From Candidatus Hydrogenedentota bacterium (lineage in GTDB: Bacteria; Hydrogenedentota; Hydrogenedentia; Hydrogenedentales; GCA-2746185), in assembly GCA_046583315.1 (NCBI GenBank), contig JAYGCN010000052.1, positions 1 through 64,000 of the forward strand: a DNA stretch of 64,000 nucleotides. Direction: 5' to 3'. Under the pieces are notes generated by a model. That model was not told the DNA's origin, ran no database searches, and worked only from the letters and a program-made list of their open reading frames with translations. A program made the position numbers and the translations under genes. Of the stretch, positions 1 through 64,000 are shown piece after piece; position 1 is the first letter of the stretch; each line of letters starts with the position of its first letter.

Positions 1-260
1 GGCTCCGGCTGGCGCTCGGAGTCGAAGCTGGCTCCGGCTTTGCCGTCAATGTCGACGACTTTCATTTCAAAATTCATTACCCGTCCCATCATGTCCATTG
101 CAATGGTCCATGTGCCGAGAAAGTCACGGGCTTCGGAAGCGTCCAGGGTAGTTTTGATGGGGTCTTCGGCGTGTGCAGGCGTGAATGACGCGAGGGTAAG
201 CGCTGTTAGCGTGAGTAGGGAGCTGAGAAGCGTCCGTATTAGGCGGTGTGTTGTGCCCAT
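1..260 (-). CDS. Secreted hypothetical protein, N-terminal part (runs off window start)
   Basis: Not in ORF track. Manual translation from ATG at 260 (AAGGA RBS upstream): MGTTHRLIRTLLSSLLTLTALTLASFTPAHAEDPIKTTLDASEARDFLGTWTIAMDMMGRV..., open to position 1, with a Sec-type signal ending AHA. Confidence 0.75.
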   Translation of the reverse strand, partial: MGTTHRLIRTLLSSLLTLTALTLASFTPAHAEDPIKTTLDASEARDFLGTWTIAMDMMGRVMNFEMKVVDIDGKAGASFDSERQPE

Positions 261-379
261 GGCCTTAAAATCCTTTATGAAGCAAAAATACTTTTCAGTT
301 ACGCGGTGGTGGTGCCAGCGTTTGGACAGTGTTGCTCGGATAATGGTTTCACTATCGGAGTAGCAAATTTTAGTTTTAT

Positions 380-412
380 CCGCCGACGCGCCCGGTGTGG
401 ACGCGTCGGCGG
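380..412 (-). terminator. GC-rich hairpin downstream of 430..1689
   Basis: CCGCCGACGCG...CGCGTCGGCGG inverted repeat; no clear U-tract. Confidence 0.45.
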
Positions 413-429
413 GGGAGAGAGTGGGGAGA

Positions 430-1689
430 TTAGTCGCTGCTAACGGGATTGGTCGGCGCGAAGGTCATCCAAGCCAAGTCCATTTCATCGGTTGTCGGAC
501 CACCGAAGCTGATGGAACGGTTCGGATTGAATCCGCCTTTGGCAGCCTGTGCTTCGGAGTTGTCGAACCAGAATTCCATTTCCATGCGGGTTCCAGCAGG
601 AAGTTTTTTGTGGACTTCGAATTCGTAGCCGGTTTGCCAGTTGAAATCCCAATTCGGGACGTGAAGAATTTCTTCGGAAGTACCATCCGGATAGAAGGCG
701 GTGTACTTGGCTTCAACGCCACGCAGGTGCATGTGGGGAAGAATGCTCAGCACAGTAATGTCTTCGTCGAAGGTACGTGATCCGGCGACTTTCCAATGGG
801 GATGGTGCGGGGGAATCGTGAAGGCACCGTGTGAAACGGTAGAAATCTCGACGGGGTGTTTGATTTCGGCGCCTAGTTCGTGGAATTGCAGGCCGATTTC
901 AGAGCTATCGTACATGCCTGTGCCTGGGCCAGCTTCTTTGTGGTAGTGCATCGCGAAAGTGACGTGCGAACCTTTGTGAAGCTTGATACCGAAGCCTTCT
1001 GGCAATTCAGTCTGGTCTGCGCCGGGAGCGTTGCCGCCGAGCATTCCACGTGTTTCGTCGCCTGCGTGCGCAGGAGCATTTGCGTGGCCAATGATGTGAT
1101 GAACGACTTCGCTACCCGGTTTGAATTCGATACTACGGATCCAACGGGTGTCCGGAAGCAGATCTTCGGTCAATTCTACCGTGATGTTTTCGTAGAGGTC
1201 CTGAATTTCATCGGGTACGAAAAACGGCTCGTCAAATGCAACAATGAGATCGGGTTCACCGAAGTTCCAGCCGGTTTTGGAGAATGTCATTGGCGCAGGC
1301 GCATCGGCGGGATTACCACGCGGGGCGCGTTGCTTGACCCAAGTCGTAATCGTATCGATATCATCCTGCGTCAGGGTGCGCTCGTTGCTGAACACGCCGT
1401 GGTATTTTTCGCTGGCATCCCAGGGCGGCATGGTCTTGGATTCGACCGCTTTCGCGATCGATTTTGCCCAGGGGCGCACTTCCTGATAGGTAATCAGGGA
1501 CATCGGAGCGATCATGCCGGACAGGTTTGTTCCCGCTGGGCGGTGACAGGTCTGGCAGTTCTCCTGGAGGATGGGCAACACGTCCTTCGTAAAGGTCGGT
1601 TTTGCCGGGACCTCGGCGGTGGCCGATACAGAAGCAGCCAACGCGATGGCTGCAGTACCGGACATCATTGACGTCAGTAGTTTTTTCAT
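430..1689 (-). CDS. Periplasmic cytochrome c fused to copper type II (PHM/DBH-like) monooxygenase domain
   Basis: Signal peptide; CQTCH heme motif and MPPW distal Met; VVHHII, MHYH, PHMH and DEMD match the His/His/His plus His/His/Met copper ligand pattern. Confidence 0.8.
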   Translation of the reverse strand: MKKLLTSMMSGTAAIALAASVSATAEVPAKPTFTKDVLPILQENCQTCHRPAGTNLSGMIAPMSLITYQEVRPWAKSIAKAVESKTMPPWDASEKYHGVFSNERTLTQDDIDTITTWVKQRAPRGNPADAPAPMTFSKTGWNFGEPDLIVAFDEPFFVPDEIQDLYENITVELTEDLLPDTRWIRSIEFKPGSEVVHHIIGHANAPAHAGDETRGMLGGNAPGADQTELPEGFGIKLHKGSHVTFAMHYHKEAGPGTGMYDSSEIGLQFHELGAEIKHPVEISTVSHGAFTIPPHHPHWKVAGSRTFDEDITVLSILPHMHLRGVEAKYTAFYPDGTSEEILHVPNWDFNWQTGYEFEVHKKLPAGTRMEMEFWFDNSEAQAAKGGFNPNRSISFGGPTTDEMDLAWMTFAPTNPVSSD

Positions 1690-1752
1690 TTCGGTCTCTC
1701 TCCCTTTTTAATTCAATCGATCTTCGTTAATGAATACCGATTACATTATTTT

Positions 1753-2130
1753 TTAGTATTCGCTGATGGAACTGAAGCGAACAACGTTCACACCGTTTCT
1801 TTCGTATTTCAGACCCTGTATGACGACCTTCATTCCAATATAGTCTGCCACGTGGTCGTTTGCGACTTCCAAATGAGACGCCGGTGCGCTGCTACGGAAG
1901 GTGAGCAGCCAGATGGTGTTCGTATCGTCCTCAATGATCCCAACGGGAAACCCTTTTTCCGCGCGATCTTTGGCGGCTTCGACGTTATCTCCTTCAATCA
2001 TGGCATAGGAAGTCAGTTCAACCAGGCTTCCAACGATGATTCCTTTTTCACCCTTGGTGGCAGCATTAACATTGACAATGGCTACTGCAATCAGTGCTAC
2101 GGCAAAGACGGCGATCATACTCTTCTTCAT
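1753..2130 (-). CDS. Small secreted hypothetical protein
   Basis: 125 aa ORF with signal peptide and GGAGG RBS, co-oriented with its neighbours. Confidence 0.75.
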   Translation of the reverse strand: MKKSMIAVFAVALIAVAIVNVNAATKGEKGIIVGSLVELTSYAMIEGDNVEAAKDRAEKGFPVGIIEDDTNTIWLLTFRSSAPASHLEVANDHVADYIGMKVVIQGLKYERNGVNVVRFSSISEY

Positions 2131-2381
2131 AATGTCCTCCCAGACTTTATAGTACTACATATTTTGCCCGCATTGGGCCCTTCTCACAGCCTGTTACCAA
2201 AGGTTTCAGACCAAATCAGTTAGCGAACTATAGTATACGAAGCTGTTTTGGCATGTCCAATGGCGAATCAGGCTCTGTGTGATTCGTGTAACTTGTTTAT
2301 ATTCAACTATTTGCGGAATAATCGAAAATGCCCCGCCGCAGTCACTCTCAGGTTCAACCCCGCATATTCAATACGAGTTCC

Positions 2382-5084
2382 TTATTGCTGCACGGTATCC
2401 GGATACAGCTGGCCGAGCAATGTCATGGCTTCGCTGTATTGTTTGTAGGCCTTGTTCACTCTGGGAATGTCGCCCACGTCGCCCGCCCGGTCCAGGGCCA
2501 GGGAGCTGAGGCCCACCAACTTCTGAATTTTCTTGAGTGTGCCGCGTTGACGCACATTGAGGCCGGATGCCTGGTCGGAGAGTGCTTCGACGAGCGTCTT
2601 GGTGTCCGCGGCCGGGCAGTGAATCTTGAGCCAGTCGGCAGTCTCGATATACGTCGCTATCATCCGGTCTTGTTTGACGATTTCCTGAACGATGCGTGAA
2701 ACGGTCGGCGGCACAACGAACTTCTGGCATTGGTGCGCGTGCAGTTGGAATTCACCCGTGGGTACTGCATTGGGGTCGGGCAGGGGAGTCAACTCTTCGA
2801 ATGTAAAGTCGTAGCGCTTTCGGTCAAGAACATAACGGTCGTCTACGCTCGGTAACCAGATGTGCACGTAGAAGTCGATGGGGAATTCTTTGGGCAGGTC
2901 GGCCGTAAACCAGGTATCGCCGTCTTTGCGACTGGAGAGTTCGTATTCTGTCGTCGTGACGTCGCCAGTGGCTTCGTCTTCTTGCTCGACAAACAACGTC
3001 GCTTTGGTAAAGCGTGTGTCCAGCGGCACTTTCCAGTCGTCGTACATGTACAATTTGAAGATGCCCTCTTTGTGCATGGTGCCTTCGAGATGATGGTACA
3101 GGTTGTCCACCATGAAGAACTGCCAACCGCCGTGCATGGGCGTGTGATCCATGTGGCCCAATCCGGAGACGGGTTGACCGCATCCCGAGCACAGGCCGGG
3201 ACCGTAGTAGATCTTCTGATAATTTTCGCAATCGGGAATCATGCAGGCGTAGGTGTGCACGACTTCGAATTGGGTCTGGTGTCCGAAGGGTTCGCTGCAG
3301 ATGTCGCAATCGCCGGGTGCGAAGTAATCGATTTGTTGGTGATCCTCGTCGCCGCGGTTCACGCACCAGTAGATGTCCGTCTTGCCTGTCTTGCTGAGCT
3401 CCCAGTCGTGGGCGGTGGGTGCCAACTCTTGGCCTTCCATGAAGAACGACTTGGGCTTGAGGTTCATGAAGCAATCGTCGCAGATGCCGGGCTCGGTGTA
3501 GTCGGTGAGTGCGCAGGGGTTGCCGCGCATCGGGCACCAGAAAATGTGGTCGTCATCAAGCGCGACGGAATCAACGAGATCTTTCATGATGGTTTCGTTG
3601 CTATCGTCTTCCGGCAGTGTGCCGCCTTTGGGATCGGGATTGCCGGGATCAAAACCGGGGAAAGCAGGCGTGCTGGCAATGCTCATGCCGGTACCTTCGA
3701 GTTCGGCGGCGGGGCGTTCGCGTGGCACGAACACCTCTTCCACTTTCAGGTGATCGTTTAACATGTAGTCGATGGTGGTACGCATTTTGGCTTCGCGAAA
3801 TCCGTTGCCGGCAGCAAGGGCAATCGGCGGCGAGTTTGGATTGTCCCAATTGTCTTCGGAGTTGTCGTATTTTGCGATGATGTCGATTTTTGAGCCGACG
3901 GGTGCTTCAATGGGTTTGGCGAATCGGTAGGAGGATTCCCATTTCTGCGCCAACTTCGGAAGCCAGATGAGTGTGGAGGTGCGCCCGTCGGGATAGGTCA
4001 ATCGCATTTCGTAATTCTTCGGCACGGGGCCCAGTTCGGGGCGAAGTCCGATCAATAGAATCGCTTCTTCGATGGTGAGCGACGTAGTGACTTCCGCTTC
4101 GGCATCTCCGGCTTTGATTTCGAAGTCGTCTTCCGTCAGTTGAATACTTTCCACCAACAGGTCAATTTCTTCGTCCGGTTGCGCGACGAAGAGGCCGAGT
4201 TTGGAGGAATCGATTACGTCGGTTGACCAGTCCGCGTATTCGGGTCGGGCGTATTGGATGGTGACGGTAACGGTGGAGTCGGTTCTGAACAGGCGCCCAG
4301 CGGCATCGGGAAACAGTACGGGGTCATCGCCTTGCACCCATTGCCCGATGAGGTGTGGACCGGCGGGCATCTCTCGCATGCGGGTCGTTTCAAGGTCGTC
4401 TTCATCGGCGAGCGGATCGTATTCGCCTTGCACTTCCAATTCGAGGGGAGCCAGCTCCGCACCTTCGGCATCGTTCAACCAAGCGGTGATGCTGTGAATG
4501 TTTTTGGGATTCTCAACCAGGAATTCGTAACCGGTGACATACGTTTCTTCTTCGAGCTCGACTGGAACGGTGTAGGTGACGGTTCCGAATTGCTCGTCGG
4601 CTTTAAGGGTGTATGGTTTCTCGGGAGCGACCACGACATCGGGTTCGCCAAATGCCCAGTCGGGTTTTTCAAATTGCTCGGGCATCGGAAGGTTACGAAT
4701 CGGGCCTTGAGGCGATCCGCCACGAACCCATGCGATGATCGTGTCGACTTCCAGCTCGGTGAGATGTTTGCTGCTATCAAATTTTCCGAACCGAGCATCC
4801 GCTTGCCAGGGCGGCATGCGGTCAGTCAGGACTTCTTCTTCGATGGCCACGGCCCAGGCGCGCGCACCGGGATTCGTGTCGTCGCCATAAATCGTCAGGT
4901 TTACATAGTCGGGGGCCATTCCGCCGGGGTGATGGCAGCTCATGCATTTTTCTTCGAGAATTGGTCGGATATCTTTGCCCCAATTCACGTCGGTGGTGAT
5001 GCGGGTATGTGCGCTTGCCAGGGGTGCCAGAGCGATGAGTGCGGCTGGAAGGATGCTGGCGATTCGTCTTGTGGTCGGTTTCAC
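2382..5084 (-). CDS. Secreted multidomain protein: cytochrome c, degenerate monooxygenase-like domain, three Cys-rich heavy-metal-binding repeats, His-rich domain
   Basis: GTG at 5084 with GAGAGGG RBS and signal peptide; CMSCH and MPPW; repeats FWCPMR..PGICDDC, YWCVNR..PGDCDIC, YACMIPDC..PGLCSGC; HMDHTPMHGG...HHLEG. Confidence 0.75.
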   Translation of the reverse strand: MKPTTRRIASILPAALIALAPLASAHTRITTDVNWGKDIRPILEEKCMSCHHPGGMAPDYVNLTIYGDDTNPGARAWAVAIEEEVLTDRMPPWQADARFGKFDSSKHLTELEVDTIIAWVRGGSPQGPIRNLPMPEQFEKPDWAFGEPDVVVAPEKPYTLKADEQFGTVTYTVPVELEEETYVTGYEFLVENPKNIHSITAWLNDAEGAELAPLELEVQGEYDPLADEDDLETTRMREMPAGPHLIGQWVQGDDPVLFPDAAGRLFRTDSTVTVTIQYARPEYADWSTDVIDSSKLGLFVAQPDEEIDLLVESIQLTEDDFEIKAGDAEAEVTTSLTIEEAILLIGLRPELGPVPKNYEMRLTYPDGRTSTLIWLPKLAQKWESSYRFAKPIEAPVGSKIDIIAKYDNSEDNWDNPNSPPIALAAGNGFREAKMRTTIDYMLNDHLKVEEVFVPRERPAAELEGTGMSIASTPAFPGFDPGNPDPKGGTLPEDDSNETIMKDLVDSVALDDDHIFWCPMRGNPCALTDYTEPGICDDCFMNLKPKSFFMEGQELAPTAHDWELSKTGKTDIYWCVNRGDEDHQQIDYFAPGDCDICSEPFGHQTQFEVVHTYACMIPDCENYQKIYYGPGLCSGCGQPVSGLGHMDHTPMHGGWQFFMVDNLYHHLEGTMHKEGIFKLYMYDDWKVPLDTRFTKATLFVEQEDEATGDVTTTEYELSSRKDGDTWFTADLPKEFPIDFYVHIWLPSVDDRYVLDRKRYDFTFEELTPLPDPNAVPTGEFQLHAHQCQKFVVPPTVSRIVQEIVKQDRMIATYIETADWLKIHCPAADTKTLVEALSDQASGLNVRQRGTLKKIQKLVGLSSLALDRAGDVGDIPRVNKAYKQYSEAMTLLGQLYPDTVQQ

Positions 5085-5446
5085 GATAAACCCTCTCTTG
5101 AAAGGTACTTGGATAGAGCGATTCGCGGGTTTCCCCCGCTTCACTACAGAAAAACACAATTTTACTCATGTTAGTTCCGCTTTGTCTAGCTTGCAGACAT
5201 GATGGGACTCCTATAATTGGTCAAAAGTGACGAAAAAGGTGTAACCGAATTCGTGTTAGAACGCACTATGGTATAACGAAACACAGGTTTTTTTCAGTGA
5301 TTTTAGGAGTGCAACATGTTGAAATACTTTAACTTGGACAGCATTTCTTATTCGGATTTTGCGTTCGTGGCGCATCCTGAGATAATAAGGGCTGATCCGG
5401 TACACTGGCCGTCGAATAGCTTTGTTTTTGTCTGCGAGGACCAGTC

Positions 5447-6049
5447 ATGACCTCGATTGCCATCCTCCATCAGGAGTCTGTTGCTTTGGATTTGCCCGCC
5501 GTTTCAGCCGATCTGGAAGATTTACGCCTGTGTCAGCAGGGTGATGAGGCGGCCTATGCACGAATCGTAGGGCGTTATGAAGCGATTATTGCGTGTCAGA
5601 TGTGGCGATTCACCCGGGACGCGCAACGTCTTGAAGAATTGGTGCAGGAAGTTTTTGTTGAAGCGTATCTGAGTCTGCATACTTTTCGCGGCACGGCACC
5701 TTTCGAACACTGGCTTCGCAAGATTGCCTCGCGCGTGGGGTACAAACATTGGAAACACAAAGCGCGTGACACCGAGCGGCGTGAACAGCGCGTTGCGATA
5801 CAATACGATATGTTGCAGAAGAAAAGTGACGCGACGCCGTCGGAAGCCGGCGAGTATTTGTATCAGCTATTGGCGATCTTGCCCACGCAGGAACGCATCG
5901 TGCTTACGTTGTTATATTTTGAAGGCTGGAACACGCAGGAAATCGCGGATCATCTCGGGTGGAGTCGCTCACTCGTGAAGGTCCGGGCGTTTCGTGCGCG
6001 CAAGAAACTGAAAACCAAACTGGAGGCTGCTGGTTATGGGTCCGCTTAA
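5447..6049 (+). CDS. ECF RNA polymerase sigma factor
   Basis: Region 2 (EELVQEVFVEAY..FEHWLRKIA) and region 4 (LLYFEGWNTQEIADHLGWSRSLVKVRAFRARKKL). Confidence 0.9.
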   Translation: MTSIAILHQESVALDLPAVSADLEDLRLCQQGDEAAYARIVGRYEAIIACQMWRFTRDAQRLEELVQEVFVEAYLSLHTFRGTAPFEHWLRKIASRVGYKHWKHKARDTERREQRVAIQYDMLQKKSDATPSEAGEYLYQLLAILPTQERIVLTLLYFEGWNTQEIADHLGWSRSLVKVRAFRARKKLKTKLEAAGYGSA

Positions 6050-6317
6050 TCCAAACGCAGATGACTCGAACGATCCGCTTGAAGCACTGGCGCAACTCGC
6101 GCGGCTGGAGTCCGCTCCGAAGACGCATGTCACACCCTATGTGTTGCGCGAGATTCGGGTGCAGGATCGATTCGTGGCGGGTCGTCCGTTGATGTGGCTC
6201 GCCTTGGCTTCGAGTGTGGCGGCGCTTGCGATTGCCATCATCGCGATTCCAATATTGATGACCTTGCTGGACCCCTTGAATGCGTTGTATCAAACCACGA
6301 GTGCATCGTTGATGTAG
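6036..6317 (+). CDS. Small single-TM putative anti-sigma factor
   Basis: Overlaps the sigma stop codon; short cytoplasmic N-terminus plus one hydrophobic helix. Confidence 0.65.
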   Translation: MGPLNPNADDSNDPLEALAQLARLESAPKTHVTPYVLREIRVQDRFVAGRPLMWLALASSVAALAIAIIAIPILMTLLDPLNALYQTTSASLM

Positions 6318-6325
6318 AAATTCTG

Positions 6326-6895
6326 ATGAATGATTCGAATCACATACGACCACCCCTTCCCAAACCGCCGAGCACGTGGCTGACCCTATTGATGGGTGCT
6401 GTGCTTCTGGTGTGCGGCATTGTGATTGGTGCGGGCGGCACGACGCTGATCGTCCAGAATCGTCTTGAACAGCCCGACGCGGCGCCGAGCCAGTTTAGCC
6501 AACGCCTGATGGGGCGCATGACGCGCGATCTCGACTTGACTGATGAACAGGCCAAAGAGGTTAGAGCCGTGTTTCAATCGCATTCAGTTGAAATGCGAAC
6601 GGTACGCGAGGAGATGGATGGGCGTGTTGATGTGCTTCGGGCAACGATGCAGCAGGAGGTGCGTGCGATTCTTACACCCGAACAGGTGGAGAAATGGGAA
6701 AAACGTATTCAGGAATACAGACGCGATCGGCATGGGCCTCCTCACGATGATGGTTCGCCGCGGAATTTTCGCGATGGCCATCCACCACGTGATCAATTTG
6801 ATGGACCACGTTCGAGGGATGGTCGACGTCCGCCGCCTGATGGGGAGCGTCCACGACCACCTGATGGCGAACGGCCTCCACCGCCTTCTCAATAA
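6326..6895 (+). CDS. Periplasmic heavy-metal sensor / CpxP-Spy-like protein
   Basis: N-terminal TM helix; LDLTDEQ and ILTPEQ (LTxxQ) motifs; Pro/Arg/Asp-rich tail with PPDGERP repeats; ATG at 6326 follows the anti-sigma stop. Confidence 0.75.
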   Translation: MNDSNHIRPPLPKPPSTWLTLLMGAVLLVCGIVIGAGGTTLIVQNRLEQPDAAPSQFSQRLMGRMTRDLDLTDEQAKEVRAVFQSHSVEMRTVREEMDGRVDVLRATMQQEVRAILTPEQVEKWEKRIQEYRRDRHGPPHDDGSPRNFRDGHPPRDQFDGPRSRDGRRPPPDGERPRPPDGERPPPPSQ

Positions 6896-6932
6896 TTTTC
6901 CCGATCGTCTGTGACCCCTTAGCAATAAAAAT

Positions 6933-6967
6933 AAAACGCCAACGCGATAATTCGCGTCGGCGTTTTT
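6933..6967 (+). terminator. Intrinsic terminator of the ECF operon
   Basis: AAAACGCCAACGCGA-TAAT-TCGCGTCGGCGTTTTT hairpin with T-tract, and an A-tract on the other side. Confidence 0.7.
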
Positions 6968-6985
6968 GGGTTTTATCGGGGCCTT

Positions 6986-7088
6986 AAAAAAAAGAGTAGG
7001 GGGCAGGCTGGGTGACCTGCCCCCCGGGCATTAGAACCGTTTTTCGTTTTGGGAGTGGGGCAAAACGGTTCATGAGGATCAATGTTGT
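6986..7088 (-). ncRNA. Candidate small RNA with C-rich loop hairpin and intrinsic terminator
   Basis: Minus strand: TATAAC -10 at 7095-7100; hairpin GAACCGTTTT-GCCCCACTCCCAAAACGA-AAAACGGTTC; terminator GGGGGCAGG-N8-CCTGCCCCC followed by TACTC and T8. Confidence 0.4.
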
Positions 7089-7300
7089 ACCTCTGTTATA
7101 CACTATGTCGGATGGGATTAAAAGCAAAAAACAAGAAAATGTTCAGTAATTGGAGAATATCTCGACATTTAGTGGGTAAAGTGATAATATATATGCGATT
7201 TATTGAAAAACTTGTAACACTTGGACCGCTCGGCTGCGTGACACACCCAATTTTTATTGTTTTTCTTGCGGAATCAACGTGATTCCAGTTCCAACAGACA

Positions 7301-7570
7301 TCATAAAGGTCGGTGTTCGAGGTGAACTTTTAGTACCGCACGGTACTCGCCAGCGTGTACATCGCGTTCGCTACAGACCAACATCAACGTTCCGTCTTCC
7401 ATGAAATTCTCGTCCCACTCCATAAGTTCTTCATCAGTAAAATTCGGACTGTAGGTTTTCAGTTGTTCATCGGACATGTCGCAAAAATACGAACGAAGAT
7501 TCACGTCGGTTTCATCGAACTCGGTGGCGGGTCCAAGGTGTTCATAGTCAATGGCTGGATCGAGTGGCAT
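7301..7570 (-). CDS. Acidic hypothetical protein (89 aa)
   Basis: AGGAG RBS; starts 12 nt after the cytochrome stop codon. Confidence 0.7.
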   Translation of the reverse strand: MPLDPAIDYEHLGPATEFDETDVNLRSYFCDMSDEQLKTYSPNFTDEELMEWDENFMEDGTLMLVCSERDVHAGEYRAVLKVHLEHRPL

Positions 7571-7582
7571 GGTTCTTCTCCT

Positions 7583-8575
7583 TTAATAGTTGCACACCTT
7601 ACTATGTACTTCATAGGCAATAACTTTTTCGTAATCCGATTTATCACTGTGGCAAATCAAACAGGTTGTGTCACGTTCTATTCGTTTCAATACCCGATGT
7701 TTACGTGAGGACTGATCGTGAATGTCGTGACACGTGGTACAGGTAATGTCCGTGAGTCCAGAGAGGACGACGTCCTTCACGTTCTGATACACGTGACGAT
7801 CCGCAGGGTTCATCGCCGCGATGGACTCGTCGGAAAAGTTGACTTCGAAATCTTTGAATAGATTATCCCCGGCGACAAACGAATTTGGATACGGGAGTCC
7901 TGTAGACTGCGAGGTGCCTTCTCGTAGATGGCATTGCGCGCAGGCGGAGGTTTCGACGAGCGAGTCAGTCTTCGCGCTCTTGGCAAAGTGGGCCAAGGCG
8001 GGTTCATTTTGATGCCCTTGCGGTACGTCTCCGTGGCAGACCATGCAATCCAATGAGGGTGACTGAAACGCTTCGTATTCCTGCTCAACCGCTGTCGTGT
8101 GGCAACCGATACATTGCTTCGAGAACAGTTCATTATTCCAGGTGTCGTCGGCATTGATGTTGGATTCGAATTCGCCGGATCGTCGAGCGCTTAGCCGAGA
8201 GTCATGAATCGCGAACTGACCGTACTTTCCGTTTGGTTTCAGGAATCGAATTTGGTTCTTCCTGCCGATGATGTAGGTGGCCTCTTTTGAGACGGGCGAG
8301 ACGGCCGTGGACTGCAGCAATGCCTTGAGCGAGCCAGACAGTGAGTGCACGTTGCGCATGGAGAGATTGTGGGCGTTATTGGCCCACAGATTACCGACCT
8401 TTTCACGGTGACAAAACAGGCATTCATCGCCGGTGACGTAGTCGGGCAGCCTTTTCCCGACGTGGTCGTCGCCCCACGCCGCGGGATCCTGCGTTGATTG
8501 GGCCGATGCAGTGCTGCACAAGGCGAAGAACAGGCATGCAGCGAAAATGCGTATGACTTTCGGCTCTTTTGGCAC
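7583..8575 (-). CDS. Periplasmic multiheme (six-heme) cytochrome c
   Basis: Signal peptide; CLFCH, CIGCH, CMVCH, CAQCH, CTTCH and CLICH. Confidence 0.88.
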   Translation of the reverse strand: MPKEPKVIRIFAACLFFALCSTASAQSTQDPAAWGDDHVGKRLPDYVTGDECLFCHREKVGNLWANNAHNLSMRNVHSLSGSLKALLQSTAVSPVSKEATYIIGRKNQIRFLKPNGKYGQFAIHDSRLSARRSGEFESNINADDTWNNELFSKQCIGCHTTAVEQEYEAFQSPSLDCMVCHGDVPQGHQNEPALAHFAKSAKTDSLVETSACAQCHLREGTSQSTGLPYPNSFVAGDNLFKDFEVNFSDESIAAMNPADRHVYQNVKDVVLSGLTDITCTTCHDIHDQSSRKHRVLKRIERDTTCLICHSDKSDYEKVIAYEVHSKVCNY

Positions 8576-8761
8576 GACGTATCCTTATCCGGGTCGATGA
8601 CGGCACTCGAAAACAGGTATTCACCGTAGCATATAGGGTATCTCGATGCCAGCCGTCCGCGCTTCGTAATTTTTGTGGTAACTTGGATCGTTAATCCCTT
8701 AAACTATTTTTAGTGTGTCATTGAGAACCGAGCTGAAACTGGTGAGAAGGAGAGCGCACTC

Positions 8762-10279
8762 ATGTGGGTACCGAAATACGTACGCGATGAAAAGAAGGGG
8801 ATCGATTCACCGGTCCCGACGCAGGTGGTGTCCAACGAAGAACTACTTCCACGCCCACAGCACAAGATGCAGGCCGAGGTTGAAAGCCTTACCATGGAAA
8901 TGGGTACGGAGAAGGCCAAGAAGCTGGGATTGAGACGGCGTGATTTCATGCGGACATCGATGGGTATGGCGACGGCATGGGTTGCGGCAAATAAAGTGTA
9001 CGGCAATCATTGGAACGTGACGGACGACGAGACGGTGGAAGCGGCTGCGGTCGAAGAAGGTGCCGGCGGCAAAGATTACTTTATCGTAGATGTGCAGGCG
9101 CACTTTACGAACGGATATGCCATCGGATTCCGTAACGCGGAGTTCGTAAAAAACATGGGCTTCGAACTGGACAACTCAGCCGCGGGCTACAGTCAGCGTA
9201 CCTTCGTCAAAGAATTCTTCTTCGACAGTGAAACCGACATCGTCGTCATCAGCGGTGTACCCGACCGCGAAACGAACACCGATACGGAAGGCAATGTCCT
9301 TGAAGGATTCCAGCGCAGTCGCGGCGCATTGCCGAGTTGGTTGATGCAGGAAACACGCGATCAGATCAATCGATTGGCCGGCGGCACTCGACGCGCCTAC
9401 AACCAGGGAAACTGCGCACCGAATCATTATTGGGACAAGACAACGAACAAACCTGACTATCCCGCGTTGCACGATCAAATGACGCGCGAAGTGGAGCAAT
9501 ACGGCATTACTTCCTGGAAATGGTATTGCCATACCGATCCAGGCAAAAGCGGCGGCGGGTTCCAGCTGGACGATGAAATGTCGGCGAATTTCTATCAGAA
9601 ATCAAGAGAGCTTGGCATTAAACTGTTCAGTGTACACAAAGGATATTCCGCGCAGTCCCGCACGCTTGGACACCTCGCCAATCCGAAGGACGTGGAGAAG
9701 GCGGCGTTGGACAATCCGGATTTGACCTTCGTGATTTATCATTCGGCCATGAAAATGTCCCCGTATACGCCTGATTTTGAGAACCTCATCGAGTGGAACG
9801 CGGAAAATGGCGATTTCATTTGGCATAAAGAGTTGATTGACATCAAGAAACGCAATCCCGAATTGACGAACGTCTACGCGGAAATCGGGTCGGCCTTCGG
9901 AACGTTGGCGTTGGAACACCCGGTCATGTGTCAGCACCTCATGGGGAAAAACATCAAGTATTACGGTTCGGACCACGTGATTTGGGGTACGGATTGTCTT
10001 TGGTGGGGCAGTCCGCAGTGGGTGATCGATGCGCTCAAACGATTCCAGATCAGCGACGAGTTGTGCGAGAAACATGGCTACGCGAAAATTACCGAAGAGG
10101 ATAAAGCGAATATCTTCGGGCTCAATGCAGCGCGCCTCTACGGTATGGACCCCAAGGAAAAACGTCAGGAACTCAAAGAAGACGACATCGAGAAGTTTAA
10201 GCTGCAATACCGCGCAGACGGCGGTCAACGCACCAACCGTGTACCGGGACTCGTGAGGGATGATTCGCGTCGGGTGTAA
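8762..10279 (+). CDS. Amidohydrolase-family protein with internal twin-arginine-like motif
   Basis: IVDVQAH, VHKG, IYHSA and WGTD motifs; [12 protein letters not shown]-terminus; RRRDFM near residue 60. Confidence 0.8.
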
Positions 10280-10301
10280 GTAACGCTCTATACGCTATAC
10301 T

Positions 10302-10342
10302 AAGCGAGGCGCATCAGAATTTTGATGCGCCTCGCTTTTTTT
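10302..10342 (+). terminator. Intrinsic terminator after the amidohydrolase gene
   Basis: AAGCGAGGCGCATCA-GAATTT-TGATGCGCCTCGCTT followed by a T run. Confidence 0.85.
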
Positions 10343-10373
10343 GATACAACCTCATGCAGGAGGAACCACTCGA

Positions 10374-10907
10374 ATGGAACAGTTTCACGCAACGACCGTG
10401 ATTGCGGTGCGTAAAGACGGTAAGGTCGCGATGGGCGGTGATGGACAGGTGACGCTCGGGAATGTTGTGATGAAAAATACGGCGACGAAGGTACGGACGC
10501 TGGCCGACGGGCGCGTGCTTGCCGGGTTTGCCGGGTCTGTGTCGGATGCCTTCACGCTCTTTGAACGCTTCGAAGTGAAGCTGAGCGAATTCAATAACAA
10601 CCTCATGCGCGCCGCTGTGGAATTGGGCAAGGACTGGCGCACGGACAAATACCTGCGCCAACTTGAAGCGCATCTCTCCGTGTGCGACGAAACGACGTCA
10701 TTGCTTATCGCCGGAACCGGGGAGATCATCGAACCCGACGACGGCATTCTCGCGATTGGCTCTGGAGGATCATTTGCGCTTTCCGCTGCGCGTGCACTAG
10801 TCGCGCATTCCGACTTGGACGCCGAAGCCATCGTCAGGCAATCGCTAGAGATTGCCGCAAGCATTTGTATCTACACGAATACGAATATTACCGTGCAGAC
10901 GCTCTAG
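10374..10907 (+). CDS. hslV: ATP-dependent protease peptidase subunit HslV
   Basis: [10 protein letters not shown] with catalytic Thr, [38 protein letters not shown]. Confidence 0.95.
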
Positions 10908-12370
10908 CTCGTCAGTTTCTGAATGATCGAAGTCGTCGATTGACCGTCCACGCCGGGAATCAGGGCGATTTTTCCGCCGTAGGACTCCATCAACTTTCGT
11001 TCGTCCTGGTTGATGGTGTCGAGTGTGTAGTCGCCGCCTTTGGCGTAAATGTCGGGTCGGAAACGGTCGATCAGTGCCACCGTGTTGTCGTCGTCAAAGA
11101 TGATGACGTGATCGACGCATCTGAGCGCACCGATGATGAGTGCGCGTTCCGATTCAGGTACGATTGGACGATCCGGGCCTTTTACCGAGGACACCGACGC
11201 GTCGCTGTTCAGTCCCACGACGAGTATGTCGCCCTGACGCGCGGCTTCCATCAGATAGGTCACGTGTCCGGCGTGCAGGATGTCGAAGCAACCATTGGTC
11301 CACACGACTGATTTTCCAGTGGATTGATAATCGGCGATCAGAGTCTTTAACGTGTCGCCTGAAACGACCGATTGAGCGTTGGCGGCAGCGAAGAGTGTAT
11401 TTTCGATTTCTTCAAGGTTCACCGATACGGCACCCAACTGTCGCACGGCGTTGGCGGCAGCGGCATTGGCGATTTCGGCTGCTTCCTGTAACGCGCCGCC
11501 GGACATGACCGATAGTGTTGCGGATGCGGTCACGGTGTCGCCTGCGCCGGTTACGTCGACCACTTCGGTTGCAAAAGTTGGCGCGTTTGTTGAGGTGCCT
11601 TCGGCGAAAACGGTGATGCCTCGTGCACCGCGTGTGATGAAGGCCACGCGGGATTGTTTGAGCACGGCGTTCGCGGCGGCCTGCAATTCTTCGTCGGTCT
11701 CGACGGGAAGATTCATCCCGACGCCGAGTTCGGATTCGTTGGGCACAACGACATCGACGTCCTTGATCATGCCGATGCGTTCGCGGGAATCGGCGATGGT
11801 CAGCAAATCATGCTCGCGCGCGCAATCGGTGATGGTCGATACAATTTTCGGTGTGATGAGGTAGGAAACCTGGTCGATGATGACGATGGCGTCTACCTTA
11901 GGAGCGAGTGCCTTTATGGATTCGATAATTTTTGACTCGATATCGGACGGAATCTCACTTTGTCGAGGCGTATCCGAGCGCAGAATTTCCTGTTCGGGAT
12001 AGGTGTCGCCGCCGGCCCGGAATTTTCCGTAGGTGTTGGTCGGGTTGTCCGCATCCACGACGATGCTCGAATAATCGATTCCCCGCGCATCGAGTTCCTT
12101 GCGCAGAATACCCGCGTTCACGTCCTCACCCACGACACCGACGAGCCACACCTGGCCGCCCATAGAAGCCAGATTCGCCGCGACATTTCCGGCGGCTCCG
12201 GGGTTATGGTATTGCCGGGTCTTCTCGAAAACCGGGATGGGTGCTTCCAGGCTCATCTCCGAGATTCGGCCAAAATTGGTCTCATCGAGGTAAATATCGC
12301 CGACAACCATGACTTTTTTGTCAGGGAATTCGGCTGTAATGGTGTTGAATCGCTCTGGCGTAATCAGCAT
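10904..12370 (-). CDS. hldE: Bifunctional heptose 7-phosphate kinase / heptose 1-phosphate adenylyltransferase
   Basis: PfkB domain ([23 protein letters not shown]) plus cytidylyltransferase domain ([25 protein letters not shown]). Confidence 0.92.
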
Positions 12371-12540
12371 GGTCGTTCTCGCGGGTTGGGTAATGAAGTG
12401 GGGATTGTATCGCATTGAACAAATTGGATTAAAGCGGGGGGGCACAGCCCCATTTTATTTGAGAGCGGGTTCACGCCTACTGAGTGTATTTTAATCTATT
12501 CGGGTTAGCTGATATGATTTAGGCACGTTTTGATCGGGGG

Positions 12541-13512
12541 ATGAGAGTCACTGTGAACGCCAAGCAGGATAATGTGAATGGGGAGCAACCAACGACTCGC
12601 AAGAGTCGACGACGCTATCTGTTTGTGCTTGGCCTGCTGGTCTACAGTGGGGTGGTGTGGTATTTCGGCTGGCGTGATATTCGTGATGAACTATTGGGAG
12701 CGCGCATCGACCTCGTCGTCATCGCCGTTCTGCTGATAGTGAGTGCCACCTGGTTGCGTGTTCTGAAATGGCGCTATGCGCTCGGCCCTGACGCTCATGC
12801 GACGGGACTGTTTTTTATGTCGAAGGCGACGGGAGCGTTTACGCCGGGTCGACTGGGCGAATTCGCACCGATGGTAATTCGCGATCATCGCACGCCGAAA
12901 GTGGGCGCGTGGATCATGTACGACCGCGTGGTCGAGATTCTGGTGACAATTACAATCGGGTTATATGGTCTCGCCATTATAAACTTCTTGACCCGCGCGC
13001 AGTTTATCAGAGTAACGGCGATCGCGGTTGTCTGTTGCGGCTTGGGGATTTACTTTTTGACGCATCGACGACTGTTTCTCTGGGCGGCTAATAAAACGAA
13101 GGAAGGCTCACTTGCCCACCGAACCACGATGTTGTTCGCGGCGGTGAGTGAGGAGTTGTTCCAGTTCACCCGATATGCGCCCGGTATCGTGTTGATAACG
13201 GTCGTCACCAAGGTCATGGATCTCGTGGCGGTGATGTTGATGTTTCAGGCGCTATCTGTGTTTCCAGGCTTCGGTCTTGTTGCGGCATCAAAGTGTGCCT
13301 TGGCCATTGTCAGCTTTCTGCCGTTGACCCCCACGGCGACCGGTGCACCGCATGCGACTCAAGCGTGGCTGATGAATCAGGCCGCTGAAATCCCGCCGGA
13401 TGCGCTGGTTGTGGGTATCGGAATTGAAGTTGCCGTGGTCAGTATTACCTTCTGGACCTCTTTTGGGCTGGCCAGCCGCCTTATCGGAAATGCCGCCTGG
13501 ACGGGAAAATGA
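12541..13512 (+). CDS. Lysylphosphatidylglycerol synthase TM-domain (flippase-like) membrane protein
   Basis: Multiple TM helices; LRVLKW, TPGRLGE, DRVVE and PLTP.ATGA motifs. Confidence 0.7.
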   Translation: MRVTVNAKQDNVNGEQPTTRKSRRRYLFVLGLLVYSGVVWYFGWRDIRDELLGARIDLVVIAVLLIVSATWLRVLKWRYALGPDAHATGLFFMSKATGAFTPGRLGEFAPMVIRDHRTPKVGAWIMYDRVVEILVTITIGLYGLAIINFLTRAQFIRVTAIAVVCCGLGIYFLTHRRLFLWAANKTKEGSLAHRTTMLFAAVSEELFQFTRYAPGIVLITVVTKVMDLVAVMLMFQALSVFPGFGLVAASKCALAIVSFLPLTPTATGAPHATQAWLMNQAAEIPPDALVVGIGIEVAVVSITFWTSFGLASRLIGNAAWTGK

Positions 13513-13706
13513 TCCCATAATAGTGATAAATACCGTCCTCACACCGTTTGTAGCTATGAGGATCAGCTGAGTGTGACCTTTCGGGCCCGCTCGTGTTAAA
13601 CTATAGGCACGACTGGATTCGCCCATGAACCAAACCAATACCCCCCGGGGTCAGTCCAAAGGCGTGCATGCTGATGGTGTGGAATGGATCCAAATAACCG
13701 CAATAC

Positions 13707-15083
13707 TTGACTAAACGAGGTACTCTTTTGCGAATTTTCAAAGAAACGTTGTTCTGCCGAGCGGGCATTCCGGCCCTGTTACTCGCGATTGCCGTGGTCG
13801 GCTGTCAACCCTGGGGGCCAGATGCGAAAAATGCCAAAGGTGAATTTGGCAAGGAGGTGAAACGTCCGCCGCTGATTATTCCGGTCGAAGTGGCATCACC
13901 GACCCGCGGGGATATGTCTTCGTATTTCGACACGTCTACCCGCATAGAAGCTGAGCGCCGTGTGGATGTTTCCTCCAAGGGTTCTGCGCGTTGTATAGCT
14001 TTGTTGGTGGATGAAGGTGATACGGTTTCTCAAGGCGATATCCTGGCTGAGCTGGAAAGAGCGGAAGCCCAGGCCCTATACGATCAATCCTCTATTCAAG
14101 TGCGCCAGAACGAGACGTCATACGCGTTGGCCAAACGTCAGCACGATGAAGGCCTCGGCACAAAGATGGACATGGACAATGCCAAGTATACGCATGAACA
14201 ATCGTTGGCCACGTTGGAATCCCAGCGGCTTGCGTTGGAAAATCTGACAATCCGTGCGCCAATCGATGGTGTCATCACGACACGTGTCATTCATCTGGGC
14301 ATGCTCGTCTCAGTAGGGGAATCGGTGTTCAGTATTATGGACCCCTCCTCCTTTATTCTGACCATTTCCCCGCCAGAGAAGGAACTGTCCCGTTTGAAAA
14401 TCGGGCAGACGGCTGAAGTTCGGGTTGACGCGATACCGGGTCGCTTATTCAGCGCCTCCATCCGTCGAATCAATCCGAGCGTGGATCCGGTAACGGGTAC
14501 CATCAAGGTTGTGCTAGATTTTGACGAGGAGCTGGACGGAGAACTGCGTGAGTCGGCGTTTTCCCGCGTGAAACTCGTGATGAGTACGCGCAAGAATGTT
14601 ATTTTGATACCGAAGGAAGCCATTGTTGAAGAAAATGGCAAGCAATATGTTTTTGTGCTCGAGGAGACCGATGGCGAAACAGTATCCATTGGTGGTAAAT
14701 CATCTGACCTGGGCGCAAGCGACAGTAAGAAGGAAGTGGAAGCGTCCGAGAAAGGCGACGAGGAAGATGCTAAGTCCGACTCCACGGAAGTGCCTGTGTA
14801 TATCGCCAAGCGCGTATCCATACAGACGGCCCTGGAAGATTCTACCCGCATTCAGGTGTTCGCGGGACTTGAAGAATCTGCCTTGATGGTCACCAACGGT
14901 CAGCACTCGCTCAAAGACGGCGCGAAGGTGCGTATCTCCAGTGTCCAGCAAGAAATTTCCCGACTCGAAGGCATGAGTGCCGACGAATTGCTTGAAGCCG
15001 CCAAGAAGAAACGCAGCGAATCCGGCGAAGACGGCGAGTCCGGGGGCAAGGGTGGTGGCGGGCGCGGGCTTTTCGTGGAATGA
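13707..15083 (+). CDS. RND efflux periplasmic adaptor subunit (lipoprotein)
   Basis: Lipobox VVGC; VDEGDTVSQGDILAEL, IRAPIDGVI, INPSVDPVTGT, IPKEAIV. Start codon uncertain. Confidence 0.9.
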   Translation: MTKRGTLLRIFKETLFCRAGIPALLLAIAVVGCQPWGPDAKNAKGEFGKEVKRPPLIIPVEVASPTRGDMSSYFDTSTRIEAERRVDVSSKGSARCIALLVDEGDTVSQGDILAELERAEAQALYDQSSIQVRQNETSYALAKRQHDEGLGTKMDMDNAKYTHEQSLATLESQRLALENLTIRAPIDGVITTRVIHLGMLVSVGESVFSIMDPSSFILTISPPEKELSRLKIGQTAEVRVDAIPGRLFSASIRRINPSVDPVTGTIKVVLDFDEELDGELRESAFSRVKLVMSTRKNVILIPKEAIVEENGKQYVFVLEETDGETVSIGGKSSDLGASDSKKEVEASEKGDEEDAKSDSTEVPVYIAKRVSIQTALEDSTRIQVFAGLEESALMVTNGQHSLKDGAKVRISSVQQEISRLEGMSADELLEAAKKKRSESGEDGESGGKGGGGRGLFVE

Positions 15084-15090
15084 TTCTTTT

Positions 15091-18000
15091 ATGAACGCGC
15101 CCACCGAACCCAAACAGTACCGCCTTTCAATTCGTCGCCCGGTAACCATCGCGATGGTATTCCTGACGCTGTTGGTTTTCGGGTGGAAGTCCTATCAGGA
15201 ACTCTCCATCAACCTGATGCCGGACATCGCGTATCCCACCTTGACCGTGCGCACAGAGTACGATGGTGCGGCGCCGGAAGATGTCGAAAAACTGGTGACG
15301 CGTCCGCTTGAAGAACGCCTGAGCGTGGTGTCAGGCGTTGAAGAAATCAGCAGCGTATCCTCGGCAGGACTCTCCGAAGTGATCATGGAGTTCGCCTGGG
15401 GCAGCGATATGAATGTGGCGATGCAGGGCGTGCGCGACAGCCTTGATCAAATCAATTTACCTCAAGGGGTGACGCAGAATCCGGTCATCCTGCGTTTCGA
15501 TCCCACCCTGGACCCCGTTTTGCGCATAGCGCTTATCGGTAGAGACCTGAGTGATATCGCTGATCCTGAAGAGCGGCTTCAACAAGAGCTCGATGACCTC
15601 ACGGAGATTCGGGAGGCGGCTGAACGTCAACTCAAGAGTGATCTGGAAGCCGAGCCGGGTATCGCGCAGGTGGTGGTGAAGGGCGGTCGCGAAGATGAAA
15701 TACAGATCAACCTGGATTCCGCGCGGTTGAAGAGTCTTGGACTTACCCCCGAGATGATTGTCATCGGGTTGCAGCAGCAAAACGTCAATCTTTCCGGCGG
15801 GCTGCTCAAAGAAGGCAAGGCCGAATATCTGGTTCGCACGCTCAACGAATTTGCCTCGGTCGAAGAAATTCGAAACGTCATCATCTCGACACCGGCGGGT
15901 GACACCTTTCGGCTCTCGGATATCGCGCGTGTCGAGATGGGCATCAAAGAGCGCAAGACCATTGTTACGGTGAATGGTCAGGAAGCGGTCGAGCTCGAGT
16001 TTTTCAAAGAGGGTAGTGCAAACGTCGTCCAAGTGGCCAATAGGCTCAAACGTTTCTTTAAACTTGAAGAGGAAATGTCCGTCCAGGAAAAATTTCTGAC
16101 CTATATGGCTCCGAAAGACAAGAGTGGTCGTGCGCAGATGGCCCTGGATGAACTCATCAAACAGAAAGAACGTCGGGATCAGCTCAAGAATCGGCTGCCC
16201 GATTACACCCGCCGAATTCTGATCACGGATCAATCCCGATTTATTGAATCCTCGATCAATGAAGTGAAACAGACGGCCCTTATCGGGGGCGCGCTGGCCT
16301 TGTGCATCCTGTTCGTGTTCCTGCGCGAAATCAGAAGCACGGTGATTATCGGAGTTGCGATTCCCATTTCAGTGGTGGCGACCTTTGTCCCCATGTTCAT
16401 CCAGAATATCTCTCTGAACATCATGTCGCTCGGCGGATTGGCGCTCGGCGTCGGTATGCTGGTGGACAATTCCATCGTTGTGCTCGAAAGCATCTTCCGG
16501 TGTCGCGAAGAGGGCGATTCGGTGAAGGATGCGGCGGAACGCGGCACGAAAGAAGTCGCCACCGCGGTTACGGCTTCGACCCTGACGACCATCGCGGTAT
16601 TTTTCCCGATCGTGTTCGTGGAAGGCATCGCGGGACAGCTGTTCCGCGATCTTGCGCTGACCGTTACCTTCTCGCTGATGGCATCGTTGATGGTGGCACT
16701 GTATTTGATCCCGATGATTGCGTCCCGTGAAGGCATGCATTTCAAAGAGGGCAACAGTGCCGTGTGGATTTTGCGCGGGCTTCGTGAGGCTAAAGACGCT
16801 GGCAAAACGGGCATTCGTCGATGGACGGCATTGCCTCGATTGGGGCTGGGATACGCCCTTGTTGGATTGGGGCACATTTGGGGCGACACGGCGGGACTGG
16901 CACTCAAGACACGCGCGGAAAAATCGGGCATGATCAAATCGGGATTTGCACTCGTCATTCTGGTGACGCTCGTGCTCTTTATTCTGCGATTGGCCCTTGC
17001 TCTTGTGGCGACGATCATCAGTACTGTATTGGTGCTAATTCTTCTTGGGGTCATGAGCATTTACTTTGTGGTCTCGCGCGTGTTGCGGGTTGTGCTGTTT
17101 CTTCCTCTTCAACTTTTCGAACACGCGTTCCAGGCGGTTCGAAGTGCCTATGCGCTCGCGTTGCGCCAGGCCTTGCACGTGAGTCCTATTATTCTTGCAG
17201 GAGTCGCCGTTCTGGTGTATTTTACCGTTCAGGAGTCGGCAAAACTTGGTCAAGAGTTGATTCCTCCGATGAAACAGGGCGAGTTTGGCGTGCGCATCGA
17301 AGCGAAGCCGGGCACGCGTCTTGAAGATACCGAAGGCAAGGCCCGCAATATTGAAGAAATCATCAGCGCGTTTCCCGAGGTGGAATCCGTGACCGTGCAG
17401 GTGGGTGGCGAGGCGGGCGTGGGTACGACGGACGAAGGCGAGAACGTGGCCACACTCACGGTCAAACTTGCCGATCCCGAACGAACGGTCGCGTATCAAG
17501 ACGAAATCATCGAAGCGATGCGCCAAGAAGTAATGTCCCGTACCTCCGAGCAGGTTACCTTCACGCTACCGACCTTATTCAGCTTCAAGACTGCCCTGGA
17601 ACTTCAGATTTATGGTGAAGATTTGGATCGATTGCGTGAGGTGAGCGAGACGGTGTTGGCAATGATTCATGATGTAGAAGGACTTAAAGACACCGAGCTC
17701 AGCCTGAAGCAGGGATACCCTGAAATACACGTGATTCTTGACCGCGAACTGTTGAGTACCAAAAACATTCAGCCCTTCCAGGTCGCGCAACTGTTGCGTA
17801 CCGAGGTACAGGGTGATATTGCGACGCAGTTCAATCGCGGGGGAGAGAAGGTGGACATACGGGTGCGCTCGGATCAGGAACGATTTTCCAGCCTGGCCGA
17901 TTTGCGTGCCCTTTCCGTAGTTGATGGCAACCCGCCCGTGCCGTTGGCTTCGGTCTCGCAGATAATTGAGACCGACGGTCCCAGCGAGATACGCCGTATC

Positions 18001-18651
18001 GACCAGCGTCAGGTCGTGGTTATCAGCGCCAATGTTGAAGGGCGTGACCTCGGAAGTGTGGCGAAGGAAATCAATGAGCGACTTTCCGAGATGAACTGGT
18101 CCGAGGGATACAGTTATGTTCTGGGTGGACAAAATCGCGAACTGGAAAAATCCTATGGTGGACTGATGTTTGCCATTGCGATGGCCATCTTTTTGGTGTA
18201 CGTGGTCATGGCCTGCCAGTTTGAATCCGTGCTTCACCCCATGTTTATCATGTTTTCCGTGCCATTGGCGGCCATCGGTGTGGTGTACACGTTGAAGTGG
18301 ACCAACGGTAGCGTAAGCATCATCGTATTCATCGGAGGAATCGTGCTGGCGGGAATTGTCGTGAACAGCGCGATCGTGCTTGTCGACTACATCAACCAAC
18401 TTCGCGCGCGCGGATTGTCCAAAGTGGACGCCATTGTCGAAGCAGGCACGGTGCGATTTCGGCCCATTATGATGACCACGGCGACGACCGTGCTCGGGCT
18501 TATTCCGATGGTGTTGTCGTCCGGTGAAGGTTCTGAAATCCGCAGTCCCATGGCCGTGACCATCATGTCCGGGCTCATCTTCTCGACGGTTCTGACACTG
18601 TTTATTATTCCGGTCATCTACTACATGTTTACCCCGAGGGACGCGACATGA
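15091..18651 (+). CDS. RND efflux permease subunit 1
   Basis: SIRRPVT, NIMSLGGLALGVGMLVDNSIVVLE, RFRPIMMTT. Confidence 0.92.
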   Translation: MNAPTEPKQYRLSIRRPVTIAMVFLTLLVFGWKSYQELSINLMPDIAYPTLTVRTEYDGAAPEDVEKLVTRPLEERLSVVSGVEEISSVSSAGLSEVIMEFAWGSDMNVAMQGVRDSLDQINLPQGVTQNPVILRFDPTLDPVLRIALIGRDLSDIADPEERLQQELDDLTEIREAAERQLKSDLEAEPGIAQVVVKGGREDEIQINLDSARLKSLGLTPEMIVIGLQQQNVNLSGGLLKEGKAEYLVRTLNEFASVEEIRNVIISTPAGDTFRLSDIARVEMGIKERKTIVTVNGQEAVELEFFKEGSANVVQVANRLKRFFKLEEEMSVQEKFLTYMAPKDKSGRAQMALDELIKQKERRDQLKNRLPDYTRRILITDQSRFIESSINEVKQTALIGGALALCILFVFLREIRSTVIIGVAIPISVVATFVPMFIQNISLNIMSLGGLALGVGMLVDNSIVVLESIFRCREEGDSVKDAAERGTKEVATAVTASTLTTIAVFFPIVFVEGIAGQLFRDLALTVTFSLMASLMVALYLIPMIASREGMHFKEGNSAVWILRGLREAKDAGKTGIRRWTALPRLGLGYALVGLGHIWGDTAGLALKTRAEKSGMIKSGFALVILVTLVLFILRLALALVATIISTVLVLILLGVMSIYFVVSRVLRVVLFLPLQLFEHAFQAVRSAYALALRQALHVSPIILAGVAVLVYFTVQESAKLGQELIPPMKQGEFGVRIEAKPGTRLEDTEGKARNIEEIISAFPEVESVTVQVGGEAGVGTTDEGENVATLTVKLADPERTVAYQDEIIEAMRQEVMSRTSEQVTFTLPTLFSFKTALELQIYGEDLDRLREVSETVLAMIHDVEGLKDTELSLKQGYPEIHVILDRELLSTKNIQPFQVAQLLRTEVQGDIATQFNRGGEKVDIRVRSDQERFSSLADLRALSVVDGNPPVPLASVSQIIETDGPSEIRRIDQRQVVVISANVEGRDLGSVAKEINERLSEMNWSEGYSYVLGGQNRELEKSYGGLMFAIAMAIFLVYVVMACQFESVLHPMFIMFSVPLAAIGVVYTLKWTNGSVSIIVFIGGIVLAGIVVNSAIVLVDYINQLRARGLSKVDAIVEAGTVRFRPIMMTTATTVLGLIPMVLSSGEGSEIRSPMAVTIMSGLIFSTVLTLFIIPVIYYMFTPRDAT

Positions 18652-21600
18652 AACGTTCACTTCCCGAACTCGCACTGAAACGCCCGGTAACGGTGATGAT
18701 GTTGTTAATCACGGTTATGAGCTTTGGGCTCATCGCGGCAATGCGTACGCCGGTTGAGTTTATGCCACCGATGGATTTGCCTTTCCTGGGAGCGTACATC
18801 CCGTATCCAGGCGCCACGCCGGCACAGACCGAACAGGAAATTGCGATTCCGGCTGAGGGCGAATTCCGCACCCTTCCGAATCTGCGCCAGATGTACAGCA
18901 ATTCGAGTTCGGATGGATGTTTCGTGAGCCTGGAATTCGAGATGGGTACTGAAATGAACACGGCACTCGCCGAAGTGCGTGATCGCATGGAACGGTTGCG
19001 CCTCGTGTTACCCGACGAAGTCGATAATATCTACATACGTCATTTCAAACTTGAATCGTTGCCGGTAATGCAGTTTGTCTTGAGTAGCGACCAGGACTAC
19101 GACGATTTTGCGGTCAAAGTGGACTCCGATATTCTTCCGAAACTGCAACGAATCGACGGGGTCGCCGAGATTCAGGTGTATGGGTGGCGGCAACAGGATG
19201 TGACGGTCGATATCGATCAGCAGGCGCTGTTGTCGCGAAATATCTCGCTATACGACGTGATCGCAACGCTTAGCACCGGGAATGTAGATGTAGGCCTCGG
19301 GCAGATGAGCGATGGCGACACGAAATACATGTTGCGGGCCGAAAGCAAGTTGAAAACGCTCGCCGACTATACAGTTCTCCCTGTGGGTAACGGTGTGCAC
19401 CTCGGCGAAATCGCGAAAGGCAACTTCAAGGCCGAAGAACGCGAGAATCATTTCTCTATCGACGGCGAACGCCAAATTTTTATGATTGTTACGAAGGAAG
19501 CCGAGGCCAATACGGCGGCGACGTGCAAGGCGGTCATGGATGCGCTTGATGAAATCATGGCCCAGCCTGCGAACGCCGGCATGCAACGCTTTGTCTTTTT
19601 CAATCAAGGCGACATCATCACGGGCGCCTTAAACGGATTGAAAAAGGCCTCCATTTACGGCGGCATCATGGCGTTGATGGTGTTGTTCCTGTTTCTGCGC
19701 CGACTGCGTCCCACCATCATCGTGGCGTTGGCCATTCCTGGTTCGCTCGTTGCGGCATTCGTATTCCTGCTGGCGGCAGACATGACCTTGAACATCATCA
19801 CGATGATGTCGCTTATTATTGCCGTGGGTATGGTCGTCGATAACGCGATCGTCGTCATCGAGAATATCCACCGCTATCAGGCGATGGGCCACGATCAGGT
19901 TTCGGCTGCCAAAGAAGGCGCGTCCGAAGTGTCCCTCGCCATTGTCGCCGCCACCTGCACCACTGCTGTGGTATTCATCCCTGTTTTTTATATCGACGGC
20001 GGGCAGATGTCCACCTTTATGCGTCATTTTGCAATTCCGGTCACCGTCGCGCTCGGAGCCAGTTTACTGCTGGCCCTCACGGTGATCCCGCTTGCGGTGA
20101 GTCGATTGAAAAACGACGGGAATTCTCCCATGGATCGATTACGTCGTTTCAGCAAGGACAGGAAAGAAGGCGCTGCGCCCTCGAAACTCCGCTTCATCAA
20201 TCCGGTGTTCCTATTCAGAACGGGATACGAGTTCTTGCTCTACAACGGCATGAAACATCGCCTCGTCTCGGTCATCGTGTTGGGACTGTTCGTTTTCCTG
20301 ACGGTGCAGGTGCCGATGAAAAAGATGCAGTTCCAGCAATTGCCGACCACGGATGGGCGCTCGATATCGATCAGTCTCGATTTCGATGTGAACTACGACA
20401 TGGCGAAGGCCGATGAAGTGTTTGAGTCCGTCGAGGCGGCGATCAAACCCTATCACGATGCAATTGGTGTCAAAAACGTGTTTAAGGATTACTCAGCGCG
20501 CGGCGGGGATCTCCGGTACTTCCTGTTGAAAGATGACGATATGAGTTCCACCTTCGAGGCCTTTCCCTACTCGACCGAGGAAGTGTTGAATATCATTTGG
20601 TACCTCTTGCCCGAGAACGCGCCCGGCGTGGAGATTTCCGTATCCACCGACGGCAGTGAACGCGGGGGCGGGGGATCCAAGCAGAGTCGCATCTCGGTGC
20701 GCATGGAAGGCGACGATACGCTGGTGTTGGATGGCTATGCGAAACGCTACCAGGAAATGCTCGAAGATCTGCCGGGTATCACGAGTACGCGTATCAGCAG
20801 TCAGCGCGCCGAGCAGGAAATTCAGTTGGATATTGACGAGGAGCTGGCGGGTTACATGGGAATCGAACCCATGATGATCGCGCAGACGGTCGCGTTTGCC
20901 TTGCGCGGCACCCAGCTCTCCAAAATGCAGCAAGGCGCACGCGAGATTACCGTGTGGGCGCAGTTCGAAGCAGAAGATCGACGGAATCAGAATAATCTCG
21001 ACAACATTATGATGGCCGGCAGAAACGGGTCGCTGGTGACGCTGAATCAGCTCGTGAAGAAACGAAAAGCGACTACACCGCGCACCATTCAACGCCGCAA
21101 CGGGAAAAACTTCGTGTGGATTACCGGGAACGTCGCCGGAAAAGACATGGGGGAGATTCGCGGCACGCTGGCCGATATCAATGCCGGTTTCGCGATGCCA
21201 ACAGGATACAGCGTGGCGATGGGCGATGAATTGCAGGGCATCCAGGAAGATCAGAGCAACTTTATCTCGCTGCTCATCATGGCCGTGCTCTTGATATTCA
21301 TCGTGATGAGTGCGCTCTTTGAATCCTGCCTGCTTCCACTGTCCATCCTGACCACCGTGCCGCTAGCCTTCCTCGGTGTCGCCTGGATCATGTACATCAC
21401 CGGCACGCCCATGGACACCATCGCCTTCATCGGCTGCATCATCATGGTCGGCGTCGTAGTGAACAACGGCATCGTCATCGTGGACCACATCAATCAGCTC
21501 CGCAAACAGGGTTTAAGCCGCCACGAAGCCATCATTCAAGGCGGCAAAAACCGATTGCGACCCGTGCTGATGACCGCACTCACCACCATCCTCGGCGCGA

Positions 21601-21785
21601 TACCCCTAGCCATCGGCGGACGCATCGGAGAACCCGCCACCGTCAGCCTCGGCATGTCCATGATAGGCGGCCTCACCGCAGGCACCTTCCTCACCCTCTT
21701 CGTCGTGCCCCTCTTCTACTCCTTCATCGACGATCTACAAGAATGGCTCAAACGCTTCTACGTCGAGCTCGGGCTGGTGCGCTGA
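18648..21785 (+). CDS. RND efflux permease subunit 2
   Basis: ALKRPVT, GMVVDNAIVVIE, RLRPVLMTALTT; ATGA overlap with subunit 1. Confidence 0.92.
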   Translation: MKRSLPELALKRPVTVMMLLITVMSFGLIAAMRTPVEFMPPMDLPFLGAYIPYPGATPAQTEQEIAIPAEGEFRTLPNLRQMYSNSSSDGCFVSLEFEMGTEMNTALAEVRDRMERLRLVLPDEVDNIYIRHFKLESLPVMQFVLSSDQDYDDFAVKVDSDILPKLQRIDGVAEIQVYGWRQQDVTVDIDQQALLSRNISLYDVIATLSTGNVDVGLGQMSDGDTKYMLRAESKLKTLADYTVLPVGNGVHLGEIAKGNFKAEERENHFSIDGERQIFMIVTKEAEANTAATCKAVMDALDEIMAQPANAGMQRFVFFNQGDIITGALNGLKKASIYGGIMALMVLFLFLRRLRPTIIVALAIPGSLVAAFVFLLAADMTLNIITMMSLIIAVGMVVDNAIVVIENIHRYQAMGHDQVSAAKEGASEVSLAIVAATCTTAVVFIPVFYIDGGQMSTFMRHFAIPVTVALGASLLLALTVIPLAVSRLKNDGNSPMDRLRRFSKDRKEGAAPSKLRFINPVFLFRTGYEFLLYNGMKHRLVSVIVLGLFVFLTVQVPMKKMQFQQLPTTDGRSISISLDFDVNYDMAKADEVFESVEAAIKPYHDAIGVKNVFKDYSARGGDLRYFLLKDDDMSSTFEAFPYSTEEVLNIIWYLLPENAPGVEISVSTDGSERGGGGSKQSRISVRMEGDDTLVLDGYAKRYQEMLEDLPGITSTRISSQRAEQEIQLDIDEELAGYMGIEPMMIAQTVAFALRGTQLSKMQQGAREITVWAQFEAEDRRNQNNLDNIMMAGRNGSLVTLNQLVKKRKATTPRTIQRRNGKNFVWITGNVAGKDMGEIRGTLADINAGFAMPTGYSVAMGDELQGIQEDQSNFISLLIMAVLLIFIVMSALFESCLLPLSILTTVPLAFLGVAWIMYITGTPMDTIAFIGCIIMVGVVVNNGIVIVDHINQLRKQGLSRHEAIIQGGKNRLRPVLMTALTTILGAIPLAIGGRIGEPATVSLGMSMIGGLTAGTFLTLFVVPLFYSFIDDLQEWLKRFYVELGLVR

Positions 21786-21921
21786 AAGTGATCATAGGCC
21801 GGGATGAACACCCGAATTCTCTTGAATGACGCTCAATTGCGGCGCGATACGGGTTTATGGTAGGATATGGCCCCTGAATTTCCCTGTAAACCAGTGTATT
21901 TAGACGAATGAGGTGTGTGCA

Positions 21922-22710
21922 GTGCGAGTCCCGATAATAGCCGGAAATTGGAAGATGAATAACCTGACCAGCGATGCTGTCGCGTTGGCTGAAGCCCTGA
22001 AAGCGGGTCTTGGCGATGTGGAAGGCGTTGAAGTGGTCGTATCTCCCGTGGCGACGGTACTTTCGGCGGTCAGCAAGGCTGTGGTCGGATCGCGCATTGA
22101 CGTGTCCGGACAGAATTGCTACCATCAGGAAAGCGGCGCGTATACCGGAGAACTCTCGCCGCAGATGCTGCAGGATGCCGGGTGTACCTGGACCATTATC
22201 GGGCACAGCGAGCGCCGTCAGATTTTTGGCGAGTCGGATTCGTTGCTGAATGAGAAGACGAAATTCGCGCTGGCTTCGGGCCTCAAGGTGATGTTCTGCA
22301 TCGGCGAAACGCTTGAGGAACGCGAAGGCGGCAAGCTGGAAGCCGTATTGACCCATCACATTGTAGACGGGCTTGCAGGATTGACCGAGAGTGATTTTGA
22401 AAACGTCGTCGTCGCTTATGAACCCATCTGGGCCATTGGTACGGGAGTGGTTGCGACACCTGAGCAGGCGGAAGAGGCCCACGCTTTCGTGCGCAACGTC
22501 GTAAAAGAAAATTTTGGTACACCCGTAGCCGATGCGCTGCGCATACAATACGGTGGCAGTGTAAAGCCGGATAACGCCGAAGAATTGCTGGGCCAGCCCA
22601 ATGTGGATGGCGCGCTGGTCGGCGGTGCTGCGTTGGAAGCGGCCAGTTTTGAAGCCATTGTTCGTGCGGCGATAGCGGTAAATTTAGTTTCCCAAGGAGA
22701 TAGGACTTAA
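21922..22710 (+). CDS. tpiA: Triosephosphate isomerase
   Basis: IAGNWKMN, IGHSERR, AYEPIWAIGTG, YGGSVKP. Confidence 0.97.
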   Translation: MRVPIIAGNWKMNNLTSDAVALAEALKAGLGDVEGVEVVVSPVATVLSAVSKAVVGSRIDVSGQNCYHQESGAYTGELSPQMLQDAGCTWTIIGHSERRQIFGESDSLLNEKTKFALASGLKVMFCIGETLEEREGGKLEAVLTHHIVDGLAGLTESDFENVVVAYEPIWAIGTGVVATPEQAEEAHAFVRNVVKENFGTPVADALRIQYGGSVKPDNAEELLGQPNVDGALVGGAALEAASFEAIVRAAIAVNLVSQGDRT

Positions 22711-22711
22711 C

Positions 22712-23263
22712 ATGTTAGACGCAATTTTTAGCTGGAACACACTGTGGTGGATGCTGATGTTTATCTATGTGCCCGCGTGCATCGGATTGATCGGAATCGT
22801 ACTGTTGCAACAAGGTAAAGGTACGGGATTCGGCGGCGCATTCGGTGCTGGTGCAGGCCCGGGCGCTGACACCGTCTTTGGACCCAAAGGCGCGCAGACC
22901 ATGCCCGTGAAACTCACCTACGTGGGCGCAACGATCTTCATGGTGGTGGCCATCGTCATGTCCCTGTTGGCTGGCCGACTCAACAAAGGCGACGCACCCG
23001 AACTCATCGATGGTGTGGCCGAGTTTACCGCGATTGACGGATCGAACGCCGACATCGACGGCATGGGCTGGGGATCCGGTGTCGTGAATCCGGACGCGCA
23101 TAATGGCGCAGCCGCAGTACCAATAAGTGTCGTGATAGATTCAACGGAACCAACGGACGCCGCTACGGATGAAGAAGAAGCAACCGACGAGGCACCTGTG
23201 AGCGACGAATCATCCACGGATGATGCGGCACCGATCGAAGATGGCCCGGAAACGGACAATTAG
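22712..23263 (+). CDS. secG: Preprotein translocase subunit SecG with acidic tail
   Basis: IVLLQQGKGTGFGGAFG, two TM helices, conserved tpiA-secG synteny. Confidence 0.9.
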   Translation: MLDAIFSWNTLWWMLMFIYVPACIGLIGIVLLQQGKGTGFGGAFGAGAGPGADTVFGPKGAQTMPVKLTYVGATIFMVVAIVMSLLAGRLNKGDAPELIDGVAEFTAIDGSNADIDGMGWGSGVVNPDAHNGAAAVPISVVIDSTEPTDAATDEEEATDEAPVSDESSTDDAAPIEDGPETDN

Positions 23264-23350
23264 TCCCTCTCCACATTGATTTTTCAGGTCCAAAGCCTTT
23301 AAGGTGCTTTGGACTTTTTTTTTGAACAGTTGGGGCGGGGATTTCAGAAT

Positions 23351-24604
23351 ATGGATAAGATTCAAGTACGCGGCGGGAATGCCCTGAAGGGGACAGTAAA
23401 CATACGCGGTGCCAAGAATGCGGCATTACCGCTGATGGCGGCGGTATTGCAGGCGGAAGGGCCGTGTACGCTGCACAACATGCCATGCCTTCACGATATC
23501 TTTTCGATGGACAAGGTCTTGACCGCCATGGGGGTCGGCATCGACTTCACCGGGCAGACCATGATTCTCGATCCCACGAGTGTGCATACTCGGACTGCGC
23601 ATTATGACCTCGTACGCAAATTGCGCGCCTCGTTTTTCGTATTGGGACCGCTCTGGGGACGTTTCGGCGAGGCAAAGGTCTCGCTGCCGGGCGGTTGTGC
23701 CATTGGAACACGCCCCGTAGACATTCACCTCAAAGGATTGGAAGCCCTTGGCGCAAAAATACGCATAGAAGATGGGTATGTGTTGGCGGACGGTCAACCC
23801 ACCGGCGCGAATGTGTCCCTGGACTTCCCAAGCGTGGGGGCAACGGAAAATTTAATTATGGCGGCCTGTCGCGCAAAAGGTGGTACGCGTCTGTCGAATG
23901 TGGCCCGTGAACCGGAAATTGTTGACCTCGCGAACTTTCTGAATGGTATGGGCGCGAAAATTGTAGGGGCCGGCACGGATGTCATCGAAATTGAAGGTGT
24001 GGATTCGTTGCAGGGCACTACGCACGATGTCGTAGCGGATCGCATTGAAGCGGGAACGTTTCTGATCGCAGGTATCGCTACGGGCGGCGAGGTCACCGTC
24101 AATCAGACGCAACCGGAATTGTTGGCCAACTTCCTGGAAAAATTGGAAGAGATGGGCGCTAAGGTAGAACGCAACGAAAATTCGATTACCGCCTCGGCTT
24201 CAAACGGGATTCAAGCAGCGGATGTGAACACGCAGCCGTTTCCGGGATATCCGACTGACCTCCAGGCGCAAATCATGACGCTGATGTGCGTTGCGGAAGG
24301 CACGAGCGTAATAAAAGAGACGGTATTCGAAAATCGGTTCATGCAGGTCGCGGAACTCTGCCGCATGGGCGCGAATATCGAAGTGGACGGCAACAAGGCC
24401 ATCGTGCGCGGCGTGAAGGAATTGTCCGGTGCGCAGGTCATGGCCTCCGATTTACGTGCCAGTGCCGCGCTGGTGATCGCCGGCCTGATGACCACGAAAG
24501 GAATGACCGATATTTCGCGGGTCTACCACATCGACCGTGGATATGAACGCATTGAAGAGCGTCTGGCTAGCCTGGGCGCAGACATCGAACGAGTACGAGA
24601 GTAA
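23351..24604 (+). CDS. murA: UDP-N-acetylglucosamine 1-carboxyvinyltransferase
   Basis: GAKNAALP, LPGGCAIGTRP (active-site Cys), SVGATEN, DLRASA. Confidence 0.97.
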   Translation: MDKIQVRGGNALKGTVNIRGAKNAALPLMAAVLQAEGPCTLHNMPCLHDIFSMDKVLTAMGVGIDFTGQTMILDPTSVHTRTAHYDLVRKLRASFFVLGPLWGRFGEAKVSLPGGCAIGTRPVDIHLKGLEALGAKIRIEDGYVLADGQPTGANVSLDFPSVGATENLIMAACRAKGGTRLSNVAREPEIVDLANFLNGMGAKIVGAGTDVIEIEGVDSLQGTTHDVVADRIEAGTFLIAGIATGGEVTVNQTQPELLANFLEKLEEMGAKVERNENSITASASNGIQAADVNTQPFPGYPTDLQAQIMTLMCVAEGTSVIKETVFENRFMQVAELCRMGANIEVDGNKAIVRGVKELSGAQVMASDLRASAALVIAGLMTTKGMTDISRVYHIDRGYERIEERLASLGADIERVRE

Positions 24605-24647
24605 GGTCCTGCCGGACGGTATATTAGAAAAGAGCATCAGGAAAATG

Positions 24648-25961
24648 ATGGATATTGTAAAGATTCAGAGCGACGGGGACTATCAAGTTGTCGTGGACTC
24701 CATCTGTTCGCCGGAAGACACCTCCATCTCCGAACAGATTCACGCCGAAAAAGCAGAGGCCACCAAGGCCATTGTGCAGGCGGTGCGTGAACGTGGGGAT
24801 AAAGCGCTCGCTGAGTTCTGTGAAAGGTTTGATGGCGCTACGCTGACTCCTGATCAATTTGAAGTGACTCAAGATGAAATTGACGCCGCCTTCAACGAAG
24901 TAGATTCGGGTCTTATCGCGTCCCTGGAAAAAGCCCATGCGAATATCGAGTTTTATCACAAGAAAAATCTGCGTCAATCCTGGGAAGAAACCCTAGAAGA
25001 TGGCTCCACCATCGGACAACGCGTTACGCCCATCGAAAAAGTGGGGGTTTATGTTCCGGGCGGCACGGCTTTTTATCCGTCATCCGTACTCATGAACATC
25101 GTGCCCGCAAAAGTCGCGGGTGTGAAAGAGATTATCATGGTGTCGCCGCCATCGTATAACGGAACGATTCACCCGATCGTGTTGGCCGCCGCGAAGATTG
25201 CCGGAGCCGACCGCGTATTCAGAATCGGTGGTGCGCAAGCCATCGCCGCGTTGGCCTACGGAACAGAAACGATTCCTCAGGTGCTTAAAATCACGGGACC
25301 GGGTAACACCTTTGTGACCGTCGCGAAAAGTCTCGTGCGCAGCATTTGCGATATTGATACTGAGGCGGGGCCGTCGGAAGTTACGGTAATCGCCGATTCC
25401 AGCGCAAATCCCCGCTACATCGCCGGAGAAATGATGGCGCAGGCCGAACACGACGTCGAAGCGGCGAGTGTTCTCATCACGACGGACCCATCACACGTCG
25501 AATCGGTCCCCGCGGCGATTAATAACGAACTGAAAACGCTGAGTCGTTCGGAAATCATCACGACCTCGCTGACTAACAACGGTCGCATCATCGTCGCACG
25601 CGATTTGGATGAAGCGACGGCTCTTTCGAATCTGATCGGCCCTGAACACCTCGCTATTTACACAGAAAATCCGCGGGCCGTGCTTAAAAATATCGCTGCC
25701 GCCGGATCCATCATGCTCGGCAACAACACGACCGTCGTCTGGGGCGATTACATCGCCGGACCCAACCACATTTTGCCCACGGGACGTCGTGCGCGCTTTG
25801 CATCGCCATTGACAGCCGAAGATTTTCGTAAGGTGTCCAGCGTAATCGAATTCTCCGACGAACGCGTACAAACACTCGGACAAGACGTAATCGACATCGC
25901 CACTGTTGAACAGCTGACAGCGCACGCGCGCGCGATCGAAATGCGGCAGAAGAATTCATGA
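24648..25961 (+). CDS. hisD: Histidinol dehydrogenase
   Basis: GVYVPGG, GGAQAIAALAYG, AGPSE, AQAEHD, PEHL, DYIAGPNHILPT. Confidence 0.95.
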   Translation: MDIVKIQSDGDYQVVVDSICSPEDTSISEQIHAEKAEATKAIVQAVRERGDKALAEFCERFDGATLTPDQFEVTQDEIDAAFNEVDSGLIASLEKAHANIEFYHKKNLRQSWEETLEDGSTIGQRVTPIEKVGVYVPGGTAFYPSSVLMNIVPAKVAGVKEIIMVSPPSYNGTIHPIVLAAAKIAGADRVFRIGGAQAIAALAYGTETIPQVLKITGPGNTFVTVAKSLVRSICDIDTEAGPSEVTVIADSSANPRYIAGEMMAQAEHDVEAASVLITTDPSHVESVPAAINNELKTLSRSEIITTSLTNNGRIIVARDLDEATALSNLIGPEHLAIYTENPRAVLKNIAAAGSIMLGNNTTVVWGDYIAGPNHILPTGRRARFASPLTAEDFRKVSSVIEFSDERVQTLGQDVIDIATVEQLTAHARAIEMRQKNS

Positions 25962-27013
25962 GATTCCAACGTGACATACTCAAAAATGTGGAAGGCTACG
26001 TACCGGGCGAGCAGTTGAATCGTTCCGACATCATCAAGCTGAACACGAATGAGAACCCGTATCCGCCGTCACCGAAAGCGGGGGAGGCGATTCGCGCGAT
26101 CACGGATGATGAAATCCGAAAATATCCCGATCCGATGTCGGTGGAGCTGCGCCGTGCCTGCGCGGAACAGTATGGATATGCCGACGAGTCCTGGACGATG
26201 GTTGGCAACGGCATGGACGAATTGCTCGCGATGACCATCCGCACCTTCGTCGATCCCGACCAGAAGATCGCTTCCGTGGACCCGACCTATTCGCTTTACG
26301 AAATACTTGTTGGCCTGCACGGCTCCGAGTACGTAACTTACGACCTCAACGAGGACTACACGCTGCCCGAGGCACTCTTTACCAGCGACGCGGCCCTGTG
26401 TTTCATTCCGCGACCCAATGCGCCGACCGGTGTGTCCGTATCCCGAGAAGAAATGGAGCGGCTCTGTCAGGAATTCAAGGGCATCGTGTACATCGACGAA
26501 GCCTACGCCGATTTCGCGGACGATTCCTGCATGGATTTCCCCTCGCGATTCGATAACGTCATCGTCGGGCGCACCTTCTCGAAATCCTTCGCGTTATGCG
26601 GATGCCGCGTCGGACTCGCCGTCGCGAACCCCGCCATTATCAACGAATTCTGCAAAACCAAAGACTCCTACAACATGAACGCCGTGTCCCAGGCCGCCGG
26701 TCTCGCCGCCATCCAGGACTACGCCTACATGGAAGCCCAGGCCGAAAAAATAAAGGCCACCCGCGCACGCCTCACCCAAGAACTCCGCAACCTCGGCTTC
26801 ACCATGCCCGATTCACAAGCCAACTTCCTGCTCGCGCAGTGGTCCGGCACTCCCGACGCCAAAATCATCTTTGAAAACCTCCGCGAAAAAGGAATCCTCG
26901 TCCGCTACTTCGGTAACCTGCCAGGCATGGGGGATAAGTTGCGGATTTCGGTTGGGACCGATGAGGAGACGGACGCGCTTTTGGAAGCATTGGCAAAGAT
27001 GATGGGGGATTGA
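25958..27013 (+). CDS. hisC: Histidinol-phosphate aminotransferase
   Basis: KLNTNENPY, GNGMDE, PNAPTG, IDEAY, RTFSKSF (PLP lysine). Confidence 0.95.
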   Translation: MRFQRDILKNVEGYVPGEQLNRSDIIKLNTNENPYPPSPKAGEAIRAITDDEIRKYPDPMSVELRRACAEQYGYADESWTMVGNGMDELLAMTIRTFVDPDQKIASVDPTYSLYEILVGLHGSEYVTYDLNEDYTLPEALFTSDAALCFIPRPNAPTGVSVSREEMERLCQEFKGIVYIDEAYADFADDSCMDFPSRFDNVIVGRTFSKSFALCGCRVGLAVANPAIINEFCKTKDSYNMNAVSQAAGLAAIQDYAYMEAQAEKIKATRARLTQELRNLGFTMPDSQANFLLAQWSGTPDAKIIFENLREKGILVRYFGNLPGMGDKLRISVGTDEETDALLEALAKMMGD

Positions 27014-27016
27014 TTC

Positions 27017-28081
27017 ATGTTATTTGAAATCAACGAGAAGAATGGCTTGGAGCCGGTTACTGAGACGTGGAGTGTCCAGGAACTTCAACTTGAAGAATAT
27101 GTTCTTGGCAGCCAGGAGGATGGTGTCCTTTCGCTTAATTACAGCGTGTTCAACGAGGAACTTCTATTCATTGACAACCAGACAAAGACCAAAAAGAATA
27201 AGCGCGCGGACATTCTGGCCATCGACAAACAGGGAAACGCAGTAATTATAGAATTAAAGAAAGATCGTGGTGCATTGGGTGTAGAGACTCAGGCGCTTCA
27301 ATATCTTGCGGACTTTTCACGTTACAAAGGAGAGTCCTTTCTTAAGAAGTTTGCAAATAGACGGGTCTCAACGGATGATATTTTGGGTTTTCTGGGAGGT
27401 GATGTCCGGACCGAGGATATAAATCGAAACAGTCGAATTATTCTGGTGGCCAATCGATTCGACGGCACGCTCTTCTCGATGGGCGAATGGTTGTCATCCA
27501 AGGGAGTCGGGTTTCGCTGCATTTCTTTTCATCCTATTCAGGCGGGGAAAAGTAAGTACATTAGTTTTTCAATGACATTTGACAAATCCCCTGAGTTTAT
27601 CTATCCCTTGGAGTTTTCTTCAGCCACCCGCTCGCCAAAGATATTTTGGCACAATATTGGCGAGCCGCAGAAGCAATGGTGGTCGTATTTGAAAGAGCAC
27701 GGTGAGCTTTCCGCAAGCTTTCAGAATCAGGAAGGAGATCAGGGCGAGGCGATATTGAAAAACTATATGGTAGGAGATCGCGTGATTGCTTTTGCACGAG
27801 GTGTTGGCGCGATTGGATGGGGCGTTATCAGTCGAGAACCGAATTCGAGTTATAAACTGTATATACCGGGCCAGGAACAAGATGTTTTAAGAGGGCGTCA
27901 TCTTCATAGAATCAAGATTTCATGGAAAGACGTCGCGCCGACTCTGAGTGATGGTATGTCAGTGAAATTTGTACGTGACGAAATGGGTGTCCACCATCCA
28001 CGAAGTACTTCTGTGGGAATTGAAAATGCGAAAGGGGAAGTACTCATCTCCAAGCTCAAGGAGCAGTTCGGCACGCGATAA
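27017..28081 (+). CDS. NucS/DUF91-like PD-(D/E)xK endonuclease with C-terminal EVE/PUA-like domain
   Basis: RADILAID...IIELKK...QALQY nuclease motif; C-terminal VGDRVIAFARGVGAIGWGVI...HRIKISW; visibly AT-richer than its neighbours. Confidence 0.7.
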   Translation: MLFEINEKNGLEPVTETWSVQELQLEEYVLGSQEDGVLSLNYSVFNEELLFIDNQTKTKKNKRADILAIDKQGNAVIIELKKDRGALGVETQALQYLADFSRYKGESFLKKFANRRVSTDDILGFLGGDVRTEDINRNSRIILVANRFDGTLFSMGEWLSSKGVGFRCISFHPIQAGKSKYISFSMTFDKSPEFIYPLEFSSATRSPKIFWHNIGEPQKQWWSYLKEHGELSASFQNQEGDQGEAILKNYMVGDRVIAFARGVGAIGWGVISREPNSSYKLYIPGQEQDVLRGRHLHRIKISWKDVAPTLSDGMSVKFVRDEMGVHHPRSTSVGIENAKGEVLISKLKEQFGTR

Positions 28082-28162
28082 TTGGATGAATTCTGTATCG
28101 AATTGGCGTATCTCACTAGAATCTCGAAGAAATTAGTATGACTTGGGAAGAAAGGTTTCCAG

Positions 28163-29572
28163 TTACCCCCTGCCTCGCTCCAGCCGATCCACGATCACCG
28201 CGCCAGCGGCATCGCCCAACACGTTCGTGGAGGTGCGGAACATGTCTAGCAGACGGTCTACGGCGTAGATGATGACGATGTAGTGTACGGGTAGGCCGAC
28301 GGCTGTGGCGACGATGGCCATGGTGATGAGTCCTGCGCTTGGGATGGCTGCGGCGCCGATGGACGCGAGCACAGCGGTGATGAAGATGACCATGGTTTTG
28401 CCGAAGGTGAGGGTGATGGGCACGTCGTCGAGTCCGCCGAAGAGTTGGATGAGGAAGATGATGGCGACCCCTTCGTAAAGGGCCGTGCCGTCCATGTTCA
28501 CCGTGGCGCCGACGGGCAAGGTGAAGCGGGAGATTTTTTCCTGTACCTTCAAATTTTCAGTGGTGCAGTGGATCGTGACCGGGAGCGTGGCCGCAGAGGA
28601 GGCCGTGCTGAATGCGATGAGCCAGGCATCCTGGATTCCCTTGACGAATTCGAGCGGCGATTTCTTGCCGATGACCGAGACGATGGTCAACAGGAATGCT
28701 ACGTGCAAAGCAAGTCCGCCGATGACCGCGACACAGTACCACGCCAGCGACTGGAGTGCATCGACTCCCAGCGTGGCCACGAGCGAGAGCATAATGGCGA
28801 AGATGCTGATGGGCGCAAGCAGCATAATCCAGAGCGTGATTTTCATCATGATTTTGTTGAAGGCGTCGAAGAATACAACCACGGGCTTAGCCTGATCGCC
28901 GAGCATGACGCAGCAAACGCCCACCAACAGCGCGAAAAAGATCACGCCGAGCGCGTTGGGAGGATTCTTTGATAATGATGTAAAGGGATTGGTGAGTATG
29001 GGACGCAGAATTTCCTCGCGCATCATGTCGGCGGGTCCGCGATCCTCGTTGGCCTGAATGCGCGACCAGTTTGTGCTGAATCCTCCCGCGCCAAGGTCTT
29101 CGCCTTCTTTCGACGCGATGAATGCCCGGTACTGTCCCGCGTTATCTGCAGCGAGGGGATCGAGATCCATTTCGGATTCGAACTCTGCTCGGTACTCATT
29201 GAGCACCGCTTCGCGATTGTCGCGTACGGCCTGTGAAGAATCTTTTTTACCCGGTTGAATTGCCAGTACGGCAACAACACCGATCAACACCGCGACGGCA
29301 GTCGTCGTGCCGTAATACACCAAGGTTTTTACGCCGATACTGCCCAGCTCACCCGCGTTCGGCAAGGTCGCGATGCCTGAAATGATGGATGCGAAAATCA
29401 ACGGCGCGATAATCATCTTGAGCGCGCCCACGAAGATATCCTTGCCAATCAGGTCCGCGATCCAAATGACATTCACGAACCAGCCGGCGTCTTCGTCTCC
29501 GGTCGCGTGCATGATCAAGCCGATCACCACGCCCAAGACCATTGCTATCAGTATCTTCGTGTGCAGTTTCAT
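28163..29572 (-). CDS. Dicarboxylate/amino acid:cation symporter (DAACS family)
   Basis: LKMIIAPLIF, FSTASSAATLP, GATVNMDGTALYE, DRLLDMFRTSTNVLGD. Confidence 0.92.
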   Translation of the reverse strand: MKLHTKILIAMVLGVVIGLIMHATGDEDAGWFVNVIWIADLIGKDIFVGALKMIIAPLIFASIISGIATLPNAGELGSIGVKTLVYYGTTTAVAVLIGVVAVLAIQPGKKDSSQAVRDNREAVLNEYRAEFESEMDLDPLAADNAGQYRAFIASKEGEDLGAGGFSTNWSRIQANEDRGPADMMREEILRPILTNPFTSLSKNPPNALGVIFFALLVGVCCVMLGDQAKPVVVFFDAFNKIMMKITLWIMLLAPISIFAIMLSLVATLGVDALQSLAWYCVAVIGGLALHVAFLLTIVSVIGKKSPLEFVKGIQDAWLIAFSTASSAATLPVTIHCTTENLKVQEKISRFTLPVGATVNMDGTALYEGVAIIFLIQLFGGLDDVPITLTFGKTMVIFITAVLASIGAAAIPSAGLITMAIVATAVGLPVHYIVIIYAVDRLLDMFRTSTNVLGDAAGAVIVDRLERGRG

Positions 29573-29654
29573 GGGAGCTCCCGTTATATTGATTGGTTAT
29601 AAATGTACTGGGAACCGCTCGGCGGATCAACTTCAGGCACAACTGCATGTATCA

Positions 29655-29750
29655 TGCAGAGTCGCAGAGCTCGCAGAGGAGGGCATAACTGCATGTGTCC
29701 ACCGATGACACAGATTCGAACGAATTATTGAGGTAGTAGAGACTAACGAA
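29655..29750 (-). repeat. Short tandem repeat cluster (CTCTGCG / ATCTGTG type) just downstream of lpxK
   Basis: Minus strand: ATTCGTTCGAATCTGTGTCATCGGTGG and CTCTGCGAGCTCTGCGACTCTGC. Confidence 0.6.
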
Positions 29751-30725
29751 TTAGTGATCGTGCAATTCTATTGTTAATGAGTACAAGTTTGGCGTAGGAA
29801 CAGTCAACCGCACAGCGTCCTTCTCGGTGATGATGGTCGGGTCGTGGGTGAGGGCGCTCTCCGGGAGTGGAGCGTGGTCGGGGGCGGTGATGAGTTCGGT
29901 GACGTTCATGCCGAGGTTGGACAGTGTTTGGTGGAAGGCTTCCGGGTTTCCGATGGCGCAGGCCGCTACAACATCTTGTCCTTCGAAATGGTCGAGGGGT
30001 AATTTCTCTCCGGTCGCGAGATTGACGAGCGCAGTTGGGGCATGTTGGGTCCATTCGACGGGGCAGTCGGGGTGTATTTTCCGGATAGCGCCGCGAATGA
30101 GGTCGAGTTGATCCGATTGATCGCAGCGGGTGACGAGGATGCGTGTGGCACGGGTCATGGCGGCAACGGGTTCGCGAAGGAATCCGCGCGGGAGTAGGTG
30201 TCCATTGCCGAAGGGGTTGCAGGCGTCGATGAGCAGGATGTTTTCGTCGCGATGGAGCGGGAGGTATTGATATCCGTCATCCAGGATGAGCACATCGCAT
30301 TGATATTCGTCGACAGCAATTTGCGCGGCATGTACGCGGTTTTTTGATTTGAAGATGATGGCTTCGGGACAGTGGCGCAGGATTACCGCGGGTTCGTCGC
30401 CGAGTTTGGCGCAATGTTCCGCTGGTTCGATGTCAGCGGATACGACGAGTTTTTCTGTTGAGGCGGTGCCATACCCGCGTGTGAGGATGCCGACTTTTTT
30501 TCCCGCCGCGATGTGTTCTCTAGCATAACGGATGACCGCTGGCGTTTTACCGGTGCCGCCGGCCGTGAGATTGCCGATGGAAATGACGTGGGCATCGACG
30601 CGTGTGACGGGTTTGAGGCTTCGCAGAAACATGCCGATGCGTGTGAGGGGTGTTGCGGCGAGGAGTAAGCCGGACAGTGGTATCGGAATGGCTTCGCCCG
30701 TGCGAATGGCATCAGCGATTTTCAT
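29751..30725 (-). CDS. lpxK: Tetraacyldisaccharide 4'-kinase
   Basis: ISIGNLTAGGTGKTP, TRGYG, GDEP, LDDGYQ, LLPRGFLRE, ITEKDAVR. Confidence 0.95.
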   Translation of the reverse strand: MKIADAIRTGEAIPIPLSGLLLAATPLTRIGMFLRSLKPVTRVDAHVISIGNLTAGGTGKTPAVIRYAREHIAAGKKVGILTRGYGTASTEKLVVSADIEPAEHCAKLGDEPAVILRHCPEAIIFKSKNRVHAAQIAVDEYQCDVLILDDGYQYLPLHRDENILLIDACNPFGNGHLLPRGFLREPVAAMTRATRILVTRCDQSDQLDLIRGAIRKIHPDCPVEWTQHAPTALVNLATGEKLPLDHFEGQDVVAACAIGNPEAFHQTLSNLGMNVTELITAPDHAPLPESALTHDPTIITEKDAVRLTVPTPNLYSLTIELHDH

Positions 30726-30731
30726 GCCAGC

Positions 30732-31901
30732 TTAACGGGGCGCAAATCGTTTGCCGCTGAACTGGCGGATTTGACCTTTGAGTTCGAGCATGGTGAGCGC
30801 GCTTAAGGCTTCTGCAACGGTCATGCGACAGGCTGCCGCGATTTCATCGACGAACGAACCATCGGGGGACAATACGGAGAGAATATCCTTCTCGGCATGC
30901 GAAACTGCTGCGGATTGTTGAGCAGGCGCGGGTGCCATCACTTTTTGTTGCGTGGCTGGAGTTTGGCGCGACCGTCCTTCTTCGATTTGGGAGGTTGGCA
31001 TGAGAACAGGTTTCACGGCAAGGTCCGGCGGCAGACTCAGCTCGGTCACGATGTCTTCGGCTGACTCAACGAGTTTCGCGCCCTCACGAATCAGCGTGTG
31101 CGGACCTTCGCTGTTGGGATTTCCAATTTCTCCGGGCACGGCAAACACTTCGCGTCCCTGTTCGGTGGCTGTGTGTGCCGTGATGAGCGCGCCGCTGCGT
31201 TTGGGTGCCTGCACGACGACCGTGCCGAGGGTCATGCCACTGATGATGCGATTGCGAATGGGGAAATGCGTGCGGGAGGGCGGCGCGTCCATCGCAAACT
31301 GTGACAAGACGCATCCTTGACGCGTGATGGCGTCCATGAGGTCCACGTTCTGTTTCGGGTAGACCAGGTTCACACCGCATCCGAGAACCGCGATGGTGCG
31401 ACCACCCGCGTCGAGTGCGCCCCGGTGTGCTGCGGTGTCCACGCCATTGGCCATGCCGCTGACGACGGTGAGCCCTCGGTTGGCGAGTTCACGCCCCAGT
31501 TTTTCGGCCATGCGCAGTCCGTAAGGTGATGCCTTGCGTGTGCCGACGATGGCTACGGCATACTTGTCGCGTTCGTGAATCTCGCCGCGACAAAATAGTG
31601 CGAGTGGGGGATCGTATATTTCGCCCAGGGAAAGGGGATACTCTGGATCGTCCAGCGTGACCAGATTGACCTGATAATCTTTCATCAATTCAAGCTGACG
31701 ACCCAGATCGACGACCTCGGCATATTGTGTGATGCGTTGCGCCAATTTTTCCCCGACGACCTCGTTGAGCGCAGGCACTGACGCATTCAAAATATCCGTC
31801 GGCGTTCGAAACCGTGCCAGCAAACGAATAAACTGCGTCGTCCCAATGCCGGGAATCAATGCCAGCGTCAGCCAGTCCCGTTTATTCTTCGATTCATCCA
31901 T
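30732..31901 (-). CDS. dprA: DNA-processing protein DprA
   Basis: AIVGTRKASPYG, VSGMANGVDTAAH, FPIRNRIISG, SGALITA, C-terminal winged helix. Confidence 0.95.
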   Translation of the reverse strand: MDESKNKRDWLTLALIPGIGTTQFIRLLARFRTPTDILNASVPALNEVVGEKLAQRITQYAEVVDLGRQLELMKDYQVNLVTLDDPEYPLSLGEIYDPPLALFCRGEIHERDKYAVAIVGTRKASPYGLRMAEKLGRELANRGLTVVSGMANGVDTAAHRGALDAGGRTIAVLGCGVNLVYPKQNVDLMDAITRQGCVLSQFAMDAPPSRTHFPIRNRIISGMTLGTVVVQAPKRSGALITAHTATEQGREVFAVPGEIGNPNSEGPHTLIREGAKLVESAEDIVTELSLPPDLAVKPVLMPTSQIEEGRSRQTPATQQKVMAPAPAQQSAAVSHAEKDILSVLSPDGSFVDEIAAACRMTVAEALSALTMLELKGQIRQFSGKRFAPR

Positions 31902-32118
31902 GAATGCACTATAACAAGTGGGGAGGCGTGATTCCAGATGCACTTCATTCGACGTAGGCATCGGTCGATTGGCAAACACGACCGACGGCGTCGAGCAATT
32001 CAAGAGTCACCAAAATCGTGTGAATTGTACGTAATAAAAACCTGTTGTGTGGTTGATTGAACTTTGTTAGACTTCAGATCACGTTGTTAATTTTGGTTTA
32101 CACGGAGTTCGGGTGTAC

Positions 32119-34533
32119 ATGGTAGTAGATGAGATATTGGGTCGGGTCGCGCTGGATGTATCGATCGATAAAGAGAAGGTCGCCAAAACGATTGAATTGC
32201 TGAACGCGGGTTCGACAATCCCTTTCATTGCCCGGTATCGCAAAGATGTCACGGGGCAGCTAAACGAGGTTCAGCTGGAAGCCATTTCTGAGCGGAACCA
32301 GTACTTCATCTCCATGCAGCAACGTAGGGACTCGATTCTGGAGACGATTCGTAAGCAGGAAAAACTCACGCCGGAGTTGGAGAAAAGGATTCTCGCCTGC
32401 TGGGACAAGAACGCTCTGGAAGATCTCTATCTGCCGTACAAGAGGCAACGCCGCACGAAGGCGACGGTTGCGCGTGAGCAGGGTCTGGAACCGCTTGCCG
32501 ATTTTCTGTTTAACCAGGTCGAGGGTGAGGTTGCAATTGATGCCTTTGCGGAAAGCTTCGTAAATCCGGCGAAGGAAGTCCCGTCCATTGAGGGTGCGCT
32601 GGAAGGCGCACGTTTTATTCTCGCGGAGCGCATTTCCATAGACTTTGGGATTCGCGCCTATGTGCGTGATCGGATGATGGAAGAAAGTCGTCTTGCGGCG
32701 CATTCCACAAAACTTTCCGACGGCAAGAAGACGAAGTATTCTTCGTACTACGAATTCAACGAGGTCTTGAAGAATGTTGTTTCGCATCGTATGCTGGCGA
32801 TTCTGCGGGGAGTCAAAGAGGCTTTGCTCCGAATGGAAGTGGTGCTGGATGATGAATCGATTCAACAGGGTATTGTCGGGAAGGTAGTGCAGGATGCCTC
32901 ATCGGAATATGCGACACATCTTATTCAGGCGATAGACGATTCGTATAAGCGACTGATTCTGCCTTCGATAGAAAATGAAGTCATCGGTATTGCCCGAAAG
33001 AAAGCGGACGATCACGCGATCAAGGTTTTTCGTGACAACGCGTACAAGTTGTTGTTGGCAGCACCGGCAGGACGCATCGCGGTCATCGGTCTTGATCCAG
33101 GATTGCGCACCGGATGCAAACTGGCTGTGATTGACACGATGGGCAACTACGTAGAAAGCGATACGATACATCTTCAGGCTTCCGAAGAAGCGCGCCAGGA
33201 CGCACGCTCGACGTTGGTTGCCTTGATGAAGAATCATAAAGCGATGGCCATCGCGATTGGAAACGGAACTGGATCGCGGGAGGCGCATACCTTCGTTAAA
33301 GTAGTTATTGCGTCGGAGCCCGAAATCAGTGAGGGCTTCTGCGTACTCGTGAATGAGGCGGGTGCTTCAATTTATTCAGCATCCAAAATTGCGCGCGAGG
33401 AGTTCCCCGATCTGGATGTGACCATACGCGGGGCCATTTCCATTGCCCGGCGACTACAGGATCCGCTGGCGGAGTTGGTGAAAATTGAACCCCGTAGCGT
33501 TGGCGTTGGTCAATACCAACATGATGTCAATCAAAAAATTCTGCGCGAGGGCTTGCATCGCACCGTGGTCTCCTGCGTGAACAAGGTCGGTGTGGATCTT
33601 AACACGGCATCGGTTCCGTTGCTGCGGTATGTCAGCGGCGTGCAATACGGGACCGCTCAGCATATCGTCGCCCGTCGTAATGAGATCGGCGGATTCAAGA
33701 ATCGACAGCAGTTGCTGGACGTAGACGGCATCGGGCCCAAAGTATTTGAACAGTGTGCGGGATTTTTGCGCATTCATGACGAAGAAAATGCATTGGATTC
33801 CACAGCGATTCATCCTGAATCCTATGATGTTGTCGAAGCTATGGCCACAGCGCTGAACTCGACTTCAAAAGAACTCATCGGAAATACCGAACTTCTCAAA
33901 AAGCTCGAACTTGAACAGTTTAATTCCGACTCCATTGGCACCTTGACCCTCAAAGATATTGTCAACGAGCTGCGCAAGCCGAGTCGGGACCCGCGTAAGA
34001 AATTCGAGGTCCCCGAGTTTATCGAAGGCGTGGAGTCGATAAAAGACCTTAACCTGGATATGGAACTTCAAGGAGTGGTGACCAACGTCACAGATTTCGG
34101 AGCCTTCGTGGATGTCGGTGTCCATCAAGACGGCCTTGTGCATTTGTCCGAAATGGCCAATCGATTCGTTCGCGACCCATTGGAAGTTGTTGGCGTGGGG
34201 GATATCGTGCGCGTCAAGGTGATCGGGATCGATGTCGAAATGCCGCGCATCTCACTGTCCATCAAAGCACTACTTCCGCCTCCGGCACAAAAGGCGCATC
34301 GTCGTAGAGCGGCTGCGTCCGACAAGAAGTCCGATGGCGATAAAGCCAGGCGCGAGCGTCCGGTTCATGCTAAGGGTAAAGCTAAGGGCAAACCTGCCAG
34401 GTCAAAGGACACGCGCCGTTCTGGAAAGAAGCAGGGCAGGCCCAAACAGACCCAACCGGCTACCAGTACCGAAGGGATGAACACCCAATTGGCCGATCAA
34501 TTGGCCAGTTTGAAGGCTCGTTTCAACGATTAG
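32119..34533 (+). CDS. tex: Tex-family RNA-binding transcription accessory protein
   Basis: TIPFIARYRK, DPGLRTGCK, NEAGASIYSAS, GVGQYQHDV, S1 domain FGAFVDVGVHQDGLVHLS. Confidence 0.93.
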   Translation: MVVDEILGRVALDVSIDKEKVAKTIELLNAGSTIPFIARYRKDVTGQLNEVQLEAISERNQYFISMQQRRDSILETIRKQEKLTPELEKRILACWDKNALEDLYLPYKRQRRTKATVAREQGLEPLADFLFNQVEGEVAIDAFAESFVNPAKEVPSIEGALEGARFILAERISIDFGIRAYVRDRMMEESRLAAHSTKLSDGKKTKYSSYYEFNEVLKNVVSHRMLAILRGVKEALLRMEVVLDDESIQQGIVGKVVQDASSEYATHLIQAIDDSYKRLILPSIENEVIGIARKKADDHAIKVFRDNAYKLLLAAPAGRIAVIGLDPGLRTGCKLAVIDTMGNYVESDTIHLQASEEARQDARSTLVALMKNHKAMAIAIGNGTGSREAHTFVKVVIASEPEISEGFCVLVNEAGASIYSASKIAREEFPDLDVTIRGAISIARRLQDPLAELVKIEPRSVGVGQYQHDVNQKILREGLHRTVVSCVNKVGVDLNTASVPLLRYVSGVQYGTAQHIVARRNEIGGFKNRQQLLDVDGIGPKVFEQCAGFLRIHDEENALDSTAIHPESYDVVEAMATALNSTSKELIGNTELLKKLELEQFNSDSIGTLTLKDIVNELRKPSRDPRKKFEVPEFIEGVESIKDLNLDMELQGVVTNVTDFGAFVDVGVHQDGLVHLSEMANRFVRDPLEVVGVGDIVRVKVIGIDVEMPRISLSIKALLPPPAQKAHRRRAAASDKKSDGDKARRERPVHAKGKAKGKPARSKDTRRSGKKQGRPKQTQPATSTEGMNTQLADQLASLKARFND

Positions 34534-34603
34534 CAGCCCGTCTGTGTGCTACCGAAGCTCTTCTTCCTCAAACAACTCTAAACCCTTGTCCGTAGGGACT
34601 TTT

Positions 34604-34633
34604 TTGACTTTTCAGCACCCGGCATGATAGATT
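34604..34633 (+). promoter_or_regulatory. Sigma70-like promoter for the ileS operon
   Basis: TTGACT-N18-TAGATT with extended TG. Confidence 0.4.
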
Positions 34634-34695
34634 TTGCTGTTTGATTCTACGCCAATTCTGACGACATAGCAGGCTTTCAGGCCAGATTTCCATTT

Positions 34696-37485
34696 ATGAG
34701 TGAAATTAACTACAAACAGACCGTAAACCTCCCCAAAACTGACTTTCCCATGCGGGCAAACCTGACAAAACGGGAGCCTGAAACGGTCGAACGTTGGGAC
34801 GAGATTGACCTCTACGGAAAGATGCGCGAGCAATCTGCCGGAAAGCCCAAATTCGTGCTCCACGACGGCCCGCCTTATGCGAACGGCGAATTGCACGCGG
34901 GAACGGCCCTGAACAAAATCATCAAAGATATCGTCGTAAAATCCAAGCAGATGGCCGGGTTTGATGCGCCGTATGTGCCGGGCTGGGATTGTCACGGATT
35001 GCCGATTGAGTATAGAGTGCTCAGCGAACTCGGCGACGAGGCGAAAACACTCAGCCAGGTAGATATTCGTCGTAAATGCCGCGAGTTCGCCCTGAAATAC
35101 GTCGAGCTGCATCGCGAAGGTTTCAAGCGCCTGCTGGTTATGGGTGATTGGGCGAATCCCTATTTGACCCTCAATCCCGATTATGTAGCGACTGGTATTC
35201 GCGTGTTTTCCGAAATGTACCGCACTGGCGGGATCTACAAAGGCCTGAAACCCATCTACTGGTGCTCCCATTGCCAGACGGCACTTGCCGAAGCCGAAGT
35301 GGAATATGGCGACCACACTTCGCCGAGCATCTACGTCAAATTCAAGGCCGTGGATGAGGTGCCTGGATTGGATGGCGATGTGTCATTCGTCATTTGGACG
35401 ACGACTCCGTGGACCCTGGCCGCGAACTTGGCGATTTCGTTGCACCCTGATTTCAAATACAGCGCCATCAAGGCCAACGGCGAGACGCTTATCATGGCGA
35501 CGGATTTGGCCGCGAAGGCCATGACCGCATGCGGCATCAGCGATTATGAAACAATCAAAAAATTCAACGGCTCAGAACTCGAAGGCCTGAAGTACCAGCA
35601 TGTGCAGTTTGAAGACCGGATTTGTCCCATCATTTTGGGTGACCATGTTACGCTTGAGGCCGGTACGGGTTGTGTACACACGGCTCCGGGTCATGGACAG
35701 GAAGATTACGTTGTCGGCGCGCGTTACGGCATTGAGCCGCTTTCGCCAGTGGATGCCGAAGGTTGTTATACGGCTGATGCGGGTAAATACGAAGGCTTGC
35801 ATGTATTCAAGGCCAACGATGTTGTTATAGAGGATTTGACCGCATCCGGGCATCTGCTGCATACCGAAAAAATCATTCACAGCTACCCTCACTGCTGGCG
35901 TTGTTCCACCCCGGTCATCTATCGGGCGACTCCCCAGTGGTTTGTCTCCATGAGCGAGAATGATTTACGCGGCAACGCCAGCGCAGCGGTTGATTCGGTC
36001 CAATGGATTCCCGCTTGGGGCAAAGAACGCATCCGTTCCATGATTGAGCAGCGCCCTGACTGGTGTATCAGTCGCCAACGCTCATGGGGCGTGCCGATTC
36101 CCATTCTGTACTGTGCGGATTGCGGTGAGGTTCATGCGACGGACGGTGCATTCAAGAAAATTGAAGAGACGGCATTGTCCGCGATCGACGGAATTGATCG
36201 CTGGTTTGATCAGGATGCTTCGACCTTTGTGCCCGAGGGTGAGACCTGTGCCAAATGCGGCAGTGCGAATTTTACCAAAGAAACCGATATTCTCGATGTG
36301 TGGTTTGATTCTGGTGTGAGTAACCGGGCCGTCGTCGAAAAGCATCCCGATCTCACCTGGCCCGCGGATATGTATTTGGAAGGCAGCGATCAACACAGGG
36401 GATGGTTCCAGTCCTCTCTGTTGCCGGCGATTGCCGTTAAAGGTCAGCCGCCTTACAAAACGGTTGTGACCCACGGTTATGTTGTAGACGGGACAGGGAA
36501 GAAACTTTCGAAGAGTCTTGGCAACTTTATGGAGCTACCCAAGTTACTGAAGAAAGTAGGTGCCGAAGTGGTTCGCCTTTGGGTGGCCGGTGAGAATTAC
36601 CAACAGGACATTCGTTTGTCCGACGAGATTCTGACGCAAATGCAGGATGCCTACCGTCGCATTCGCAACACGCTACGCTATCCGCTTAGCAACCTATACG
36701 ATTTCGACGCTTCCATGGCCATACCTTTCGAAGAACTCGTAGAGGTTGACCAGTGGGCATTGTCCCGCATGCAGGACCTGCGCGAACGCGTCTTGAAATC
36801 CTACGCCGACTATGAATTTCATCAGGTCTACCACAGTATCGTAAATTTCTCCTCGACCGAGTTGAGTTCATTTTACTTTGACATTCTTAAAGATCGGCTG
36901 TATACATTTGCGGTCGATTCCAAAGAGCGTCGATCGGCACAGACCGCGCTCGCAGCCATTCTGGTGGACTTGCTCAAGCTGTTGGCCCCCATCCTTTCGC
37001 ACACCTGCGATGAAGCGTGGCAGGAATTGCCGGAAGGGTACAAAGATGCGGACAGTGTGCATCTTGCGGGATTCCCCGAAGCTCATGCGAATTATGCGCT
37101 TTCTCCGGAAGCTGTGGTCCACTGGGGCGAGCTTTTGCGTCTGCGCGGCATTGTCTCCAAGGCACTTGAAGAAATGCGGCGTAACAAGGAAATCGGTTCC
37201 TCGCTCGAAGCGGCGGTTACCCTTACGCCTGGAACCGAAGCGGTTGAAAAGACATTAAAACAGTATGAAGCGAATTTGGAATCGATATTTATTGTTTCAA
37301 ATTGTACGGTGGCGGCTCTTGATGAGAGTGGCGCAACCGGTGAAGATAAATTAGCAGTAACGGCGACGAAAGCGGACGGTGAAAAATGTGCGCGTTGCTG
37401 GAATTTTAGAAAAAGTGTAGGAACGAATGAAACACACCCGACGATTTGCGAACGGTGTGTTGAACAACTGGGAGTGACAGCATGA
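34696..37485 (+). CDS. ileS: Isoleucine--tRNA ligase (type 1)
   Basis: [49 protein letters not shown]-terminal CARCW..CERC zinc finger. Confidence 0.97.
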
Positions 37486-37856
37486 ACAAACGTGAGTTAG
37501 GAAAATTCAAGAAACTGCTTCTCGCCGAAGGGCAACACTTCAACGAAGGGATCAAAACAATCGAACGCGATACCCTCGAAAGCACCAACGGCGACAAGAG
37601 CGGCGACTTCAGTAGCTTTGCCGATGCGGGTACAGACAACAACGATCGTGAAACGGCATTGCGTCTGGCGAGCGGCGAGACGCAGATGTTGAACGCCGTT
37701 GCCGACGCCCTGCAGCGAATTGACGACGGAACCTATGGCAAATGCGTCGACTGCGATGGCAAGATTCCAGTGAAACGTCTCGAAGTATTTCCGGCAGCAA
37801 AACGATGCATTCAGTGCAAAGAAATCCTGGAGAAAGAGCAAGAGGGATATGCATAG
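37482..37856 (+). CDS. TraR/DksA C4-type zinc finger protein
   Basis: Coiled coil plus GTYGKCVDC...RL...CIQC. Confidence 0.88.
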
Positions 37857-37883
37857 CATTTCCAAGCAGGCCTGCTGATAGCC

Positions 37884-38405
37884 ATGGTCACGCGCAAACA
37901 GCAATTTTTATGGATAGGGGGAGTCTTGGGATTCGTTCTGGGGCTCGACCAAATTCTCAAAGCCTGGATCGTCCGTACGATTGAACCGCACGCGCCGTAT
38001 CGCGGCGATGTGTTTTTTCACTTCACCCACCAGCGCAATACTGGGCTGATGGGCGGGTCATTCAGCGATATTCCGCTCGTGGCCTATATCGCGCCCGTGA
38101 TCGCGTTTTTTGTGCTGATCTACATGTATCGGCAGTTGTCACCGGAATCCCGCGTGCAATCGATTGCCTATGGCATGATTTTGGGCGGTGCATTGGGGAA
38201 TTTCATTGATCGAATTCGCCTAGGCGCGGTCACCGATTTCTTTCAGTTTCATTTCCTCTTCATCCCGTTCGATTTCCCGTGGAAATATTACCCCGCGTTC
38301 AATATTGCGGATTCCGGGATCATCTGCGGTGTGATATTGCTATTTTTTACGCTAAACACGGCCGGAACACCGGAAGAAACGACACCCGAAGAAAATGTTT
38401 CCTGA
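37884..38405 (+). CDS. lspA: Signal peptidase II
   Basis: LDQILK, NTG, GGALGNFIDR, VTDF, FNIAD. Confidence 0.93.
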   Translation: MVTRKQQFLWIGGVLGFVLGLDQILKAWIVRTIEPHAPYRGDVFFHFTHQRNTGLMGGSFSDIPLVAYIAPVIAFFVLIYMYRQLSPESRVQSIAYGMILGGALGNFIDRIRLGAVTDFFQFHFLFIPFDFPWKYYPAFNIADSGIICGVILLFFTLNTAGTPEETTPEENVS

Positions 38406-39252
38406 ACTATTTAGAATAGGCCCTGTGCCGCTCCATTCTTACGGCTTTATGATTGCCGTGGGTTTTCTTTCGGTACTCTATTTCATTCAACGGGATGCCG
38501 AGCGCGAGGGTTTTGACCCCAAACTCTTCGCCGATTTGGCCTTTGTTGTGCTTCCACTGGGACTTCTGGGTACTCGCTTGGCCCATATTTTCATGTTCCC
38601 CAAGTATTATTCCCTCTCTGACCCTATCGGCTGGATAGCCGTGTGGAACGGTGGTCTGGTGTTTCAGGGAGGGCCGCCTCTGGCCATCGCGTATGGGTAT
38701 TGGTTTTTCCGCAAGAAAGGAATCCCCTTTTGGAACGGAATCGACATCATTTTTCCATATGTGGCGCTGGGACACGGGATTGGCCGCATTGGCTGTTTTC
38801 TCAAAGGATGCTGCTACGGTGCCCTAACGGACGTGCCCTGGGCGACCTCGTTTCCACGAATTCTTGACCCGGATTCCAACAATATCACCGGAAGTCCGGC
38901 GTTCTTGAGCCATTTTCGGGACTTTTCCGATATTACCGTGGAATCGACCCATGCGCACGCGATTCATCCTACACAACTGTATAGTTTCGTTGGGCTTATG
39001 TGTATTCTGGGAATCATGTTGAGCCTTCGCAAGTGGTGGAATCCATACACGGGCTTTACCTTCCCGATGTACTTCATCATCTACGGATCATTCCGTTTCG
39101 GACTCGAGTTTTTGCGCGGTGATCATAACCCGGTTCACGCTTTCGGACTCTCCGATCAGCAACTGTTCAGTCTCGGTGGTGTCGTGATTGGCATTGTTTT
39201 CTTCTTCGTTCTCGGCCGCTACCAGAAGAATCAGGACTCCAAAGCCGCCTAG
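38395..39252 (+). CDS. lgt: Prolipoprotein diacylglyceryl transferase
   Basis: YGFMIA, GGLVFQGG, GRIGCFLKGCCYG, HPTQLY, RFGLEFLR. Confidence 0.93.
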   Translation: MFPELFRIGPVPLHSYGFMIAVGFLSVLYFIQRDAEREGFDPKLFADLAFVVLPLGLLGTRLAHIFMFPKYYSLSDPIGWIAVWNGGLVFQGGPPLAIAYGYWFFRKKGIPFWNGIDIIFPYVALGHGIGRIGCFLKGCCYGALTDVPWATSFPRILDPDSNNITGSPAFLSHFRDFSDITVESTHAHAIHPTQLYSFVGLMCILGIMLSLRKWWNPYTGFTFPMYFIIYGSFRFGLEFLRGDHNPVHAFGLSDQQLFSLGGVVIGIVFFFVLGRYQKNQDSKAA

Positions 39253-39311
39253 TGCCTCGAATCAGCTCAGTCTTCTAACTTGACGATATCAGGCAAGTTG
39301 CAATACATCTT

Positions 39312-39388
39312 CGTTTCGAACGAAACGCCCTGGGATCAGAATTGTTTCGCGTGAAACGCTTGACAAAACCCTGTTTAAGTTCTACATT
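39312..39388 (+). promoter_or_regulatory. Two 16-bp GTTTC-N4-GAAAC palindromes and a sigma70 promoter upstream of the V4R regulator
   Basis: CGTTTCGAACGAAACG (39312-39327), TGTTTCGCGTGAAACG (39343-39358), TTGACA-N17-TACATT (39360-39388). Confidence 0.65.
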
Positions 39389-39418
39389 CCGATTCGGGGA
39401 ACAAGCAGGGGACATCGT

Positions 39419-41086
39419 ATGAGACCGACCAAATTAAGCTCCAATGTATTTCTGGAATTGCCGCCCGTGTTGGCGCACTACACCGATTCCGAACGCAACA
39501 CCTGTATCGAAGGAATTCCAAAACGCGGACGACTGAGCATGCTGAATCGACCGGGCACGTTTCAGGAGATCGAGTCCCAAGCCATCGAGCGAAAGTATCT
39601 GCTTCAGATGCTCGGCCCGGAGCGACTACGGGCCATCAAATTTCAATCCGGTTTCGAAGTCGGACGCCGAGATGCGCTCCGGCATTATGAGATCCAGGGC
39701 GACAACGCGCGGCTGGCACTCCAGGCGGGGCTTGTTTATGGCCAGATACAGGGCAATTACGTGGCCCATGACATCAGATTCGAGTTTGATTTGGAAGCGG
39801 GGACGCTGTATCGCGAGGTAGAGCTGCACGCTTCGGCGGAATCGATGATGCACCGCATGATAGCACCGGACGATGAATCCTGCGTATGTTGGTATACGGC
39901 TGGGTATATATCGGGCCATATCAGCGAGCTCGTGGGACGCAAAGTACTGACCTTGGAGACCAATTGCATGGCTGAGGGCTCAGATACCTGCGGATTCGTG
40001 TCCAAATTCGACTCCGAGTGGGGGCCAGAAGCGGATTGGATGCGCGAAGCGATGGAACAGCCCACGGTGGAAGATGAATTGTCGCAGCGAGACGAACTGA
40101 TTGACACGGCGCAACAGGCCGCGCGCAAGGCTCAAGCATCGCTGGGAGGGATCAACCGTCGATTGCGCTCGGATCTTGCTGCGGATTCGCTGATCGCCGA
40201 ATCCAAAGAGATGTTGCCCACACTCCGGCGCATGCAGTTGTGCATGCAATCTCACGCGCCGGTTCTGATCGCTGGTGAATCGGGCGTTGGTAAAGAAAGT
40301 GTTGCGCGTTCGATTCATTTCGGTAGTGATCGCAAGAAACGTCCTTTTATAGAAATCGACTGCAAGGGAATACCCGACACCATCATCAAACAGGAGTTGA
40401 TTGGTTATGAAGCGGGTGCGATTACGGGGAGCATGCGCGCGCACAAGGGAGCGATTCAGAAAGCGACTGGCGGCACGTTGTATTTCAATGAGATTGCCGA
40501 CCTGAGTATGGAGCTTCAACGCTTGCTCCTGCAGATTCTGGAGACGGGTAAAGTACAGCCTATTGGCTCAGACTCAAATATTCGAGCCGATATTCGTATC
40601 ATGGCGGCGACCCAGACCGACATCGATAAAGCTGTCAAAAAGGGCACATTTCGGGAGGATTTATATTATGCGCTGGCCATCTCTCGAGTCGATATTCCGC
40701 CTTTGCGTAAACGGGCCACCGATATCCTGCGACTGTCCGAGGCCTTCCTCATTGAATTCAAAGAACGCCACAAATGTGAGCATGTGACCATGAGCGGGGA
40801 GTTTCGTGAGGCCATCATGGATTGCGCTTGGCCGGGCAATGTGCGCCAATTGCGCAATGTCATCGAGCACGCCGTGCTGATGTCTTCCACGGGAAGGCTC
40901 ACGCCCAAAGAGTTGCCTGAGGAAATTCTTGCGTCCCGATGGGTGCGCAAACCGGAGCATCTCACCGAAGAAGTTATTTTGGCCACGCTGAGCCGCACGC
41001 ACAATAACCGGAGCGAAGCAGCGGAATTATTGGGCATCGGGCGTACGACGCTGTGGCGCACAATGAAGAAACTGGGGATCGACTAG
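39419..41086 (+). CDS. XylR/DmpR-like regulator (XylR_N/V4R sensor, AAA+ domain, Fis-type HTH)
   Basis: CWYTAGY...ETNC...C V4R pattern; GESGVGKE; FREDLYY; WPGNVRQLRN; AAELLGIGRTTLWR. Confidence 0.88.
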   Translation: MRPTKLSSNVFLELPPVLAHYTDSERNTCIEGIPKRGRLSMLNRPGTFQEIESQAIERKYLLQMLGPERLRAIKFQSGFEVGRRDALRHYEIQGDNARLALQAGLVYGQIQGNYVAHDIRFEFDLEAGTLYREVELHASAESMMHRMIAPDDESCVCWYTAGYISGHISELVGRKVLTLETNCMAEGSDTCGFVSKFDSEWGPEADWMREAMEQPTVEDELSQRDELIDTAQQAARKAQASLGGINRRLRSDLAADSLIAESKEMLPTLRRMQLCMQSHAPVLIAGESGVGKESVARSIHFGSDRKKRPFIEIDCKGIPDTIIKQELIGYEAGAITGSMRAHKGAIQKATGGTLYFNEIADLSMELQRLLLQILETGKVQPIGSDSNIRADIRIMAATQTDIDKAVKKGTFREDLYYALAISRVDIPPLRKRATDILRLSEAFLIEFKERHKCEHVTMSGEFREAIMDCAWPGNVRQLRNVIEHAVLMSSTGRLTPKELPEEILASRWVRKPEHLTEEVILATLSRTHNNRSEAAELLGIGRTTLWRTMKKLGID

Positions 41087-41090
41087 GCGA

Positions 41091-41819
41091 ATGAACCTTC
41101 TGCGAAGACCGATGGGTGCTCTGGCAGTCTGCCTAATTACAATCACTCTGTCCACATCCGCCCAAACGGAAGATGGACGCAAGCTGTTGCGTATGGCGAG
41201 CAAACTGGCTGGCGAGGGGAAGTATCCCGGTGCGCTGAGGATATTCGAGCAGGTGCGTCGTGATCATCCCGATAGCATCGTACCCCTGGACGGTGATATG
41301 TTCGCGACCTTGTACGGCATCCAGGGGGATACGGCGGGTCATCTCGAACACAGCAAGTGGATGTTGAAACGATTTCCAAATCCGAAGCGCGTGGAAAATG
41401 CTGAGCGCTGCGCCAAGGCGTGTATCTTGGCGCCGGGCATTGACGATCAAGAGTTGCTAAGGCACGCGGCACGATTGACGCGTTATGCGGCGACCGAGGG
41501 GAAAGGGGAGTTCGCGCCGTGGTTTCATGTCGCGCATGGCATGGCGGAATATCGGTTGAAGAATTATGAAGAAGCCGTGCGCTGGCTTGAGGATGCCATC
41601 GACAACGAAGAAATAATGATACGCAGTTTGGCGCTGGCGTATCACACATTGGCATTGCACGGTCTGGATAAACCTTTACAGGCCACGGAGTCTCTGGAGC
41701 GAGCCAGAGCGATCGATTATAAAATGCCGAAAGTCGGATCACGCGAATTCGCCCGTGAGTGGTCCAATATTCTCGCGTTCCAGATAGGATTGCGCGAAGC
41801 CGAGGCGACCATTCGTTAA
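41091..41819 (+). CDS. Secreted TPR-like protein
   Basis: Signal peptide; helical repeats (HGMAEYRLKNYEEAVRWLE). Confidence 0.65.
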   Translation: MNLLRRPMGALAVCLITITLSTSAQTEDGRKLLRMASKLAGEGKYPGALRIFEQVRRDHPDSIVPLDGDMFATLYGIQGDTAGHLEHSKWMLKRFPNPKRVENAERCAKACILAPGIDDQELLRHAARLTRYAATEGKGEFAPWFHVAHGMAEYRLKNYEEAVRWLEDAIDNEEIMIRSLALAYHTLALHGLDKPLQATESLERARAIDYKMPKVGSREFAREWSNILAFQIGLREAEATIR

Positions 41820-41954
41820 GGTCGGCAAACTGAGTAATTCCATTATTTAGACAGTCCGTAGCACTATATGTAGTCGTGACGAATTCCCCTTTAATTTCGC
41901 TTTTCTGTTGGCTATAATTAAAGTCTAAGCCGAAATGGGGAAGTCGATTATTAT

Positions 41955-42860
41955 ATGCTTTGGCGTTTTGTACAAATCAGCGATCCCCATCTGGGCAGTG
42001 AAACCGATGGTCAATGGAACAACGGTTTCATCTGTAGCATGATGCCTGACGTGATGCGGTGCCTGCGTAAGGACCTCGCCACGATTAACCCGGATTTCAT
42101 TCTTGCCACGGGGGATATTTCCAGTCATCAAACGCGCGACGCCATGTTTGCCGCACGCGATCTGATGGATTCGCTGGGTTTTCCGTATTATCCGATGGGT
42201 GGGAATCATGATTTCGTGCTGGAAGATTCGCGGAAGTGGTTTCTGGAAGCGTTTCACAGTCATTTGCCGGTTCAGAATACCTATTACTCCTTCGATCACA
42301 ATGAAATCCACTTCGCCGTGTTGGATCCCTGGTGGAAATGGGCCGACGATACGCTGCATCAGGTGAGTGAACCCGAAGTGGCTGCGCATCAGGAGATCCA
42401 CCTGAAGGGTGCACGCTGGGAGTTGCCCCAGGAGCAACTCGATTGGCTTGAGCAAGATCTTTCGGAAAACGCGGACAAGATATGCCTCATTGCGAGCCAC
42501 TTTCCGGCCATCGATATTCCTGAACGTTTGAAGCGGCCGGGGCTGCGTAATTCGGGCGCGCTGCAAAATGGGGACGACATCATCGCGCTGATACGTCGTC
42601 ATCCTCAGGTGAAAGCGATATTCTCGGGGCATATGCACATGCACATTATTGAGCCTGACGAAGGCTTCACGCATGTGATTACCGGATCGCTGCCGGAATA
42701 CCCGACGGAGTATCGGGAGGTGTGTGTGTTTGAAGACCGCATTGAAATAAATACGGTAGGTCTCAGTGACCCCTCGTTTGCTACGCGCTCGCTGATTCCG
42801 GGCAAGGATTACACTTCCGGGCAGCCGGGTGATCGGAAAGCAGTAATCCCTTTTCGCTAG
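41955..42860 (+). CDS. Metallophosphoesterase (CpdA-like)
   Basis: QISDPH, ATGD, GNHD, SHFP, SGHMH. Confidence 0.9.
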   Translation: MLWRFVQISDPHLGSETDGQWNNGFICSMMPDVMRCLRKDLATINPDFILATGDISSHQTRDAMFAARDLMDSLGFPYYPMGGNHDFVLEDSRKWFLEAFHSHLPVQNTYYSFDHNEIHFAVLDPWWKWADDTLHQVSEPEVAAHQEIHLKGARWELPQEQLDWLEQDLSENADKICLIASHFPAIDIPERLKRPGLRNSGALQNGDDIIALIRRHPQVKAIFSGHMHMHIIEPDEGFTHVITGSLPEYPTEYREVCVFEDRIEINTVGLSDPSFATRSLIPGKDYTSGQPGDRKAVIPFR

Positions 42861-42872
42861 ACGGTGGTTGGG

Positions 42873-43337
42873 TTACTTAACCTTCATCACAACGATTAGA
42901 TCGCCGTCCGTCAATTTCAGTCCGCCCAAGTTCAGATGTTTTCCCGGAGCCATCACCAATACGGTGTCCAACGCTTTAACGGGATCCGAATCTTTCTTGG
43001 ACTGCATGAGTATCTGCGTTTTCAGTCGGATTCGACCTTGATCGTCAATCGACGTGGGTTCGACCACGAGAGAATAGCGCTGGTTAATGTAGAAGGTCGT
43101 TTTTTCGCCGAAGGGAATGACGGCGTTGGACGAACCAATCTTTTCGAAGGTGTCGTAACTGAGCGAGGCGATTGCCGACTTTACTTTTTCGAGGCCTTTA
43201 CTGAAGGTCTTGTGCGGGGTACCCTTGTTTGATGCCTGTACAGACACAACGGTGATCTCGACGGGTGCCGGATCGGTCATCGCGTAGGACAGGCCGCTCA
43301 GCCAAAGGAGCGCCGTTATAAAAGCAAGATGCCTCAC
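42873..43337 (-). CDS. Secreted hypothetical protein in the ECF operon
   Basis: Signal peptide; start codon overlaps the anti-sigma stop. Confidence 0.7.
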   Translation of the reverse strand: MRHLAFITALLWLSGLSYAMTDPAPVEITVVSVQASNKGTPHKTFSKGLEKVKSAIASLSYDTFEKIGSSNAVIPFGEKTTFYINQRYSLVVEPTSIDDQGRIRLKTQILMQSKKDSDPVKALDTVLVMAPGKHLNLGGLKLTDGDLIVVMKVK

Positions 43338-43831
43338 TACAGCTCTCCATCCTCAGGTGCATTCAGCCAAATTGTTGGCGTACCACTGTCAGGTGCATTC
43401 AGCCAAATTGTTGGCGTACCACTGTCGGTGTAGAGCAATTCTGCCGACGCACCATCAATGTCCGTTGAGTAGGTTTCAACAATCGTGTCCGCCGCAACGG
43501 GAGCGGGGCCTTCGGAGGTAATGGTCATCATGGACACGGCCACAATGACGGCTGCCGCTGAAACGGATGCCATGGCCCATAATCCGGCGTGGCGACGTTT
43601 GGGCGCATGTACCCCCTCAGAGATTCCCGCGAGAAAAGCCGGCATCTGTGCATCGTCGATGGTGGGTGTTTCAGGAAGTGCTTCGAGCGATGCACGGCAG
43701 GTCTTCATAAAAGTGAGATGTTTCTGACAGGTTGTGCAGTGTTCAATATGCGATTCGAGTTGTGGGTCATTCGGCTGTTCCCCGTCGAACCAGCGTTCCA
43801 CATCGTTTTCGTGTGTACATGTCGATTTCAT
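43337..43831 (-). CDS. Zinc-binding (ZAS, HxxxCxxC) membrane anti-sigma factor
   Basis: HIEHCTTC, one TM helix, directly after the sigma gene. Confidence 0.8.
   Translation of the reverse strand: MKSTCTHENDVERWFDGEQPNDPQLESHIEHCTTCQKHLTFMKTCRASLEALPETPTIDDAQMPAFLAGISEGVHAPKRRHAGLWAMASVSAAAVIVAVSMMTITSEGPAPVAADTIVETYSTDIDGASAELLYTDSGTPTIWLNAPDSGTPTIWLNAPEDGEL
43353..43426. repeat. Perfect 36-bp tandem duplication
   Basis: TCAGGTGCATTCAGCCAAATTGTTGGCGTACCACTG x2, encoding DSGTPTIWLNAP twice. Confidence 0.95.
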
Positions 43832-44476
43832 TTATCGATCCTCCATGACGCCCATGTCGAGCAGCGTCTGTTGCAGTTTCTTCCTAGCATGGTGCAAGCG
43901 ACTCATCACCGTGCCCAAACTGCATTTCATGACTTCCGCCATGTTTTCATACGATAACCCTTCTAGTTCCCGTAATACAAAAGCCGTTTTATGTTTATCC
44001 GAAAGTGTGTCCAGCGCCTGCGTAATGCGCTGGCCGAGTTCGGATGATGCCATCGATTCATCCGGGCGAGCCGCAACACTTTCAAAGCGCGCCTCGGGCA
44101 TCGAGTCATCGAGTGATATCGTCTTCAATTTTCGTTTTTTGAAAAAGTCTTTACAGCGATTCGCCGTGATGCGCAAGATCCAGGTCTTGAAACTTGAGTC
44201 GCCACGAAACGAGCCTATTGCCCGGTGTGCTTTGATGAACACTTCCTGCGAAATATCCCAGGCGTCTTCACGATTGCGCACGTAGTGATAGGCCAATCCA
44301 TAGACATCGTTGCGATACCGTCGAACCAATTCTTCAAATGCGGCGTAATCACCCGTCCGGGCATCTCCGGTGAGCGTTTGATCATCGGCTTCGCGCAACT
44401 CGGCGTACGATTTGGAATCTTTCGATTCGACCATAAAATCATCCATCAACAGGCTGAGTTCAACGGCTTCGCTCAC
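43832..44476 (-). CDS. ECF sigma factor (RpoE-like)
   Basis: DISQEVFIKA, FKTWILRIT, EGLSYENMAEVMKCSLGTVMSRLHHAR. Start uncertain: GTG 44476 has a GGAG RBS; ATG 44446 or 44434 are alternatives. Confidence 0.9.
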   Translation of the reverse strand: MSEAVELSLLMDDFMVESKDSKSYAELREADDQTLTGDARTGDYAAFEELVRRYRNDVYGLAYHYVRNREDAWDISQEVFIKAHRAIGSFRGDSSFKTWILRITANRCKDFFKKRKLKTISLDDSMPEARFESVAARPDESMASSELGQRITQALDTLSDKHKTAFVLRELEGLSYENMAEVMKCSLGTVMSRLHHARKKLQQTLLDMGVMEDR

Positions 44477-44509
44477 ATCTTCGCTCCCGGGTTGTTGATT
44501 ACACCCAAC

Positions 44510-44536
44510 TAGACGCAAACCGTTGAGGGATATTCA
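44510..44536 (-). promoter_or_regulatory. Putative ECF autoregulatory promoter
   Basis: Minus strand TGAAT-N16-CGTCTA, ECF-style -35/-10. Confidence 0.45.
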
Positions 44537-44682
44537 CTTCCAGCCTTCTATTTATAAGTAAAAATTGCCCATCCGTTATAATATACTGATAATAAAGGGC
44601 TTAGCTTGCTGTAGTCAAGTGATTTTCTTGCATGCTTATACTCAAAATCGGTACCCTGTGTGTCCAAACGAGGAGGAAATAC

Positions 44683-45372
44683 ATGTCAACTACACCCGAA
44701 ATCGAAACCATGTCCCTGGACGAAGCCATCTATGCACGTCGCTCCGTTCGAGGTTATCTGGATAAACCTGTGCCGCAGGAAGTGCTCAACGAGGTATTCG
44801 CCCTGGCGCAACGTACTCCGTCCAATTGCAACATTCAGCCTTGGAAGGTATTTGTTGCCTCCGGGGAAGTCCGTGATCGGCTGCGCGAAAAAATGATTCA
44901 CAATGTGACCAACGGTATCGCGCCCAAAGCCGATGTACCGTATCCTGGCAAATTCGAGGGGGAATATCGTAAACGCCAAGTCGACTGCGCTTTCGAGATG
45001 TACGGTGAAATGGGCATTGCCCGCGAAGACAAAGAAGGCCGTATGCGCGCATCCCTTCGCAACTTTGAACTCTTCGATGCGCCGCACGTCGCTTTCATCG
45101 GCATGGAAAGCACTTTCGGGACAACCGTCGGTCTTGATGTCGGCATGTACATGCAGACCCTCATGCTCGCCATGGCCTCCCGCGGCATCGCCAGTTGTGC
45201 CCAGGGCAGCATGCGCTCCTACCCCGACCTCGTGCGCGAAGAATTCCCCGGCAACGATAACATCGACATCCTCGTCGGCATGTCCTTCGGCTACGAAGAC
45301 GCGGAAGTATTGGCCAACAACACCCGAATCGATCGCGACCCGATAGATGCGAGCGTGACGTTCAAGGGGTAG
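44683..45372 (+). CDS. Nitroreductase family protein
   Basis: RRSVRGY, TPSNCNIQPW, FDAPH, GMSFGY; AGGAGG RBS. Confidence 0.9.
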   Translation: MSTTPEIETMSLDEAIYARRSVRGYLDKPVPQEVLNEVFALAQRTPSNCNIQPWKVFVASGEVRDRLREKMIHNVTNGIAPKADVPYPGKFEGEYRKRQVDCAFEMYGEMGIAREDKEGRMRASLRNFELFDAPHVAFIGMESTFGTTVGLDVGMYMQTLMLAMASRGIASCAQGSMRSYPDLVREEFPGNDNIDILVGMSFGYEDAEVLANNTRIDRDPIDASVTFKG

Positions 45373-45405
45373 GGCAATACCTCAATCAAGGATGCAAAGC
45401 ATCCG

Positions 45406-45449
45406 CCGGTCTTTCTTTTCTTTCTTCCCAGAAAGAAAAGAAAGACCGG
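45406..45449. terminator. Perfect 20-bp-stem hairpin between convergent genes
   Basis: CCGGTCTTTCTTTTCTTTCT-TCCC-AGAAAGAAAAGAAAGACCGG. Confidence 0.7.
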
Positions 45450-45456
45450 TTTGCTC

Positions 45457-46434
45457 TTAGGAGTGGCGTATCAACACGAATTCTGCGCATTCGCGCATGG
45501 TGTCGACGTAGTGGGAGGGGGGGAGTGCTTCGAGGGCGGTGATGCCTGAGTTGACGTAGTCGCGGCACAAATTAACGACCTTGTCGGTCGCGCCGGTGGA
45601 CTGCATTTGGTCATGAATCCAGGTACGGTCGTCTTCGGTAAGGGCGTTGCCGAGCAGGGATTCGAGGCGCGCTTGGTCGGCATCATTCATGGCTGTTTTC
45701 ATCTCGATGATCGGCAGCGTTGTTTTGCCTTCAACGATGTCTCCGCAGGACGGTTTTCCGAGCGTTTCTTCGGTTTCCGTGAGGTCGATGACATCATCGA
45801 TGAGCTGGAATGCGGTGCCCATGCCCATGCCGTAGTCGTAGAGTGGCTTGCGATGGGTTTCATCGAGCAGCAGTGATGGCGTTGAGCAGGCTACGGCGAA
45901 CAGACTGGCCGTTTTCTTTTCGGAAAGTCGTATGCAATCTTCCGCGTTCAGATTTTCTTTGCCGCGACCGAAGTTGATGAGTTCGCCCTCGGCCATTTGG
46001 TGGATGGAATCGAGCGCACTGACGATGACCTGGCAATTGTCGTAGGCTGTCATGATGCTGAGCGCGCGCGCGACCAGATAGTCTCCGCCGAGTACAGCGG
46101 TATGGTTGTCCCACAGGCGATTGAGCGATGTTTCGCCGCGGCGCGTATCGGCGCTGTCCACCACATCATCGTGCGCGAGCGCGGCCAGGTGTAGCAATTC
46201 CATGCCGGCGGCCATTTCGGTGAAGTGATCAAGATTATCGGCACCGCATGCGCCGGCAGACAAGAAACACAGCGCGGGACGCATGAGTTTTCCGCCGAGC
46301 CGCGGCGGGGTCACTTCGGGTCCATAGACCAGTTGGAAGGCATCGGTCCATTCGCGTGTGACGGTTTCGCGGACGCGATCCAGCTGAGGATCGATGGATT
46401 CGAAGAGCAATTTGAGGGACAGTGTGGAAGACAT
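45457..46434 (-). CDS. ispB: Polyprenyl diphosphate synthase (IspB-like)
   Basis: GGKLMRP, HDDVVD..RRG, KTASLF, FQLIDDVID, EGKTTLP. Confidence 0.85.
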   Translation of the reverse strand: MSSTLSLKLLFESIDPQLDRVRETVTREWTDAFQLVYGPEVTPPRLGGKLMRPALCFLSAGACGADNLDHFTEMAAGMELLHLAALAHDDVVDSADTRRGETSLNRLWDNHTAVLGGDYLVARALSIMTAYDNCQVIVSALDSIHQMAEGELINFGRGKENLNAEDCIRLSEKKTASLFAVACSTPSLLLDETHRKPLYDYGMGMGTAFQLIDDVIDLTETEETLGKPSCGDIVEGKTTLPIIEMKTAMNDADQARLESLLGNALTEDDRTWIHDQMQSTGATDKVVNLCRDYVNSGITALEALPPSHYVDTMRECAEFVLIRHS

Positions 46435-46488
46435 CGGAGGATTATAGCATACGCCCGCGGGCCGAAAAAGGTCTCGTGTGTGGGGCGG

Positions 46489-48759
46489 CTACTCAGCTGT
46501 GGCGCGTACGAACTGTATTTCCAGCGGGATATTCGTGGCGGCGGAACGTGGAATCGTTATCGAAGCCACGCCATTGGAGAGCGTCCAGGGCGTATCTTGG
46601 GAGTCGATGGTGACGGACGAGACGTTGAGAACATCCGGGACGAGGATGTGAATGTTGTAGTCGTCGAGGGAAGGTGTGAGCGATCCGTGCAAGCGCATCG
46701 TGTCAGATTTCCAGCCTGTTTTAAGTTGGTCGGGCGTGCTGGATGCGATTGAACGTGACGTGCCGAGCAGCAAGGGGACTCCCCGGAATTCGCGTAGCAA
46801 CAGCGTGCGCACTTGTCCGGCGGATACGTTGATGTTGACCTGGTTGCTGGCGTTTCCATAATACCGCTGTTGATCGAGATCGAAGAGGGTGTATTTTGTA
46901 GCTCGGCGTTGCCGGGATTCCCCTAACGGCAGGGTCACAGTTCTGGTTTTGTCGCCGTGTACGTTTTGAATGCTCGCGAGCAGCCATTGGCCCGAAGTTT
47001 CTGTTCCACGCTTGAGCCAGATCGCTGGCGGATCGGCTAGAAAGAGGTCGCGTGGTTTGGCCGGATGCAACAAGGGGGGAAGGAATATCGATGTGCGGGT
47101 ATCGGCCTCCCATGCGGTGTCGAGCGTCTCAATAGTTTCTATCAAGTTTACGGCCATGATGCCCGCTTGGGGATAGGTCAATTCATTTTCGCCTGAACGA
47201 TTTAGGGTATATCGATGCCCCAGATGAGGCGCGTAGGAAAATTTGGAGAACTCGTTGTGACTTTCGAGATGGCCCGTGTAGGGGAAGGTTGGAAGGAGAT
47301 GGGAGGGATTGAGAATTATCGGAGTGGTCGGGGTTACTGAAGCTCTGAGCGTTGCCATTGCCATACGCGCGATTTCGATTTTGGTTAAATGGTCGCCGGA
47401 TTGGAACCCATATTCGTCGGTTTGGAGCTCACTATCCGTAAAGTTCCATACGAGGCTTCTTGTGTACAGATCGAGATCGATGCCCCATATTGAATCGAAA
47501 CCAATCGTTTTCTGACGTTCCTTCAATCGTTGCATTAGCCAACTACTCGCTATCAGGTTTGTGACATCCAGCAAGTCGTGTGAGATCGTCGAGGATGAGT
47601 ACATGGAGGTGGGTTCATGAACAAACCAGTCGGGATTCTGTTTTACTTCGTCCGATTGGATAGGAAACTCGAAGGGGTTGCCGAATAATCCGACTCGAAA
47701 CCCGTGCTGTCGAATAAGGCTGGCGTGGGTGGCGAGAGACCTATCGCTGACGGAATAGGGGTACTCCGGCGGTCGTCCAATGATAAAACGAATTTGTTCT
47801 GCGTGTGCGCCGCTCGACTCAATTCGTTCGATGGCATCCAACAGTACGGCGCGATATTCTTCGTCGGTCGGGTACTCATGCATGACCAGAATATTTCGTG
47901 CCGGAGTTTTCGTGTAAACGGGAATGCGGTTTGTGACCGCGATGGCTTTTGCGTATCGCTCCAGAGCGAGGAGCGGGTCGGATTCTGCGATGGCGAGATA
48001 GAGTATTTCGGATTCGAGGACTTCTCCCGGATTAACGGTGGCGGGCGGATCGTAGATGTTGGTCGCGCGCATATAGTTGAAATGGTTGGGTTCGTCGTCA
48101 AGCGACTGTATGTGTACTGTATTGAAGGCGCGTGCCTGCGTGGTAAACCCGGCGATCAGGGATTGGCCTGTGTGCGGGTTTAGCAAGGCCATCATGTTGG
48201 CGGCCTGTCCGTTCTGGGTGGCGAGCGCTCGTGAATCTTTTCCCATGCCATCGAGCAGCATGATAGAGTCCGCCGTGCCTGCGCCGAGAATTACGCTGCC
48301 CTTTCGTGGGTCGCCTATCGCCCAAGGGATCAATTGTTTGATGTGTACTGGTTTTTTGGAGTTGTTGATGTACGCGAGTTGCACAGCGAGGTAAGGTTTG
48401 GTGGGATAGGCTTGCAGTGTCCATTGGATGTCATTGAATCGAATCCGCATGCCCTGACCGCGTCCCAACGCGTCGTTCACTTCGAAACGTTGGGAATAGC
48501 GACCATCGAGACGTACCGCTTCCGGTTTTTTCTTGCCCGCGAACCAGACCATCGGGAAGGCATCAACAAAAATGGGTGCACCGGCAGAGGTGGTAATGTC
48601 CACCCGACCGTTTTTCTGGATGGATATGTGGTATTGGCCTGTGTTTAGTGAACGATATTCACGGCCGGGACCGAATACTTGCGCCGACACGATGCTCGTG
48701 CACAGCAGGAGTGCCAGCATCGCTATAGCGCACCGTTGATATCGATTTGCGGACAGCAT
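46489..48759 (-). CDS. Secreted protein, alpha-galactosidase (GH27/GH36)-like scaffold, catalytic motifs not evident
   Basis: Signal peptide; flanking segments recall GH36-like proteins (PGEVLESE, DPLLALERYA, PRDLF..PAIW). Family call from memory only. Confidence 0.45.
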   Translation of the reverse strand: MLSANRYQRCAIAMLALLLCTSIVSAQVFGPGREYRSLNTGQYHISIQKNGRVDITTSAGAPIFVDAFPMVWFAGKKKPEAVRLDGRYSQRFEVNDALGRGQGMRIRFNDIQWTLQAYPTKPYLAVQLAYINNSKKPVHIKQLIPWAIGDPRKGSVILGAGTADSIMLLDGMGKDSRALATQNGQAANMMALLNPHTGQSLIAGFTTQARAFNTVHIQSLDDEPNHFNYMRATNIYDPPATVNPGEVLESEILYLAIAESDPLLALERYAKAIAVTNRIPVYTKTPARNILVMHEYPTDEEYRAVLLDAIERIESSGAHAEQIRFIIGRPPEYPYSVSDRSLATHASLIRQHGFRVGLFGNPFEFPIQSDEVKQNPDWFVHEPTSMYSSSTISHDLLDVTNLIASSWLMQRLKERQKTIGFDSIWGIDLDLYTRSLVWNFTDSELQTDEYGFQSGDHLTKIEIARMAMATLRASVTPTTPIILNPSHLLPTFPYTGHLESHNEFSKFSYAPHLGHRYTLNRSGENELTYPQAGIMAVNLIETIETLDTAWEADTRTSIFLPPLLHPAKPRDLFLADPPAIWLKRGTETSGQWLLASIQNVHGDKTRTVTLPLGESRQRRATKYTLFDLDQQRYYGNASNQVNINVSAGQVRTLLLREFRGVPLLLGTSRSIASSTPDQLKTGWKSDTMRLHGSLTPSLDDYNIHILVPDVLNVSSVTIDSQDTPWTLSNGVASITIPRSAATNIPLEIQFVRATAE

Positions 48760-48761
48760 AA

Positions 48762-49793
48762 TTATTTCAACGTGACTTTCTTGCCGTTATCGCTGGATTT
48801 ATATGCGGCCAAGGCGACTTCGAGCGCGTTACGCCCGACCTGACCCGTCATTGTTTGTTTCTCTTTGCCTTCAATGACATCGATCCAGTGTTTGATTTCG
48901 ACATCCCAGCCGCCACGGGTCGGGTTCTTATCGAGCGTCTTCCATTTTACCGAACCGTCCTTGCCAGCGGACGCGTTACCTTGGCAGAGCTGTAAGCCTT
49001 TGATGTAATCGCAGATGAGCGTGCCTTCGGTGCCGTAGATTTCCACGCCCGCGAATCCCGGCTGACTCGTCCAGCCGACTTCGATGTATCCGAGCGCGCC
49101 GTTTTTGTATTCGATTTGCAGTAGCGCGTTGTCGTCTACTGGAATCTTCTTGACCACGGTGCGTGCCATGGCGTTGATTGATTTTATCGGACCCATCATC
49201 CACAGCGACAAGTCGATCGCGTGGATACCCATGTCTAGTAGGGCACCACCGGCCGCGAGTTTAGGGTTGTAGAACCAGGCATTCTTCGCCCAGCTGGGAT
49301 AGGGACCGCCATGCGCGAAACGCACGCGACACATGAAGGGTTTTCCGATTTTACCGTCCTGTATCATCTGTTTCGTTTTCTGTGTGCCCGTGAACATGCG
49401 GTGTGTAAAACCGATCATCAGTTTTCTGCGATTCTTTTTCGCCGCCGCAATCATTTTGTCCGCCTGATTCAGATTGATGGCGATCGGTTTTTCGCACAAG
49501 ACGTGGCATTTTGCATTGAGCGCCGCAATAGTGTTCTCCGCGTGGAAGGCATTCGGGGTGCAAATGCTGACGATGTCGAGGTCCTCGTTTTTCAGCATGT
49601 CCTTGTAATCCGTGTATCCCGTGACCCTGCCGAAACGCTCCTTCACCTCGTCATGCCGCTCCGCAGTGGGTTCCGCAAACGCGACGACCTTCGTGCGGCG
49701 ATCTTTCTTGTATCCTGGAAAGTGGCATTCCTGCGCAATCGCGCCCGCGCCAATAATGCCGACCGTATATACCTTCTTCGTGCTTGTAGCCAT
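48762..49793 (-). CDS. Gfo/Idh/MocA family oxidoreductase
   Basis: GIIGAGAIA, ICTPNAFH, LCEKP, GGALLDMGIH. Confidence 0.92.
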   Translation of the reverse strand: MATSTKKVYTVGIIGAGAIAQECHFPGYKKDRRTKVVAFAEPTAERHDEVKERFGRVTGYTDYKDMLKNEDLDIVSICTPNAFHAENTIAALNAKCHVLCEKPIAINLNQADKMIAAAKKNRRKLMIGFTHRMFTGTQKTKQMIQDGKIGKPFMCRVRFAHGGPYPSWAKNAWFYNPKLAAGGALLDMGIHAIDLSLWMMGPIKSINAMARTVVKKIPVDDNALLQIEYKNGALGYIEVGWTSQPGFAGVEIYGTEGTLICDYIKGLQLCQGNASAGKDGSVKWKTLDKNPTRGGWDVEIKHWIDVIEGKEKQTMTGQVGRNALEVALAAYKSSDNGKKVTLK

Positions 49794-49924
49794 GTAGCGA
49801 TGTACTCCTGTGGGGTTATTGCTGAAGTGTAGAGCGTTAAGTCTAATAGTTAATACGATTCAATACAACTTGGTTGCTTCTTTGACGCGAATCGTGAGGA
49901 AGATGGCGGACGAAGGTGGGGAAT

Positions 49925-51217
49925 CTACTTTCCCTTGGTATATAGGTTGATTTTCGCCTGAATCTTTCTGGAAAGGCTGTCGCATTGGTTGAGGAAGATG
50001 AGGAATTTCCGATCGCTGGTGAGGTCTTAGTGAGTGAGTTCTTCGATGGCCTGCAGTTTGATGCGGGTGACTTCGTTTAGGCGTTCTTTGAGTTTCGCGG
50101 GACTGGATTCTTCCATCTGCTGTTCTTCGATCCTGAGCGTATCGGTGAGGTGTTCGTGCATGATGCGATTTTGATTTAACAGGGCGCGTTCACGGAATTT
50201 CCTCATTCTTTCGTCGCGTCGACGCCACAGCAGGTACAAACCGGCCGCAATGGAGAGGAGAATTTCTTTGGCCCCGGCGAGGAATTGCATCAACGCACCG
50301 AAATTCTCGAGGCCCTTGTAGGGCGTGAAATAACTGAGACTCGCCTCATGCATCGGGAAAATTCGCCATTGTTCGGCTTCGCTGTAGGGGATTAAGGTCG
50401 GCAATTTTCGGTCGGCCCGTAGATCGTTCGTGTAGAGTGCGTCGAGTACGGTTTGAACGAGCAGGGCGTTCGCATCCTCACGTGCGGCCAGGAACGCCAT
50501 CGTTGACACGGTGGATACGGGCTCCGGCGGAACAGGTTTATTCTCTGCGAAGAAGCCCCGGGGAATTTCATATTCGGCAAAATAGGCATGGCGCACGGAT
50601 AGGGTGGCGGCATCTTAAATATTCAGAATCTTGAAGTCTCCGGTGGACAAGATGCGTTGCAGATCTTGATTCATCAGGCCGGTCGTAATGGTCGCGCCAT
50701 CGATTTCTGGATGATCTTCCAGGAGTTCGAAGGAACCTCGTGCGTGTTCATCCTGCTCGGCGAATTTGAGGTCGTAGTGGTTGACTACCATCATGGCCGC
50801 CTGAACCATGCCCGAATGCGTCGGGCCGAGTATGATGGTGCGCCCATTCAGATCGAGCATCGAATCGATATCGCGATCGTTGCGCACGACCACGAGGATA
50901 ACTTCATCAAAGGAGGGGACGAGCCCGGTCAGCCCATCCATCGACATGGCACCCGCCTGAAGTATCGCGTTCGCGACGGAGCCGACGGTCGGCAGAATCT
51001 CCACGTGATTCGGACCGTTTGGGTCGTTTTCCAAGGCCGTGGTCAAATGGCTCGCGAATTCATCATAGAGTCCACCCGAATCACCGGCGGCAATGCGTAT
51101 CGTGTTCGGCAAGGTCTCGCGGGTTACGAACCAGATAATGATCGATATGGGGATAATCGAGATGATGAGCGCTATCCACCACCGTTGCATCAGGTATGAT
51201 TTTGTGAATTTTCCCAT
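49925..51217 (-). pseudogene. TAXI-family TRAP solute-binding protein gene interrupted by two in-frame TAA codons
   Basis: Same frame throughout: ...FKILNI*DAATLSVRHAYF... (TAA 50615-50617) and ...IEELTH*DLTSDRKFLIFLNQC...KGK-TAG (TAA 50027-50029). IRIAAG..GGLY, TVGSVAN and LGPTHSG motifs. Confidence 0.75.
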
Positions 51218-51262
51218 CGCCAGTTGCTCGCTCCCTGCCGTGTTGACAGAGTTGAGTCTATT

Positions 51263-52393
51263 TTAATTCTGGGAGGGAGCCAACTCTTTGTCCGCATAAT
51301 ACTGCCTGTCCTGAACAGTGAATCTGGTGCCGTTCACCTCAATGAGAACATGCCCATGTACAATCTCCCGCAGCGCTTGTACAGCTTCCGCGACATCCCC
51401 TTTCGTTTCCCCGCGTTCTGTCTGATAAATCCGTTGCACGCCTGCGTTGGCGAGGCGTTAGAGGGTTTCGGCGTGGGGGTGGCCGTGGGTGTTTCCGTCG
51501 CCGAGGGAGATGATGGCGACTTCGGGGCGGATGAGCTCGAGGAAGGCGGTGGAGGAGCCGTTGTTGGCGCCGTGGTGATTGACGTGGTAGACATCAATAT
51601 CGATTCCCTCTTCTACAAGGGCTTGGGCGATGGCGAGTTCGACTTTGGCATTTTCACTTCCGGCTTTACGTCCGATTATGTCGCCACCGATGAGGTAATC
51701 GAAGTCGCCGTACGAGATCAGGAAGCAGAGGGACCGCTCGTTTTCGGTGTTCACGAAGCGAATGGGGGAGGCCCGGTCGCGTACGAAGCCGTTTGCCGCA
51801 TACAGTGTCATGGTAGCGCCATCTCCGAGGTCGATAGTGAAATCGTCCACTTCGAGTTGGGTATCCAGCGAGATGCGCGTGCCCATGGTATCCGCGATGG
51901 CCTCGTATTTCTCGTAGGTGCGTGTATCCGGCTCGTCATCCTGGCCGCGGTCGATGAAATGGGTGATAATGATGTCGTCAACGTCTCCCTCAACACCGTT
52001 TGCGCCGAAAGTGAACGCTGAGCCGTGCACGGCAGGCCGTCCGCTGATGAGTCCTCCGATATGGTCGGCATCATAGTGGGAGGCGACGAAGTAATCTAAA
52101 GTAGACAATCCATATACGGCGAGAACCTCCGCGACAATTGCTCCGCCGTCTTTATCGCCTCCGTTGGGGATGTCGCCCGCGTCCATTAAGACTGACACGC
52201 GTACGCCGTTCTCTTCGGGGCCCAGTATCAGGGTGGAATCGCCCTGCCCAATATCGAGGTGGAGGATGGTCAGTTGGTCGGAGGAGACGATATCGGAGAT
52301 GTTTGACGGAACGTAGCCAACAATTTTCGGATAATAGTAATAGCTTGCACCAAGACCGGACAAAATTATCACGAGTAGTATTAGTTTGCGCAC
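51263..52393 (-). pseudogene. ComEC/Rec2-like metallo-beta-lactamase-fold hydrolase with in-frame TAA
   Basis: LDIGQGDSTL, SHYDADHIGG, NERS, GGD, NHHGA, HGHPHAETL*RLANAGVQRIYQT...; TAA at 51458-51460, frame stays open to 51263. Confidence 0.75.
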
Positions 52394-52507
52394 TGTTAAT
52401 CTCTTTGATTGTGACTACGGTTTCCGGAAATAGAATACCTGAAACATCCAGGAAGGTTCCCGAAAAAGAACGGTTGAAGTGACGCTTGTTGAACAATATA
52501 ATAAATA

Positions 52508-52984
52508 ATGTCCAAGAAATCGAAAAAGGATGACGATTCCGAACAGTTAATGTTCGACGCTCCGGATCGTCTGTTGCTCGACTCGCTGATTCTCACGCAC
52601 GACGCTGTAGTGACCGCGTTTCAAGAGTTGTTGCGTGGTTACGATATTTCCTATACCCAGTTCTGCGTACTATCGGTGTTGGACGAGGTGCGCGATGAGG
52701 GGATGCGCACGCAACGACTGGGCGCTCGCTTGCTGACGCGTGTACCGGACATCACGCGTCTCGTGGATCGTCTGGTGAAGGCCGGATTCGTTGAGCGGAA
52801 ACGATCGCACGAGGATAAGCGCGTTGTGTTTGTGGCGATTACACAAACGGGTTCGGAACTACTTAACGAAATCAAAGAACCCGCCAAAGAGCTACAGTCC
52901 GGACTCTTCACCCACCTCTCCCAAAACAAGCAGGCCCAGCTCAACCAACTACTCCACGAACTCCGCGACGGCACGCAGCAGTAA
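52508..52984 (+). CDS. MarR family transcriptional regulator
   Basis: TQFCVLSVL, PDITRLVDRLVKAGFVERKRSHEDKRVVFVAITQTG. Confidence 0.92.
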   Translation: MSKKSKKDDDSEQLMFDAPDRLLLDSLILTHDAVVTAFQELLRGYDISYTQFCVLSVLDEVRDEGMRTQRLGARLLTRVPDITRLVDRLVKAGFVERKRSHEDKRVVFVAITQTGSELLNEIKEPAKELQSGLFTHLSQNKQAQLNQLLHELRDGTQQ

Positions 52985-53259
52985 ACGCGAAGGGCAAGGG
53001 TCTCTCACCGCGGAGAGTCTCTCATCTGGTACCTACAGCAATCACGAGTGGTGGCTTTGAATTGTTCGACCGCCTTCTGCGTGATTTTTATTTTTATCGT
53101 TTACCCCGGATTCGTTCGAGGCTATTATTGTTTGACGCATTCCGGGTCGACTGGCAAATTTCATGTTAAAAGTCTTTGCTTCTTTTACCCTTTGCGCCTT
53201 TGCGTTGAGGCAATTTGCATTTAGTCCTATCTGCGTGTATCCGTGTTCATCTGCGGCTA
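52984..53259. repeat. Cluster of repeat-family arms after marR
   Basis: AACGCGAAGGGCAAGG (52984), TCACCGCGGAGA (53005), CTTTGCGCCTTTGCGTT (~53190), ATCTGCGTGTATCCGTGTTCATCTGCGG (53229). Confidence 0.65.
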
Positions 53260-53295
53260 ATTGAGTTGTTGTGGTTCTTGCTGATAGTTAAAGGA

Positions 53296-53325
53296 TTGAC
53301 TATTTTGACCACCTTCTGCTATCAT
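53296..53325 (+). promoter_or_regulatory. Sigma70 promoter of the rib operon
   Basis: TTGACT-N18-TATCAT with extended TG, just upstream of the riboswitch. Confidence 0.6.
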
Positions 53326-53341
53326 TACTCCCACTAGATGA

Positions 53342-53473
53342 ATGAATCTTCGGGGCAGGGTGGAAATCCCTACCGGCGGTGACAGCCCGCGAGCTTCGCG
53401 AACCTTGGTTCTCTTTGCTGACATCTGTGAAATTCAGAGGCCGACGGTTATAGTCCGGATGATAGAAGGTTCA
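53342..53473 (+). ncRNA. FMN riboswitch (RFN element)
   Basis: TCTTCGGGGCAGGGTGGAAATCCCTACCGGCGGT..AGCCCGCGAGC...GTGAAATTC..GCCGACGGTTATAGTCCGGATG..AGAAG, upstream of ribD. Confidence 0.95.
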
Positions 53474-53568
53474 TACCGTGCATGGGCGAGCGTTGCCTGT
53501 CTGGGGTTGTGATCGCTCGTTGTGTTGGCGCAAAAAATTTGCCGGCAAAACGAGAGTTTCGCCGTATG

Positions 53569-53605
53569 TCCCGAAGGTTTGTGCCTAAACCAGCGGGATT
53601 TTTTT
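53569..53605 (+). terminator. Riboswitch expression-platform terminator/sequestrator hairpin
   Basis: TCCCG-AA-GGTTT-GTGCCT-AAACC-AG-CGGGA-T7 directly abutting the ribD ATG. Confidence 0.65.
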
Positions 53606-54685
53606 ATGCCTACAGAACGCGATTATATGGAACGGGCACTGGCCCTGGCGGCGGTGGCGCGTGGGCGCACGAGTCCGAATCCGATGGTGGGCTGCGTGGT
53701 GGTATCGCATGGCGAGATCATCGGCGAAGGCTATCATGAGAAAGCGGGCGAGCCTCACGCGGAAGTGATGGCTCTGCGCGATTGCGGGGATGTTTCCAAT
53801 GCGACCGTGTATGTGACGCTGGAGCCGTGTTGCCATGAAGGGCGTACGCCACCGTGCGTCGATCTCCTTAAAGAACGTAAACCCCAGCGCGTTGTGGTTG
53901 CCATGGAAGATCCGAACCCGAAGGTGGCCGGACGAGGCATCGAAGCTTTGCAGGAAATCGGCGTGGATGTGTCCGTCGGCCTACTTGAAGAACGAGCGCG
54001 CAAACTCAATGAAGTGTACGTGAAACACGTGACGACGGGCATGCCTTTTGTGATCGCGAAATGCGGCATGTCTCTGGATGGAAAAATTGCCACGCGCACG
54101 GGCGATTCAAAATGGGTCACGGGCGAAGAATCGCGCACGATGGTGCATCAGATTCGCAATCAGGTGGACGCGATTCTAGTGGGCAGTCGCACAGTGATGC
54201 TGGACGACCCAAGCCTGACGACGCGCCTGCCTCAAGAGCGGACCTTCGATCCCATTCGTGTCATCCTTGATTCCAGCGAATATCTCGGCGATGATCGCAA
54301 AGTATTTTCCGTCGAAAGCACATCACCCACGTGGATCGCTGTTGCGGATGAGCGAAAGGTGGTCGGTGCCGATGAAATTATCAAAATACCCAGAGGTCCG
54401 GGCGGTCTGGATATGGAAACGTTGATGCTTGAACTGGCGCGACGCGACGTAACGTCCGTCTTGATAGAAGGCGGCGGCACGACGCATGCCTCGGCATTCG
54501 AAGCGGGCATCGTGGACAAGGTGATGTTCTTTGTCGCTCCCAAAATTATCGGTGGACGCGAGGCGGTGTCCGCAGTGGACGGCGTAGGCAGCGAAACGAT
54601 GTCCGATGCCGTGCCGCTCGAGCAGATGACGGCGACGCCGGTGGGAAATGACATTCTGATACAAGCCTACGTGAGCAAGGGATAG
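53606..54685 (+). CDS. ribD: Riboflavin biosynthesis deaminase/reductase
   Basis: PNPMVG, HAE, TLEPCCHEGRTPPC, SLDGKIA, IEGG. Confidence 0.96.
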   Translation: MPTERDYMERALALAAVARGRTSPNPMVGCVVVSHGEIIGEGYHEKAGEPHAEVMALRDCGDVSNATVYVTLEPCCHEGRTPPCVDLLKERKPQRVVVAMEDPNPKVAGRGIEALQEIGVDVSVGLLEERARKLNEVYVKHVTTGMPFVIAKCGMSLDGKIATRTGDSKWVTGEESRTMVHQIRNQVDAILVGSRTVMLDDPSLTTRLPQERTFDPIRVILDSSEYLGDDRKVFSVESTSPTWIAVADERKVVGADEIIKIPRGPGGLDMETLMLELARRDVTSVLIEGGGTTHASAFEAGIVDKVMFFVAPKIIGGREAVSAVDGVGSETMSDAVPLEQMTATPVGNDILIQAYVSKG

Positions 54686-54687
54686 TC

Positions 54688-55320
54688 ATGTTTACAGGAA
54701 TCATAGAAGAAGTCGGAGCGATAGCAAAACGCGGCGGCGCGGAATTGACCATCATGGCGAATACCGTGTTGGAAGACGTCTCACTCGGAGACAGTATCGC
54801 CATTGATGGCGCGTGCATGACGGTGGTGAGTTTTAGCGACGATTCGTTTGTGGTCCAGGTGTCGCCGGAATCCTTCGACAAAACAACGCTGGGCAATTTG
54901 AAAGCCGGAGACGCCGTAAACCTTGAACGCGCTATGGCCCTCGGTGATCGATTCGGGGGACACCTCGTTCAGGGACACGTCGACGGTGTGGGCCGTGTGG
55001 AAAGCGTGACGAAGCAGGGCGAATTCAGTCTCTGGAAATTCTGGGCACCGCCGGAAGTCGCGCCGTATCTGATTCCGAAGGGATCGGTCACGATTGACGG
55101 GATCAGCTTGACGGTAGTTGACCCGACGGGCGAAATCTTTGGCGTGGCGGTCATCCCGACGACGTTGCAGGAAACGAAACTACAATCCAAGCAGGCTGGC
55201 GATACAGTGAACATGGAAGCCGACTCGTTTGGAAAACATATCTATCACTATTTGATGCAAGGTGCAGGTCAATCTGCCGGTATTACCCGGGAATATTTGA
55301 ACAAGCACGGATTCGCGTAA
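54688..55320 (+). CDS. ribE: Riboflavin synthase (alpha chain)
   Basis: MFTGII N-terminus, [27 protein letters not shown]. Confidence 0.96.
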
Positions 55321-55353
55321 ATGGAAGCCAGCAGGACTGGCGAGGAGGCATAC

Positions 55354-56586
55354 ATGCCTGAACGAATACCGCAAATTTTGGAAGACCTCGCGGAAGGCAA
55401 GATGATTATTCTTGTGGATGACGAGGATCGTGAAAACGAAGGCGATCTGGTCATCGCTGCGGACAAGGTCACGCCGGAAGCCATCAATTTTATGGCGACA
55501 CACGGGCGTGGATTGATCTGCCTGGCGATGACTCCGGAGCGTATCGAGGAACTCGATCTGCCGCCAATGACGCCGGACAATACAAGTCCATTTGAGACGG
55601 CGTTTCACGTGTCGATTGAAGCGAAAACCGGTGTGACGACGGGAATCAGTGCCGCCGACCGTGCGCGCACCATCCAAGTCGCAGTCAATCCCAATTCCAC
55701 GCCTGCCGATCTCGTTCGTCCCGGTCATGTATTCCCCCTGCGGGCCCGTGAAGGCGGTGTACTTGTGCGTACAGGCCAGACTGAGGGATCCGTCGATCTC
55801 GCTCGCATGGCCGGATGCGCTCCCGCTGGAGTCATCTGTGAAATCATGAGTGAAGACGGTACCATGGCGCGCATGCCGGAATTAAAAGAGTTTGCCGCGA
55901 AACATGACATCAATATTTGCTCTGTGGAGTCGATCATTCAATATCGGCGTATGGCGGAGCAGATTGTCGAGCGCGCAGCCGAAACCGTGTTGCCCACCGA
56001 CTACGGCGATTTCAAGCTGGTCGTATACGAAACCAATGTGGACGAAAAGAATCACCTGGCACTCGTGAAAGGTGATGTCAAAGGGAAAGACAACGTGATG
56101 GTACGGGTGCACTCTGAATGCCTCACCGGCGACGTATTTCATTCGATGCGCTGTGACTGCGGGAGCCAGCTGCACGAAGCGATGCGGATGATCGCGGAGG
56201 AAGGTTCTGGGGTGCTCGTATACATGCGCCAGGAAGGTCGCGGCATCGGGCTCGTCAACAAAATCAAAGCCTACGTGTTGCAGGATCAAGGCATGGACAC
56301 CGAAGAGGCGAACGTGCACCTCGGTTTCGACCCCGATCCTCGCGAGTACGGCCTGGGTGCACAGATTCTGAAAGACCTCGGAATCACGACGATGCGTTTA
56401 ATCACCAACAATCCGGTAAAACGTAAAGGCTTGCAGGGCTACGGGCTTGAGATCACGGATCGGGTTCCTATTGAAATTCCGGCGAATCCTCATAATCACA
56501 AGTATTTGAAGACGAAACAGGAAAAATTTGGGCATCATTTATCTGAATTTGGCGCGGGCGATATTGGTGCCTCAGTAGAAGATTAA
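55354..56586 (+). CDS. ribBA: DHBP synthase / GTP cyclohydrolase II
   Basis: [39 protein letters not shown]. Confidence 0.96.
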
Positions 56587-56605
56587 TAGGGTAGGAGAAT
56601 TTTTA

Positions 56606-57070
56606 ATGCCAAAAGTTATTGAAGGAAATCTGAACGCGAAGGGCAAACGTTTTGCCATTGTCGTCACGCGATTCAACGAATTTATTACGGCAAAACTGCT
56701 GGACGGCGCGCTGGATGCCATCAAGCGTCATGGCGGTGATGCGGACGGTACTACGGTCGTCTGGGTTCCCGGCGCCGTGGAGATTCCGGTTGTGGCGCAC
56801 AAACTCGCGAAGTCTGATAAGTATGACGTCGTGATCGCGCTGGGTTGCGTGATTCGCGGGGCCACGGCTCACTTTGAGTACGTATCCGGCGAAGCAGCCA
56901 AGGGCATTGGACAGATCGCGTTGCAGACGGGCGTGCCTGTCATGTTCGGCGTGCTGACTACCGAAACGATTGAACAAGCCATTGAACGCGCTGGTACAAA
57001 AGCTGGCAACAAAGGTTTTGAAGTGGCCGTGGGCGCTATCGAGATGGCGAACCTGATGGAGAAATTGTAA
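56606..57070 (+). CDS. ribH: 6,7-dimethyl-8-ribityllumazine synthase
   Basis: [33 protein letters not shown]. Confidence 0.96.
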
Positions 57071-57071
57071 C

Positions 57072-57500
57072 TTGAGCGGTAGTCCACAACAACGAAGAAA
57101 AGCCCGGCGTCGCGCGCTGGAATTTTTGTTCAGCATCGAATTCACGCAATACGAATGGGAAGCCGCGCTTGAGGCATTCTGGGAAACCTTCGACACCAAA
57201 CAGGTCGTGCGTGAATACGCGAAAACCCTGATTAAGGGAATCTCGAATCACACGGAAGACATTGATGCCCACATCGACAGCGCGCTCACCAACTGGTCAC
57301 CCGATCGCGTCGGTCATGTCGAGCGCAACATCCTTCGCGTGGCCGTATTCGAAATCGCGTATACCGATGACGTTCCCCAAAAAGTCGCCATCAACGAAGC
57401 CATCGAAATCGCAAAGGCCTACGGCTCCGACGAGTCCGCGGGTTTCGTGAACGCCGTACTCGACAAATTGAAGAGCACCGTCTTCGCGGATATCGAATAG
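57072..57500 (+). CDS. nusB: Transcription antitermination factor NusB
   Basis: RRKARRRAL, ERNILR, VAINEAIEIAK, FVNAVLD; ribH-nusB synteny. Confidence 0.95.
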   Translation: MSGSPQQRRKARRRALEFLFSIEFTQYEWEAALEAFWETFDTKQVVREYAKTLIKGISNHTEDIDAHIDSALTNWSPDRVGHVERNILRVAVFEIAYTDDVPQKVAINEAIEIAKAYGSDESAGFVNAVLDKLKSTVFADIE

Positions 57501-57507
57501 GTTTCCC

Positions 57508-58332
57508 ATGTCAGGACGTTACGTCGATCTCCACATGCACACGACCTTTTCTGACGGGGCCGACATCCCTTCAGTCGTCGTTGAGCGTGCCAGCAGCCTG
57601 GGCTTCAGTGCCATCGCGATTACCGATCACGATACCCTCACCGGATTGCCGGATGCACGGGTAGCCGCCGACGACGCGGGAATTGAGCTTCTGCCCGGGG
57701 TAGAAGTGAGTTCGCGATACGGCAAGATGGAAGTGCACATCCTTGGCCTCGGCGTGGACCCGACCGATGCCGAACTCACCGAGTCGCTCGCCGTGATGGC
57801 CAAAGAACGTGCGCACCGCGCCGAAGCGATCGTCGAGAAACTGAATGCCCTTGATGTTCCCGTCGATTATGAATCAATCCGCACACGCGTGGGCAAAGGC
57901 GTCATCGGGCGCATGCATATCGCGCAAGATATCGTGTCCCTCGGACATGCCGATACGATCCAGGGCGCCTTCGATAAATACATCAAAGCTGGACGCCCAG
58001 CCTACGTACCGAAAAAGGCGATGACCTGCGAAGATGCCGTCGAATCCATCCACAAAGCAGGAGGACTCGCCTTCGTCGCGCATCCCTGCATCGGAAAAAC
58101 ACGCTCGATCCTAGACCAGTTACTGCGACTCCCCTTCGACGGCATCGAAGTCTTCCACTCCCGCCACACACCAGGACACATCGCCGACCTGAAGGCACTC
58201 GCAGAAGATCGCGGCCTGTTAATCAGCGGAGGCTCCGATTGCCACGGCTCCATAAAAGGCGACTCGCCACTCATGGGGAAAATTCGACTCGCGTGGGAAC
58301 ACTACGAGGCAATCCAGGGACGTCTGACTTAA
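57508..58332 (+). CDS. PHP-domain phosphoesterase
   Basis: DLHMHTTFSDG, ITDHD, GRMHIA, AHP, GGSDCHG. Confidence 0.9.
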   Translation: MSGRYVDLHMHTTFSDGADIPSVVVERASSLGFSAIAITDHDTLTGLPDARVAADDAGIELLPGVEVSSRYGKMEVHILGLGVDPTDAELTESLAVMAKERAHRAEAIVEKLNALDVPVDYESIRTRVGKGVIGRMHIAQDIVSLGHADTIQGAFDKYIKAGRPAYVPKKAMTCEDAVESIHKAGGLAFVAHPCIGKTRSILDQLLRLPFDGIEVFHSRHTPGHIADLKALAEDRGLLISGGSDCHGSIKGDSPLMGKIRLAWEHYEAIQGRLT

Positions 58333-58343
58333 CGAACCATTTG

Positions 58344-58870
58344 CACCGCGGAGGACTTCTACTCCAATAGGTCATCATCCAGGTACAGCGCACACTTGTT
58401 TAATGCTTCTTCGACCTCGGGACACTTTGCGCAATCGATGGTCAGCAATACGTAGTCCACGAAGCTTAAGTCATCAAAGGTTGCACAGTTGACGAAGTAG
58501 AACGCGACATCTTTTGGCTACTCAACTTTATGCCAAGTGGTCATTACGAGTGGGTAATTCTCGTGAAGATCGCCGTTCTTGTCGATGTTGCTTCCAATAT
58601 TTTTCTCGTCCGTCATATCATGCCAAAGTTCACAATTCGAGCCGCCGCATACGACCGAGCGACACCCCTTTCGTAAGATCTCGCCGACAATGTAGTCAAT
58701 TTGCTCGACAGAAAAGTTGCTGTCACAATCCTAGATCATGCACGCGAACGGATTGCCGACATCGAGCAGAGCAATGTCATCGGGATGAGAAACGTATTGG
58801 TGCCAATAGCGCCGTCCCTCATTTTCTACAATAATTTTCATATTTAATTCTCCGCGCCTCCGCGGTGAAA
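58344..58870. mobile_element. Inverted-repeat-flanked cargo cassette A
   Basis: CACCGCGGAGG (58344-58354) and TTCTCCGCGCCTCCGCGGTGAAA (58848-58870) bracket one AT-rich pseudogene. Mobility is inferred. Confidence 0.5.
58359..58841 (-). pseudogene. Cargo gene (160 codons) with two in-frame TAG codons; uncharacterised family with GC..VCGG..CELWHD..VMTTWH motif
   Basis: Manual translation MKIIVENEGRRYW...FACMI*DCD...KGCRSVVCGGSNCELWHDMTDE...VMTTWHKVE*PKDVAFYFVNC...DLLE*; TAG at 58731-58733 and 58518-58520. Confidence 0.75.
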
Positions 58871-58877
58871 TGCGGTT

Positions 58878-60239
58878 CTACTTCAGCTCGTTAAACTTGT
58901 CTTCGATTAGTTTGCGAATTTCCTTGAGGCGTTCCTTCGTTTCTGCTTCACACCGCATGACGATCATGGGGGAGGTGTTGGATACGCGGAGCAGGCCCCA
59001 GCCGTCGGGGAACTCAATGCGTGCGCCGTCGATCGTGTTGACGTCGTAACCTTCTTTCAGGAAAAACGCCGTTGCTTTCTCCACGATCTTGAATTTCTTT
59101 TTGTCCGTTGTTTCCAGTCGAATTTCGTCCGTAACGAAGGTTTTCGGCAGGGACTCGAGGTGTTTATGGAAGGGTCTGTGGCTGGCTGCGATGATTTCCA
59201 TGAGGCGTGCCGCCGCGTAGATGGCGCAATCGAAGCCGTACCAGCGGTGTTTGAAGAAAATATGGCCGCTCATTTCGCCGCCGATGGCCGCGTTGTTCTT
59301 GACCATACAATCTTTGATGAGCGAGTGGCCCGCTTTATACATGATTGGGTTGCCGCCATTTTTTGCGATATCCTCGTACATCGTGCGCGAACACTTTACT
59401 TCGCCGACCACGGTCGCGCCTTTCACTTCTTTCAAAATCTGCCGCGCAAACAAAAGCAGTAGCATATCGCCTGCGATAAAATTTCCTTTGTCGTCCACCG
59501 CACCGATTCGATCGGCATCGCCATCAAAACCGATGCCCAAGTCAGCCTTCTCTTCCTTGACCGTACTCACGAGCTTCTTGAGGGTCTTCGGTAGCGTGGG
59601 ATCGGGATGATGATTCGGAAAGTTGCCGTCCACCTTGCAATACAGCTCAACCACGTCGCAGCCCATCGCGCGAAACAGATCAACTCCGACTTTTCCACCA
59701 ACGCCGTTACCCGCATCCACTACAACCTTCAGCTTCCGCTTCAGTTTAATGCCCCGAAGAATTTTCTGTTGGTACTTCGGAATAATGTTCATACGCGTAA
59801 TCGTAACCGGTTTTTTGGCGACAGGAAATGCTCCTTTTTGAATGATCGCCTTAATCTTTTGAATTTCTTTACCGTGAATGGTGGATTTGCCCACGCCCAG
59901 TTTCAATCCGTTGTATTCCTTCGGATTGTGCGAGCCCGTAATCATCACTCCGCCGTCCACAGGTAGATGAAACAGGCCGAAATAGGTGACGCCCGTGCTG
60001 ACTTCGCCAATATCGATGACGTTCATGCCCACAGAGGTCAGACCGTCGATGAGCGCGTTGGCGAATCCCTTCGACGTAAGCCGTCCATCCCGTCCGACCA
60101 CCATACAATTGTGTTTTTTCTTGCGGCGCATATAAACGGCAAGGGCTTTTCCGACCAATTCGACGATTTCTTCCGTCAATTCGTCGCCGGCAATGCCGCG
60201 GATGTCGTATTCTCTAAAAATGTTGTCTGGCAACTGCAT
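58878..60239 (-). CDS. Phosphomannomutase/phosphoglucomutase
   Basis: FREYDIRG, ITGSHNP, FDGDADR, GEMSGH, RVSNT. Confidence 0.95.
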   Translation of the reverse strand: MQLPDNIFREYDIRGIAGDELTEEIVELVGKALAVYMRRKKKHNCMVVGRDGRLTSKGFANALIDGLTSVGMNVIDIGEVSTGVTYFGLFHLPVDGGVMITGSHNPKEYNGLKLGVGKSTIHGKEIQKIKAIIQKGAFPVAKKPVTITRMNIIPKYQQKILRGIKLKRKLKVVVDAGNGVGGKVGVDLFRAMGCDVVELYCKVDGNFPNHHPDPTLPKTLKKLVSTVKEEKADLGIGFDGDADRIGAVDDKGNFIAGDMLLLLFARQILKEVKGATVVGEVKCSRTMYEDIAKNGGNPIMYKAGHSLIKDCMVKNNAAIGGEMSGHIFFKHRWYGFDCAIYAAARLMEIIAASHRPFHKHLESLPKTFVTDEIRLETTDKKKFKIVEKATAFFLKEGYDVNTIDGARIEFPDGWGLLRVSNTSPMIVMRCEAETKERLKEIRKLIEDKFNELK

Positions 60240-60419
60240 GGTGTTCTCCCCAAAAGGCTAATCAGGTGCGTATTGTAATGATTCAGAGTTGGAAAACCAA
60301 GAGATGGAAGGGCCGAGTGGGTCGTCAAGCCAGAGAACTGCGCATGAACAGACTTGACAGTGTACATGGAACCCGTCCATCAGTATACTCGAATCGTTCA
60401 TGAATGAAGGAAGCATACC

Positions 60420-61148
60420 ATGCCCATTACCGATACCGTGTGGAAATCAGAAGAAGTCGCATCCAAATATCTGCAAGGCGTGCGCGGCGCGATTCCGGGA
60501 GCCTTGTTGCAGCTCGAGGTCATGATGCGTTTGCTGGGCACGGGTGAACACACGATAGATAGCTTCCTTGATCTCGGATGCGGTGACGGTATTCTGGGAC
60601 AAACAATCCTCGCTGAGCATCCCGAGGCGCAGGGTGTGTTCGTCGATTTTTCCGAACCCATGATCGATGCGGCCCTCAAACGATTGGGAACTGACTCGAA
60701 GCATGCGTTTCATGCGATCGATTATGGGCAAGCAGGTTGGATCGATTCCCTTTCAGCCCCTTTCGACTGTATCGTGTCCGGATTTTCGATACATCACCAG
60801 CCGGACGAACGAAAGAAGGAAATCTACCAGGAACTTTTCGATGCGCTCGCGCCTGGAGGCTGGTTTATCAATATGGAACACGTTTTGTCCGCTACGAAAA
60901 CAGGTGAGACGGCGTTTCTGCAGCATCTCGTTGACAATATGTTCGCACTGGAGAAAGAATCCGGTGGTACGCGGTCGCGCGCGGAAATTCTTCATGCGAT
61001 GGAAAACAACGAAGACAGCCAAGCGAATATTTTGGCAAGAGTTGATGTGCAATGCGAATGGTTGTCGGCGATCGGTTTTCAGGAAGTCGATTGCTATTTC
61101 AAAATCTATGAGTTGGCCATTTTCGGGGGCGTTAAGCCTACCCAATAG
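60420..61148 (+). CDS. Class I SAM-dependent methyltransferase
   Basis: LDLGCGDG, VDFSEPM, SGFSIHH, LAPGGWFIN. Confidence 0.9.
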   Translation: MPITDTVWKSEEVASKYLQGVRGAIPGALLQLEVMMRLLGTGEHTIDSFLDLGCGDGILGQTILAEHPEAQGVFVDFSEPMIDAALKRLGTDSKHAFHAIDYGQAGWIDSLSAPFDCIVSGFSIHHQPDERKKEIYQELFDALAPGGWFINMEHVLSATKTGETAFLQHLVDNMFALEKESGGTRSRAEILHAMENNEDSQANILARVDVQCEWLSAIGFQEVDCYFKIYELAIFGGVKPTQ

Positions 61149-61163
61149 GGGAACGAATTCAGT

Positions 61164-61613
61164 ATGCGCGCGGTTATTCAACGGGTCAGTGAGTCATCGG
61201 TCACGGTCGATGGGTCTGTTATCGGTGAGATCGGCGTGGGATTCATGGTGCTGTTGGGCGTGTCCGATGACGATACCGAGCAGGACGCGGATGCCCTTGT
61301 GCAAAAAATCGTCGGCTTGCGCGTGTTCAATGACGACGACGGAAAGTTCAATCTGTCATTGATGGATGTGGGCGGGAGGGTGTTGCTCATTTCCCAGTTC
61401 ACATTGATGGGGGATTGCCGGAAGGGGCGCCGTCCATCATTTATCAGAGCCGCTCGCCCTGAACACGCGATTCCGTTGTATGAATCGGTCATTGCGGGTC
61501 TAAAACAGCGCGGCGTAACGGTTGCCAGCGGTGAATTCGGTGCGCACATGGACGTGCATCTCATCAATGATGGACCCGTGACCCTGCTCGTGGACAGTCG
61601 AAAGGAATTCTGA
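61164..61613 (+). CDS. dtd: D-aminoacyl-tRNA deacylase
   Basis: [26 protein letters not shown]. Confidence 0.96.
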
Positions 61614-61622
61614 CCAAAGGCG

Positions 61623-62597
61623 ATGAGCACCCCTGATGAGAATAGTCGCTTGCGAATCGTGGTCGCCGGGTCAGGCCGTCTCGGCATGGCCGTGCTGGAG
61701 CCACTACTCGATTCTGGATATGAGGTGGTTGCCGTCGTGCAGAACGGTCGTAAAGTGCCGCGGTGGGAGCGAAAGTTACTCGGACTTCAGGCGCGCATCA
61801 CACCGCGTATGCCTTCACCGTTGTGTGAAGCAGTGCGGCAGCGAATTCCAATTTATTGGTTGGAACATCTTGATGCTACGGAGATTAAATCGCTATGCGC
61901 GATGAAACCCGACCTGTTGATTACTTGTGGATTCAGCATCATTCTGCCGGAATCTGTTCTGTCTATCCCGCGCATCGGCTGTATCAATGTGCATACGGCC
62001 CTGTTGCCGAAACATCGAGGTCCAAATCCCTGCGCGTGGGTCGTGCACGACGGGGACGGAAAATCCGGCGTGACGATTCATGTTACGGAAACCGGAATCG
62101 ACACGGGGGCGGTGTTGGCACAGGAATCCTTTGATCTGTCGCCTACTGACACGAGCATGGATGTGTATCTTGCTTCGTGCGCCGTGACCGCTGGCATGAT
62201 TTCGGAAACGATTGCAGATATCGAAGCGAATGGTTTTGCGAACGCGCGTGTGCAGGACGAATCTGAGGCGACTTATGACAAGCGCTTCAATGATGAGCAG
62301 TCGCGCGTGGATTGGACGCAGTCCGCCGTGGCAATTGAACGATTGATACGCGCGGCGCATGCCTACGCTCCGGCCTGGTTCCAATTCGGCAAAACGCGCG
62401 TGCGTTTGGTGCAGGCTGAGGCGAAAATGGGTGGCCGTGATGTTGCACCAGGTGTGATTGTGGCCGTCGACCCCGAGCTCGTCGTCGGTACGGGCGACGG
62501 GACACTGACCCTGTACTCAACCTATACCGATCAACGCGGCGGCACACGATGGCCGGGCGCGTTCACGAAGCTGAAACCGGGCATGCGTCTGGAGTAA
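61623..62597 (+). CDS. Methionyl-tRNA formyltransferase-like protein
   Basis: INVHTALLPKHRGPNP, GVTIH, IDTG and an Fmt-like C-terminal domain. Confidence 0.8.
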   Translation: MSTPDENSRLRIVVAGSGRLGMAVLEPLLDSGYEVVAVVQNGRKVPRWERKLLGLQARITPRMPSPLCEAVRQRIPIYWLEHLDATEIKSLCAMKPDLLITCGFSIILPESVLSIPRIGCINVHTALLPKHRGPNPCAWVVHDGDGKSGVTIHVTETGIDTGAVLAQESFDLSPTDTSMDVYLASCAVTAGMISETIADIEANGFANARVQDESEATYDKRFNDEQSRVDWTQSAVAIERLIRAAHAYAPAWFQFGKTRVRLVQAEAKMGGRDVAPGVIVAVDPELVVGTGDGTLTLYSTYTDQRGGTRWPGAFTKLKPGMRLE

Positions 62598-62622
62598 GAT
62601 ACGCGCAGGGGGAAATACGCCG

Positions 62623-63252
62623 ATGGATGTCGAAATTCGCGAGTACCGTGACGAGGATGAGCAGAAATGGATGCGCGTCCACGCAGAAATCATGACGATA
62701 TCCCATTCCTGGAACTATTGCATACAGGAACGCCCCCCCTATGATGGCCACGAATCCACGCGACTCGTCGCGCTCGTGGACGGGAAGATTATTGGGTTGA
62801 CCGATACGCTTTACGATAACGAACCCGGCGAAATTTGTTTCAACAAAGAAACGCGCGGGGGTTATGTCACAGAGTTCGGTCGACTACCCGGATTCGCGGC
62901 GAAGGGACTCGGCATTCAGCTCATGCAAGCGACGATGGATCATGCGCACGCCAAGGGGATCGACCGCCTCGAATACTGGTCGCAGGATCGCAACGCACAA
63001 CGCTACTACATGAAACTCGGGCTGCCCGAAATCTCGCGCCATTATCGTTTCCGCATGCAAGCCCCGCAAGAGGTCGGCGACCACCTCCTCCAAGACGGCA
63101 TCGGAGTCGAATACATCTACGGCGTGTGCCAGCCCGAAGATTGGCCAGCCGTGAAAAAGAAATATGAAATCAAAATGGATCACCCACTAGAACCCCACCT
63201 GTGTATCGGCTACGCGATCGATGATTTCGAGAAACCGTTCCCGAAGGGCTAA
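62623..63252 (+). CDS. GNAT family N-acetyltransferase
   Basis: IREYR, GKIIG, AAKGLGIQLM, AQRYYMKLG. Confidence 0.82.
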   Translation: MDVEIREYRDEDEQKWMRVHAEIMTISHSWNYCIQERPPYDGHESTRLVALVDGKIIGLTDTLYDNEPGEICFNKETRGGYVTEFGRLPGFAAKGLGIQLMQATMDHAHAKGIDRLEYWSQDRNAQRYYMKLGLPEISRHYRFRMQAPQEVGDHLLQDGIGVEYIYGVCQPEDWPAVKKKYEIKMDHPLEPHLCIGYAIDDFEKPFPKG

Positions 63253-63264
63253 GGGCGAAGAGCA

Positions 63265-63868
63265 TTCACCGCGGAGGCGCGGAGAACGCGGAGGAAATTT
63301 GTGATAGATATCGAGTCTATACGAAATTTGCTGGCAAACGAACTCCGTAGCTGCGAATTCGGATATATATATCGCCCTAAGAGGGCGTTTTTGGATTTTT
63401 TCGAATAAATCGATGCAACGTACCCTAGATTTTGTCGATTTGCTTCGGAAACCTCCATCGAACTTTTACATTTGTCATGACAACCCGGATCTGGATATTT
63501 TGAAAGAAGCGATTGATAATAAACAAATTTACCATTTAGGGGGAGAGGTTTATCGAATTTCCCACTCATTTGACACAAATTTATTCTACCGCTGTTTCTT
63601 TTTGTACTCAGATTCTTGGGCGTATTGGATTACTTCGGACTGTACTTTCGAAGGAAGCTTCGTTCGCTATGAAATGGAAATGGATGGGGATTATAGAAGA
63701 GGAACTAGCCCGTCGAGTGAATTTAGGCGAAATTGATGTTGCAGTTTGCGCGTACGGAGATGGTGTAGAAATGCACATAATAGTTAACAACAAGGCGGAG
63801 TAGCCTTATTTATTGTTGATGCGCCGACAGGTAATCCCTCTCCGCGCCCTCCGCGTCTCCGCGGTGAA
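63265..63868. mobile_element. Inverted-repeat-flanked cargo cassette B
   Basis: TTCACCGCGGAGGCGCGGAGAACGCGGAGG (63265-63294) and CTCTCCGCGCCCTCCGCGTCTCCGCGGTGAA (63838-63868) bracket AT-rich DNA. Mobility is inferred. Confidence 0.55.
63301..63803 (+). pseudogene. Fragmented AT-rich cargo gene of unknown function
   Basis: GTG at 63301 behind GGAGG (VIDIESIRNLLANEL...), continuing in shifted frames (63413..63736, then to TAG at 63801-63803). Confidence 0.5.
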
Positions 63869-63876
63869 GAAAGCCC

Positions 63877-63900
63877 TTCTTCGTGTTCTTCGTGGTGAAA
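63877..63900 (+). repeat. Additional repeat-family arm (TTCGTG type)
   Basis: TTCTTCGTGTTCTTCGTGGTGAAA. Confidence 0.6.
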
Positions 63901-63903
63901 AAG

Positions 63904-64000
63904 CTAAGCCAGCAAATCCTTCACGACCCGTCCATGCACATCCGTCAACCGGAATTGTCGGCCTTTGAGTTTGTAGTTGAGGCGTTCGTGGTCGATGCCC
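63904..64000 (-). CDS. DUF1501 (sulfatase-like) protein, C-terminal end (partial)
   Basis: Manual translation [31 protein letters not shown], the characteristic DUF1501 C-terminus. Confidence 0.8.

Follow-up and report, generated by a model that had tools for sequence, protein, structure and literature searches.

What brings two unrelated small genes between inverted copies of the same repeat, each in a gap between convergent host genes, is the question raised by the right end of this 64,000-nt window (the whole stretch of DNA analysed) from a Candidatus Hydrogenedentota bacterium. The original prediction saw in them a gene-capture system, in which the repeats act as handles that append foreign genes to host transcripts with a ready-made ribosome binding site (RBS). 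Much of the layout on which it was built is confirmed, and RBS supply as the function of the repeats is not supported.

Two decaying cassettes between host stop codons

As claimed, an identical 22-mer lies 3' of two host stop codons, at 58848-58869 on the minus strand and at 63265-63286 on the plus strand, where shuffles (n=100) lead to an expectation of 0. It starts 8 nt past the stop of a phosphomannomutase/phosphoglucomutase gene (PGM, 58878..60239, minus strand) and 12 nt past that of a GNAT acetyltransferase gene (62623..63252, plus strand). Both copies face outward and enclose a five-gene block of 4.4 kb, with PGM at its left end, GNAT at its right end, and methyltransferase, D-aminoacyl-tRNA deacylase and formyltransferase-like genes in between (60420..62597, plus strand). 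The host genes are indeed convergent at both cassettes: PGM faces a PHP-domain gene (57508..58332, plus strand), with 11 nt between its stop and the left arm's outer edge, and GNAT faces a DUF1501 gene on the minus strand, of which the window holds the 3' end (63904..64000; it continues to 65367 in the contig). The inverted partner copies are present in both, but the one in cassette 1 (58344..58354, plus strand) is only a single remaining 11-nt unit (CACCGCGGAGG), facing a main arm, the 22-mer, with two CGCGGAG units. The left arm of cassette 2 (63265..63294, plus strand) has three CGCGGAG units with GGAGG at its end, and its right arm (63840..63868, minus strand), also of three CGCGGAG units, is 29 nt long and 90% complementary to the left one. 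A second, outer array of the same arm family (63879..63895, minus strand; two CACGAAG units) lies 8 nt from the DUF1501 stop.

The cargoes are whole ORFs that occupy the interval from one host stop to the other; as predicted, they are unrelated and decayed. Cargo 1 (58359..58841, minus strand) is a full-length DUF7684 (PF24733) gene of 160 codons, in which codons 37 and 108 are nonsense codons; it starts 6 nt past the 22-mer and its 3' end, GAG TAG, is 4 nt from the partner arm. An intact 97% allele is on record, and the gene is known in three states: intact (P0154), as a shorter call in which the second stop is absent (P0004), and with both stops, here. Cargo 2 (63301..63803, plus strand) is an orphan of about 165 inferred codons, spread over three frames by two frameshifts, near the T-run 63396-63401 and near 63691; it also ends in GAG TAG, 36 nt from its partner arm. 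Cargo 2 is AT-rich as stated (GC 0.40) and cargo 1 only mildly so (0.46; genome 0.53).

For cargo 1, a single query against GTDB genomes gave 28 pattern matches, none of them confirmed, and plasmids (query P0002) did not yield it; locus L156, a match of the DUF7684 search, was dropped as spurious by eye. Since relatives of DUF7684 terminate in attC or attC-like sites (strict at L155, looser at L153 and L023), cargo 1 and integron cassettes may share a common gene pool. The TTAAAT found 5' of its start was considered as a remnant of an integron R' sequence and rejected, its TTA being arm sequence common to the C133 cassette. Cargo 2 had no homologue by word search with its 107-aa frame, in the Atlas or in plasmids, no DNA match in 135 genomes and none in Pfam, NCBIfam or PADLOC, all at the low sensitivity of searches with pieces of a gene.

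A dispersed repeat tied to a nuclease family

The arms consist of two to three tandem 7-nt units (CRCRRAK) and form a dispersed family of about 53-60 clusters in the genome; 72 arrays score there against 8 in the reversed genome used as control, so that they are no peculiarity of this window. Some arrays are single; others form inverted pairs, which may be empty, enclose a GxxExxY PD-(D/E)XK gene or, rarely, enclose a foreign gene about as long. Their usual place is directly 3' of a stop codon. Random orientation, which would have spoken against the original prediction, is not borne out by the close pairs of the genome-wide scan, which face inward, and GC is lower on the inner side of the arms (0.489 versus 0.541 outside; n=46, p=5.5e-6). 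The 22-mer is found in many phyla, mostly as an empty hairpin at the outside loci (42/80, against five with inverted arrays upstream). The arms pair into a long predicted RNA stem (z = -5.7), and for the main arm of cassette 1 a 5-bp GC self-hairpin is predicted, in which the GG of the putative RBS takes part. Viral contigs held no copy of the 22-mer, an Rfam search of the cassettes had no match, and promoter and terminator predictions were no more frequent than by chance.

Unrelated small foreign genes are bracketed by arms both here and in relatives. This genome has five arm-linked foreign genes, namely the two window cargoes and those of the C174, C346 and C133 cassettes, and all of them look broken. 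As a route of gene gain the arms would be minor, as only 6 of the 192 low-GC islands carry one. The 3' junctions are tight (2-6 nt) in cassette 1, C174, C346 and L187, and six of eight cargo-type genes end in GAG-stop, against a base rate of 4%. An arm relic is disfavored as the source of this enrichment, since the C346 cargo has a homologue that terminates at the same residue.

GxxExxY (PF13366) is a large family to which no function has been assigned. An association of such repeats with its genes had been put forward in the original prediction, and it holds: 40 of the 41 GxxExxY genes tested have an array no more than 170 nt away, compared with 115 of 3359 ordinary ORFs. Four-helix-bundle genes, also named there, were not found in this genome (PF05635, 0 genes). 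The gene between the arms in the nuclease form is PF13366/TIGR04256, a family whose nuclease activity is given as unknown (PMC3424549). Within this phylum, 115 of 135 genomes carry GxxExxY, which also lies inside seven of the nine gene-sized inward pairs of relatives. Among the 115 genomes that have the gene, 58 show the strict arm pattern, as do 2 of the 20 that lack it, a co-occurrence that is overstated because kin share labels and nine of the 20 nuclease-free genomes are of one genus. The arm class also tracks the nuclease tree, on which one starred branch (99/93) splits 28 -AG rows from 13 others (11 with -AT or -AA units, one -AG, one with none scored), with 13 label changes against 20.2 when shuffled; arms in -GAG flank L186, L189-L192 and L195. 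In this assembly (96.7% complete), the single GxxExxY gene is broken and has -AT arms. The matching -AG nuclease being absent from it, the window cassettes would be orphans.

Known systems and the preferred reading

Integron cassettes are single promoterless ORFs with tight ends, which the present cassettes resemble; however, integrons have one directional site per gene and here the arms are inverted. The attC pattern (RYYYAAC ... GTTRRRY), present at L155, is found at neither cassette, and no GTAG-footed palindrome occurs, in agreement with the claim that the repeats match neither attC nor GTAG-type REPs. The claimed lack of a mobile enzyme was extended to the 96.7%-complete assembly, in which no IntI above cut-off was found, its two tyrosine recombinases being far below that of TIGR02249, and no RAYT; nor was a cognate transposase found by a search covering Y1. 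Inverted ends around a passenger are also known from MITEs with passenger genes and from ORF-bearing rRNA intervening sequences, and the predicted RNA stem adds to this likeness, but here the arms are unit arrays and the sites are mRNA gaps.

The closest parallels come from two other elements. In the Ssn system (PMC11893778), a small single-domain GIY-YIG nuclease gene lies between inverted short NTS (SRM) repeats, which are also dispersed and extragenic around variable genes, and NTS-gene-NTS layouts affect the recombination of incoming DNA. The likeness is that of a small nuclease gene flanked by inverted, dispersed, extragenic short repeats. By comparison, the putative nuclease here is a PD-(D/E)XK GxxExxY protein, the arm is a tandem of 7-nt units, and whole foreign ORFs occupy the slot. 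REPINs (PMC3116915) are extragenic inverted doublets that form hairpins, occur with singles and tandem clusters and go with one nuclease gene family, all of which recalls the arms; the passages searched mention neither "cargo" nor "open reading frame" for them. They differ in that this genome lacks the RAYT Y1 HUH enzyme (PF01797, 0 matches) and, as noted, the palindrome. No description of a family of nuclease plus arms was found in the literature searched.

We lean towards the view that each cassette is a REPIN/Ssn-like hairpin element in cargo-filled form, whose nuclease slot would have been loaded with a foreign gene that is now decaying. In this model, the arms, probably in the form of single-stranded hairpins, would be recognized by a GxxExxY nuclease whose -AG clade matches them and which would cut there or close by, in the way of Ssn with NTS. 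Repair could then take the arms as short homology handles, and the loop or the nuclease ORF would give way to a small gene of the mobile pool, for which a transposase would be unnecessary. The element would be selfish or domesticated, with loading as its by-product, rather than an expression system. That a repeat usually empty or nuclease-bearing here holds foreign genes suggests an undescribed route for the uptake of single genes. More tentatively, arms and GxxExxY might constitute a transposase-free and integrase-free capture system across many phyla, in which the nuclease opens the hairpin slot, a GAG-stop (GAGTAR) junction sets the 3' end of the ORF, which would explain ORF-flush capture, and the arms perhaps serve as inversion points.

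Alternative origins and site history

It can be argued, with less probability, that the bracketing is incidental: arms would enter post-stop gaps singly, foreign genes would reach the same tolerant gaps by other means, and an inward pair would result either from two separate events or from the later splitting of an empty hairpin by an unrelated insertion. Single arms are common (35 of 59 further sampled arms have no partner within 1.3 kb), and 30 of 80 arms at outside loci lie within 40 nt past a same-strand stop, against 9 of 80 in a rough control. None of seven other DUF7684 loci has these arms, and 186 of the 192 low-GC islands are armless. The menB-menA slot contains armless genes in the same-genus sister genome G001 (a foreign low-GC gene) and in G006 (another gene), and in relatives repeats of other types are found both there and in the gap 3' of PGM. 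In favor of the loaded-hairpin reading, the same slot has arms and a DUF3885 gene here and an empty hairpin in G008. The DUF3885 gene of G001 was ruled out as the same cassette, without a tblastn match. Against incidental bracketing, neighboring pairs less than 3 kb apart face inward in six of six cases, the junctions of cassette 1, 4-6 nt from the ORF, are too tight for attC or IS ends, the cargoes have the size of the nuclease slot, and independent events leave the common GAG-stop end unexplained.

A dedicated system that captures genes, appends them to host transcripts and supplies their RBS is improbable. The claimed spacing is exact, with GGAG 8 nt before the ATG of cargo 1 (58841), its true start, and GGAGG 6 nt before the GTG of cargo 2 (63301), its probable start. 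Locus L324 of G073 also has it right, although its being bounded by this arm at one end only, and by a repeat of another type at the opposite end, speaks against the loaded-hairpin reading. Both window cargoes are co-directional with the upstream host gene, and the intact cargo 1 allele fits such a system. But this geometry fits only two of the five cargoes in the genome and 2 of 80 outside loci, the cargoes of C174, C346 and C133 starting about 40-75 nt from the arm, and the host gene before those of C133 and C346 is divergent. The GG of the putative RBS is predicted to be paired (probability of being unpaired 0.01 for cassette 1 and 0-0.27 for the complete RNA of cassette 2), and all five cargoes look broken. 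The spacing equals that of the native nuclease cassette, where arm and purine tail stand at the gene start, so that any gene in that slot inherits SD-like spacing. Of the capture-handle proposal, the oriented arms, the low-GC inner side and the bracketing of unrelated genes are supported, and the RBS purpose is not.

It is similarly doubtful, although compatible with the loaded-hairpin reading, that the 22-mers are the ends of a 4.4-kb inversion from PGM to GNAT whose cassettes swapped partners or arose at the breakpoints: the 22-mer occurs three times in the genome, two copies being 4.4 kb apart, only 14 of 2556 arm pairs share at least 22 nt, the rib-PHP block faces GNAT in G006, G008 and G012 and PGM here, and neither window junction is conserved in the relatives examined, but G001 has other neighbors at both block ends, which indicates a labile gene order and shows no single inversion, no opposite-strand arm joint is among the joints listed from four runs, and the C174 and C202 cassettes sit between conserved neighbors. 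For neither window site could a clear empty allele be established, and the relatives examined have no orthologous empty sites because their neighbor genes differ. An arm-to-arm joint from run X3 (63297-63848) does not suffice to prove an empty allele, as its left flank, limited by bin depth, is at most about 77 nt, 33 of them arm, and it may come from another locus. Beyond this ambiguous joint, from the contigs of the four runs, no cut, circle or excision was observed.

For the GxxExxY/PF13366 family, the arms provide a concrete candidate substrate, and the match of clade to arm predicts nuclease specificity. If loaded forms arise via the nuclease, they would represent single-gene acquisition without integrase or transposase, and small sequence-specific nucleases might be obtained from them, as has been the case with Ssn. 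Should the bracketing be a by-product, the cassettes would still mark insertion-tolerant gaps cleanly.

Cassettes and cargo genes

The identical 22-mer of the original prediction is present at two sites, 58848-58869 (minus strand) and 63265-63286 (plus strand), is absent from shuffled sequence, and lies at the spacing described there from host stops and cargo starts. Inverted partner arms are also present at both cassettes, although that of cassette 1 (arms 58344-58354 and 58848-58869 around cargo 1, 58359..58841, minus strand) amounts to one unit only; in cassette 2 (arms 63265-63294 and 63840-63868 around cargo 2, 63301..63803, plus strand) an inverted copy of the 22-mer with three mismatches occupies 63847-63868. 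The adjoining host genes are PHP, PGM/PMM, GNAT and DUF1501, and the cargo, the foreign gene between the arms, has a GC content of 0.46 (cargo 1) or 0.40 (cargo 2) against 0.53 for the genome. Cargo 1 is covered by contigs from three runs of three studies, two of which cross the PGM junction, and the junction between GNAT and cargo 2 is covered in two runs. Because these contigs span cargo 1 and the junctions, the cassettes are not assembly artefacts. Elsewhere in the window, 43353-43424 is a perfect 36-nt tandem duplication.

With its two TAG codons read as X, cargo 1 encodes a full-length DUF7684 protein (PF24733, E 5e-17), whose start and end both align with its relatives. Its decay is recent, since an intact 160-aa protein of 97% identity is on record, as is an 85-aa call that lacks the second stop. 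The coding sequence of cargo 2 is spread over three frames, with indels in run X4 at 63395 and 63691, the latter favouring the C-terminal frame that ends at 63803, and none of the searches made gave a homologue. The other loaded sites of this genome carry a frameshifted DUF3885 gene (C174), a membrane protein with a homologue at 56% (C346), an SMI1/KNR4 gene whose partner arm lies past the contig end (C133) and the sole GxxExxY nuclease gene of the genome, which has an internal stop (C202, 21697-22140). At 7 other DUF7684 loci these arms were never found; one has a strict attC (L155) and two have attC-like ends (L153 and L023), the gene of L023 (G108:C20:152650-153750) lying inside inverted repeats of another family. 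Therefore, the DUF7684 cargo looks drawn from a general pool of small mobile genes.

The arm family and GxxExxY nucleases

The arms are arrays of tandem 7-nt CRCRRAK units, classed as -AG, -AT or -AA by unit ending, which number 72 in the genome against 8 in the reversed genome and form 60 clusters, or 53 under a stricter filter. They are oriented rather than random, as all six neighbouring pairs closer than 3 kb face inward. GC is lower on the inner side of arms than on the outer (0.489 and 0.541, n=46); low-GC islands make up 3.6% of the genome yet are touched by 9 of the 53 clusters, and only 6 of 192 such islands have an arm. The exact 22-mer is present in many phyla, in at least 118 outside stretches, of which the 80 with DNA were analysed: 42 are empty hairpins, 30 have no partner within 1.3 kb, four have a far partner (also four in the upstream control) and four are too short. 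Nine relatives have 60 further arms for which no obvious partner was listed. The positions of 59 of these were established: 35 are single, nine empty and nine short, and six have a far partner, with a low-GC gene clearly between the arms in one of the six (L315). Within the window, an element of the family without cargo gene stands at 53006-53256, upstream of the riboflavin operon, with two minus-strand arrays (CGCAGAT-type and CGCAAAG) facing a single CACCGCGGAG about 170 nt off. Regular, BIME-like arm arrays occur at L208 (G114:C193:9000-11500) and L199 (G052:C138), where the period is close to 242 and 135 nt, respectively. At L083, low-GC DNA that carries the gene of an SfiI-family restriction enzyme comes after the 22-mer.

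The link to GxxExxY genes (PF13366) is borne out: arrays lie at most 170 nt away at 40 of 41 GxxExxY rows (30 from the family search and 11 via their arms, with one duplicate), compared with 115 of 3359 ordinary ORFs. Genomes with such a gene show the strict arm pattern in 58/115 cases and genomes without it in 2/20, nine of those 20 being of one genus. A tree branch (support 99/93) sets 28 rows with -AG units apart from 13 others, of which 11 have -AT or -AA units, one has -AG and one is unscored; this suggests, but falls short of proving, that proteins and arm class co-evolve, because kin share labels. GxxExxY genes also lie inside seven of nine gene-sized inward pairs picked from relatives. 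The remaining two hold a toxin-antitoxin-like MNT and HepT-like pair flush inside the arms (L187, G054:C255) and a 1.4-kb stretch with a sigma-70 region 4 protein (L207, G087:C258:906-2393), possibly a captured viral piece; a weak fusellovirus VP2-like match at L207 (E 0.001) is below the cut-off. At L194 (G031:C178) a toxin-antitoxin-like MazE and PIN pair lies between two arms of the same direction, and one genome, G130, has at least 30 GxxExxY matches, far more than the rest of the phylum. The window arms are of -AG class and the sole, broken nuclease of this genome has -AT arms, so that no cognate enzyme was found for them; RAYT, IntI and PF05635 genes were looked for in the genome and not found.

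Same-site comparisons

The menB-menA gap (names assigned by reading of the sequences) holds arms and DUF3885 in this genome. At this site G008 has an empty -AT hairpin, the same-genus relative G001 a different, armless low-GC gene, G006 a GNAT gene, and both G003 and G012 other repeats. A low-GC DUF3885 gene unrelated to that of this genome follows seemingly eroded arm units at L277 (G001:C265:5250-6050). The C202 nuclease cassette (G000:C202:21697-22140; L261, L263, L262), whose start codon lies within the arm, occupies the same orthologous site in G006 and G008, which makes three genera with this genome, whereas in G001 it is eroded; this would reflect either old vertical inheritance or repeated homing.

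For the window cassettes, no relative examined has the same neighbour pair: PHP stands opposite GNAT in G006, G008 and G012, and the arrangement in G001 differs again. Two of the three exact 22-mers of the genome face outward around the PGM-GNAT block, and an inversion of this block between them is possible. The gap after the PGM stop is a general hot spot; different relatives (L004, L010, L012, L015 and L018) have palindromic repeats of different types there or, in place of them, a small gene pair. In one contig of run X3 the two cassette 2 arms are joined across 22 letters; as the left flank of this joint reaches no further than about 77 nt, it may be another locus.

Putative translation signal and proposed cargo loading

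The proposal that the arm serves to supply the cargo RBS is not supported: the spacing fits both window cargoes (and L324) but not those of C174, C346 and C133, and only 2/80 outside loci. The 22-mer is predicted to fold on itself; the GG of the putative site in cassette 1 is unpaired with a predicted probability of 0.01. In cassette 2 the GGAGG is predicted to lie inside an arm-to-arm stem of the full RNA (z -5.7) and to be partly open in the nascent RNA. In nuclease cassettes, the last arm unit and a purine tail come ahead of the gene start, so that any gene in the slot inherits SD-like spacing. We read the RBS-like spacing as inherited architecture of a putative translation site.

An end in GAG TAA or GAG TAG, noticed post hoc, is common to all four cargoes that lie between arms in this genome; GAG is the last codon of 135/3218 ORFs, 2/77 low-GC ORFs and 0/30 nuclease genes. 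Among cargo-type genes seen later, the armless gene of G001 and L324 share this end and L315 does not, nor does the earlier-seen L187, giving 6/8 overall in a small sample that includes the armless case. Because the end of the C346 cargo is native to its protein family, a capture step may prefer a GAG-stop motif.

This hairpin element is not an integron. A search of the open literature gave no description of nuclease-plus-arms elements. The element would work like Ssn/NTS (PMC11893778) or REPIN/RAYT (PMC3116915), but the enzyme of neither system was found with it. The best supported reading is that the cassettes are cargo-filled, decaying forms of a hairpin element associated with GxxExxY nucleases, into which cargo would be loaded by cut-and-repair at the arms.
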